The notes under the pieces were generated by a model that saw nothing but the letters and a program-made list of their open reading frames with translations, made no database searches and was not told the origin of the DNA. Positions 1 to 64,000 of a stretch of DNA of 64,000 nucleotides are shown here, in pieces. The stretch is from Octopus sinensis (Eukaryota), in the NCBI RefSeq assembly GCF_006345805.1, contig NC_043003.1, forward strand, positions 60,636,001 through 60,700,000, read 5' to 3'. A program made the translations under genes and the position numbers. Within the stretch, counting starts at the first letter, position 1; each line of letters starts with the position of its first letter.

Positions 1-291
1 ACTCTCTCACCACTCATTCTCTCACTCTTTCTTCTGTTGGCCTGCTCGCTTAGCCAGCGGGGTGGCGTCATTCGAAGGCTAAAACAATGCGAAATGCATT
101 GTGACCAGCGATGTGTAGCAACATCTGATAGTCTGGTCGGTCACGTGATCACGTGATATATATATATATACATACACATATATATGTACATAGATATATA
201 TATGTACATACATATATATATATATATATACATACATATATATATATATATAAATATTCATATATTCATATACTTACAGAAACACATACAC

Positions 292-334
<43 letters not shown>

Positions 335-864
335 AATATGGATTCAGAGAATCAAGCAGCATTCACAGTAAGCTCTACAATCGAAATTGCTATCAGTGTA
401 TGTATGAATCAATTACTGTTTATTGCTATGTAATATGTCCGTATAATAGAAAATCCAGGAAATCCGAATAATAAATTCTTCGCAATGAGTAAATAAAGCA
501 TAAAATTAAGCGGTGTGAGAGTTAAAGATAGATTTATTTTTCTATATCACTTCCATATGATTACAGCCGTTTCGTAACTTTCATCATATGATATTATTAA
601 TTTCGGTATGCAAAATTAAATGTAGATGTTTACATTAATACGTATATTCAGTATTATACAATACATTTGCATATTCACAAATTGAAGCAGATAAAGAATA
701 TCAATTGATCATATCACCAGAGTATCACTTATTTCTCTCTCTCCCCCTCTTTCTCCCCTCTCCCTCCTCCTCTCCCATTTCTCTCACGTGCAAGCTCTGT
801 CTATGTATACATACATGCATATGCCTTATATATACATATATATATATGTATATATATATATATT

Positions 865-950
<86 letters not shown>

Positions 951-3300
951 GATAGATTGATAGATAGATAGATAGATATAGATATACATATATAAATATA
1001 TACACACAAACACACACATGCACACACATATATACATACAGATATATATGCCATTATATAATATACGTATATTAATACACATTAACATACATGAATCTCA
1101 CTTCATACACACACAAACACACACACAGTAATATATATACATATCTATTCGTGTATGATCTGTGTTTGTGTGCGCGTGCATGTGTATGTGTGTGTGTGTG
1201 TGTGATATAATCCTTGCATTATGCAACGATATTTTTTCTTTTCCATAATCTTTTTTGTTATGATACCACTGTCTGTTTAACGAACTAGTTTGAACTTTAA
1301 ATAATCGTTTATACGTTATATGCATTCTCTCTATTTTTCTCATTTTTTCGTCATTAATATTCTCAACACAAATAGAAATTTAGAAAAAGAAGAAAACTAT
1401 TTAGACCGTGAGAGACAACAAAGACGGCATTAATACAAGTATTTTTATTCTCTTTCACAATTCTCTTACGGAAAAAACATCAGTGCTTGTACTGAGTCAG
1501 CCCCATCGTGTAGTTCTAATATATATATATATAATATACATATATATATATATTACATGAAAAGGCCATTACATTTTCAGTTGCTTTATTTCTTTATACC
1601 TGATGGCTAAAATCTAGATGCGTGTGTGTGCACGCGCACACGCGTACAGTTTACGTAATTAGAACAACATTAAATAAAAATAGCCATGTAGTATACTTTA
1701 GGTGTGTTGACAGATAACAGGAATGATGCGGTAGGTTTTGTGTGAGAAGAAAACTTCTTCATATATATGCTGTGCTAAATCTGTATTATAATGGAGAAAG
1801 CTGCTTTTAATTAGGTATGTAACAGTTACTAAAAGAAGACAATTATTAAAAGCTTGACCGTCTGGAATTATTTTTTTATAAATTTATGTTCCAAGAAATT
1901 TCCTGTAATTTCGATTTTTGAAGGTTATTAAATATTTGAACTACAATTTTTTCACAAGTTTAAATATTTCTTGTATTCACTGCGGAGTAGATTTAATAAA
2001 AAATATTTATTCGTTGCAGGCAAAATTTTCCGTTTTCATTTGCAACAGTCCCTCACTCTCTCTCTCTCGTCTCTATTTTCGTTGTTGTTGTTGTTTGTCC
2101 CTTCTCGAGCCATGTCTGGCTCATAAGGGCCGGTTTCCCGGTTTCCTTGGCGTATAGGTTCCCCACCTGAACGGGACGACGGTCCGTCGCAGGTGAGCTG
2201 CAAGATGCAGGAGAAAAGAGTGAGAGAAAGTTGTGACGAAAGAATCAGCAGAATTTCGCCATTAACTTCTGCCGGAGCCGCGTGGAGCTTAGGTGCTTTC
2301 GCTCATAGACACATACATCACCCGGTCTGAGATTCGAACGGAAAACAAACACAGAATGGCAAGTTGAAAAACATATAGTAAATGCACAGACGAACGGAAA
2401 ACAGACACAGAAGGCCCCCAGCTCCTCATCAGAAGGTCGAACATAATTTCGTGGCATTAACGATAATATTACTTTCCTTTTAGTAGCGATCGTCAAGAAT
2501 TGCCGGGAAATGGGACCGAAACATAACAGAACGAGAACAGGCAAACAATAAATGGATAAAAAGCGATACAGAAGTGGACGTACGAAAATATATAAATGTA
2601 ATTCAAGACGAGAATGTTAGTGGATGGACGAGGGACAAAAACAAAATAAATAAAGAAACAAAATATAGCCTTTCGTCTAGACGAAAACAAAGAATGGGTA
2701 ACGCTAAGGGAAATCCTAAAGGATTGGAAACAGAAGGGCAATATACAGCGAAGCAGGTTGAAGTGGAGACTAGAGAAATTACCTATTTCTTTATTACCCA
2801 CAAGGGGCTGAACACAGAGGGGACAAACATGGACAGACATAGGTATTAAGTCGATTATATCGACCCCAGTGCTTAACTGGTACTTAATTTATCGACCCCA
2901 AAAGGATGAAAGGCAAAGTCGACCTCGGCGGAATTTGAACTCACAACGTAACGGCAGACGAAATACCGCTAAGCATTTCGCCCGACGTGCTAACGATTCT
3001 GCTAGCTCGCCGCCTTGGTTGCTTCAGTGGCTGGCGTGAAAAAAAGGAGAAAGAGACAAAAAGATAGGATGACCACGGGTTACGTGTCAGCAGTAGGAAG
3101 GAGAAAAGTGATAGCGAACAGAGTGACACAGATGGCAGAGAGGGAAGGGGAGAAAATGAGCGAGAGGGAGAGGGAGAGAAAGGGAGAGACAGAGATATAG
3201 AAAAAAGGATGCTAAAAGAAAGGCTAGAAATAGAAGTCGTACGAATATATAATTTCATTGGAAATAAACCCAAGGGTGCGATGCGTTCCATTAGTATATA

Positions 3301-4561
3301 TAGTATCTCACAGAAGTATGTACCCGCCTAAAAATTTTCATTAAAATATCGAAGGAAATCAAACAAAAATTATACTGAATAAAATACATTATACATGCAA
3401 ACATTACACAAATTTTGAACACAAAACAATGAGCCTTTTCAAAGATATGAACGAAATATTAATTTTCAAAAGTTACAAAAATATGTACACCGTAAAGGAA
3501 ATTTTCTATATTCAATATTTTACCCACTTTTTTTTTTTTTTTTGCTAAATTCAGATATTGCTGATCATTTCAATTCTAATCAATTATTTCTTCTGGTATT
3601 TTTGCACTGGTCATTGTTATTGCATCTTCAGGAATTTTGATTTGTGTGCCGTGGTGAAAATCTTCTTCGTTGTGATTACAATGGCACCAAAAGGAAAAGA
3701 ATTGTCTGAAGATTTGAAGAAAATTATTTTTAATTTGCACAAGAATGGTTTAGGTTTCAAGATAATTAGCAAACGAATACATATGAGCGAAAGTAATTCA
3801 GAAGTACAAAGCTACTGGGTGGCTAAGCAATAAACATCATCCAGGTCGTCATTCTGTTTTAACTGCACGTGATATTCGCCACATCTAACGTTGCGTGATG
3901 GACGACAGGCGTCATATCGCTTCATCTTTGGCCCAAGAAATGTCTTCTGTATGTGGCAAGAGTGTATCCGCCCAAACAGCTCACCAAAGTTTGAACCAAT
4001 GTGGTCTTCATGGACACATTCCTCGTAGGAAGCCTCTCCTCACTACCAGGCATAAATCAAGTTGTCTTTCTTTTGCTAAAACCTGTGTGGGTAAGGGAAA
4101 GGATTTTGGAATAAAATTCTTTTTTTCTGACGAGACTAAAATCAACTTGTTTGGGTCAGATAGTATCAAACGAGTATGGTGGCGACCAGGTGAAGATAAT
4201 AGCTACAAATGCACCGTGCCTACCGTGAAACACGGCGGCGGAAGTGTTCTGCTTTGGGGATACATGAGTGCGGATGGTGTGGGAGGAGTCACATTTATTG
4301 AGAGAACAATATATTCAGGGCTTTATTGCGACATATTGCAGAAAACAATGTTGAAAAGCATCAAGGAACTAAGAAGTCGTTCAATTTTCCAACATGATAA
4401 TGACCCTAAATATACTTCAAAGATGACGACTAAAGTAAAGGTATTGCTTTGGCCTACCATGTTGCATGATTTAAATCCAACAGAACATATGTGGAGTGTT
4501 TTGAAAAAGAAGGTTGAGGAGAAAAAACCCTGCAATGCAACACAGTTGAAAGACATCATTC
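3301..4561 (+). mobile_element. Tc1-family DNA transposon, decayed, 3' end replaced by a SINE
   Basis: TA followed by TIR tagtatctcacagaagtatgtaccc, with an inner repeat near 3474-3491. N-terminus MAPKGKELSEDLKKIIFNLHKNGLGFK starts at 3681 and is frameshifted. DDE motifs FSDETK, QHDNDPK and NPTEHMW lie in ORF 3895-4638; D-E spacing is 28, implying a 6-aa deletion from DD34E. Confidence 0.9.
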
Positions 4562-4990
4562 GGAGGCGACGAGCTGGCAGAAACGTTAGCACGCCGGGCG
4601 AAATGCTTAGCGGTATTTCGTCTGCCATTACGTTGTGAGTTCTATTACCGCCGAGGTTGACTTTGCCTTTCATCCTTTCGGGGTCGATTAAATAAGTACC
4701 AGTTACGCACTGGGGTCGATATAATCGACTTAATCCGTTTGTCTGTCCTTGTTTGTCCTCTCTGTGTTTAGCCCCTTGTGGGTAGTAAAGAAATAGGTAT
4801 TTTGCCTGCCGTTACGTTCTGAGTTGAAATTCCGCCGAGGTCGACTTTGCCTTTCATCATTTCGGTGTCGATAAATTAAGCACCAGTTACGCACTGGAGT
4901 CGATGTAATCAACTTAATCCGTTTGTCTGTCCTTGTTTGTCCTCTCTGTGTTTAGCCCCTTGTGGGTAGTAAAGAAATAGGTATTTCGTC
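4562..4990 (+). mobile_element. tRNA-derived SINE family A, head-to-tail concatemer
   Basis: A-box-like ggcagaaacgttagc, B-box gagttc/tgagttgaaattcc, central gcctttcatcctttcggggtcgat, tail gccccttgtgggtagtaaagaaata. More than 20 related copies occur, e.g. near 2770-3016, 8400-8585, 10076-10400, 15460-15690, 20167-20545, 32050-32640, 33640-33850, 39670-40360, 45365-45570, 50363-51030 and 60820-61040. Confidence 0.85.
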
Positions 4991-4992
4991 TC

Positions 4993-7857
4993 TGTGAGTT
5001 TGGATTTATTGGTAATTATTATTGGAGTGCAAGTAAGTGCAAGATTCTATTGACTGTTTTTGTGTTATTTCCTGTTATAATTATTGTTCTTGTAAATAAT
5101 TATCTGTGTGATAGTCTTCGTTCGAAAACTATCGTGTGTTTTTACCCTGTGGAGGAAACATTAATTGCTAGCAAGATGCCGAAAAGTGTAACTTCGTCTG
5201 GCGAAGAGTCGTCAACCGACAGGGAAGCAAAAAAGATTGAAAGTTTGATATTCGGCGATATTTCGGATTCTTCTGAAAGTGAATTTCTCCAACCATTAAT
5301 GTGTACTGTTGCAAAGAGGAATATTGACGCGAAAAGCCTTCAAACAGAAGAAAATAAACAAAAAGAAGTTTTGCGTCGGCAGCTGGAGGTGGAACCCGCC
5401 AGCTGTCGACAAACAAAAATGACCTGATAAAGTACCAAGATATGATAACAATTAAAGACGGTGTTGTGAAAGTTCAACGCCCGGAAGAACTATTAATGTT
5501 AGCAAAAAGAAAAACAATTATTTTTAAATCTTACTGTCCAAAATGAAAACAAAATTGATCGAGTAAGCGAAGAGAAAATTTGAGAAGTGCTTGAAACCCA
5601 TCTGGCAGGACATCACATACCTAGCCAGAGGGAAGAAGTTAAATACTATCGAAGTACGACTAAAAGATATAGAAACTGCACAAATGCACTCAGGTAAATC
5701 TTCAGAAACGGAGGGCGCTGTTTTAATTCCAATATACATAGGAATGAAGACGTCAAAGATACGTATACCAAGGGTCCCACCTCAAATCGACCCTATGTGG
5801 TCGATGCCGGCAGTCCTCCAGGTTTCTTCTAGTCCCTTAACTAGACCATGTCTTATTCCACGCCCCATCTTAGCTAAACTTATGTTAAACCTAATAGACT
5901 CATATTTTATGGCTCTTTTTAGGGCGTACTACTATTTGTTATTAATGATGGTACTTGTCAATGCCCTCTGTATTAACATCTCGATCCGCTTTCTGTACTC
6001 CTCAATCGCCAAAAGGGACGTATTGAGTTTTCCAGTAGCCAGATCCCTGTCTATGCAACTTATGTACTGTTACTTTACAGGTAACCATCTTGTGATTGCT
6101 GTAGACAAAACTGTAGACACTTAGCTTTGGACTTATCTGTTTTTCTAATTAAAACCCTATCTAGATATGTTCTAGAAGACCCGTCACTATTTGACCACGT
6201 CCAATATACTTGAAACCCTTTGCAAATAGAAGTTGGACGCTGCCATTTGTCTCTGACAAAGCAGGATAAATAAATAAATAAATAAACCATAAAAGCTTAT
6301 AACCAAAGTAGGCATTGTATATAAATATGACACAGAAAAGTTAACTTTTCCCAAATCAACAAGCAACCCCTCCCCCAGGGAAAGAAATGGATTCCGAACC
6401 AGAGAGAGAGAAGCAGAAACCAGAGGAGAAGGAAACAGAGGAAGAGAATACACAGAAATGGAAGGAAGCTGGAAGTAAGAGGAAGAGAAGAATACGTGGA
6501 AAAGAAAATAATATGGAACTCCAATCCACCCCAAAACCACCCACGCCCTCTGAGTCCCACCCTATCCATGCTGACATTGAACCCACCCGCTCCCCCCCAA
6601 CAAGAAAACAAAGAAAAAAAAGAATACACACACACAAGAGATTGAAATCGATATCAGGCCGTACATTTGTACTATGACTGAACAGAAGAAGTTAAAAGTC
6701 TAATGGAAGAGTATAAATGGTATGATGTTGGTGAGACTAGGTATGCTGTGATTGAAAAGAAGAACTTTGATGAGTTTATGGTGAGGTGTGTGAAAGGGAG
6801 AATTGGGAGGTGAAAGATATAAGAATGAGCGATGAATTCGTGGAAAATATGGATGAGTATTTCGGAGTAAGAATGGATATGGAATTTATTCGTATTGGCA
6901 AAGAACATTCAAGTGACAATGAAAAACAAAGGACAGGTAAGTGATGCTGACGGACGGGGCCGTTGGTATCGCTTTCATTTAATCATTTTTCGTTTAACAA
7001 TTCATTTTCATAAAGTTTAATTTTAATGTTATATGTCCCCATGTCTCTTGGTGTCCCCTTCTGTGTCGCCCCTAGTGGGTAATAAAGAATCACCAAATCA
7101 ACAAGCAACCCCTCCCCCAGGGAAAGAAATGGATTCCGAACCAGAGAGAGAGAGAGAGAAGCAGAAACCAGAGGAGAAGGAAACAGAGGAGAGAATACAC
7201 AGAAATGGAAGGAAGCTGGAAGTAAGAGGAAGAGAAGAATACGTGGAAAAGAAAATAATATGGAACTCCAATCCACCCCAAAAACCACCCACGCCCTCTG
7301 AGTCCCACCCTATCCATGCAGACATTGAACCCACCCGCTCCCCCCCAACAAGAAAACAAAAGAAAAAAAGAATACACACACACAAGAGATTGAAATCGAT
7401 ATCAGGCCGTACATTTGTACTATGACTGAACAGAAAGAAGTTAAAAGTCTAATGGAAGAGTATAAATGGTATGATGTTGGTGAGACTAGGTATGCTGTGA
7501 TGGAAAAGAAGAACTTTGATGAGTTTATGGTGAGGTGTGAAAGGGAGAATTGGGAGGTGAATGATATAAGAATGAGCGATGAATTCGTGGAAAACATGGA
7601 TGAGTATTTCGGAGTAAGAATGGATATGGAATTTATTCGTATTGGCAAAGAACATTCAAGTGACTATGAAAAACCAAGGACAGGTAAGTGATGCTGACGG
7701 ACGGGGCCGTTGGTATCGCTTTCATTTAATCATTTTTTCGTTTAACAATTCATTTTCATAAAGTTTAATTATAATGTTATATGTCCCCATGTCTCTTGGT
7801 GTCCCCCTCTGTGTCGCCCCTAGTGGGTAATAAAGAATCACCAAATCAACAAGCAAC
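4993..7857 (+). mobile_element. Rearranged Tx1/L1-like LINE: ORF1 remnants (+), inverted APE-endonuclease segment (-, about 5815-6260), tandem 3' units
   Basis: The minus strand encodes YWTWSNSDGSSRTYLDRVLIRK (APE C-terminal motif). Plus-strand ORF1-like pieces lie at 5176-5810. The K/E/P-rich units end in ...cccctagtgggtaataaagaatca. Confidence 0.55.
6351..7857 (+). repeat. Tandem duplication of about 745-bp unit (742 + 748 bp + 17-bp third start)
   Basis: ccaaatcaacaagcaac recurs at 6351, 7093 and 7841. The intervening units are nearly identical. Confidence 0.95.
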
Positions 7858-9354
7858 GCCAATTAAGCAATTATTTCAGTCGAAGAATTCGAAAACAAAT
7901 GAGAATAAAATTTGAAACTGTAATGCATACTTAAGAGAACTAAGTGATACTAACTATTCTGCTGCTGCTGCTATTTTTGTTGTTGTTGTTGTTGTTTTCT
8001 TCGTGGTGTCTTTTGTTCATCTTTTTGTTGTTGCTGTTGCTGTCGTTGCTATTGTTCTTTCGGTTTCAGCTGCTGTTACTCTTGTTTCGTTGTAGATGTG
8101 GTGGTGGGTGTCTATTTTTATTTTGTGTTGTATTTTTCTCTCTTTTTTTTTACTTTTCCTTCCAGACATTTTCATTCCTTAATTCCATAATACCCCATAA
8201 CATAAATCCAATGAAGGAAATGAGGTCAAACATATCCCTACTTTAAAGGATCTATTTATAAGATAGCAAATTCCAAATATAACAACTACGACGAATGTAT
8301 GATAATTCCTAATATAGAGTGACAATGTAAAAATTTATGTCACTTCAATTACATATATCTTAAAACAACCAACTACCGAAACTGTTTAAATATTGGTTTC
8401 AAATTCGAGCACAGGGTCAGCAAATCCGGGGAAGAGAGTTAGTCGATTAGATCACCCTCAATGCTCAACTGGTACTTATTATCGACCCCGAAAAGATGAA
8501 AGGCAAAGTCAACCTCAGTGGTATCTAAAACTCAGAACGTAAAAGACATACGAAACACCGCTAAGCATTCTGCCAGCTCACTGTCTTAAACTGTTTAGAT
8601 ATTAATTTCATATTTTGGCACGAGGCCAGCAAGTCCGGGAAGTCGATTAAATCGCCCCCAATACTCCCTACGTAAAGACGGACGAAATGCCGCTCAGCCT
8701 TTTGACCGGCATGCTAACGATTCTGCCAGCTCTCCGCTTTAAACTGCTTAGATTGTTTGTTCCTTCTCGAGCCAATGCCTGGCTCATAGGGCCGGTTTCC
8801 TTGGCGTATAGGTTCCCCACCTGGACGGGACGCCGGTCCGTCGCAGGTGAGATGCAAGATGCAGGAGGAAAGAGTGAGAGAAATTTGTGGCAAAAATGTC
8901 AGCAGAAGTTCGCCATTACCTTCTGCCGGAGCCGCGTGGAGCTTAGGTGTTTCGCTCATAAGCACACACATCGCCCGGTCTGAGATTCGAACCCGCGATC
9001 CCTCGACCGCGAGTCCACTGCTCTAACCATTAGGCCATGTGCCTCCACACAAACTGTTTAAATATTGATTTCATATTTTGGCGCAAGACCAGCATGAGAG
9101 ACAGTCGATTAGATTGTCCCAAATGCTTAACTGATACTTATTTTATCGACCCAGAAAGGAAGAAATTAAAGTTGACCTCAGCGCATTTGAACTCAGAGCG
9201 CAAAGGCGGATGAAATGCTGTTAGGCGTTTTTCCCGGCGTGTTAACGATTCTGCAAGCTCGCCGTCTCAAACCGTTTGAATGTTGGATGATTATCGGATC
9301 TTTACCTTTTGACCGACAGATTTAAAAAATAATTTTTTTTAACTAAACACTTTC

Positions 9355-10040
9355 AAACTTCATATACTTGTAGAATGTGTTACATAAAACATCTTTTACT
9401 CTTGGCGTTGTTGAGAAAAGCTTATATTTATGGAGTTATATCACGTTAAGGCTGTCCTATTTCAGTAATTTAAACCAATCAATGACATGTATTCAGTTGA
9501 ATAAAATTACTGCCGTTGCTTGTTAACAACAACTATCGGCGGTGTATATTTTGTTTGTCACAGTTATTTATGACAACCCTAAACCTAAAACCCTAACGCT
9601 AACCCTAAAACCTTAACCCTAACCTTAACCCTAAAACTCTAACCCTAAAACTCTAGCCCTAACCCGAAAACCCTAACCCTAACCCTAAACTGTAACCCTG
9701 ACATCCTAACCCTAAACCCTCACCCTAAAACCCTAATCTTAACCCTAAAACCCTAAAATCCCAACCCTAACCTTAACCCTAAAACCTTAAAGCCAAAACC
9801 AGTACAAACGCACGAACGATGTCAGGAATAACAGTGACAAACGAATTATACACTGCTGATAGTTGTTATTGACAAACAACGGCAGTAAATTTATTCAGCT
9901 GAATACACGTCATTGATTGGTTGAAATTACTGTAATAGGACAACTTTAACGTGAAATAACTTCGTAAAAATAAGTTTTTCTCAAAAATGCTAAGAGTAAA
10001 AGATGTTTTATATGACACATTTTACTAGTGTCCGAAGTAT
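9355..10040. mobile_element. Foldback/MITE-like element with about 210-bp inverted arms around a degenerate telomere-like array
   Basis: 9355-9568 is an imperfect reverse complement of 9827-10040. 9575-9790 consists of CCCTAA/CCCTAAAA variants. Confidence 0.8.
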
Positions 10041-10891
10041 TTTTCTAAACCATTACTATTGTTAGTGTTATTGTCAAGGCGGCGAGTTGGCAGAATCGTT
10101 AGCACGCTACTACGTTCTGAGTTCAAATTACCTTTAATCCTTTCGGGGTCGATAAAATAAGTACCAGTTGAACATTTGGTGTCGATGTAATCGACTCATC
10201 CCCACCTCCCTCAAGCTGCCCTTGTGGCAAACATTTTAAAGAAGGCGGCGAGCTAGTTGAATCGTTAGCACACCGGGCGAAATGCGTAGCAGCATTTCGT
10301 CTGTCGCTACGTTCTGAGTTCAAATTCTGCCGAGGTCGACTTTGCCTTTTATCCTTTCGATGAAATAAGTACCAGTTACGTATTGGGATTGATTTAATCG
10401 ACTAGCCCCCTTCCTCATCAAAGAAGTATCAAGGTCTTGTGCCTAGAGTATAAATAATCATTATTGCTTTTGTCATTAAAAGAGCTGCAAAGTCAGTAAG
10501 ATGGCTGAATCTTTAGAAGGTTGGATAAAATGCTTCGTAGCATTTCTTTAGGTTCTTTATGTGCAGAGTTCAAATAGCACCGAGGTCAAGTTTCCCTTTC
10601 ATCTTTCCCGGGTCGATGAAATAAAGTACCAGTCAAGTACTGGAGTGGCTGCAATCGACTTAATTCTTAAGTGGGCCAAACAAAGAGGGGACGATACAAA
10701 AGCCAGGGGCTAGGATGAAAAACAAAAATATGATAAATCGAATAAAAATCGGATGAAGTAACAATACAAATCACAAAGACAATGAAGTGGAGGCCGGGTT
10801 CTGCTTTTGGCCTCGAAGGCCCCGATCCACCACTGTACCCAGAGTAGAAATGAATATAATATAATATATATATAATATAATATGATTAATA

Positions 10892-10939
<48 letters not shown>

Positions 10940-11120
10940 CAACATACACATACATACATAGATACATACATACACACACGCAACACACACATATATATAC
11001 ATACATAATGTTTGAAGACGTATAATACATAATCATTTACCTTTTACTTGATTCAATCAATGGACTGTGGTCATACTGTAGCATCGCTTTGAAGGAGTTT
11101 TGTCGAACAAATCGACCCCA

Positions 11121-11163
<43 letters not shown>

Positions 11164-11367
11164 TCAGTCGCCATGATAGATCGTTAGCCACTACACACAC
11201 ATTTTTTTTTCTCTCTTTGTTTCACTCCTTGTTTTTTCTGTGTCCTTTTCTGTAGAAGAGCGTAGGCTCGAAACGTAAAAGACTTTTTCTATTCCTGAGC
11301 GTTATACTAATACATCTGTTTGTTTTGTACACCACCTGTCTTCGTCTTTTGTTGTTCTTGTAAACTC

Positions 11368-11429
<62 letters not shown>

Positions 11430-11650
11430 ATGTTTTGTAGCATTTTTTCGGATCTTTATAGATAGAGTTCAAATACAGCCGAGGTCAAGTTTTCCTTTCA
11501 TCTTTCCCGAGTCGATAAAATAAAGTACCAGTCAAGTACTGGAGTGGCTGCAATTGTTGCTCCTTGTGCCAATATTTGAATCAATTAATAACAAAGCGAT
11601 GGAATAGCAGAATTATTACAATGTTGATCAAAATATATTTTTCTAGTTTC

Positions 11651-11681
<31 letters not shown>

Positions 11682-12049
11682 TGTATGTATGTATGTATGT
11701 ATGTATGTATGTATGTATGTATGAATGTATGTATGTATGTATGCATGCGAGTCTTTGTTTGTGATTGTTCCCTTTACACACCACTTGACAATCAGTGTTG
11801 GTTTGCCTAAGTCCCCGTAACTTTGTAGTTTGGCAAAAGAGATCGATAGAATAAGTACCAAATTTAAAAATATGTGCTGGGTCTATTTGTTCAACAAAGC
11901 CCTTCAAAGTGATGCTACAGTATGGCCACTGTGCAATGACTGAATCAAATAAAATGTAAATGATTATGTATAATACAACATCTTCAGATCTCCCTCTCCA
12001 TCGACTTTATGTAAGTTATCTCCTCAACCCCATACAACCTTTCTAAAAA

Positions 12050-12190
12050 AAAAACCTGTTTAAGGTTTCTCGGCGTCAGAAATATGAAGGAACCTCTACT
12101 GAAATATTTTTTTAAAAAATGGATAAAAATCTAAAGACGATTCCGGACCAACCAACCAACCATTGAAAGATACATTCAGAGAAGACCAGG
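12050..12190 (+). mobile_element. CR1/L2-like LINE 3' remnant
   Basis: Encodes a degenerate F.K..DK.LKTIPDQPT C-terminal motif. Confidence 0.4.
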
Positions 12191-12269
12191 TGCTATATAT
12201 TCAATCATAGAGCAAATTCCAACCATAATACCACAACAAAACTGAAAGAAAATAAATTACGGCGGTGCT

Positions 12270-12369
12270 NNNNNNNNNNNNNNNNNNNNNNNNNNNNNNN
12301 NNNNNNNNNNNNNNNNNNNNNNNNNNNNNNNNNNNNNNNNNNNNNNNNNNNNNNNNNNNNNNNNNNNNN
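12270..12369. other. Assembly gap (100 N)
   Basis: Run of n. Confidence 1.
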
Positions 12370-12720
12370 TAAACGTTTATTCATGTATTCAGAACGCAAA
12401 ACGTAGAAGCTTTAAAATATATGTAAATAAGACTTGCTTTATGCCCTGCAGGCAACTTTCCGATGGTTTGTTTTTCTTTTTGTTTTTTAACGCAGTGGGA
12501 GTTGTTAGCCACCGATGAATTTACTCGAACGCACATCCTTGATAAAGCTACACCACACACACACACACGCGCGCGCGCACACAAATACACACTCACACAC
12601 ACATTCAAGCAATGCAAATAAAGGTAGATAGACAGATAGATATATACATGCATACATAACATACTTACGCATTTATGTGTATGTGTATGTAAATGTGTTG
12701 TTTGGTGTGTATATATTATA

Positions 12721-12771
<51 letters not shown>

Positions 12772-12774
<3 letters not shown>

Positions 12775-13056
12775 GTTGTCTAATCCTTATGCAAAGTTTG
12801 ACCACCTCCTGTACTTACACCTTGGCACCATCATGGCAACTGATGTGGCTTTTTAAACCAGACAATATTCGTAAAACACCGGCATAGATTGCACATCCCA
12901 TTTGAGCCACCAAAAGCTGCATATGTTCTGATTTTTCTGGATCTTAAAATGTGTTTGAGGCCTCTGTTAGATATGCAAACCTTCTGGCATACACTACATT
13001 CAAAGGCATATAGGTAGAATAGTTGGTGAAGGTTCGTTTTCCGTGGGTTCGCAAAT
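12772..13056 (-). mobile_element. RTE-like LINE 3' end (copy 1)
   Basis: Diverged reverse complement of 18834-19152. Confidence 0.65.
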
Positions 13057-13057
13057 T

Positions 13058-13104
<47 letters not shown>

Positions 13105-13405
13105 GCAAAATGGGACAAGAACGCAAAACATCCAGATAGTTAGGTGATAAAAATGGACAACAAAACATCCAACAATATAAAGAAAATAAGGACAGGTCAT
13201 TCGGAGTTTTCTTTGTCAAGTTCCAGATTATCTTTGAAATTTCGGCTGGTTATACTCGATATTGCTCCAATCTGGCCAGCCCCAAGTAAAAAACTAAGCT
13301 AAGAGCATTAGTTTCCTTGGAAGAAAGCAGCGAATGTATACGAAAACACGAACGGAAAAAAAAAACCGAGAATGTTGCACAAATACAAATAACAGGACAT
13401 AAAAA

Positions 13406-13450
<45 letters not shown>

Positions 13451-13687
13451 CGTACACACGTAGGGTGTATGTATACATAGAGTTTACTTTGTGACGTGTT
13501 TCGGATTCGGTGTCATTGTTAGCAGTTTGTGTTCTAAGAGTTACCCCCATTACAGTTCGTCTTTACTCTTGAACACACCTAAAAGTAGTTCTTACTGTGA
13601 AATTACAAGGACAATCTCGGTAGATAGAAGTTTTGCTATTCACTATATTATGTATGTAATACTCTCCTTTGTATTATATATTTTATC

Positions 13688-13739
13688 TATTAAATTCGAA
13701 GGCACTGGAAAATATTTTCCAGTGCCTTCGAATTTAATA
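13688..13739. repeat. Perfect 52-bp spacerless palindrome
   Basis: tattaaattcgaaggcactggaaaat|attttccagtgccttcgaatttaata. Confidence 0.95.
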
Positions 13740-13763
13740 TTTAGTGTTTAATATTAGAGGAAT

Positions 13764-13849
13764 CCCACGCTGATGAGTCGAAAATGGTCGGGTAAAGTAT
13801 AATTCTTTGTTCTTTATACCGATCTAATTCCGAAACGCGCGTACGTGGG
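13764..13849 (+). ncRNA. Minimal type I hammerhead ribozyme (Penelope/retrozyme type)
   Basis: Stem I cccacg/cgtggg, CTGATGA at 13770-13776, long stem II closed by G-C, GAAA at 13832-13835, stem III C-gcgc-G, GUA cleavage triplet at 13841-13843. Confidence 0.75.
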
Positions 13850-14405
13850 TAACCTAATATCGATTGATTTTCGTTATTTTTCCCCTGTGCCTGCGTGGAT
13901 TGTTTTCAAGTACTTTGGTTTTTCTGGGAGTAGAAGGAATAGCTAAGATGTTTTGACTGCTATTCTAAACTTCGGTATGTGGTGAAGCAAATCTTAGCTG
14001 AAACCTAATTATAAAGTATTACTAAGCTTACCATGAAAAGGTCTTTTTCATGCCGAATTCTAATTGGTAAAATTACTGATTACTTCTTAATTAATTAATT
14101 TTACTCTTTGCTATTATATATTAAATATATATAATAATATATATATATATATATATAATATATATACATATATATATATATATATGTGTGTGTGTATATA
14201 TGTATATATATATATATATTATATATATGTGTGTGTTATATAGTATAATATATCTGTATGTATATACATATTGGATATATATGTATGTATGTATATAAGT
14301 ATATATATATGTGTATATATATATGTTGTATATATGTATATATATATATATATATATAATATATATCTCTATATTTAAAAAAAGGAGATGTCGAACACGA
14401 TGGTG

Positions 14406-14711
14406 ATATATAAACAAGGAAATGAAGAAATGCTGACAAATAATTGAAGTAATTTAAGTAATTTAATTAGGTGAAAGTTCTTTTTACCGGTTGCGCATTT
14501 GTTATGCTTATCAAAATATAAAAGAGAGATTAGAGTTCCTTTCTTATAGAATTTTTCCTGAAAATTCTATAAGAAAGGAACTCTAATCTCTCTTTTATAT
14601 TTTGATAAGTATAACAAATGCGCAACCGGTAAAAAGAACTTTCACCTAATTAAATTACTTAAATTACTTCAATTATTTGTCAGCATTTTCTTCATTTCCT
14701 TGTTTATATAT
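14406..14711. repeat. Near-perfect 306-bp hairpin (150-bp arms, 5-nt loop) in (TA)n; MITE-like
   Basis: Arms 14406-14555 and 14561-14711 differ by one substitution and one 1-nt indel. Loop is tcctg. Confidence 0.95.
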
Positions 14712-14729
14712 ATATATATGTATATATAT

Positions 14730-15045
14730 CACCGTGACCGTGATCACCGTGACCGACCAGGCTATATCAGATGTTGTTACACATCGCTGGTCACAATGCG
14801 CTTCGCATTGTTTTGGCCTTCAAATGACGCCCCCCCTCCTGCTGGCTAAGCGAGCAGGCCAACAGTAGAAAGAGTGAGAGAAAGTTGTGGTACAGCAGGG
14901 ATCGCCACCACCACCCTGCCGGAACCTCCTGGAGCTTTAGGTGTTTTCGCTCAATAAACACTCACAACGCCCGGTCTGGGAATCGAAACCGCGATCCTAC
15001 GGCCGCGAGTCCGCTGCCCTAACCACTGGGCCATTGCGCCTCCAC
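14730..15045 (-). mobile_element. tRNA-derived SINE family B1 (tail with cacgtgat/cacggtgat repeats)
   Basis: Minus-strand head gtggaggcgcaatggcccagtggttagggcagcgg...ggtttcgattccc. Copies at 24868-25152 (-) and 1-155 (+, 3' part). Confidence 0.85.
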
Positions 15046-15053
15046 ACACACAT

Positions 15054-15086
<33 letters not shown>

Positions 15087-16408
15087 AATTTATATATATA
15101 TATTTATTTATATATATATATATATTTATTTATTTATATATGTATACACCACCCAAAACCCATTTCAGATTCCAGATGCTTCTGCCTTGCAATTTAATGT
15201 GTTCCTATAGATAATGATTGATAACACAAGTAGCAGACATTGAAACAAGTACTGGTATAAATATGATCGCCCAAATACTCGCGGGCGGTGCCCTATCATG
15301 GACGGAATCTGATGACCCGCTAAAATTCATACATATAAGCATAAAGGAAGTGTTTTTAATTTTAACTCCGGGCTGTCCAGTCTTGTGAGTGTATTTGGTA
15401 AGCAAACGTTAAAGAAATCCATCGTGTGTGGGTATCTTTAATATCTCGTGTTATTGGCGGCGTATGGCAGAAACGTTAGCACGCCGGGCGAAATGCGTAG
15501 CCGTATTTCGTCTGCCGTTACATTCTGAGTTCAAATTCCGCCTAGGTCGACTTTGCCTTTCATCCTTTCGGGGTCGATAAATTAAGTACCAGTTACGTAC
15601 TGGGGTCGATGTAATCGACTTAATTCGTTTGTCTGTCCTTGTTTCTCCCCTCTGTGTTTAGCCCCTTGTGGGTAGTAAAGAAATAGTTATCTTTAACATC
15701 TCGTGTAAACATCAAACACACACACATATTAGGTCACTCTTAGTTCTACTGATAATATATAATCCAGTATTAAGGCAGTAAGCTGGCAGAATCGTTAGCA
15801 AACCAAGCAAATTTCTTAGTGACATTTAGTACATCTTACGTTCTGAGTTCAAATTCTGCCGAAATCGACTTTGCTTTTCATCCTTTCGATGTCGGTAAAA
15901 TAAGTACCAGATTAATACTGTGGCTGATGTGATCGACTTATCCTTCCTCTGAAATAGCTGACCTTGATCAAAAATTTGAAACGAATATTTAAACAAGTAC
16001 ACTCATGTGACTGCGAATCGACCTATTCAACCATAAGGTTATATATATCCGTGAAATTTGTATCGAAAGCTTACTTTTATAATTTCTACACAGCATTTTT
16101 CTAACACATGCACACACACTCGCGCACGTACGTATACACATATATTAAATAGTGACTCCTACTACAAGACTTGCTCTATTACATTCTCGGGGTATCTTTA
16201 CTCTCTGTTGAATTCTGGAATGTATGAGCACTTGGTGTTCTTGCCCTGTAAAAGTCACCTTACCATGAAATAAATTAATGTACCCGATACTCGGTGTATT
16301 TAGTGCCTTCCATTAATTGCGGTTCTTTCCATTTTGTAATGGAAACTCCAACTGCAATGCCTGAGTCATATCTATCTATCTACCTACGTATCTATCTATC
16401 TACCTACG

Positions 16409-16482
<74 letters not shown>

Positions 16483-16496
16483 CCTACGTATCTATA

Positions 16497-16535
<39 letters not shown>

Positions 16536-16761
16536 GATAATTTTTTTTCCTCCTCCCCCCCCCCTTTTTTTTTTTTTTTTTTTAACCCCCCTTATTTGTC
16601 CTCTTTCTCTCCTTTTACGATCCTTTTGATCGAACCTCCCCCTTCCCTTTTTTTTTTTTTTTTTTTTTTAATACCTTCAAAAGAAAAGCTCTACCTTGTA
16701 ATTTGTTCTATCTGTGTGCAGCCCTGTGTGGCTAATAAGGAAACATATCTATCTATCTATC

Positions 16762-16794
<33 letters not shown>

Positions 16795-17649
16795 GGAGAG
16801 ATACATGCATATGTATAAGCGAACATGCTGTTGGGAGAGAAAAATCCAACGTTGCGGACAAGGTCCTTCTTTGGGGAAATGTTGAAAGATGTGAAATTTC
16901 CCCTCGGCAAGTTCACTACGCTCTCTTTTTTTCTTTTCGTCCTTTTTTTTGGGGGGTGGGAGGGATTTTCTTATTAAAACACGTCTTTCGAGTACAGACC
17001 AATCCTAGTCTCTCCAGATTCAGTTTTATCACCTACCTCGACTGTTGTCATACACACACACACACACACACACACCACACACATGAATATATGTACAATA
17101 ATTCCTTGATATACGAGGTAATTTGTTCCCGGAGACCGCTCGTAAAGCAGAGCAACAATTTCCCATAGTAGCAATGTTATAAATCGTAATTCGTTCCTAG
17201 GAAAATATTTCACCTATAAAATTAATAATACTCGTAAATAAATGGCAATAAAACGACAGGAAACTGTAAGGAGTATTTTACGTAAAGTAAAAAAAGAATG
17301 TCCAGATCATTTAAAAGAAAAATATGATTGTGTTCTGATTCACTTTCATTCGCACTAGACCCTCGCATATCATCAATTGTAGACACGATCGCCCGATTCA
17401 CAAGCACCCGTAGACGAACTTCTAGATTTCTTTTTAGAAAAGAAGTCTAAAGTTGTTTGCTTTTTTTTTCGCTCTCAACAACTTTCTTGGTAACACGCAG
17501 AAGCATTTGTTATGATAGCAGAAACTTTGGCCCTTCGTTCGAAATTTGGATTCTGTACATGAGAAATAAAACTCGTAAACCCGGGGCCTGTAAAGCGGAT
17601 CCGCGTAAAGTGATGTATTACTATATATGTAAATCTATGTATGTATACA

Positions 17650-17848
17650 CGAGGGTTGCTGAGAAGTTCCTGGTTTGAAGAGTGTCAAGAAACGCCTGTT
17701 TGGAAGCCCAGCCTTCCAAGTTCTTTTACTGGTCTTAAAATAACTGAAGGATCGCTGCAGTAAGTGTGTGAATCTGAGAGGGGAATACGTTGAATAAATT
17801 CCTGTATTTTCTTTTACCCCAAACCAGGGACTTTTCAGCACACCCTCA
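17650..17848 (+). mobile_element. Non-autonomous mariner derivative (about 200 bp)
   Basis: TIRs cgagggttgctgagaagttcctgg / ccagggacttttcagcacaccctca then TA. Interior encodes the transposase C-terminus RCSKCVNLRGEYVE*. A second copy lies at about 46016-46232. Confidence 0.8.
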
Positions 17849-17996
17849 TATATACATATACATAAATAACATATATACAGTTCCACTGCACGGCGCCTTG
17901 GACAAGTATCTTCTACTGTAGTCCAAGACTAATCAGTGGATTGTAAGTGAACTTAGTCAAGGGAAACCCTGTCAAAAACTGTCGTAATCATATCTG

Positions 17997-18053
<57 letters not shown>

Positions 18054-18090
18054 TTATCTATCTATCTATCTGTCTATCTCTGTTTATCTA

Positions 18091-18123
<33 letters not shown>

Positions 18124-18213
18124 CTGTCTGTCTGTCTGTTTATGTATGTATGTATGTATATATGTATGCATGTATATATGTATGCATGTATGTATGTATG
18201 TATGTATGTATGT

Positions 18214-18248
<35 letters not shown>

Positions 18249-18766
18249 TATGTTTTGTTTTTGTCAACGCTCCTTCGTTGCTGCTTGACAAACAAAAACA
18301 AAACAAACGACTTACTGCTTAATCAAATTGAACAAACAGTCGATTAGTTAGATATTTAACCAATTGACCAATAATAAAGAAGTGACTAATAATAAAGGAG
18401 TGAACTAGTGCGTGTGTAAATAATATTGGCGTAACGACCCTCCCTCAACACAACAAAATTTATTGTCTCTATTTTCTGCATAACATGTAAATTGAAACTC
18501 ACACATTTTGGTCAGTGTTGGACCTGGTTATCCATCAATGGACTGCGACCATGCTGGAGTATTATCTTTTATTGTTTATCTTTTACTTGTTAAAATCATT
18601 ATACTATGGCCATGCTGGGGCATCACTTTGAAGAATTTTAATTGAACGAATCGACACTCCTTTTTAAGTTTGGTACTTATTCTGTCGGGCGTCAGTGCCG
18701 TGCCGAACCGCTAGGTTACTGAAACGTAAACACACCAATACCGGTGTTGGGCGTCAAATACAGACA

Positions 18767-18808
<42 letters not shown>

Positions 18809-18833
18809 TACAGATATGTATGTATATGTATAT

Positions 18834-19152
18834 GATGCTGAGCTCGAATCTCATTTGCAGACCCATGAAAAACGAGCCTCCACCAACTACTCTGCTTATA
18901 TATTTGTGCATACCTGTCAATGTCGTGTATGCCAGAAGATTTGCAAATCCAATGGAGGCCTCAAAAGACATTTTAGGATCCACAAAAATCACAACTTAAC
19001 TGCAACTCTTGGTGGCCCAAATCAGATATGTAATTTATGTGGATGTCTTTTCAATACATTATCTGGTTTAAAAAGCCACATCAGATGCCATGATAGATAT
19101 AAGGTGTAAGTACAAGAGGTGGTCAGACTCTACATAAGGAGTAGACAACCAC
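18834..19152 (+). mobile_element. RTE-like LINE 3' end with two C2H2 fingers (copy 2)
   Basis: Encodes CRVCQKICKSNGGLKRHFRIH and CNLCGCLFNTLSGLKSHIRCH then a stop at 19109 and a short 3'UTR ending gagtagacaaccac. A second, diverged copy lies on the opposite strand. Confidence 0.65.
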
Positions 19153-19478
19153 CATGTATATATATATATATGTGTGTGTGTGTGTACACATATGTATATG
19201 TGCGTGCATATATATACACATATGTGTAACACAGTCGCGTTAACAAAGGGATGTGGTTCAACATGCAGGCGGATAGGGAAGCCTTCCTTTTTTTGTCGAG
19301 GGCTTATGTGCCCCTTTATAAGACTATTTTCCTTAGTCATTGCACGATGATCGCCACAAGCTTGAAGCTTATATAAAAACACCATTATTATTATTTACAG
19401 GATTGTAAAAACGGCGCCGTATAAAAAACCAGTCGCACTGAACACACACACACAACACACACACCACACACACACACA

Positions 19479-19530
<52 letters not shown>

Positions 19531-19565
19531 GCATGTATGCATATCTATATATCTATATCTATATC

Positions 19566-19608
<43 letters not shown>

Positions 19609-19663
19609 GGGAGTATATCCAAATTACAGGTTGCCTAATAGTGGTTTTATCTCTAATTTAATT

Positions 19664-19695
<32 letters not shown>

Positions 19696-20842
19696 ACACA
19701 CACACACATATATATATATATGCGTAGGAGTGGCTGTGTGGTAAGTAGCTTGCTTACCAACCACATGGTTCCGGGTTCAGTCCCACTGCGTGGCACCTTG
19801 GGCAAATATCTTCTACTATTGCCTCGGGCCGACTAAAGACGGTGCTCCAGCATAGCCACAGTCAAATGACTGGAACAAGTAAAAGAGTAAAGAGCAAGTA
19901 AAAGAGTATATTCAGTTTCCTTATACCAAATCTACTCACAAGACTTTGTTTGACTCGAGGCTATAGCAGAAGACACTTGCTAAGGGTGCCATGCACTGGA
20001 ACTGAACCTGGAACAATGTGGTTAGTAAGCAGTAGTTTTCTTGATTTTCAGCTCTCACTTTTGACTGTCTAAATGCACCTTGGTGTAAAATGGCTTAACT
20101 TGGTTTAAATGAAACCAAGCAATTTTTATCGATGCATCGATTTATCAGCCATTCTTCACCAATATATATTTCTTTACTACCCACAAGGGGCTAAACATAG
20201 AGGAGACAAACAAGGACAGACAAAGGGATTAAATCGATTACATCGACCCAGTGCGAAACTGGTACTTTATTTATCGACCCCGAGAGGATGAAAGGCAAAG
20301 TCGACCTCGGCGGAATTTGAACTGAGAACGTAACGACAGACGAAATACCTATTTCTTTACTACCCACAAGGGGCTAAACCCAGAGAGGACAAACAAGGAC
20401 AGACAAACGGATTAAGTCGATTATATCAACCCCAGTGCGTAACTGGTACTTATTTAATCGACCCCGAAAGGATGAAAGGCAAAGTCGACCTCGGCGGATT
20501 TTGAACTCAGGACGTAGCGACAGACGAAATACCGCTAAGTATTTCTTCACCAATATAACCACACTCACAGAACGCGCGCGCGTAGAGCTTTATTTACAAA
20601 AACTTGGTCACTCTGGAGCGAATCTAACCCGTGTTGTCGATCAGTAGGATCGAGCCTAGAACCATGCACGAGCGAAATAAGCTTATCAACTATAAGGCTG
20701 TATTCATGAAATTCTCCTGTCCAAAGTTTTCATTTATATTTCGTCATAACTGATAACGTTATCACAACATTTATGCTTACGTTCTGAGTTCAAATTCCGC
20801 TGAGGTCGACTTTGCCTTTCATCCTTTTGGGGTGGGTCGATG

Positions 20843-20874
<32 letters not shown>

Positions 20875-20875
20875 A

Positions 20876-22320
20876 TATGTATGTATGTATATATGCATAT
20901 ATTTGTGTGTCAGTGTTTGTCCCCCCCCCCCAGACACACATACCATCACTTGACAACCGATGCTTGTGTGTTTACGTCCCAGTAACTTGGTGGTTCGGCA
21001 AAAGATCCCGATAGAATAAGTACTAGTTTACAAAGAATAAGTCCTAGGGTCGGTTTCTTCTTCGACTAAAGGCGGTGCTCCAGCATGGCCGCAGTGAAAT
21101 GACTGGAACAAGTAAAATAATAAAAGAATATACATTATACGTGCATACTTCTATAAATATATGGTGTGTGTATATACATATAAAGAGAGAGATAGAGAGT
21201 GAGAGAGATGTATATATATATATATATATATATACATATGTACACATGAGGAGGAGGAAACCCTTTCGGTCATGAATGACCATGGGGTTTCACCTAGAAA
21301 GTTACCCTCCGAGGCATAACTCCGGGCAAGTTGCTCCTCTCTCCACGCCACCAGTGTTATCTAAGGGAAAGGCAAAGGCCGATACAGCTTGGTACCAGTG
21401 ATGTCGCAACTCATTTCTACAGCTGAGTGAACTGGAGCAACGTGAAATAAAGTGTCTTGCTCAAGAACACAACACGCAGCCAGGTGAGGGAATCGAACTC
21501 ACAACCTCAAGATCGTAAGCTCGACGCTTTAACCACTGAGCCATGCGCCTTCACATATGTACACATATTATACATATATATATATATATTATATATATAT
21601 ATATAATATATGTATGTATGTATATATGCATATATTTGTGTGTCAGTGTTTGTCCCCCCCCCCCAGACACACATACCATCACTTGACAACCGATGCTTGT
21701 GTGTTTACGTCCCAGTAACTTGGTGGTTCGGCAAAAGATCCCGATAGAATAAGTACTAGGTTTACAAAGAATAAGTCCTAGGGTCGGTTTCTTCGACTAA
21801 AGGCGGTGCTCCAGCATGGCCGCAGTGAAATGACTGGAACAAGTAAAATAATAAAAGAATATACATTATACGTGCATACTTCTATAAATATATGGTGTGT
21901 GTATATACATATAAAGAGAGAGATAGAGAGTGAGAGAGATGTATATATATATATATATATACATATGTACACATGAGGAGGAGGAAACCCTCTTCGGTCA
22001 TGAATGACCATGGGGTTTCACCTAGAAAGTTACCCTCCGAGGCATAACTCCGGGCAAGTTGCTCCTCTCTCCACGCCACCAGTGTTATCTAAGGGAAAGG
22101 CAAAGGCCGATACAGCTTGGTACCAGTGATGTCGCAACTCATTTCTACAGCTGAGTGAACTGAGCAACGTGAAATAAAGTGTCTTGCTCAAGAAACACAC
22201 GCAGCCAGGTGAGGGAATCGAACTCACAACCTCAAGATCGTAAGCTCGACGCTTTAACCACTGAGCCATGCGCCTTCACATATGTACACATATTATACAT
22301 ATATATATATATATATATAT
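20876..22320. repeat. Tandem duplication, period about 733 bp, of a composite SINE cassette bounded by (TA)n
   Basis: cagtgtttgtcc occurs at 20911 and 21644. Units differ only by small indels. Confidence 0.9.
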
Positions 22321-22325
22321 GTATG

Positions 22326-22372
<47 letters not shown>

Positions 22373-23180
22373 GTGTATATATATAAACGCACACACATAA
22401 CAAATAGAAAGAGTGTGAGTGCTCGTGTGCATTTATGTGTGTGTGTGCGCGCGCATGCGTATGAAATTACGGAGAGCCGAGATTCTCTATATTTACGCTC
22501 ATTATTTTCACAATGTGATTTTGCATAAGTGTTTCTTTGACTGCTTGAATGCAATTTTTAGAAAACTATTTATGTTTTCATCACCATCAGTAGCAGCAGC
22601 TGCTTCAGCAGCATTCAGTAACTTCCCACCCCCAACAACACCACCACCACTATTATCGTCGTCATCGTCATCGTCATTATCACTATATTTAATTCACTGA
22701 AAAAAAAAAAAAAAACAGCTTTGAAACCTCGTCGTCAATGGAGTTAAGTTTACTCATCATGAAAACAGTTTATACTTCCGCAAACATTACATAAAGTATG
22801 ATACTTGAAAACCACTCTTAAAAAATCTTTTTCTTCAACTGGCTTAAACGTTTATTCGTCATTCCATAAATTTGTTTGTTTGTTTGTTTGTTTCTCTCCT
22901 TCATATTTCATGTTGTGAGTCAATGAGAAGTTTATACATTATATTCGTCTTTTGAGAAAGAAAAGAGCTGTTATGTTCGCATCTTAACCTTTCTCACTCA
23001 GCCACACTTTCAATTTTATAATATTGATCACTCACATTCTACCTCCTCTCTCTCTTTCTCTTTCTCTTTCTTTCTCACTCTATCTATCTCTCCATACTTC
23101 TCTCTCAATGTCTAGCTTTCCTACTTTCTCTTTTCGCCGTCTATCGGTATGCCTATCTGTGCAATTATCTCTTTTATCTG

Positions 23181-23933
23181 CACGGTGGGACAGAGGGGAC
23201 GGACGTTTCTGAAAAATTCACAATATCATTAATTTTAGCTGCAAACAAATTTTATTGCCATCAATGTGTTTGTATTGAATTAGCATTTGTGAAAAATCAA
23301 GTGTGGAAAGCAACATCCATCATGTGGTGTCCGTTTTCATTGATGCATTTCTGAACGCATTCTTGGAAGTTGGCCTCCAGTCTCCCCAGCATTGCTTTGT
23401 AAATAGTCCCATGGTTTCAACTGTTGCCAGTGGCCAATTTGTACGGGTGGAAATGCAGGTTTTCATGCAAAATACGCCTTACCGATCGATTACCGATGCC
23501 AAAATCCAGTGGAATGCCTTCGAGCAGAGCTATTCGGACTCCGTATCAAAGCTTGTCTGAGGCGTTCCACATTTTCCGGGGTCCGTACCGTTCGTGGCGC
23601 ACCCACTGGTCTTCTATTCATTAGTGTGCCTCGTTTACGAAGTGCATTCACCCAATATAATAAGATTGTGCTACGAGTGGGAACAACCTGATTTCGGTAA
23701 GTGTTGAAGTGACGCCAAAACTCACGCTGAACTGCTGTGACAGACTCGCTATTCTTCACGTAACTGTCGTAGGCAAACACGTGATGCTCTATCCATAGCG
23801 CTGTGGCTTCACCTGAAAAGAAAAAAATGCTAAGACACCACAGACCGAATGGTACAATGTCGGACATATGTCCCCACCCCGGGGGCTGAGTAATAGCCAT
23901 TTGACAAACATTCGTCGTCTCTGCCCCACCCTG
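23181..23933 (-). mobile_element. Internally deleted Tc1/mariner-superfamily element (DUF4817-type HTH; rosa/maT-like)
   Basis: TIRs cacggtgggacagag / ctctgccccaccctg then TA. Minus strand encodes HHVFAYDSYVKNSESVTAVQREF... and C-terminal ENGHHMMDVAFHT*; the catalytic core is missing. Confidence 0.8.
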
Positions 23934-23937
23934 TATA

Positions 23938-23982
<45 letters not shown>

Positions 23983-24118
23983 AATATAATAAATGCAAAA
24001 ACTAATTTCTGTGTGTCAGTGTGTCACACTTTGACCCCCATCTCTCACTAGTCAATGACACTTCCTCATGCTGGGGTGTGAGCAATAGTACGCATAAAGA
24101 CTGTGGGGGCGGTGTCGA

Positions 24119-24167
<49 letters not shown>

Positions 24168-24484
24168 TAGAGAAAGAGAGACAAAGAAATTTGGGGAGAG
24201 TTGATGATGTTTTATTAAAAGTAGTAGTGTTGATGGTGGCAATGGAAGTAATACTAATATGAGAGTGAGAGAGAGAGAGAGAGACAGACAGACAGAGACA
24301 GACAGACAGACAGACAGAGAAAGAGGGAGATGATGTACAACTTTCTTGGACAGAAATTCCTGTGGCCAGCATACTGAACCAACTACTGAACGCTATCATT
24401 TTTGTTTTATTTTTTGCTTTTTTTAATACATATATGTGTTTTTAATACATTTTAATTGAAACAGTTTCCCCAAAATTAAACATA

Positions 24485-24822
24485 TCTAATATAATAAATG
24501 TGAATGTCAGTGTGTCAGTGTATCACACTTCTTCAACATTACTCCTAGAGGCCGTAGCCCAACATATACCATTTTGAAACCAGGCTGACTCCGTGAGTTA
24601 ATTAAAATTTTCCGACCCTATTTTAGATTCCTATGTTTTCATTACTGCGATTATTTTCGACAATTTCTTGATTTTCAGCGACGAATATGATCAACATTGG
24701 GATATGACACTGGAGGAAGCAATTGCAACAAATTCTGTTTGCAGATCTTCCCATTCGGGGTTAGTTGCATAAAAGCTACATAGTAGCTTAAAAGCCGCAC
24801 GACAGGGCGGCTTTTAAGCTAG
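24485..24822 (+). mobile_element. Complete non-autonomous mini-Helitron (338 bp)
   Basis: A|TCTAATATAATAAATG... 5' end. 3' hairpin agcttaaaagccgc/gcggcttttaagct ends in CTAG|T. Interior encodes RepHel-like DEYDQHWDMTLEEA. Confidence 0.75.
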
Positions 24823-25274
24823 TATATATGGGTTTATAAGCCCTAGTATATATATATATATATATATATCACGTGACCACGTGACCGACCAGACCATCAG
24901 ATGTTGTTACACATCGCTGGTCACAATGCGTTCGCATTGTTTTAGCCTTCGAATGACGCCACCCCGCTGGCTAAGCGAGCAGGCCAACAGAAGAAAGAGT
25001 GGGAGAAAGAGTACAGCAGGGATCACCACCCCCTGCCGGAACCTCGTGGAGCTTTTAGGTGTTTTCGCTCAATAAACACACACAACGCCCGGTCTGGGAA
25101 TCGAAACCGCGATCCTCAGACCGCGAGTCCGCTGCCCTAACCACTAGGCCACTAGAATATAAACATTCTTTGCAGAGAACGGTTATAGTTTAGAAAAACT
25201 GAAGAAAAGTCTATTTCACGCTAGATATGAAACCAATTTTTTTCTAAACCATTACGTTACACACACACACACAC

Positions 25275-25336
<62 letters not shown>

Positions 25337-25914
25337 GGTAAAAAAATTCAAGGCAGAAAATGCTAAAATAATTTTATAAAAAACATTTCAGTACCGGTTT
25401 TAGTCATTGAGACTTCTTTAACTGTAAACATGGAAAACAATTAAATTTTGGAAAAGTTGAAAGAAATGTTTTTAAAAGAATATTCGTATAGTATTCAAAT
25501 ACAAGGGGCATTTTCCTTGTTTCTGCCTGTCTCTGCCTCTCTCGTTTACTCTTGTATTTGAATAGTATGCAAATATTCTTTTAAAAAACTTTTCATTTAA
25601 TTTTTCAAAAATTTAATTGTTTTCTATGCTTACAGTTGAAGAAATCTCAATGACTGAAACTGGTACTGAAATGTTTTTTATAAAATTATTTTAGCATTTT
25701 CTATCTTGACTTTTTTCCATATTTATATATATCAACACGTGTGTTCCTCTTCAGCCTTCTACACACACACACACACACACACACAACGCGCGCGCGCACG
25801 CACACACACACACACATATATATATATAATCTATCTATCAGTAATGTACTTACTGGAAACAGCTGTAAGCCAAATTTGCTCTAATAAAGGCAAAATATGT
25901 AATGTATAAATTTA

Positions 25915-27610
25915 CAATAATTACATTGGACGGATAGGTGTCCTCACCTTGTTTGTTGTTACCACAAATTTTCAGCCTTAACCAGGTGTCCTGGTGAAAT
26001 TTCGAACCCAATCTTTTATTTGACTACTGGAGTATTCTGTTCTCCTTCCTAAGGTATTTTTGGCTGATTTTATTATTATTGATAATTTCTTCGCGGTAGG
26101 TATCAGGATTGCACTGAGCAATCCCTCTCTTTATACTCTATGGATTGTGGGAATTGAAGTTGAGGTATCGTCCAGTGAAGGAATTGAACCCAGAATCTTG
26201 GGACATTTAACCACTACGCTATATGCCCATGGGAAATTATACTGTGAATTTTAGGGTTTATAAATGTATTATTTTTTTGTATCCTTCCTTTATACCGGTT
26301 CCCATATTCTACTCATATCCGCACTAAAGCTGTAAGGTAGTTATTGTGTCCTAGCATATGTGCTGCCTCTTTTAGTTTTCCTATTTTCCAGTGGTGTTCT
26401 CTGTCTTTTATCCCACAGAGGGAGGTGGTGGCCGTTTTTCCATACATCAGCTATACCCGATTTTTCAATATTCCCCCATGTCACAACTTTGCGATGTTCC
26501 TCTACCTTTATTTTGAGGGGTCAGTATGTTTCGCCTTTGTATAACCTACCACAACTGCATGGGATGGAGCACTCACAATGTTTCGTCATATTCTCTTCTA
26601 TTGGTGGCTTTACTCGGAGAGATATTTGCTCTTGAATACTGTCCATATGTCATGTAAACCGCATACCTTTTGTATCTTTTCCGAGAGGCCTTTCACATAG
26701 GCTAGACAGACTTTCACATAGGGTAAGTTTATGGGTTTCATACTCTCTCTCTCCTCTTTCTAATTGGACTGGATAGTATGTTTTTTGAGTAGTTGCTGCT
26801 AAATAGATTGTTACTTAGCTTGATCATTTCTTCGTGGTGTGTATCAGGACCGCTATGTATATTCGATGTTTTAGGCACTGAGCAATCCCTCTCTTTATAC
26901 TGTGTTGATGGTGAGAACTGAAGTTGAGGTATCGTCCAGTGAAAGTTGGCTCGCACTATACAGATATCCTGAACCCATACTCAGTACGTGTTATTAATAC
27001 ATCCAGGAATGCTAGCTGATTGTCTGTTTCTTTTTTCATTGTGAACTGTATGGCTGGTTTTATCGAGTTCACACGATCCAGCAGTACTTGGACATCTTAC
27101 TGGTGGGGCAGAGTGTAAAGGTGACATCTACATATCGAAGCCATAGGGTTAGCTTTAGTGGCGTTGACACTAAAGCAAAATTTTCAAAGTATTCCATGTA
27201 TATATTGGCTATTATTGGTGATAATGGTAAACCCATAGCTAAACCCTCTCTATGTTGATATATATCAGTGTCTATTCTGAAGTAAGTAGTCTCTACGTAG
27301 AAGGTCAACATTTCCATCAAGTTTCCATCAAGAAAACTAAAAGAAGCAGTACATATGCTAGGACACGATAACCTCCTAGGCAGAACTAGTGCAGTTATGA
27401 GTAGAATAGGGGAACCGGTATCAAGGAAAGATACAAAAATAAATGGTTTATAAGCCTTAAAATTCACTCTGTAATTGCCCACAGGTATATAGCGTAGTGG
27501 TTAAGAGCGTGAGCTACTGGCCCTAAGATACCGGGTTCAATCCCGGTCAGTGACGCCAATAAAAAGCAACAGCAAAAATTACTTTAGGACTGAGAAAAGA
27601 GTACCCTATT
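25915..27610 (-). mobile_element. Penelope-like element complex (RT and GIY-YIG fragments, partial tandem and inverted copies)
   Basis: Minus: RT GLAMGLPLSPIIANIYMEYFE...WLRYVDVT (about 27070-27322) and GIY-YIG region ending KLKEAAHMLGHNN (about 26340-26700). Plus: inverted 3'-end copy at 27332-27610. Confidence 0.85.
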
Positions 27611-28191
27611 AGTCAAATGTTTTTTATATATTTCTCAGAAGTTATATATTTGAATGTTTATATAATTATCATTTATTTTATATTCAAGTTCTTAACTAAT
27701 GTATATATGAAAATCAACAGCAAAAAGATCCATTATGGTAGAATCTGAGAAGTATAAGGTGCCAATAGATACCTTTTCTTTTCTCTCCATTCTGTAGAAG
27801 AGCGTTGGCTCGGAAAGTTAAAAGCTTCTACCATTTTTCCCGAGTGTTAAATTTATACACCCTCTTAGTTGCTCAATCACATGTATCTGTTTTTTGTTTT
27901 GTATATTTTTGAACCGTATAATGTATGTATATGCAGATATATGCATGCGTATAGGTGCGCGCGCGCGCGTGACGTTATTACTGAGCTGAATTAGAAAAAT
28001 ATATGATTTTTATTGAAAATCTGAATATCTAAAATATCTAAAAATACAAAAAAAAAACTGGTTATTAAATATTGCTTTAGTTTGTGTCATTTAAGTAATC
28101 TTGTTAGTGTGATAGTTCTGTTAATTTTTTGTTCTTCTTTTCTTTCAGCAACTCATGCTAGGATGGTATCGCACAGAATTGTTCAAGTGTC

Positions 28192-30126
28192 ATGAATCGC
28201 TACACACGATTTACGATACGGAAAAGATTATTTGTTATCGTACTTTGCCTAACTCTACCGTGGTACTACATATCCAGCTATCTCCAAAACTTCGACAAAT
28301 ATGAATCAGCAACGGGCCAATGTGTCTTGCCGAACATCGACCCGTTTGATGAATCCATAAAACAATTCATCCGTAAACTCAGTCCGTTACAATGTTCTAA
28401 GAACAACGATTTCAGTTACCTTGACAACAAAGGTCGAGTACATTTGAATTGGACAGCTGGTCGTCTTCTTGGATTTCACCGAAATCAGACATACTGTGTG
28501 TACAATGTTATCAACAGATACGATGATGATGATCATATCCTATACCAACCTGCCCGGACAGTGGTTTTTCCCATGGACATACCTTCTGACTTCTTCCGTA
28601 TTACATGCGCGGATGAATCTGGTTCCTCTTACAGCAATCTACACGCTCATATTTTCCCTACAAATATCACAAATGAAAAAGTTAAAAAAAGGTCAAACCC
28701 TCGGAAACAGTATAATGTTTTTATATTTGGGGTCGATTCTGTCTCCAGGTTAAACTGTTTGAGGATGCTTCCGAAAACCTATAAGTATCTCACCCAAGAA
28801 CTAGGGGCGTTTGATTTTCAAGGTTACACCAAAGTTGGAGATAACACTTTCCCGAACATGGTGCCATTACTCACAGGGATGCATCCTTATGAAGAGTCGT
28901 CGAAATTACCTTATGTAGATCCCTCATATCATTTTTATGATTCTTACCCTTTGTTATGGAAGAACTTTTCCGATGCCGGTTACATCACGATGTTTGCAGA
29001 GGACGAACCGTTACTGGGTATTTTTAACTATTTATCAAAAGGTTTTAACCAGCAACCAACTGATCATTATATGCGACCGTTTTGGCTTGCTTTGGATGAC
29101 ACTCACCCTAGCAATAAGTTTATCAGTCCCTTCTTGTTAATGCTGGAGAATCATGAAGTCCAGCTTAGTAAGTCTTCGACCCTTTGCTTCGGAAATATTC
29201 CCAAACATGTTGTCTTGATGAATTATTATAAATATTTCACAATGAAATACAAAAAAACACCCCGGTTTGGATATTCCTGGTTAACAGAACTTGGTCATAG
29301 TCATTTAAACATTGTACAGTTGGCTGACAACGATTTTGTTAATTTCTTAAAATCCTTAAAGGATAATGGTCAACTAGATAACAGTTTTTTGATTTTTATG
29401 AGTGATCATGGACACAGGTTCGATTCTATACGCCATACGTTAATTGGACGCATTGAAGAAAGAATGCCGCTTTTTTTAATGACAATACCCAAAGGTTTCA
29501 AAAGAGACTATCCAAGCGCAGCAGCTAATCTGCTCGCTAATACTAAAAGACTTACAAGTCCGTATGATCTCCATCAAACGTTGAAGGATATTCTGTCAAC
29601 TGATTACGAAAATAACAATGCAAAGAGATTAGCATCGACAAAAGGAGTGAGTTTATTTAGCAGAATCAGTAAGCAAAGGAGTTGTGCAGATGCTGGCATT
29701 AGTGAAAACTACTGTCCATGTTATAAAATAAAACCTTTAAACACAACAGAAAATAATGTGAGTCGCTCTATAGCCAAGTTTATTCTTGACAAAATTAATT
29801 CTCTTCTCCAACCCTGGAGAGGCATATGTAGCAATTTAAAACTGAACAGTATTAAAAGCAGCGATAAAATTGTCCCTCATGCAAGTCTAAGAGAAGAAAA
29901 TGGTTTCTTTGCGTCTTTATTGAAACACCAGGAACCGGAAGAGGGTACTTACACTGTTGTTGTTGAAACAGTCCCTGGTTTATCTTTGTTTGAAGCCTCA
30001 GTGAACTACAAAAGCAACACTGATATTAGTCTCTATGGAGAAATAAGCCGAATCAACCGATACGGTAACCAATCAGATTGTATAAGGAACAAACGGATGA
30101 AACTATACTGCTATTGTATCGCGTAA
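28192..30126 (+). CDS. DUF229 family protein (alkaline phosphatase/sulfatase superfamily, type II membrane), intact single coding exon
   Basis: 644-aa ORF with an N-terminal TM segment (FVIVLCLTLPWYYI) and DUF229-type motifs CVLPNIDPFD, NVFIFGVDSVSRLN, GYTKVGDNTFPNMVPLLTG, FMSDHGHRF, RLTSPYDLHQTL and CADAGISENYCPC. Preceded by a strong acceptor (ttcttcttttctttcag| ending 28148). Confidence 0.9.
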   Translation: MNRYTRFTIRKRLFVIVLCLTLPWYYISSYLQNFDKYESATGQCVLPNIDPFDESIKQFIRKLSPLQCSKNNDFSYLDNKGRVHLNWTAGRLLGFHRNQTYCVYNVINRYDDDDHILYQPARTVVFPMDIPSDFFRITCADESGSSYSNLHAHIFPTNITNEKVKKRSNPRKQYNVFIFGVDSVSRLNCLRMLPKTYKYLTQELGAFDFQGYTKVGDNTFPNMVPLLTGMHPYEESSKLPYVDPSYHFYDSYPLLWKNFSDAGYITMFAEDEPLLGIFNYLSKGFNQQPTDHYMRPFWLALDDTHPSNKFISPFLLMLENHEVQLSKSSTLCFGNIPKHVVLMNYYKYFTMKYKKTPRFGYSWLTELGHSHLNIVQLADNDFVNFLKSLKDNGQLDNSFLIFMSDHGHRFDSIRHTLIGRIEERMPLFLMTIPKGFKRDYPSAAANLLANTKRLTSPYDLHQTLKDILSTDYENNNAKRLASTKGVSLFSRISKQRSCADAGISENYCPCYKIKPLNTTENNVSRSIAKFILDKINSLLQPWRGICSNLKLNSIKSSDKIVPHASLREENGFFASLLKHQEPEEGTYTVVVETVPGLSLFEASVNYKSNTDISLYGEISRINRYGNQSDCIRNKRMKLYCYCIA

Positions 30127-30413
30127 AAACGGTCTTGAAGACTAGCAGCATTGCGCATGCGTAATAACATACTTCACCACATACTGACACAACACTTCTC
30201 TTTCACCTACCACGTAATTTTATTTATATTTATATATAGAAAAAAAAGACTAAAAATAGAACCGATTGAAAGCAAGACAGTATTATACACACACACACAT
30301 ACATGTACACTTCGTTTTTGTATTTGGTTTACAAGGTTCTGTATGAGAACTCGTGCATTGAAACGAATCTTGTTGCATCTTGGGAAGGTCATTATCAAAA
30401 TAAATACAGGCTC

Positions 30414-30780
30414 AGGCGTGGCTGTGCGGCAAGAAGCTTGCTTCCCAACTACATGGTTCCGGATTCAGTCCCACTGCATGGCAACTTGGGCAAGTGTCTT
30501 CTACTATAGCCTCAGGCCGACCAAAGCCTTGTGAGTGGATTAGGTAGACAGAAACTGAAAGAAGCCCGTCGTATATGTATGTGTGTGTATGTATTTGTGC
30601 GTCTGTGTTTGTACCCCCACCATCGCTTAACAACCGATGTCGGTGTGCTTACGTCCCCGTAACTTAGCGGTTCGGCAAAAGTACAAAGTCCTGGGGTCGA
30701 TTTGTTCGACTAAAGGCGGTGCTCCAGCATGGCCTCAGTCAAACGACTGAAACAAGTAAGAGAATAAAAGATTAAAAGAA
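30414..30780 (+). mobile_element. tRNA-derived SINE family C
   Basis: Head gtggctgtgcggcaagaagcttgcttccc...ggattcagtccc, ttgggcaagtgtcttct core, internal (TG)n, tail ggtgctccagcatggcc...aacaagtaa. Copies at 19722-20035, 20900-21125, 51500-51926 (-), 59700-59960 (-) and 63570-63720 (-). Confidence 0.85.
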
Positions 30781-31433
30781 TAGGCACTGGCTTAGTTTCG
30801 CTTCTTATTGTTAATCAACCAATTGACTAACAATAAAGAAGTAGAACTGTGACCGTGCATGCTTTTGGTATTATTGGCGTAATGACCTTCCCAAGGTACA
30901 CCATATCTCCCAAGATACACGATGTGCATGTATGTGTGTGTGTGTGTATGTATGTGTGTGTGTGTGTAGTGGAAGCCGCTTATTGTAATAACGGGTAATG
31001 TTACCAATCAAAGTTACTGCCTCCCAAACACGCTCAGGATAATGTTTAATTTGGCCAGTATGCTATTGTTATCTAAATGGCTCCGTCCCACAGTGATCAT
31101 AATAAGCGGATTCCAATACATATATTTATGCCTGTGTGTATGTGCTTGTGCGTGCTTGTGTATACGACCACTTGTAAATAGTGTGAATAAAATCTAAATA
31201 TTTTACTATTCCAGTTGTTTCTGTTTTCTGTGATGACACTAATTGCTTTTTTATCATTATGCAGATATAGACATGGTTGTATGGTTAAGAAACTCGTTTT
31301 GCAGTCACGTAGGTTCGAGTTCAGTCTCACTGCGCAGCACTTTGGGCAAATGTCTTCTACTCTAATTCTAGGTCGACTAACACATGAATTTGGCTGACGG
31401 AAATTGTATGAAAGCGCCCGTCGTATACATACA

Positions 31434-31465
<32 letters not shown>

Positions 31466-31721
31466 CATATATAGATATACATATATATATATATATATAG
31501 ATATACATATATATATATTGATAGATAGATAGATAGATAGATATACATAACTTTATGGGTTCAAGTCCCATGCGTACGGCAAACCCTATCTTTTTCCGTC
31601 GAGGGCTTATATCCCCAGCATTAGACTATTTACCGTAGTCAATGTACGGTGATCGCTTATATATATGTATGCACATATATATATATATATATATGTATAA
31701 TGTATATATATATATATATAT

Positions 31722-31776
<55 letters not shown>

Positions 31777-33411
31777 TCTATTTGAATCTACATGTTATCT
31801 ACCTGTATCAAGAGAATGCAATAAAAACAATATGACTTTGGGAAGCTCCAAGTGATCCAGTAGTATTTTCAAAGCCACTTACCTGATGTTGTGCGGGTTC
31901 ACACTTATTGTTGGATCATGTTTGTATAATATATATATATATAATATGTATGTTATGGAAAACTCAGCAACTGATAGGTGTTACTAATGCACAGAAACCG
32001 TTGTTGTGATTTGAAGCCAAGCTTATTCATGCCATATTTCTCTATTCTAATCTCATAACGTAGCGGCAGATGAAGTAGTGCTACGCATTTCACCCGGCGT
32101 GCTAACGATTCTTATTTCTTTATTGCCCACAGGGAGCTAAACACAGAGGGGACAAACAAAGACAGACATAGATATTAAGTCGATTATATCGAACCCAGTG
32201 CGTAACTGGTACTTAATTTATCGACCCCGAAAGGATGAAAGGCAAAGTCGACCTCGGCGGAATTTGAACTCAGAACGTAACGGCAGACGAAATAACGCCA
32301 AATATTTCGCCCGGCGTGCTAACGATTCTGCCAGCGCACCGCCTTTACGTGTTACTAAAAACGTAATGCATAAGTACAAAACATTTAAAATGTGCTGAAC
32401 AATATTGGTTTTTAATTGTGGCAGAAGGCCAGCAATTTCGGGGAGTGGGGTTAAGTCGATTACATCAACCCTCAATGTTGAAATGGTATATATTTTATCG
32501 ACCGGAAAGGATGAAATGTTTCCCCGAAAGGATAAAAGACAAAGTTGACCTGAGCGGCATTTGAACTCAGAACGTAAAGACGGGCGAAATGTCGCTCAGC
32601 ATTTTGCCGGAGTGCTGATGCTTCTGCCAGCTCACCACCTTACGTATATATTATAATGTATTGCAGATGCAAAAGTACTATAATTTTGCTGAAAAACAGT
32701 GTCTAATTAAATTGTAGGGTGAGAATATCTGTAACTTGTCGTCATTATTGTGTGTGTGTGTCCGCTTCCTGTATTGACATCTGATTTTGTTTTGTTTACG
32801 TTCTCGTGACGTAGTGGTTCGGCAAAAGAAAACAATAGAATAAATACAAAACTTCAAAATATGTATTGTGGTCGATTTCTTCGACGAAACACTTCAAGGT
32901 GCTTCTCCAGCATGGTTGTAGTCCAATGTCTTAAACAGATGAAAGAAGATATATATAAAAAAGGAAGGTTTACTTGGATCGGAAGAAGTTAGCTGTATCC
33001 ATGGCCTTCGAACGCTTCTTAATTTTCCGGTGTCTCCTATTGCAAATTAATTGTGACCGACGTTAAGTTCTGTGTAAGCAGAACTAAGCCTCACGGTAAT
33101 CTCCCTTTTATCCAAAAAGCTATATTTTATGTTTTGCTATGTTTCTCTCACTGGACTGCAGCCATGCTGGGGCACTGCCTTGAAGTGATTTGGGGGCGAA
33201 GAAATCAGCCCCAGTACTTATTCAAAAAGTGGCAGCATATTGAAATATCTTTAAAGGTTAAAATTATAAACAACTTATAAACAAGGGCAAAAGAAAAGAT
33301 TATTTCCATGCCAATATGCTGATAACAGATTGAAATCGTCAATTTCCACATATCATTATACACTCACTATAAATACCCTCACACTCACACACACACGCAT
33401 ACACACACACA

Positions 33412-33460
<49 letters not shown>

Positions 33461-36400
33461 TGATTTCTGCGTACCAAACTGATTCACAAGACATTTGTCG
33501 TCAGTAATGAAAGCCAAAATCACGTTTGCAAAGCTAGTTTCTTAGCTACGGATACATGTTTGCACCAGTTTTAAATTTCAGGTAAATTTGACAGCCTTTT
33601 CTTGCAGGTACACTGATTGCATATAGGTACACTTTATTACCCAGAAGGGGCTAAACATAGAGGGGACAAACAAGGACAAACAAAGGAATTAAGTCAATTA
33701 CATCGACCCCTGTCTGTAACTGGTACTTAATTTATCAACTCGAAAGGCTAAGTCGACCTCGGCGGAATTTGAACTCAGAACGTAACGGCAAACGAAATAC
33801 TGCTAAGCATTTCGGCCGGCGTGCTAACGTTTCTGCCAGCTAGTCGCCTTAAGTGCATATTTTATTGATTTTGCAAAGATGTATGGTAAACTCGACATCC
33901 GTAAATGTAAAGAGAAAACCGAATACTACAAAGTATTTTGAAATTCTACCATGTTTGTTGAATTATACTTTCTTAAAAACATTTATATGCAATTTCCTTT
34001 TTGTATTTGTGTGTTGAATCAAATTTTATTGTGTCTTCGGAGAGACATTACGCCAATAATAACAATAACACACGCACTGGTTCGGTATCAGTTCTTTATT
34101 GTTAGTCAATCGGTTAGAGTAACTTATTGATCGTTTGTTTAACGTATTAAGCAAACAGTTAATCAGGTGTTTGGTTGTCCGTCAAAGTTCCTTCGTTGCT
34201 GTAAGCAACATTTTCTGTGATCCGTGACTTCCTACACGCTCCAAGACCTACTTTCGTCATATAATATATAACATTACTTAATTAAAAAGCTGTTGTAATT
34301 TTTAAAGGTGTCATTAATATCACACACTCACTTACATACGCACACATACACACATACATATACATACGTATGCGTGCGTGCGTGTGCGCATAAACTGATA
34401 GCATTGCAGAAGCGATAGAGTGTGTTGGTATTTGTAGTTTTGGGCCTGTATATTCCAAGTTCATAATAGGCCAGGACCTTTGCTCCCCCACGAAAACCAA
34501 CTATAATAGTATCATACAATTCACAAAGTAGACTTGAAGGAAATGAGAGATTGCGGTTTTCATACCTTCACGTTGAGATAATTATTAGCAATGAAACTCA
34601 AAAATATCTCCAAGAAAAGTTCGAAACCGATTTGCAGTCTCGAGGCTTAGTGACCTTTCACCTTTGTTTTATTATGACCTCATCAAGATCTGTAATAATA
34701 CTTTCTTTTTTTGAAACAGGACTCGCAAACGCTCGGCGTGGGGTAGTCGATTACATTGACTCCAGTAATCAGCTGGTTCTTACTTTATCGATGCTGAAAG
34801 GGGGAAAGGCAAAGTCAGTCTCACCGGAATTTGAACCCAGAATATAAGGGCGGACGAAATACCGACAGATATTTAGTCTGGCGTTCTAACGATTCTGTCG
34901 GGTTGCTGCCTTAACAAGATTTGTAATGATATAAATTGAAACTGATATCAAACTTGGGCAAGTCAAACTCTTTAGGGTAGGGTTTTTTCCTGAGCCCTAC
35001 GAATTATAAGATCGGTTATTTGGTTTTCGTGGTTTGTAAGTGATGAGATCACACCAATCCCTCTGAAGCAGATGTTGGTCCGTTGGAAATTTTAAGGCCG
35101 CAATATTGAAGGGAGGGGACAAGATGATTACATCGATCCCAATATTTGAGTGATACATCATTTTATCATGCCCGAAGAGGTAAAAGGCAATGTTAGCCAC
35201 GTCGGGATTTGAACTTAGAGCCGAAAGAAATGCCGCTAAACATTTTCTCCGACATGCCAAAGGTTCTGCCAACTCGTTGTCCTTTAGAAGTGGGTATAGT
35301 CGATTAAATCACGCCAATAGTTGACAGTTCCTTTATTTTATTCTATGGTAATACTGAAAAACAATTGTTAACTTCAGCGCGATTAGAACTAAGAACCGAA
35401 ATACCCACAACAAAATACTTCAAAGCATTTTGTCTGACACAAAACCTCTTGGGCCAATATTAACAATGGTTTCGAATTTGTTTAAGCACCACGTTTAAAA
35501 CAAAGTTCACAAATACTTCAGCTTACATTAATACATAGTAACGTCACTTCCTATCTTCGGTGATTTTTCTCCTATATTAAGCATCTTACTCTTTAAAGTG
35601 CTTGAATCCCTTTATTTTGTTATTGGCTTGGCGCCACCAATCCTGGGAAACTGAATTTTTCTACACGCTTGACGGAATAGGAACAGAACTGTCTTTTAAT
35701 GACGACTACTGACTTTTATTGACTAGCGAGGCTTACCCGATCAAAAGGATAGCCGACATATAAGGAAAGTTTTTGCCATACCATGTTTTTTCCCCGGAGA
35801 CAGGTAATCTCAGCTTACGCAACTGGGTATTTTATAAACAAATGAATAACATTTTAAAAGTTTAGAAATACTGGGAAAGAAACGTTAGCGATGGCGGTCG
35901 TATTGGCGGTAGTGGTGGCGATGGTGGCGTTTGTGGCCTTAATAACCGTCGAGTTGCTAAAAGCAGTGTTGATAAGGTAGAAGCAGTGATAATGTTTACG
36001 ATAATGCTGAGATAAGGGGAAAGGAAGAGATATCAGCAGTAGCTATGTTACTATAAGTTCCTTTGAAAGGATACTAAACACAATGAACGTTGTTATGTAT
36101 CAGAATTTTCTTGCCGTGTCTTTTTTTTTATTTATTTATTATAGTTTTAAAGCCAATACTTGAGGAAGCAGTGAAGAATATGTTTAGAATTAAGAGATCT
36201 AGATACAGTATTCAGCAGGAAGTTCCAGCTTCAAGTCTTCATAGTTTTCATGTTTATTAATAGCCTGTGTTGTGTTTAGATTACCTTGGAATATACTGTT
36301 ATAAACTGTTTTAAATATACAAATTCCATTTCTATGAAATACATATACACAACACTACCAGGAATGTTACCATCTTTGCCTTATTACCTTCCCCTCCCCA

Positions 36401-36784
36401 CTTCAGTTTTTTTTTTTTGAATAATGACCAGCATCATCATAATCATAATCTACACAATAGCAAACTCAGTATAAATCCTGTTCAGCGCTTATTTCTTCTT
36501 TCATCACATCCTATTGAAACTTCAATTTTCTGCCACCTTCAAGTATATCTTGCCCTTTACCGACTCTAAAGCAACAATGTGAGAATAAAGCTTAGGACCG
36601 TGGCCATCCTTCAGACTAGCGGATCCTACTACTCAGATTTTTATTGATGCTCGTGTTTGACCTAGAATTCTAGGATAATTCTGATGGTCTTCATGGGCAG
36701 AGTTTGATCCCTTCAGTCGGTGTAAATAGAAAATAATCTAGAGGCTGTATGAGTAACATAAAAAGTCATGTTGGCGTTTCCACA

Positions 36785-36851
<67 letters not shown>

Positions 36852-37587
36852 CCCTCTTCAGTTTCTCTCAGATTCTCACTTTCTTAGACTCTCTCTCTAT
36901 ATTATTCTTTCTGTCTGTCTCTCTCCCCGCTCTCTCTGTCGCTCTCTCTCTCTCTCTCTCTCTCGATTACGACGACGAGGGTTTCAGTTGGTTCAATCCA
37001 CAGAACTGACTGCTCGTGAAAAGGACGAGCAAGTGGCTGAACACTCTACAGACAAGCGTACCCTTAACGTAGATCTCAGGGCGATTTATCGTGACACAGA
37101 ATGTAACAAGGCTGGCCCTTTGAATCACGACTCATTTTTGCTAGCTGAGTGGACTGGAGCAAATGTGAAACACGGTGTCTTGCTCAAGCTCGCAACTGCT
37201 GCCCTTACGAACACACAGACACGCACGTACCGGCGCCTGATATTTCTGCCCCAAACTCTGAAATACTCTCACGATGTTTCAAATTCTGCCGAGGTCGATT
37301 TTGCCCTTCATCCTTCCGGGGGTCAATAAATTAAGTACCAGTTGCGTATTGGGGCCGATCTAATTGACTGGGTCCCCTCCCCAAATATTTCGAGCCGTTT
37401 TCCCAGAGTAGAAAGGCTATTCTCACGATGTCTTTCTCTCTAACTTGCAATCTCCTTTCTCTGTCAAACTCTCTTTTGAACCCACTATCTCAAACACTGA
37501 ATTCCTCAAAATCACTCTCATTTTTTTCTCATTGAAAAATATTTTCTTTGTTTTTCAGAATTTAAGAAATCGATACTCTTGTCGCCA

Positions 37588-37872
37588 TGGAGGCACATGG
37601 CCTAGTGGTTAGAGCAGCGGACGCGGTCGAGGGATCGCGGGTTCGAATCTCAGACCGGGCGATGTGTGTGTTTATGAACGAAACACCTAAGCTCCATGCG
37701 GCGCCGGCAGAAGGTAATGGCGAACTTCTGCTGACTCTTTCGCCACAACTTTTCTCCTGCATCTTGCAGCTCACCTGCGACGAACCGGCATCCCGTCCAG
37801 GTGGGAGACCTATACGCCAAGGAAACTAGGAAACTGGCCCTAATGAGCCAGGTATGGCTCGAGAAGGAACAA
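37588..37872 (+). mobile_element. tRNA-derived SINE family B2 (same head as B1, different central domain and tail)
   Basis: Head tggaggcacatggcctagtggttagagcagcgg...ggttcgaatc, central cctgcgacgaaccggcatcccgtccagg, tail gagccaggtatggctcgagaagg. Copies at 2070-2340 (-), 8755-9048 (-) and 47693-48003 (-). Confidence 0.85.
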
Positions 37873-40800
37873 AAAAAAAAACTCTTGTCTTTATCATTGA
37901 GTTAGTTTATCTCAAAATCAGTACCGAACGACCTGAAGGAATATGAGCAATCGCAACCATCCCGCTCATCAGAAAGTTTATAGTGTCTACTACATACGGC
38001 AACGAATGACAGAATCGTTATCAAACATAACAAAATGCTTAGCGGCATTTCGTCGGTCTTTACGTTCTGAGTTCAAATTTTCATTCTTCATCTTTCATCC
38101 TTCATCCTTCCAGCATCGATAAAATAAGAACCAGTTGAGCACTGGGGCTGGTGTAACCGACTTAACACCTCCACCTCACCCCCGAAATTCCCAGCAATTG
38201 CGCTCGACAGTTTGGCCGATAACCGATGAGTAATTGGTGACCTGGGTTTGTTCATTAAATGCATTCAGCTCATTTAATATGTTTTTCCGTTCATTTGTTT
38301 ACTACTATACGTGTTTGACTACTGAAAAAAAAACATAATGTATATGCGTAAGTGTGTGTGTGTGTGTGCGTGTGCGTGCGTGTGTATTGATTCTAGGTAT
38401 TCAGTTTCCGTACATAACGCAACCCATAGTTTCGAAATATTTTAAGCTCCAATAAACCCATATGGCTGGAATATTTTCAGCGTTTTGAACTAGTTAATCA
38501 TAATACATCACTAAAAATATTCTGCCAAAACAGATAACTTCTTTCCTCATATGTTTACATTTTACAAACCCCTTTTTATTTTATTTTTATTTTATTTTAT
38601 TTTATTCTATTCCATTTTTATTTCTTGTTCAATATCTTCTCACATAACAAGAGAACGAATATTCGTAATCTAAACCAGACAGGAATAACCCGAAGAGCAA
38701 GATTTATCAAATGACCCGGTTCACGAGTAAGGGAAACTTTTAGACATGTTTTGAACGATAAGAACGTACGACCGAGCAGATAAGTTACAATTCTACTAAA
38801 TTGTGTAAGCAGCATCAGCAGCAGCAGTAGTAGTAGTAGTAATAGTAGTAGTAGGTGGTGGTGGTGGTGGTGTTGTTGGTGGTGGTGGTGTTGAAGTTGT
38901 TGTTATTATTGTTCACTCTCTGGTCGAGATCTGTTCAAGTAGATTAATGGTGAAATGCTGTTCCAGTTGTGACCGTCTTATATTTTAATATCAGAACCTG
39001 TATAATTTAATGTCTGCTTCTTTTATTAAACCGTATGGTATATTTGAGGGTATTTGGCTGCTATTCCTAACAGCAATTTCTAATGACCACATGAAGGCCC
39101 CACCTCCATCGTGGTCGCCGTCATCGTCATCATTATTACCGTAGGAGAAGGAGGAGGAGGAAGAGGAAAATTAGCAGCAACATTAACTGTAGCTGCAGCA
39201 GTAGCAGCAACAGCAGTAGCATTGGAGGCGCAATGGCGCAGTGGTTAGGGCAGCGGACTCGCAGTCGTAAGAACGCAGTTTCGGTTCCCAGACCGGACAT
39301 TGTGAGTATTTATTTAGCAAAACACCTAAGCTCCACGAGGCTCTGGCGGAGAGTGGTGATGAACCCCGCTGTACTCTTTCACCACAACTTTCTCTCACTC
39401 TTTCTTCCTACTTCTGCCACAAAGCAGAGGAGCCATGGTGTAACACACTATGGTGTGGTAAACTTTCAAACTCTAGTCTAGATTGTGAATCCTTTGTACA
39501 CCAGGATGGTTTAGCTCTCCACCCGTTAAAAGCCACCGTTTACAGAATGAGGATAACAACGTAGCTTTCGCGCCCATGCAACCGCCAGTCTATCGCGTGT
39601 GGTGGGTGGATCTTCAAGTTGCCAGACGCATTCTTGTTATCTCGTGCACTACTGTGTGTGTCTCTTCAATAACCTATTTCTTTACTACCCACAAGGGGCT
39701 AAACACAGAGAGGACAAACAAGGACAGACAAACGGATTAAGTCGATCATATCGACCCCAGTGCGTAACTGGTACTTATTTAATCGACTCCGAAAAGATGA
39801 AAGGCAAATTTGAACTCAGAACGTAACGGCAGATGAAATACCACTAAGCATTTCGCCCGGCCTGCTAACGATTCTGCCAGCTCGCCGCCTTAAATTAAAT
39901 AATGGTTTCAAATTTTTGCAACAAGGGCAGCTTACGGGAGGGGATTAAGTCGATTACAACGATCTCAATGCGTAACTGGTACTTATTTTATCGACCACCG
40001 CAGAATTTGAACTCAGAACGTAGCGGCAGACGAAATACCACTAAGCATTCCGCCCGGCATGCAAACGATTCTGCCAGCTTGCTGCCTTTACGTGTATCTA
40101 ATAATGTAGTGCATAAGTACAATACATTTAAAACGTGCTGAAAAATATTGGTTTCAAATTGTGGCACAAGGCCAGCAATTTCGGGGAGGGCTTAACTCGA
40201 TTACATCAACCCACAGTGTTCAACTGGTACTTATTTTATCGATGCGGAAAGGATGAAAAGTAACGTCGACCTCGGCGGTATTTGAACTCAGAACGTAAAG
40301 CGGGCGAAATACCGCTTAGCATTTTGCTCGACGTGCTAACGCTTCAGCCACCTCACCACTTTGCATGTATGTATGTCTTATAATGTAATGCAGATGCAGA
40401 AGTACTATAAAATTGCTGAAAATAATGTGTAAATAAATTGTAGGGTTAGCATATCCGTAGCTCGCCGTCGTGATCGCGTGTGTGTGTAAATCTGTAATGC
40501 TTTATACACAACAAGCGAAAACGAAGCTATCTTTCCAATTGTTATATTGAAGCAGTGATTCGCTTTCGATCCCCATTTGTGGTGAGTTCATAATTACCAC
40601 TAATATTCCTAAGAAAATTATGAACTCTTCAAATATGGATTCTAAACACCTCTAATATTATTAAAGACGGCAGGAATTAGACAAAAACCGTTTTGAATTT
40701 GGAACCTTTCACTTAAACAAAAGGTATTATAATTATAACTTTTAACAAACAAAAGTTTTATCACAGAAGAATATCGTTAAATAAAAACGTAATAATCTTT

Positions 40801-41304
40801 AATAAATTTTGAGAATACACTCTTCATTTTCCGTTTTTGTTTATTTCTTTTCTTTTCTCTCCCCTTTCTCCTTGTTAAATTACGAACTCATCATCATTTT
40901 AAAGTAATATCAGCTAATTCTTTCATTTTTAAGCTATCAGCTTACGTGTGTTTTCCCGCAGAGTATATATCGACTAAGAAAATTGCACCCAATCACAAGT
41001 TCCCGAGGAAAATCAAATAAGAAACGTGTCATCATCGTGTTTCTCAAAGATAAATGTAATCAAGGGAATTGAGATATTGTGAACAATTGATACATTATGA
41101 TAAATCCACGAAGGAAATTTCAATCTCAGCTTTATTCCAGCGCAGGTGTAGCATAGCACTCTCAGATATTCATTATCAGTTCACTTCCAAACTATTTCTT
41201 TTAACCAGAATCATAAATTGGATTAGGCATTACCCACTGTTCACCAACAGCTCACCCACTGCTATCAAGCAATATTATTTTTATATATTTGTATGTATTG
41301 ATCG

Positions 41305-41354
<50 letters not shown>

Positions 41355-42379
41355 GTATGTATGTATATATGTATTTGTTACTTTTCTTTCTGTTTCTCTG
41401 TTAGAATTTTTTTTTTCCATCATTATTAAAATTTTCTTTCAAACTGTTCGAGTTTCGAGTCTTCGAGAACAAGTATTTTCTTTACGGGCAAATTTCTAAA
41501 ATATCTTTCATTTCTAACTGTAAGAGATTATTTCTGATGAGCTGCATTCCTGCTAGGAAATAAAAAGGCAGACGTTCTTCTTCTTCTTTTATCTCTTCTT
41601 TTCTTCTTTCTTTTTTCTTTTTTTTTTTTTGGTACTTAGTTTGGTTTAATGTTGGAATGGTGATTGTGAGTGGGGTGGAAGGAGGAAATAAGATAAATTG
41701 CAGAATACAGCGGAAAGAGGAAAATACAATGCTGATTGGAAAGAGCTGATGAGGACAGAAGAAGCAACTTTGATAAAGAGAGTATGATAGTAGAGAGTGA
41801 GAGAGATAACGAGAGACAGTGGAGAGGGAGAAAGAGAGAAAGTCGAAGGGAATGAGAGAGACAGGCAAAAGAGGTTGAGATAGATAGTGAGATGAAAGAT
41901 AACAAAATACACAGGGAGAGAGAGAGATGGGGGAGGGAGAAAGAGAGAGAGGGAGAGAGAGAGTAAGAAAGCAATAAAGGGCTACAGAAAGATGCAGAAA
42001 GAGAACAGTGAAATGGAAATACTAGAATAGTTAAAGAAATTTAACTATACATTTATTACTATAACTAATACTAATTGTTTATAACTACCATTGAGTTTAT
42101 TTTTAATAGCAATACATAATGATGTGCGTTGTATGTATGTCTGTGTGTGAGTGTATGAGTGCGAGAAGTGTGTAAGTGTGTGTGTGTGTGAGTGTATGTG
42201 CATTTAAAGTGATCTTAAAGGTAAAGGTTGATTCAGACAATATATAGATGTTTATAATTAGCTAAATTTATTGTATCGCATCAGAATTCGAAGTTTGAAC
42301 ATTCAATGACACATCTGGTAATGCTCCATGTAGAATGTTATAGATCGCTAAATTCCTAGGTATAGCAAGAAAGAGTAAG

Positions 42380-42700
42380 TGGAATTCCTGCTAATATATA
42401 CTGTTACCTCATTAGGTATTTTCTACAGGGATACTATTTACCTGCAGTAAAGTCTAATATAGCAACCAAGACGTTTACTGTAGTTAGAGTGGTGATAGTA
42501 GTAATTCTGAAACCGAAATCATTGAAGATTTCTCTTTCTTCCAAAATCTATTTGTTATGTTAGCGTTCAGACTACTTAAAATTTTCAGCTCATCGTCTCT
42601 GTACATGCCGAAGCTGTTTTCTTTGTGAAGGTGTCCAATGTAATCTTCGAGTGCATCTACTTTCAAAACTCCCCATTGGAACGTTAATACGGGGTTACTT
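42380..42700 (-). mobile_element. Old Penelope-like RT remnant (second family)
   Basis: FGMYRDDELKI (RT YxDD motif) and downstream LDFTAGK*YP.RK.PNEVTVYISRNS. Confidence 0.55.
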
Positions 42701-45293
42701 TTCTCTTTGACCCAACAGTTCTCCTCGTAACTAATTTAATACTAAGGTAGTTCATCTTAGTGAATTGTTTCCTGAAGCGAAGAGATTTGAGTGAGCAGCA
42801 TCTCAGTATGAAAGTAAAATGTTTGATGTCAAACTAAGTAAATTTACGAGCTAGTTTGTAGAACCAGTTAAAAATGGTAGAACAACGGAGCTGTAGTTCT
42901 CGTCGATTAATCCTGTAGCTCTTATATTAAACAATGATATTGGAGATATGCATATGTAATATGCTCATCTTATTTTAGAAGTTATAATAAGTATTGAAAA
43001 AGAAATGAGATTTGTTATCCATATGACGATGTGAAGAGGTTGCATGGCGAGGCGATCAACTTTGCTGTTTTTAACAGAACGAATATCATTCGCTTTATCG
43101 TAGTAAGAGACGAAATAAGTTTTTCTTGTATTACTGTTGTTGTTGCTGTTATTGTTGTTGTTGTTGTTGTTGTTAAGCAACAAGATGGGTAAGGGTGATT
43201 AGGTGATGGTCTAGGGCTTAGGGGCGGGAGACCCCAGACCTTGGAAAAAAAACTTTGGTCGTCTTGTTGTAGTCGAGGGCTCTTCGTTGACGCCCGACAC
43301 CACTTGGAGATGGCCCTCGAAGTCGCTGGAAATGGAGATCTCCAGGTCCAAATTCTTGAACGGCTGCTGTTGCTGTTGTATAGGAAACTAATAAGCGGAG
43401 AGAAAATAGCATGATTTATTCACCATTTTGCTCAGATGTCGCCATATCTAGAAACATTTATCCCTAATTATGTAACACCTCCCATGCGCATGTAGATGCT
43501 ACAAGCATGTTACATGCATAATGATAAAGTAAGTTACTTTTGCATTGCTAACATCCAACATTGTACGATACAACCGACAAAATCGAAAACCACGCACGTT
43601 CCTCTCAAAGACCAGCATACTGTTACTAAATTAGAACACCTCTACACTGATTAGACTGAGCCTTCGCAATACAGGACCCTATGGAATGATTCTCATCCCA
43701 CTTGATGGTACATCGAGGAAATACATAGACTCCAAAGGAATGTTTATTTATGTGAACTCTTCTAGGTCCAAGAAGAAAAATCCAAGAACCTACTTGCCAC
43801 ATTTTATTTGAGTAACTGAGACCAGAGTGTGACATGGAACATTCTTGATAAGTTCCCTTCATACTTACTCAAAGATCACCACAGTATTCTTTAGCAAGAA
43901 AACTGAATTACAATTATGCTATTCTCTGTGGTTGTCTTCTTACCTCCAGACAATAAACATGTCTTTTTCCTTAGTGGTTTATCAACTTCGTATAAGCCTT
44001 CATAATTAAGTTTTTCATCCCTACTCGAGCGGAGCTGGTCTTCATTGTCACTTCGTTATCATGAAACGTTCCCTAGAAGCCGAAATTATATATTTAATAA
44101 ATCAAAACCTTATGTTATCATAATACTGCGCCACCAGTCACAATATTTTGGCTTCTGTAAATTCTGTAAATTCTGTCTTCTCTGTAATTCTGAACTATTT
44201 TTCATTATTTTTTCTAAATCCCCTAGTAAACACAGTTATAGAGCATGCATACCGATGTAAACATTGGCAAAAACACACCTTTAGTTCATGTAAGTAATCT
44301 CTATCATTATATATAATTTTAACATTAATTTTCTTTTTATATTTAACATTCACTAAAAATATATCCCTCCTCTTTCTATAGGCTACTTCTGACGTTGTAT
44401 CATATAACGTTTTTTCACTCAATATTAATAGCGTTCAGTAAATCACTATGCATATCCATCATTTTCTGTTAAAATGTCTTATTGACGAGTTTCATTTCTT
44501 CACTTCCCTGCAGAGAAGATTATATTGTTTTACACCATTTATTCCTTTTGAATAATATCAGTGAAATCTTCGAAACATATATCGGAAGTAAAAATATTTG
44601 AATTATACCTGCGTTAAACTCCATTTATTTATTTCTATATTATACAAAAAATTCCACGTAAACCCGAAGTTTCTACCTTTAAAACAAAGAGTTACAGCCT
44701 CTTTACTAGTGTGATTTTTTGCTACTCTGGTAACTATTTATCTATTTGTCCGTGTTAATTGTTAACAAGGGCTAATGCACTCATCTCTCTCTCTATATAT
44801 ATATATATATGTATATGACTGATGTGTGTGTGAGAGAGAGGGGGATAGTGAGAGTGTGTTTGTGTGTGTGTGTGGAGAGCGAGAGAGAGAGAGAGAGAGA
44901 CAGTGATAAGATGTTTAAGGATATTATCGACAGCTGTTAGCTTTCGTTGTTGAAAACATTCTAGAGTTATATTGGTTGGAACAGATATATATATTTGTAT
45001 GTGTGTGTGTAGATACATACCACACACATTCATACATACATAAATAACTGTTTCATATGTTATCATTGATTTCACCTTTTAGATAATTGTGTCCAATAGT
45101 TTGTTTAAATGCAATCTTGTAACCTGAATTTACCGAATGCGCCTTGAATTGGGAAAGAATAAGTAATTAATTTTGTATTTCGTGATGAACAGACAATTTG
45201 ATCACCTCTAAAATGTGAGCATTTTATCGTGTAACAAATATCCACTAAGTTTAGGTTTCAAGGGATTTCAATTTCTTACTAAATATCAAACAG

Positions 45294-45328
45294 GATTGTA
45301 TACAGTTCTGCTCTCATCTTGATCGCAG
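45294..45328 (+). other. Candidate 35-nt upstream (5'UTR or coding) micro-exon of the Met-like gene
   Basis: Branch-like actaa, acceptor aaacag|G and a perfect donor CAG|GTAAGT. No ATG. Confidence 0.35.
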
Positions 45329-46932
45329 GTAAGTTATAATCTTCAATATGCTATTAGTAATAAAGACGGCGAGCTGCCCGAGTCGTTAGCACGTCGGGCA
45401 AAATGTTTATCGACAATACGTCCGTCCTTTCGTTCTGAGTTCAGAAGCCATGGAGTACGTCTCAGCCTTTCATGCTTTTGGGTTGATATGTACCAGTTGA
45501 GTACTGGGGTCGATGTAATCGACTTACCGTCTCCCCGAAATTGCTGGCTTTGAGCCAGAATTTGAAATCAATATTTTATCAGTAATTCGTTTATTTAGAG
45601 GTGTCTTTGGTGGTGATGTGTGGAACTTACGATCGCAAGATCGTAGTTTTGAATACAGAAAAGAACGGTACGTCCTATTCTTGACCATAACACTTCATTT
45701 CACGTTGTTGTAGTCCATCTCAGCTGTAAGTGAGTAACTTTGCAAGTGACTGGCCGTCCTGTCCAGAAGGATGCTGTGATATCGGTCATTTATGCGTCGT
45801 GGGAATCGGAAAATTGGCCCAATGATTCATAGGTCTCTGGACAGTAAAAATGTTGCTGGTGATATCGTATGGGCCATGACAAGAGCGGGAGTATTTGCAT
45901 AGTAGCTCCCGGAATATAGGAAGACTTAGAATTCAATACATTTGTGTACTAACAGAACACTTGGTTTCTTAATACACCATGAAGATACACGGTTCAAGGC
46001 AGCAATAATTATATACTAGGGGCTGGTGGAAAGTTCCTGACTTTAAAGGTATTGCGAAAGGCCTGGTTGGGAGCAAAAACTTCCAAGTTCTTTAATAGAG
46101 CCTAGAAAAACTGAAGGAGCGCTGCAATAGGTGTATGAATTTGAGAGGGAAATATGCTAAACAAAAATTATAATCAACTGGTTCTCCTGTATTTCCTTTT
46201 GCCCAAAGCCAAGAACTTTTCTTTTCCCTTCGAGGATTTATCTCTAATTAGGGGTTTGAGTTGTTTACTGCTCTTTCTAGCGCAAGGCTTTCCTATGATG
46301 GAAGCCTCTTAATGTGTTTTAATGTACACGATATTATATATATATATATATATGTATATAATAGGAGGATCAAACGTTTTACCCGAGCTATAGACTCATA
46401 AATCGTTTTTTGGGGGGGATTTTGTAGTGTATATATGTAATATTTGTATTAAATTTTATTTGTTCTATATTAGTGATTCCTTTCGTCGCTTCTCCACGTT
46501 TCTTACGTTAAAGAAAATTATTTAAGTAGCTTGTCGTCTTATCGTCTAATGTATTGCATATAGAGAGAAATCCTCAGAAGAAACAGACGGTTTTATTGCT
46601 TTGATGAACTAATACATCAATCAGTCTATCTATGTGTCTATCTGTCTGTCTGTCTGTCTGTCTCTCTCCCTCCCTCTCTCTCTCTCTATCTATCTATCGA
46701 TCTATCTAGCTAGCTATCTACAATTCACCAGCTGTTAATCCCTACACATTTCTTCCCTCTCCTTTTTTTTCATTACCTTTCCTTTCTTTTTCTTCCTCTT
46801 AATCCTTTCTGTCGAAGAGTGTAGGCTCGAAACGTCAACGACTTCTCCGTTCTTCTTCCCGAGTGTTAAACTAATCACCTGCTTGCTGCTCCTACACCTG
46901 TCTTCCTTTTTCGTTTTTTTGTAAATTTGAAC

Positions 46933-46981
<49 letters not shown>

Positions 46982-47023
46982 CATATATATAATATTATAA
47001 ATATATTATATATATATTATATA

Positions 47024-47605
47024 ATTGTATATCCAAGGAAATACTGGTTCAATACCTAATATTTTGGTGGGAGGTTAATACCCATAAAATAATAAGTTTA
47101 TATATAAACCACGGTTTATAATCAGGCAAATGAAGAATAAGAAAATGAAGATATTGGAGTTAATAAGAGTTTATTATCAGCAAAAAATCGATCATTATCC
47201 CTTGTAGCTTAGTGAAGTTAAATGAGTATTAAAATCATGTTTCTGAGCTAAATCTCATCAGAGGTAGAAAAAATATACACTTAGATATTTTGTGACTGCC
47301 GTGATGATTAAAAAAACTAACACAAAATATCTAAGGTTATATTTTTTTTATCTCTCTGAAGAGATGAAGCTCAGATATATGATTTTAATACTTATTTAAC
47401 TTCACTAAGCTGTAAGGGATAATGATGGAGGTTTTTTTAATTTTTGCTGATAATAAACACTTATTAACTTCAATATCTTCATTTTCTTATTCTTCACTTG
47501 CATGATTTATAAACCATGGTTTATATATAACTCTATCATTTTATGAGTATTAACCTCCCCACAAAATATTAGGCATTGAGTCAGTATTTCCTTGGCATAT
47601 ACAAT
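47024..47605. mobile_element. Foldback element with about 270-bp imperfect inverted arms
   Basis: attgtatatccaaggaaatactgg... pairs with ...cagtatttccttggcatatacaat around a spacer of about 26 nt. A partial inverted copy lies at about 48400-48630. Confidence 0.8.
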
Positions 47606-48633
47606 CCCTTTATGAGGCCAATATAATCTATATTTGAATTATATATATATATATATATAAACACACACACAAACATATATATATATATATATTATTTATT
47701 TATGCGCCCTTTTCAAGCCTAGCCAGGCTCATGGGCCCGGCTTCCTGGTTTCTGTGGCGTATGTGTTCCCCCCAGCTGGTCGAGATGCTAGTCTATCGCA
47801 GCGTTACCCAAGAAACAGGAAGAAAGAATGAGAGAAAGTTAGGGCGAAAGAGTACAAGGGTCGCCACCACCCCTTGCCGGAGCGTCGTGGAACTTTGGGT
47901 CTTTTCGCTCAATAAACATACACAACGCCCGGTTTGGGAATCGAAACCGCGATACTCCGATCGTGAGTCCGCTGCCCTAACCACTGGGCCATTTTGCCTC
48001 CACATATACATGTATAGTCCAAATTTATTTAAAAAATAATAAAAGACGAAGACAGGTGTAGGAACAGCAATCAGGTGTATTAGTTAAACATTCGTAAAGG
48101 ACGGAAAAGTCATTGACGTTTCTAATAGCCTACATTCTTCCACGGAAAGGATTAAGAGTAAGTAATAAAAAAAATACGGAGTGGGAATGAAAAAAAAGAG
48201 AGATAGAATATGTGTAAGGATTAACAGTTGGTGAATTGTAGCTTGCTAGCTAGATAGATTTATTAGTTCATCAAAGCAATAAAATCCGCCTGTTTCTTCT
48301 GACAGTTTCTCGCTACGTGCAATATATTAGACGATCATACAACGAACTAATTAAATCATTTTCTTTAACGTCCAGGGGATCGAACAGTGTAAGAAACTTG
48401 GAGAGGGAGAAAAATATACCCTTGGATATTTTGTGTGTTAGTATTTTGAATCATAACGGCAGACACAAAAATATCTAAGAGTATATCTTTTTCTCCCCCT
48501 GAAGAGATTAAGCTCTGAAATATGATTTTAATACTTGTTTAACTTCACTAAGCTTAACTGAAAAAAATGATCGATTTTATGTTGATAATAAACATTATTA
48601 ACTTCAATATCCCTTTTCTTATTCTTCAGTTAT

Positions 48634-48678
<45 letters not shown>

Positions 48679-48927
48679 TATAATGTTTATATATATATAT
48701 ATATAGATATAATATGTTATATATTATATTATATATATATATATGTTTATATATATATATATATTATATAATATATAATAATATATGTTTATATATATTA
48801 TATATATATATATAATTATATTATATATATTATATATACTGGCACTACACCGGCTTGGCTGCATGTCACACTTCCTGTGCCTTTTTCAGTTATGTATATA
48901 TATATTATATATATGCATATATATATA

Positions 48928-48973
<46 letters not shown>

Positions 48974-49789
48974 TATATATAATATATATATACATAACTG
49001 AAAAAGGCACAAGGAAGTGTGACATGCAGCCAAAGCCGGTGTCAGTGGTAAGGTCCACAATCCACTCCAGTGCCAGTATAATAAGGCACGGAGACCCGAA
49101 CTCGGGATTGCAGGTACGAACCAAGTCATAGAAAGATATAATAAACAGAAGACATGTGATATTCAAAGCTTCGTAGGACATTCGCTCTTCTCAGAAAAAT
49201 GTCGAAATAATTACAAAGCAAATAGATATTATGCAATCATGCATTTCATTTCGTCAGTGTCCAGCTATACTTCGGCATTTTGTAGAAGCGAGCGTATATC
49301 CTAAAACACTTGTTTTCTGCTCATTATTTGTTTACACACACACACACACACACTCACAACACACACACACACACATTCGTATAGTTATATATATACATAC
49401 ACATATGTGTATGTATATGTATGTGTGTGTATTTATAACTCGACTTCATCGAATTAGTTTATAAAAGGCGCCAACAACATTTTTTATTAGTCAATTTAAT
49501 ATCATTGCCACTTTTCTGCTATATTCTTAATCATGTTAAGTCAATTTTTATATATTCCTTCAGCATCTACCAATTTAGATAAAATTGATACTTAAGTCAT
49601 TATATGTTTTCACCAATAAATATTCATAAGTTTCTAAAAGAAATTTGTCATATAATGAGAATAATGCAGTCATTTGTCTGTTGGCAAGAATTCAAGTCTC
49701 TTGATGTTTATATCAAATATTGTTTCTACATTTAACAAACTATAATATATCTTGTTAATTTAACAGAATTTCTAAAATTTTCAGAAAAT

Positions 49790-49881
49790 ATGAGCCAGTC
49801 AAATGAAGTGAATGAAATACTTCTGGGCACAAATTATCTATCATTAAAACCTAAATCGACAAACGGGTTTATCAATAAAAG
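49790..49881 (+). CDS. First recognisable coding exon of Met-like bHLH-PAS gene (MSQSNEVNEILLGTNYLSLKPKSTNGFINK-R)
   Basis: ATG at 49790 follows candidate acceptors ending 49766 and 49784. The exon ends AAAAG|GTAAGA in phase 2, matching the phase-2 acceptor of the bHLH exon and restoring Arg (AG|G). Confidence 0.7.
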
Positions 49882-51446
49882 GTAAGAAAATTCACATTTG
49901 GCTTCCACTCAATTTCTCTAGTCAAAACCAACACATCTATAAATCTACAATACAATTATTTAGCTTATATATGCTTGAGGAAATTTACCTCAAATAACAG
50001 CGCAACATTTTAAAATATGTGTAGGCACATTAAAAAAAACCCAGCTTAGATTTTATCTGAAAATAAGATAGCGTGTTCACAGTTGGAGCATCTTTGACTA
50101 TAAATCTGCTTCATAAGGGCTGACATAGAAGGATAAACAAAAACAAGTAAAATAAGACAACAGAATAGATGATGCTCAGTTGCAAACAGGCTGAGGTCGG
50201 TGGCGTATATATATATATTTTTAAATATATAAATACAGAAGTTCATAAGCATGAAGGTCAAATTAATTCCAAGCATCTTTGTTGTGTGTTTCGGCAATAC
50301 CCTTCCTTCTAAATGTCTTATTTCATTTAGTTACGTGGACCAGATTCCCAGTTTACATGCAAGGTGGCGAGCTGGCAGAATCGTTAGCACGCCGGGCGAA
50401 ATGTTTAGCGGTATTTCGTCAGCCGCTACGTTCTGAGTTCAAATTCTGCCGAGGTCGACTTTGCCTTTCATCCTTTCGGGGTCGATTAAATAAGTACCAG
50501 TTACGCACTGGTTTCGATGTAATCGACTTAGTCCCTTTGTCTGTCCTTGTTTGTCCCCTCTGTGTTTCGCCCCTTGTGGGCAGTAAAGAAATAGGTATTT
50601 CGTCTGCCGTTACGTTCTGAGTTCAAATTCCGCGTAAAGAAATATGTATTTCGTCTATCTTTACGTTCTGAGTTCAAGTTCCGCCGAGGTCGACTTTGTC
50701 TTTCATCCTTTCGGGGTGGATAAACTAAGTACCAGTTGTGTACTGGGTCGGGCTAATCGACTGGCCCCTCCCCAAAATTTCGGGCCTTGTCCCTAGAGTA
50801 GAAAAGAATATTATATGCAATAACAAAGTCGGCGAACTGACAGAGACGTTAGCACGCCGGGCAAAATGCTTAGCGGTATTTCGTTTGTCTTTACGTTCTG
50901 AGTTCAAATTCCGTCGAGGTCGACTTTGCCTTTCATCCTTTCGTAGTCGATAAATTAAGTATCAGTTGCGTACTGGGATCGATCTAATCGAATAGCCCTC
51001 TCCGCAAAAATTTCGAGCCTTGTGCCTACAGTAGAAAAGAATATCATATGAAATAACATAAGGTGAACCAAACAAATTGTTTGGTGGCGTTTCTTCGTGT
51101 TTTAGTTAATTACTTCGAATGCCGTCGCAGATGACTTTGCCTTCCATCCTTTCATGGTCAATAAAATAAACTACCTGGGGTCGTTGTAATGGACGTTCAC
51201 ACCATCACCACACCACAAAATTGTTGACCTTGTAACAAAATTAGAAAGAAACTATATAAGCGATATTCTGGTAATTTACTAACCAGAGATTTTTCCTTTT
51301 TTAGAATAGCGTTGTACCAAAATGAGGCAACGGCCCCGAGAAGCACTAAACTATTATTGAAATATGAAGAGAAAACGGAAACTTCGTGCAATACATGTGT
51401 GTGTGTGTGTGTGAGTGTGTGTATATATATGTATATACTCTTTAAT

Positions 51447-51479
<33 letters not shown>

Positions 51480-51719
51480 GTATATACTTTTTTACTCTTC
51501 TACTTGTTACAGTCATTTTACTGTGGCCATGCTGGAGCATCGCCTTTAGTCGAGCAAATCGACCCTAGGACTTATTCTTTGTAAGCCTAGTACTTATTCT
51601 ATCGGTCTCTTTTGCAGAACCGCTAAGCTACAGGGACGTAAACACACCAGCATCGGTTGTCAAGTGATGCTGGGGGGACAAACACCGACACACAACCCCG
51701 CCCCCCACACACTCATATA

Positions 51720-51774
<55 letters not shown>

Positions 51775-52221
51775 ACAACGGGCTTCTTTCACTTTCCGTG
51801 TACCAAATCCACTCACAAGGTTTTGGTCGGCCAGAAGCTATAGTAGAAGACACTTGCCCAAGGTGCCACGCAGTGGGACTGAACGCAGAACCATGTGGTT
51901 GGTAAGCAAGCTACTTACCACGCAGCCAATATTATATATATATATATTATATATATGATATATAATATATATATTATAATATATTTATGCATATATATTG
52001 AATCTTATTTCTAATTTATCATGAAATAAAACTGGTAGAAGCGGGTTAAGTCATAGAGGCAAAATCTTGACTTCAAATTTTGGCATGCTAACGATTCTGA
52101 CAACTCGCCGCCTTAACGAGATAAAATATTAAAATAATAGAACAGTAGTATCTTCTACTGAAGTTTAGTGAGATGACAATCCTAATGTTTTGGAACAAGT
52201 ATTCGTCTTCGAGAGGAAAAT

Positions 52222-52632
52222 CAGGAGGTTGTTGTATCCTAGCATATGTGCTGTTTCTTTTAGTTTTCGTATTTTCCAGTGGTCTTCTCTGTGTATTATT
52301 TTAACTTCATCCCACAGGTGGAGGTGGTCTTCATTTTTCCATTCATGATCAGCTGTACTCGATTTATCAATGTCTCCTCGTGTCACAGCTTTGCGATGTT
52401 CCTCTTCCCTTATTTTGAGGGGTGGCATGTTTCGCCTTTGTAGCTGCATGGGATGAAGCACACGCAGTTTTTGGTCATATTCCCTTCTATTGGTGGTTTT
52501 ACCCGAAGGAGATGTTTGCGAAGTGTTGTATTACTCTTGAATATCTCATTCGGATAAAACCACAAATAGAAGGAAATAGGACCAAAAATTGCGTGTACTC
52601 CATCCCATACAGCTGTGGTAGGTTATACAAAG
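52222..52632. mobile_element. Penelope GIY-YIG fragments in inverted arrangement
   Basis: Minus: EEEHRKAVTRGDIDKS...RKLKETAHMLGYNNLL. Plus (52546-52632): RIKPQIEGNRTKNCVYSIPYSCGRLYKGKT. Confidence 0.8.
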
Positions 52633-53419
52633 GCAAAACAGTTGAGGGTTACAGTCTGCTCGTGAAATAAACGAGCAAGTGGCTGAGCACTCCACAGAAA
52701 CGCGTACCCATAACGTGACACAGAATGTAACTAGGTTGGTCTTTTGAAATACAGGTAGCAACTTAAAATAAAATGTCTTGCTCAGAGACACTTCGTGCTG
52801 CCGGGAATCGAACTCAACCATACGATTGTGAGCCGAATACCCTACACACTAAGCCGGGCGCCTTCTCTTAGCGAGTATAGGGTTAAGATAGAAAAAGTGC
52901 GGGGTGTTTAGGGCAGAGTTGAAGAGTGAAGAGTTTTGCGTGCATAGGATTAAGACAGAGAATATATATTTTTAGGTTAATGGAAGGAGCGGGATGTTTT
53001 GTCTTGTGAAATAGAAAGGAGCCTTAGAAATTCATTGTCGTTTTTTATGTTGTTTTTGTTCTTTGGCGCCAAGTTAATACTTGTCTGAGAAAACAAAGCA
53101 AGCCCTTCTAAGCAAGAGTCATTTTTTAAACAAAATTACAAAAATGGTTATATAAACTATAGTTATAAACTATATGAAAATATAAAAAGTAATAATATAT
53201 TTAAAATAATATCAAATAAAGTACAGCGAAGGCATGGCTGTATGGCGAAGACCAAGTTGTTCTACGTTCACTCCTACTGCACGGCACTTTGGTAAAATTG
53301 TGATCCCCCAGCATGACTGCAGCCTCGAGTCAGAAGCATATAAAAGAATAAAAGAATATAGCTTAGGGCCGCGCAGTGGCTTGTGAATGAATTTGGTGGA
53401 CGGAAACAGTATAAAAAGC

Positions 53420-53467
<48 letters not shown>

Positions 53468-53612
53468 CGGAAGGTTTACGAAAATAAACAAAAGACGAAG
53501 GCAGGTGGAGTACAAACAAATAATGTATTAGTATGGCGCTCAAGCACATAAATGTGAAACAAGTTGGAAAAATAGTATTCGAATACCGGAGGTAGGGTAA
53601 TATGCTTTATTT

Positions 53613-54680
53613 TTAGGTTGTTCCGAAAATAATGGTCGCTCTAAGTGTTGTGCTTGAAAGCGCAATTTTATCATAGTATTTTAATTATATTTTAGGTAAA
53701 TTTTGACTTACTTAATTATTGATGTATGCTCTTTAATAATTTTCTACTTATTTCAGACAGGGAACATTCTTGAAGCATAGGCGCCCTTAATTGGGAACAT
53801 GACAAAAAAGGACCTTTAGTTACTTTTCCTTCATGAGTTCAAGCTTGGGTACAGTGCCTCTCAAGCTGCTGCCAATATCAACAGAGCATGGGGAGAGGAG
53901 TCCACCAATGATTGCACAGTGCGAAGGTGGTTTCAGAAATTCCGTAGTGGTGATGATAACCTTGAAGATGAAGAAGGTAGAGGACGGTCATGCAGTCTTG
54001 ACAATGAACAATTGAAAGCAATTGTTGAACAAAACACACGCCAAAGTGTCAGAGAAATGTCTTGGGCACTTGATGTCGGTATTACAATGGCCTCACGCAA
54101 TCTACAGAAGATTGGTAAGGTGAAAAAGCTCATGGTTACCGTATGAGCTCAATGAAAATCAAAAACGTTCGGTGTTATGAAGTGTGCTTGATCCTCTTTC
54201 TTCGAAACACCAATGATCCCTTTTTTTGACCGAATAGTCACTTGTGATGAAAAGTGGATCCCTTATGATAACTGTAAACGATCAGGTCGATGGCTTGATC
54301 TTGATGAGTTCCCCAAACATTTCCCAAAGCCAATGTTGCATCAGCAAAAGATTATGGTGACTGTCTGGTGGTCTGCAATTGGTGTTGTCCATTACAGCTT
54401 TCTGGAAGGCACTTAGAGTATTACAGCAAAGGTCTACTGCAATCAACTCGCTGAAATGCATGCTCACTTATAAAAAATGAGACTTGCATTTGCGAATCGG
54501 CGTGGCCCGATTCTGTTCCACGATAGTGTCAAGCCACGTGTTGCAAAAATGGCACTGCAGAAACTCACAGACTTGGAATACGAGATTTTACCACACCCAC
54601 CATATTCTCCTGATCTTTCACCCACTAACTACCATTGTTTGAAGCATTTAAACGCGTTTTTAAGTGATAAAGCTTTAAGG
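53613..54680 (+). mobile_element. mariner (Hsmar1/cecropia-like) pseudogenised transposase, in intron of Met-like gene
   Basis: TIR ttaggttgttccgaaaataatgg, ATG at 53799, motifs TVRRWFQKFRSGD, IVTCDEKWI, LFHDSVKP and HPPYSPDLSPTNY. Contains stops and frameshifts; 3' end is lost. Confidence 0.9.
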
Positions 54681-54919
54681 TCCACACCTGTGTTTGGCGC
54701 CACATTACTTGACAACCAGTGCTGGTGTGTTTACGTCCCTGTAACTTAACGGTTCGGCAGAAGGGGCCGATATAATAAGTACCAGACTTAAAAGTAACAA
54801 GTGGAGTCGATCTGTTCGACTAAATCCTTGAATGGAGAGCCCCAGCATTGATGCATTCCAATGATTGAAGCAAGTAAAAGATGAAAGACATACATAAAGT
54901 TTCATAGTAATGTATGAAA

Positions 54920-55110
54920 TTCGCCATGCTTGACCACTAAATCTACAAATTTTTTAATTATTTCTCTGCTTAGTTCTCTTATTCCTTTCTGTTGAAGAGC
55001 ATAGGCTCGAAACGTAAAAGACATTCATTTTCTTGAGCGTCAAACTAATACACCTGCGTCTTGTTCATACACCTGTCTCCGTCTTTTGTCTTTCCATAAA
55101 TTTCAACTAT
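54920..55110 (+). mobile_element. Penelope-derived non-autonomous repeat with hammerhead-like motif (family P)
   Basis: cttt-ctgttga-a-gagc-atag-gctc-gaaa-cgta-aaag at 54985-55020. Related copies at about 11161-11370, 27770-27920, 46730-46935, 48010-48240 (-) and 53460-53545 (-). Confidence 0.6.
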
Positions 55111-55342
55111 AAAATGGGTACCAATATTTCTGTGTCATTATTTTTAATATACAGAGTCTCATCTACGACAGAAAATATTAAGATAATTGAATAATTGCTA
55201 AGTGTATCAGTTTTCTGGGTTAAAATATTATTTAGGTCAACTTATGCTTCCATTTAAAACATGTAATATAAAAATACTGACCCTATCCAATTGTTATATA
55301 AACTACTTCAAAAACATAATTTTGTTTAATTTTCTTTTGCAG

Positions 55343-55500
55343 GTCATGGCGTAATTACAGCGAGAAGTTACGCCGAGATAAACTAAATTGTTATTTTGAG
55401 GAACTTGCTAAATGCGTCCCTCTTGTAGCGAATTCTCCACAACGCCTGAACAAGACTAGTATATTGCGACTATCGTTAAGCTATTTAAAATTTCTTCTTG
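55343..55500 (+). CDS. Met: bHLH exon of a bHLH-PAS transcription factor, Methoprene-tolerant/gce-like (alternatives: Clock/ARNTL-like)
   Basis: Acceptor ttttcttttgcag|G and donor G|gtacgt. The 158 nt encode SWRNYSEKLRRDKLNCYFEELAKCVPLVANSPQRLNKTSILRLSLSYLKFLL, matching the remembered Met pattern RNxxEKxRRDKLNxYIxELAxxVPxVAxSxxRxDKTSILRL better than Clock or BMAL. Symbol is provisional. Confidence 0.85.
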
Positions 55501-56211
55501 GTACGTTAATCAAGTTTGGTTTCGTTTAAAATTTTACTATTTCTAAATGACAAAAAGGCATTTGACATAAAAACAAAATTGAGCGATTTTTCAGTAGTAA
55601 AATTTACAAAAGATTGATAGAATAGTTATTTTTGTAGAAACTGATAGATACATGCAAACATTCTATGAAACACTTTGGATGTTTGTTATTTTCTCGCTAC
55701 GTTCGGAATGAGTGATTGTATATCAACACAAAAGTAAAACTTACAATTGCAAAAAGTAAAACGCTGAATTTAATGCAATCTACTAAATACGACAGGATAA
55801 CTGCTGCTATTCTTTCTTTATTTATGGCTATATATTAACAAGTCACCAAGAATCCAAGGCTCCATCTGTACAAAAGACTAAAAGTCAAGTTAGGGACGGT
55901 ATATCCAATGTAGTGCGAAAAATATATGATTAATTAATATTATTTATGCAGTGATGAAAAGGTATGAATGATTAATATAAATTTAATCTGAACTTATTGC
56001 TAATCTGATGATTAGTGAGAAGACTATATATTTCTAAAGTTGTCTACAGAGGCTAAAACACGTTCGAAGTTGTCGCCCGTTATTATCAAAACCAGATTAT
56101 ACATTTTTCATTGAATTTGTGGTTTCGTCTTTTCATTACATAAATATACTAATTAGCCAATTAATCAATTACATATTTATCCTCTCTACATTAATATCCA
56201 TCTATCTATCA

Positions 56212-56287
<76 letters not shown>

Positions 56288-56410
56288 GTATGTCTGTCTG
56301 TCTGTCTGTCTGTCTGCCTGTCTGTCTGTTTGTCTGTCTCTCTTTCTGACTGACTATCTATCTGTCTGTCTGTCTATCCATCTTTCTCTCTATGTATCTA
56401 TCTATTTTCC

Positions 56411-56463
<53 letters not shown>

Positions 56464-56859
56464 GCTATCTGTCTCTCTGTCTTTGTCTGTCTGTCTGTCT
56501 CTCTCTCTGTCTCTCTCTCTCTATGTGCCTGTGGATGCATTATATATATTTCATATGTACATGAATGTCTACGTGTATCTACGTTGTAATGTACGTGTAA
56601 TCGTTCTCGTTTTAATTTAATGTTAATTTTGATTCTGTAGTGTGTGAATCAAGGAATCGCTTTCTCTCTCCAAGAACCTATATTCAGCCATAATTTGCTC
56701 CAGACAGATTTGTACGTATCCTATTGCTCCAATAATAATAGGAATGATGAGAAAAGTGTATGTTGGGTACTAGATTTGCAAAGCCTTACCATAGATGTTC
56801 TCTTTCTCATGTGTTTTTCTTCCCACATTAATGTCTAGAGGGCTGCTCCACAACAGAAC

Positions 56860-56931
56860 GGGCATATGGTGTACTGGTTAAGAGCGCAGACTACTAACCT
56901 CAAGATTCCGAGTTCGATTCCAGGCAGTGAT

Positions 56932-57008
<77 letters not shown>

Positions 57009-57196
57009 CAACTTCTAAAAATACCTTAGGAATGAGAACCCAGGTTCGAAATTTCCCCCAAGACACCTGATGAAGGCTGGAGGGTATATCAGCCGAAATG
57101 TTGTGTTAACAACAAGATGAGGACAAATATCTGTTAATTGTAAATAATAATATAATAATAATGTACATAATTCCTCATCTCTTAAATATAGAACTG
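56860..57196 (+). mobile_element. tRNA-headed, hammerhead-containing SINE-like derivative of the Penelope 3' end
   Basis: A/B boxes at 56860-56921, (AAT)n, then hammerhead gacac-CTGATGA-a-ggctg/cagcc-GAAA-t-gtt-gtgtt at 57062-57107. Confidence 0.65.
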
Positions 57197-57380
57197 AATT
57201 ATTTACTTGTAGTCTCACACAACAATATCTAGCAGGCTGTGTTTTAACTTGGTAGGTTCGAAACGGTAAAATTCATGAAACCAAAACCGCACCACTCCAT
57301 GTACTCAAAGACACACAGAGCTATGCCCCTTAGCGCAATGAAAAAACGCAGTATGAATAAGGCATTTGAATAACAATGAA

Positions 57381-57418
<38 letters not shown>

Positions 57419-57578
57419 CAATGTCTTCAGATTTTGGCACAAGGCCACTAATTCCTGGGAAGAAGTAAATCGATTATATCAACCCCAGTACTTAACTGGT
57501 ACCCCAAAAGGATAAAAGGCAACGTCGAGTTCAAATTCAGCCGAGGTCTGCCAGCTCACCGCCTTGATGATGATAATC

Positions 57579-57616
<38 letters not shown>

Positions 57617-58402
57617 TAATAATAATAATAATAATAACTATATGGTTACAATGCTAGGAGCACCTGGAATGACCAAAAACTGCTGATAAATGGTACTAGC
57701 ACCACCCTGAGGCTGTAACTGAAGGAGAAAATGCAACGATTCTTTGGGACTTCCCAGTATGTACTAGTCTGTGGTTGTCTGAACCAGCATGGGGAAGCTG
57801 ATGACCTCTCCTGTTTGAAGGTTGTAATGGTAATAGTTTTGTGTGTCATCAGCTTACCATGCTGGTTCAGACACCCACATACTAGTTTCAGGGTATTTGC
57901 CCTTTATCAATGTGGAGTAGTCGAACTCAGCAGGTTACTTAATTGTAATATGCTTAATGTGTGACAGGCTCTGGTGCACAAGCGTTTATAAAAGGCTGAA
58001 AATAAAACATTGGACAACTTCTACTAGAATTGGACCCGATCTACTAGAATTCCAATTCACTTAAAATTCTTTTCTCAGGCACAAATTTATGATTTTGTTT
58101 TTCTACTCACGGATCAAACGTATTTGTGCTACACATAATATTCCAACTGTTTTTCAACAAAAGTTTTTAGCACCTCCATAAAATCTCCTCTCCTTACCCC
58201 ACGTAGTTTTAAGGCCGCGAAGTGGTAGACTTTTCGGAGTGGTTCAATAATGTAACCAGCCTAGTACTGAGTTGGGAAGAGTCGATGTGATCGCCTTGCT
58301 ACCTTCCGTCAAAATTTCTAGCCTTGTACTAGAATTAGAAAGCACTATTACTTTAAAATAAATACAAAAGAGATGAAACATGGATCTGCTATTGGATTAT
58401 GA

Positions 58403-58403
58403 T

Positions 58404-58456
<53 letters not shown>

Positions 58457-58477
58457 TTATAATTATTATTATTATTA

Positions 58478-58535
<58 letters not shown>
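58403..58535. repeat. Compound trinucleotide microsatellite (ACT)n-(ATT)n; representative of very dense (TA)n, (CA)n, (GA)n, (TATC)n, (TATG)n and (AAT)n arrays across the window
   Basis: Direct inspection. Confidence 0.95.
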
Positions 58536-58538
<3 letters not shown>

Positions 58539-58744
58539 TAGTTTTATTTTTATAACGTGCTTTCACTTCACTACCGAGCGCAGCTCTGTGTGCCTTGGGT
58601 ATGTGCTGTGATTTGTTGTGATGCTCTGATGGTTACTGTATTGATAGAGTTCTGCGTAGGATGTGTGCAGTGCCTAGTAGAGCAATTTTCTGTATGTTAT
58701 TTGTTTGTAAGTCCTGGTGTTTTTGTTATGTATTTTTCTGAATA

Positions 58745-58793
<49 letters not shown>

Positions 58794-60336
58794 GAAATAA
58801 GCATGAGATAGGTTTGATTACCTCCACGAGCAAAGAATAAGGAGTGGATTAATCGTAGAATGAATGTAAATACAAAAAATATCAGCAATAACTTAAAAAG
58901 TAGCATATGCCTTTTCTCAAGATAGAGCTGAAAGACAGATAACAGGAAAGAAAAAAGAAATATCCGTGTGTAGTTATCTGCGAGTTATTATAAAAGTTGA
59001 AATAGGAAGAGAGTAAGTATGTGATTTCTGAGGTGGTGAGATTAGAGTCAATCGCACAAAATACAAAAAAAAAAAAGAAAAAAATGAACGAAAAGTAAGC
59101 AGGCAGCATCGGTGCATATGTTGGCCAATGTGTGAATACAGTCTATGATAATGCACATACCAAAATTCTAGATTGCATCCAAAATAAAATGCTATCTCAC
59201 TAATCGGTAACACTTAATAAAATGGTCTGACATTTGACCAACATAAGGGCTGTCCCCCAACTAATGTCTCATCTACCGGCACCATACTGACCCTCTGCTC
59301 GTTGAGTGGGACTTTGCCACTCGACTCACTCGTACTTCTCCTCTACTCATTTACTTTGCTTCCCCGCCACACACTAATCAATATAACCAGATCTTTCTTC
59401 TCGGTTTACTAACCCTCTAGAATTCTCTCCCTGTCCAGGTTCTTTTCTTTCTGCTGTCGCCAAATTACAGTTGTTCAAAGAGAATACTAGTTACATAGAT
59501 TAATATCTGGTCTCGGGTAGCATGTAAATGTCAGAGGGTGCAGTCCCTTTCCCTAATTATCTTTTATTGTTTATTGTTAAAGTCATTGAGTTGCGGCTGT
59601 GCTGGGTGTGGGGGGCTCCTTGAAGGGTTTAGTCGACCACAATGCATATCTTTAAAATCTGGTTCTTATTCAATCGTTCTATTCTTTTTTTCTTGAACCT
59701 CTAAGTTACAGGGACGAAAATGAACTAACACCGGTTGCCAAGCGGTGGTAGGGACAAACACAGACACACAAACATATACACACCCATATATATATACGAC
59801 GGGCTTCTTTCAGTTTCCATCTTGCAAATCCACTCAAGGCTTTGGTCGACCCGAGGCTACAGTAGAACACACTTGCCGAAAGTGCCACGCAGTGGGACTG
59901 AACCCGGAACAATGTGGTTGGTAACCAAGGTACTTATCACACAGCCACTCGTACGGCTATACATATATATATATATATATACAGACATACCAAGGGCTTC
60001 CGCAGATTTTCTATCAACCATATTCACTCATAATGCATTGGTGGGCCCGGGGCTATAATAAAAAGAAAAATACACTTGCCCAAGTTGCCGTGCAATGGGA
60101 TTAAAACTGAGACAACGTGGTCGCCAAACGGATTTCTTAACTACACAACCAGCGCCTATGCTTAAGACCAACCCACTAAAGAAAAACGATTATGATAATT
60201 TAGTCCCAGCAACAAGAATGCTAATTGATCTGACCTTGAAAATAAAAGATTAACAATGAATGATACAAAATCTCACTTACTATACTAAATTTTGCGTAAA
60301 TTCTTTTTCTGTTTTTTTTTTTTTTTTTTTATATAG

Positions 60337-60410
60337 GTTTGAAAAGAAAAGGTTTATTACCTAAAGAGAAATGTAAAACTGAACTGTTACAGCCTGGTAA
60401 TGTAGAAGAG
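60337..60410 (+). CDS. Third exon (bHLH to PAS-A linker) of Met-like gene: GLKRKGLLPKEKCKTELLQPGNVEE
   Basis: Long poly-T tract plus atatag| acceptor. 74 nt, phase 1 in (matches previous donor), phase 0 out at GAG|GTAACT, no stops. A phase-0 intron just before PAS-A is typical of Clock/BMAL-type genes. Confidence 0.7.
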
Positions 60411-61097
60411 GTAACTTGGTTTTATAATTTTCGTTAAAACCTTAGCGTTTTACAGATCGTGAGTAATAATTTTGATAAATTTACATTTAGTCATGTTGTG
60501 AGTAAAGAGGTTAAAAAAATCAACAAGTACTCCGAATTGAAAGTGGAAATAGCACGACTGTATGGAATGAGAGAGGGTAATGTAAAAGTGATGCCAGTTG
60601 TGATTGGAGCGTTGGGCTCAATCCCATTGAAACTTCAAGACTAGTTAAGGCAATTGGAAGTCCCATGCAACATTGATGTCTTGCAAAAAGCAGCCTTATT
60701 GGGCACAGCGCACATCTTAAGGAACGTATTATCTGTCTGAGGCCCTTGTAACTTTACAGATGACTAAAGACTCCGCTGCATTTTTACCTACACTTTGTTA
60801 CGAAGGAAAATTAATAATAACAATAGTTTCAAATTTTGCCGCAAGAGCAGTCATTTTGGGGGAAGGGATGTGTCGATTATATCGACCCCAGTGCTCAACT
60901 GGTACTTAATCTATCAACCCTGAAAGGATGAAAGGCAAAGTCGACCTCAGCGGAATTTGAACTTAGAACGTAGCGACGGGCGAAGCACCACTAAGCATTT
61001 CGACCAGTGCGCTAACAATACTGCTAGCTCACCGCCTGTAATAATAATAACAACAACAACAACAAAAACAACAACAACAACAACAATAATAATAAAT

Positions 61098-61260
61098 CCC
61101 AAAATCTAATCAGTTCGTGCCAGGCACGAGGTCAAACATCCCTGAAGGTTTCATCCGAATCCATCCAGCGGTTCTTGAGATACTTGTCCACGGACAAACA
61201 AACAAACAAACAAACAAACACGACTGAAAACAATGCCTCTGCCTTAGCTAAGGCGGATAT
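61098..61260 (+). mobile_element. Helentron/DINE-1-like (HINE) 3' portion
   Basis: ccaaaatctaatcag...ccatccagcggttcttgagat...(ACAA)n...gaaaacaatgcctc plus a subterminal hairpin gccttagctaaggc. Confidence 0.5.
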
Positions 61261-61263
61261 ACA

Positions 61264-61294
<31 letters not shown>

Positions 61295-61630
61295 TAATAA
61301 TAATATAATAATAATAATAATAATAATAATATAATAATAATAATAATACTGTCTTTCTGACCTCGCTTCCCTCGAGTGTAGACGGCTTTCCTGTGTCTCT
61401 CTCTGCCGTTCTCAATAAAAAATATTCAGACAAATACATAACAAAAACACCAGGACTTACAAACACACATAACATACAGAAAATTGCACTACTAGGCACT
61501 GCACACATCCTACGCAGAACACTTTCCATACAATAACCATCAGAGCATCACAACAAATCACAGCACATACCTAAGGCACACAGAGTTGCGCTCGGTAGTG
61601 AAGTGAAAGCACGCTATAAAAAGAAAACTA

Positions 61631-61692
<62 letters not shown>

Positions 61693-62010
61693 TAATAATA
61701 ATAATAATAATATTGAAACCTATTTGAAGATGATACCAGACTTACCATCCCTACAGGAAATGCAAAAATCGTGTTAACTGGAACGACTCATGTACTGAGA
61801 AGAGCATTATCGCTGTGAAAACAACATCAATTCATGATTTTATTTATCTATTATTTTTTTAAATACATAGTTTACCTGTAAATTTGCATGTGTAATCTGG
61901 GAATGCACACAATGAGTTTCTGTGTCGTAGGTGTACGGAAAACACTCGGCGAGAAATGGAAGAAAAGTTGAAGAAGGAAAAAAATAATAATAACAATAAT
62001 AATAATAATA

Positions 62011-62053
<43 letters not shown>

Positions 62054-62055
<2 letters not shown>

Positions 62056-62652
62056 AGGAATATATTCACAGACATGACAGAGTTGGAACCTTCATACATT
62101 GGAAGCTATGCCAACATTATGGAATAACAACAGAAAAAAGATGGTATAGGCACACACCAGAAAAGGTCACAGAAAACGAGAAAGCAACCATACTCTGGGA
62201 TATGCCGATACACACAGATAGAGAAATTAAGGCCAACAGACCAGATATAGTTGTCAGAGATCATGAAGAAAAAAAATGCTTTCTAATTGATGTATCAATA
62301 CCGGCAGATGACAACGTGTCTCTAAAAGAAATGGAGAAACTCTCAAAATACAAATACCTGGAAATAGAGGTAACTAGAATGTGGAATCTGAAAACAGAAA
62401 CAATTCCTATCATAGTAGGTGCATTAGGCATGATAAAAAAATATTCAGAAAAATGCATAACAAAAACACCAGGACTTACAAACACATATAACATACAGAA
62501 AATTGCACTACTAGGCACTGCACACATCCTACGCAGAACACTTTCCATACAATAACCATCAGAGCATCACAACAAATCACAGCACATACCCAAGGCACAC
62601 AGAGCTGCGCTCGGTAGTGAAGTGAAAGCACGCTATAAAAATAAAACTACCG
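62054..62652 (+). mobile_element. 5'-truncated R4/Dong-like non-LTR element with restriction-like endonuclease, in (TAA)n
   Basis: YIHRHDRV...WY.HTPEKV...ILWD...RPDIVV...LIDVSIP...EKLSKY (PD-(D/E)xK RLE), flanked by (AAT)n on both sides. Shorter copies at 58536-58746 (-) and 61416-61633 (+); diverged relatives at about 57640-57755, 60450-60740 and 61715-61820. Confidence 0.85.
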
Positions 62653-62836
62653 AATAATATAATAATAATAATAATATAATAATAATAATAATAATAATAA
62701 TATAATAATAGCCATGCACAAGGTAGAACCAATAATTATAAAATGTATAAGACACTATGAATAAATGGCAAACAGTGCTACAGCTCCAAACAAAAGAGGT
62801 TTCTGGTTTCCTTTTCTTCTACCTTACTGTCTCTCC

Positions 62837-62878
<42 letters not shown>

Positions 62879-63516
62879 ATTCTTCATTCTTTCTGGTTTT
62901 CTCTACAACCATTCCATCCCCCCCTCTCTCTCTTACTCCTCCTCTGTCCCGTCGCTCACCACCGACGAGAAAGCTACTGTCTTTCTGACCTCGCTTCCCT
63001 CGAGTGTAGACGGCTTTTCTGTGTCTCTCTCTGCCGTTCTCAACAAGCGTTCGTAATATTTTCTCTCGTTTGGCTTAACAGCCCTCATTGTCTGTGTTAC
63101 TGTTATTCTCCTTGTCCTGTCTTTTACTGTTTATAATTTGTCCTGTCTTTACTGTCCTGTTTTTGTTACCTTTTTTACTCCTCGGCAAAAAAATCTCAAG
63201 TTTTATTTAATTTGCTTTTTGCGGGAAGAAAAGTTTCGATGTAGTCGTGTCTCGCCTTGACCATCGAAACGCGGAGTAGATGAAACAGAGGTGACTGAAG
63301 AAGGGTAATTTTCCTTGTGTTGTATGCCCTGTACTCTATTTTTTCGTTGTTTAAAAGAAATGTCCATTTCCTTGGTTTTGTGTTTATGTTTTCGTTTCTC
63401 ATTGTGTTCGACGTTTTTTTGGTGTCCTATACCCATATATGCATGTATATATACATGTAGATGTAGGTACGTACATATATGTATGTATTTATGCATATGT
63501 TTTATTTATTAATTTG

Positions 63517-63558
<42 letters not shown>

Positions 63559-64000
63559 ACATATATATATATATACGACGGACTTCTTTCTGTTTCCCAT
63601 TACCAAATTTCCCCACATGGCTATGGTCGGTCCGAGGTTTTATTAGAAGACACTTGCCCAAGGTACCACGCAATGAAACTGAACCCGGAACCATGTCGAT
63701 GGAAAATGAGCTTCTTAACTCCCCCCCCCCATATATATATATATCTATATGTATACATTTATGACAGTCCTTTACACGGTTTCTGTCTACAAAGTTCATT
63801 CGCTAGGTATTGGCCCAGACTGGGGCCATTGTAGAAGACACTTCCTCAAAGTACAGCATTGTAGAAAAGAACCCGAAACCACATGGCTGCCAAAGGAGCT
63901 TCGTAATCGCGCATGGTCACGCCTGTAGACAAATGTTACATATTGAATAATAGGGACCTCGATAAAATCTAATCTTGACTAAACAACAACAACGAGGGCT

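What the first reader, a model, noticed from the sequence alone, without database searches (positions are those of the whole stretch)
49790..60410. Hidden spliced Met-like (juvenile-hormone-receptor-like) bHLH-PAS gene missed by the ORF track
Seen: three short exons with canonical splice sites and matching phases (2, 1, then 0) give one open frame, MSQ...NKR|SWRNYSEKLRRDKLNCYFEELAKCVPLVANSPQRLNKTSILRLSLSYLKFLL|GLKRKGLLPKEKCKTELLQPGNVEE, across transposon-filled introns of 5461 and 4836 bp. Known: Met/Gce is the arthropod JH receptor, and methyl farnesoate acts as a reproductive brain hormone in the annelid Platynereis. Inference: this may be a cephalopod Met orthologue, pointing to poorly described sesquiterpenoid-type signalling in a mollusc whose maturation and death are optic-gland controlled.
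Basis: partly seen in the sequence, partly recalled or inferred. Interest (0 to 1): 0.85.

Follow-up and report, generated by a model that had tools for sequence, protein, structure and literature searches.

The report
Octopus Met-like bHLH-PAS gene start
The three short exons are real and form the start of an already annotated Octopus sinensis gene for a compact 398-residue bHLH-PAS transcription factor that groups with the juvenile-hormone-receptor (Met) family rather than with HIF, but nothing yet shows that it binds a hormone.

Summary
Exons 49790-49881, 55343-55500 and 60337-60410 (+) have AG/GT boundaries and end phases 2, 1, 0.

The window is 100% identical to Octopus sinensis chromosome CM016865.1. 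The peptide equals the first 108 residues of a public 398-residue protein named "hypoxia-inducible factor 1-alpha-like". So the gene is not hidden from public annotation.

The full gene has 11 coding exons over 44 kb. Exon 4, where PAS-A starts, begins 130 bp past the window end. The architecture is bHLH, PAS-A, PAS-B, with no C-terminal tail.

In my neighbour-joining trees the cephalopod proteins:
- group with the mollusc/nemertean Met-like clade, which includes the published "Lottia Met", in 72-88% of bootstraps;
- fall with all Met-like proteins against HIF, SIM, AHR, NPAS4, ARNT, BMAL and CLOCK in 70-91%;
- group with HIF in 0%.

"Met-like" is therefore supported, and the public HIF name looks wrong.

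Receptor function is untested. Only 6 of 15 insect JH-pocket positions are identical, no better than human HIF-2α (7 of 15). PAS-B also carries a cephalopod-only 14-residue insertion. Mollusc Met orthologues were reported in 2016. I rate this a new member of a known kind, of moderate interest.

The parts
49790..49881 (+). Coding exon 1 (92 nt, ATG to donor GT, end phase 2). It encodes the 30-residue N-terminal leader MSQSNEVNEILLGTNYLSLKPKSTNGFINK plus two bases of the Arg31 codon (R31).
   Evidence: Searches show the sequence, splice sites and phase. One search shows it is exon 1 of the rebuilt O. sinensis gene. One search shows Argonauta has an exon of the same length with the same start Met (42% identity).
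49766..49789 (+). Open-frame stretch upstream of the ATG, after a possible acceptor (ttaacAG|AATTTC). This is likely 5'UTR, and may be the junction with an upstream non-coding exon.
   Evidence: The O. vulgaris model CAI9725818.1 splices into this point from inside the upstream DUF229 ORF. The frame is open from 49736.
49882..55342 (+). Intron 1 (5461 bp, GT...AG), rich in interspersed repeats and microsatellites.
   Evidence: One search gives the boundaries. One search shows 41% is repeated elsewhere locally. Searches show repeat families and a degraded mariner-like HTH fragment that stays below Pfam cut-offs.
55343..55500 (+). Coding exon 2 (158 nt, end phase 1). It holds the whole bHLH domain, with basic region R-N-x-x-E-K-x-R-R, helix 1, loop and helix 2.
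   Evidence: Pfam HLH E = 2e-11. The exon is 93% identical in Argonauta and 78% identical in the P0003 transcript. The AlphaFold model shows helices 30-55 and 68-87 at pLDDT 80-89.
55501..60336 (+). Intron 2 (4836 bp, GT...AG). It contains a (TATC)n array and repeat copies.
60337..60410 (+). Coding exon 3 (74 nt, end phase 0). It encodes the basic linker between bHLH and PAS-A, GLKRKGLLPKEKCKTELLQPGNVEE.
   Evidence: It is 77% identical in Argonauta. The GLKRK/GLKKK motif is shared with the mollusc Met-like proteins.
60411..64000 (+). First 3590 bp of intron 3. The intron runs 129 bp beyond the window, and exon 4 (start of PAS-A) lies at window-equivalent 64130-64219.
   Evidence: window coordinate = L001 coordinate + 39789. 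No PAS-coding sequence is found inside the window.

Best explanation
These are the first three coding exons of an 11-exon, 44-kb Octopus sinensis gene for a compact 398-residue bHLH-PAS transcription factor.

**Shown.**
- Exon 2 carries an intact basic region and helix-loop-helix.
- The downstream exons, outside the window, carry PAS-A and PAS-B.
- The protein ends about 35 residues after PAS-B, with no recognisable activation domain.
- Relatives with intact reading frames exist in O. vulgaris, in Argonauta and in a further, unidentified source known only from a transcript assembly.
- In distance trees the proteins sit in the protostome Met/Gce-like clade, next to the mollusc and nemertean members.

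**Inferred.**
- Like other bHLH-PAS proteins, it binds an E-box-type site as a heterodimer with a second bHLH-PAS protein, such as a Tai/SRC-type or ARNT-type partner.
- Because it has no tail of its own, it would rely on that partner for activation, or else act as a competitor.
- Its PAS-B could hold a small lipophilic ligand.
- Whether that ligand is a sesquiterpenoid such as methyl farnesoate is an open guess, not a finding.
For: - **Gene model.** The splice sites, phases and open frame are. The peptide is identical to P0159. The window and the chromosome are identical over 24,211 of 24,211 overlapping bases. The 11-exon rebuild translates exactly to P0159.
- **Domains.** Pfam finds HLH at 31-82, PAS at 108-183 and PAS_3/PAS_11 at 245-364. 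[quoted passage not shown] Foldseek finds only bHLH-PAS structures, at E about 1e-22.
- **Real and expressed.** A 1332-nt assembly contig from run SRR27666087 carries an uninterrupted 366-residue homologue. It has in-frame stops upstream of the ATG and a 3'UTR after the stop.
- **Family.**
  - The top non-cephalopod matches to the 108-residue peptide are Met-family proteins.
  - Full-length phmmer scores are 160 bits to Haliotis, 148 to Lottia Met and 131 to Palaemon. They are 101 to HIF-1α, 80 to BMAL1 and 59 to CLOCK.
  - In the NJ bootstraps, cephalopods plus lophotrochozoan Met-like proteins get 72-88%. Met-like against all other families gets 70-91%. Cephalopods with HIF get 0%.
  - PAS-B alone gives 70% for the first grouping.
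Against: - **Tree limits.** The tree is neighbour-joining only. The outgroup families are represented by human sequences plus a few fish or cnidarian ones, not by mollusc paralogues. Distances are near saturation and the cephalopod branch is long. In 3-6% of bootstraps the cephalopods fall outside the Met clade. bHLH alone and PAS-A alone resolve nothing.
- **Pocket.** Only 6 of 15 insect JH-pocket positions are identical, against 7 of 15 for human HIF-2α. The TcMet I262 position is Phe, and the I262F mutation hinders JH III binding in Tribolium.
- **Departures from known Mets.** PAS-B carries a 14-residue insertion, and the protein lacks the long C-terminal region of most Mets.
- **Missing data.** I examined no octopus RNA-seq, no expression data and no binding data. 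I could not search the octopus proteome for a second, more canonical Met.
Confidence: 0.62

Rival explanations
1. It is a lineage-specific, fast-evolving cephalopod bHLH-PAS gene with no true orthology to Met. On this reading, its position next to the Met-like proteins comes from a Met-like bHLH plus long-branch effects.
For: - 3-6% of bootstraps place the cephalopods on the side of the other families.
- PAS-A is equally distant from all families, and AHR is nominally the closest.
- Against solved structures, the best full-length match is HIF-1α, not BMAL/CLOCK as for Lottia Met.
- The protein is short, and PAS-B carries an insertion encoded by a microexon.
Against: - bHLH and PAS-B each independently lie closest to the lophotrochozoan Met-like proteins.
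- Full-length scores to mollusc Met-like proteins exceed those to any other family by 50-100 bits.
- Motifs are shared with the mollusc clade: GLK(R/K)K after helix 2 and D-x-W-T-x-K-P-K-x-I at the end of PAS-B.
- No other cephalopod Met-like protein appeared among the relatives found.
Confidence: 0.2
2. It is a HIF-1α paralogue, as the public name "hypoxia-inducible factor 1-alpha-like" says, and works in oxygen sensing.
For: The best match among solved structures is HIF-1α (E = 9e-28, 100.7 bits), followed by HIF-2α. There is a weak, sub-threshold hit to the Pfam bHLH_HIF1A model.
Against: - 0% of bootstraps join it to HIF/SIM, while human HIF1A, EPAS1 and SIM1 group together at 96%.
- The protein ends at residue 398. 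It has no oxygen-dependent degradation region or C-terminal activation domain, and no such Pfam hit.
- The same sub-threshold bHLH_HIF1A hit occurs in Lottia Met and beetle Met.
- The PDB holds no Met structure, so HIF coming first there says little.
Confidence: 0.03
3. It is a circadian Clock or BMAL/Cycle-type (or ARNT-type) gene.
For: For the 108-residue peptide, the best solved-structure match is the BMAL1 bHLH (E = 4e-7). Cnidarian Clock proteins are the next-nearest bHLH after Met.
Against: In the tree, BMAL1, ARNT and fish BMAL1 group together at 100%, and CLOCK groups with cnidarian Clock. All of these lie across the 70-91% split from the cephalopod proteins. Full-length scores are 80 bits to BMAL1 and 59 to CLOCK, against 148-160 to mollusc Met-like proteins.
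Confidence: 0.03
4. It is a decaying pseudogene or an annotation artefact built from chance open frames.
For: Exons 1 and 3 are short and have no domain hit of their own. The O. vulgaris model is chimeric with the neighbouring DUF229 gene, and the Argonauta model lacks exons 4 and 6.
Against: - Full reading frames are intact in O. sinensis (398 residues) and in the transcript-derived P0003 (366 residues, complete CDS on one contig).
- All three exons, the start codon and the exon lengths are conserved in Argonauta.
- The predicted fold is confident.
Confidence: 0.02

Closest known systems
Lophotrochozoan Met-like proteins (Lottia gigantea XP_009046608.1, called Met by Schenk et al. 2016; relatives in Haliotis, Patella, Pecten, Mytilus, Mya, chiton and Lineus)
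   Same: - The order is the same: bHLH, PAS-A, PAS-B.
- They give the highest full-length scores, 133-160 bits.
- They are the sister or containing clade in 72-88% of bootstraps.
- They share the GLK(R/K)K linker and the W-T-x-K-P-K motif at the end of PAS-B.
- At the insect-pocket positions L450, Y465 and T330 they share His, Phe and Ser.
   Different: - The octopus protein has 398 residues, against 600-1100, and has no C-terminal tail.
- It carries a 14-residue insertion in PAS-B, encoded by a 42-nt microexon.
- It keeps Tyr at the TcMet Y252 position, where most mollusc proteins have Trp.
- It keeps Val at V280, where the gastropod proteins and most of the bivalve ones have a polar or charged residue.
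- Its bHLH is nearer to arthropod Met (about 73% identity to a beetle Met over 37 residues, by my hand count) than to Lottia Met (about 62%).
Arthropod Methoprene-tolerant / Germ-cell-expressed (Met/Gce), the juvenile hormone and methyl farnesoate receptor
   Same: - Both are bHLH-PAS proteins and fall on the same side of the split from all other families (70-91%).
- The bHLH is very similar: EKLRRDKLN..ELAK.VP.VA.S..R..KTSILRL.
- Six pocket positions are kept: the equivalents of TcMet Y252, V280 and V297, and of Aedes H405, F437 and N499.
   Different: - Of the 8 Tribolium residues tied to JH III binding, 3 are identical.
- The other five read T254S, I262F, L318S, T330S and C347A.
- Ligand binding, Tai partnering and Kr-h1 induction are all untested.
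- The protein has no C-terminal region.
- It has the PAS-B insertion.
HIF-1α / HIF-2α (the source of the public name)
   Same: The domain order is the same. HIF-1α is the best match among solved structures, at 23-25% identity, and the predicted fold superposes on it.
   Different: It never groups with HIF in the trees. It has no degradation or activation domains. Its scores are lower than to Met-like proteins.
Short bHLH-PAS regulators without an activation domain (this comparison rests on my own knowledge, for example AHRR and the HIF-3α IPAS isoform)
   Same: A bHLH-PAS protein that stops soon after the PAS region could titrate partners or occupy sites without activating.
   Different: There is no sequence affinity to AHRR (56.6 bits). 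Nothing here tests repression.

Membership tests
bHLH-PAS transcription factors | A basic helix-loop-helix domain with a DNA-contacting basic region | tested here: met
   Pfam HLH E = 2e-11 on the window peptide. R34, E38, K39, R41 and R42 are invariant across the 15-sequence alignment. The helices are modelled at pLDDT 80-89.
bHLH-PAS transcription factors | Two PAS domains (PAS-A and PAS-B) after the bHLH | tested here: met
   Both lie outside the window but in the same gene. Pfam finds PAS at 108-183 and PAS_3/PAS_11 at 245-364 in P0159. These are encoded by exons 4-11.
Met/Gce (juvenile hormone receptor family) | Phylogenetic placement inside the Met clade, apart from Clock, BMAL/ARNT, HIF/Sim, AHR and NPAS4 | tested here: met
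   NJ trees with 300-500 bootstraps and three distance corrections give 70-91% for Met-like against the other families. They give 72-88% for cephalopods with lophotrochozoan Met-like proteins. Support is moderate, the method is distance-only, and the outgroups are mostly human.
Met/Gce (juvenile hormone receptor family) | A conserved hydrophobic JH/MF pocket in PAS-B (TcMet Y252, T254, I262, V280, V297, L318, T330, C347; further Aedes positions) | tested here: inconclusive
   The octopus protein reads Y S F V V S S A at the eight Tribolium positions, so 3 are identical. Across all 15 positions 6 are identical, against 7 of 15 for human HIF-2α. Other mollusc Met-like proteins also diverge at these positions (residue list from PMC9392760).
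Met/Gce (juvenile hormone receptor family) | Binds JH or methyl farnesoate with high affinity | not testable with these tools
   This needs a binding assay on recombinant PAS-B.
Met/Gce (juvenile hormone receptor family) | Ligand-dependent dimerisation with Taiman/SRC and induction of Kr-h1 | not testable with these tools
   This needs two-hybrid or reporter assays. I did not look for octopus Tai or Kr-h1.
HIF-α | Placement with HIF/Sima in a tree | tested here: not met
   0% of bootstraps join it to HIF/SIM. Human HIF1A, EPAS1 and SIM1 group at 96% without it.
HIF-α | An oxygen-dependent degradation region and a C-terminal activation domain | tested here: not met
   The protein ends at residue 398, and Pfam finds nothing beyond HLH and PAS.
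Clock / BMAL-Cycle / ARNT | Placement within those clades | tested here: not met
   These groups form their own clusters (100% for BMAL/ARNT) across the split from the cephalopod proteins. Full-length scores are 59-80 bits, against 148-160 to mollusc Met-like proteins.

The most novel reading that the evidence does not exclude
[quoted passage not shown] On this reading it still senses a sesquiterpenoid such as methyl farnesoate or farnesoic acid. It would take part in the switch to reproduction and post-reproductive death, extending the annelid and arthropod system to cephalopods.
Probability: 0.1. Interest if true: 0.8.

Novelty: new member of a known kind. Interest (0 to 1): 0.4.

Why it matters
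If the placement holds, cephalopods have one compact member of the Met family. This gives a concrete candidate for testing whether sesquiterpenoid hormones act in cephalopods.

It would also correct a misleading public name. "HIF-1-alpha-like" could send hypoxia or expression studies the wrong way.

The short length and the PAS-B microexon insertion make the protein a useful natural variant for asking which parts of Met are needed for ligand sensing.

The gene itself is already in public annotation, and mollusc Met orthologues were reported in 2016. The advance is therefore one of classification, not discovery.

Tried and rejected
- **Word-indexed protein search with the 108-residue peptide** found nothing, although an identical protein is in the collection. 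This is an index limit, not absence.
- **The same search with a 15-sequence profile** returned only 6 proteins and no further cephalopod relatives. I could not survey the octopus proteome for a second Met-like gene.
- **tblastn of full-length relatives against the window** found no PAS-coding sequence in 60411-64000. Exon 4 lies 130 bp past the window end.
- **Pfam on ORFs inside the introns** gave only sub-threshold HTH hits. I do not endorse "transposon-filled" beyond repeat content.
- **The first tree attempt** with Biopython distance code timed out. I replaced it with my own NJ and bootstrap code.
- **Single-domain trees** for bHLH and PAS-A were unresolved.
- **Outgroup sequences.** I checked them by one concatenated search against the PDB. 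Seven of the eight matched their own chains end to end at about 2.2 bits per residue. SIM1 has no solved structure and is unverified.
- **Literature searches** for Met in octopus or cephalopods, and for LOC115214099, found no report.
- **Structure search** confirms the fold but cannot separate the families.

Full report
**1. The observation**

- Exon 1 is 49790-49881 (92 nt), exon 2 is 55343-55500 (158 nt) and exon 3 is 60337-60410 (74 nt).
- Exons 2 and 3 follow an AG preceded by a pyrimidine tract. All three exons are followed by GT.
- End phases are 2, 1, 0, and the introns are 5461 and 4836 bp.
- The product is one open 108-codon frame.
- Each exon sits in a short stop-to-stop frame of 49, 69 and 45 codons. 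This explains why an ORF list shows nothing here.

Residues 31-82 match Pfam HLH at E = 2e-11, so exon 2 is not a chance frame.

**2. Source, and whether the gene is "hidden"**

A search of 1.84 billion representative proteins found a 285-residue Octopus vulgaris protein that carries the peptide contiguously at 99% identity. It also found a 319-residue Argonauta hians protein at 76% and a 366-residue protein from transcript assemblies at 62%.

A follow-up search returned a 398-residue Octopus sinensis protein, P0159, named "hypoxia-inducible factor 1-alpha-like".

The chromosome stretch that encodes it is GCA_006345805.1, CM016865.1:60675790-60739964, held here as L001. It is identical to the window at all 24,211 overlapping bases, with window coordinate = L001 coordinate + 39789. 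The window is therefore O. sinensis, and public annotation already joins these exons.

**3. The whole gene**

I rebuilt the gene from the chromosome under the rule that the joined exons must translate to P0159. The result is 11 coding exons and 1197 nt including the stop. All acceptors are AG. All donors are GT except one GC.

Exon 4 encodes the start of PAS-A (LIGGFLLVITETGNLIYTSKYIKRYLGYNQ). It lies at window-equivalent 64130-64219, which is 130 bp beyond the window. This is why no PAS sequence is found inside the window.

Domain and structure evidence:
- Pfam finds HLH at 31-82, PAS at 108-183 and PAS_3/PAS_11 at 245-364, and nothing after that.
- Confidence is low only in the leader, the linker, surface loops and the tail.
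- Foldseek finds only bHLH-PAS structures.

**4. Is it a working gene?**

- Exon 1 has the same length and start codon in Argonauta (42% identity). Exon 2 is 93% identical and exon 3 is 77% identical.
- A 1332-nt contig assembled from run SRR27666087 holds an uninterrupted 366-residue homologue. It has stop codons upstream of its ATG and a 3'UTR after its stop.
- That contig shows the short protein is a real, spliced, complete message in its source organism. I could not identify that organism.
- The O. vulgaris model is a chimera. Its first 134 residues are window 28765-29166, which lies inside an intronless 644-residue DUF229 ORF. It then joins 24 nt upstream of the ATG.
- The O. vulgaris and Argonauta models skip exon 4, and the Argonauta model also lacks exon 6. 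Both skips are in frame. These may be isoforms or annotation gaps.

**5. Which family?**

*Similarity scores.* For the window peptide, the best non-cephalopod hits are Met-family proteins.
- One is a Coccinella protein that UniRef calls "Juvenile hormone methoprene-tolerant".
- Several are insect and crustacean relatives.
- One is XP_009046608.1, the same accession Schenk et al. 2016 list as "Lottia Met".

Full-length phmmer scores for P0159:

| Target | Bits |
|---|---|
| Haliotis Met-like | 160 |
| Sinanodonta Met-like | 157 |
| Patella Met-like | 152 |
| Lottia Met | 148 |
| Palaemon Met-like | 131 |
| HIF-1α | 101 |
| AHR | 81 |
| BMAL1 | 80 |
| CLOCK | 59 |

No Met structure appeared in any of the PDB searches, which explains the automated HIF name.

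*Tree.* I combined 45 Met-like, Clock-like and BMAL-like proteins from the search with human HIF1A, EPAS1, ARNT, BMAL1, CLOCK, AHR, NPAS4 and SIM1. All but SIM1 matched their own chains end to end at about 2.2 bits per residue.

On 338 trimmed columns, NJ with 300-500 bootstraps and three distance corrections gave:

| Grouping | Bootstrap support |
|---|---|
| Cephalopods + mollusc/nemertean Met-like clade | 72-88% |
| All Met-like against all other families | 70-91% |
| Cephalopods with HIF/SIM | 0% |
| Cephalopods on the non-Met side | 3-6% |

Clade labels fit taxonomy: gastropods, bivalves, a chiton and a nemertean on one side, and insects, crustaceans and spiders on another. Cnidarian Clock groups with CLOCK.

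PAS-B alone gives 70% for cephalopods plus lophotrochozoan Met-like proteins. bHLH alone and PAS-A alone are unresolved, although the bHLH is nearest to Met by mean distance.

*Limits.* The method is distance-only. The distances are near saturation and the cephalopod branch is long. No mollusc paralogues of the other families are included.

**6. Is it a hormone receptor?**

Residues reported to matter for JH III binding are Tribolium T254, V280, V297, T330, C347, I262 and L318, plus Y252. A set of Aedes positions adds to these (PMC9392760).

I mapped them through a beetle Met whose spacing matches the published numbering.
- The arthropod proteins keep most of these positions.
- The mollusc Met-like proteins, Lottia Met included, differ at many of them.
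- O. sinensis reads Y, S, H, F, F, V, F, V, H, I, F, S, S, A, N, against insect Y, T, H, I, I, V, F, V, L, S, Y, L, T, C, N.
- That is 6 of 15 identical. Human HIF-2α scores 7 of 15.
- The I262 position is Phe. I262F hinders binding in Tribolium, although a stick-insect Met-like protein (Bacillus rossius, P0009) also has Phe there.

The cephalopod proteins also share a 13-14 residue insertion between the second strand and the first helix of PAS-B. In O. sinensis it is encoded by a 42-nt exon and is modelled with low confidence.

The sequence therefore neither supports nor excludes sesquiterpenoid binding. The basic region is intact, so DNA binding as a heterodimer is the reasonable expectation. 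With no C-terminal tail, activation would have to come from the partner.

**7. What is known**

- A snail study reported methyl-farnesoate-responsive genes (PMC8848322).
- My searches found no paper that describes a cephalopod Met or this locus.

**8. Verdict**

The claims that the gene is hidden and that it points to sesquiterpenoid control of octopus maturation are not supported by anything I could test.

This is a new, somewhat unusual member of a known family that carries a misleading public name. Interest is moderate.

Noticed in passing
window 28192-30126 (+): An intronless 644-residue ORF matches Pfam DUF229 at E = 3.5e-132, with a weaker sulfatase-fold hit. It lies 19.7 kb upstream of the bHLH-PAS gene on the same strand and looks like an intact single-exon gene.
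   Followed up: partly
window 28765-29166 joined to 49766: The O. vulgaris model CAI9725818.1 fuses 134 residues of the DUF229 ORF to the bHLH-PAS gene. It uses a GTAAGT donor inside the DUF229 ORF and an acceptor 24 nt upstream of the ATG. This is either a chimeric prediction or a read-through transcript.
   Followed up: partly
window 3895-4638 (+): A 247-residue ORF carries Tc3-type HTH and DDE_3 transposase domains, so it is a Tc1/mariner-type element.
   Followed up: no
window 12270-12369: A run of 100 N marks an assembly gap.
   Followed up: no
L001 39104-39145 (window-equivalent 78893-78934): A 42-nt exon encodes a 14-residue insertion in PAS-B. The insertion is present in the three cephalopod proteins and absent from the 12 other Met-like proteins aligned. 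The structure model gives it low confidence.
   Followed up: partly
L001 24341-24430 and 32625-32765 (exons 4 and 6): The O. vulgaris and Argonauta models omit exon 4 (90 nt, in frame). The Argonauta model also omits exon 6 (141 nt, in frame). Either omission would gut PAS-A. These are isoforms or annotation gaps.
   Followed up: no
window 56195-56482 and 61634-61712: There is a long (TATC)n array of 72 copies in intron 2, and an (AAT)n array of 26 copies in intron 3. Many further AAT/ATT-rich runs lie nearby.
   Followed up: no
window 58479-58704, 61417-61690 and 62436-62659: Three copies of a repeat of about 225 nt are 95-97% identical, one of them inverted, which suggests a recently active short element. 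A nearby 199-residue ORF (61956-62555) has no significant Pfam hit.
   Followed up: no
The word-indexed protein search failed to return a protein whose first 108 residues are identical to the query. "No hit" from that tool should not be read as absence.
   Followed up: yes
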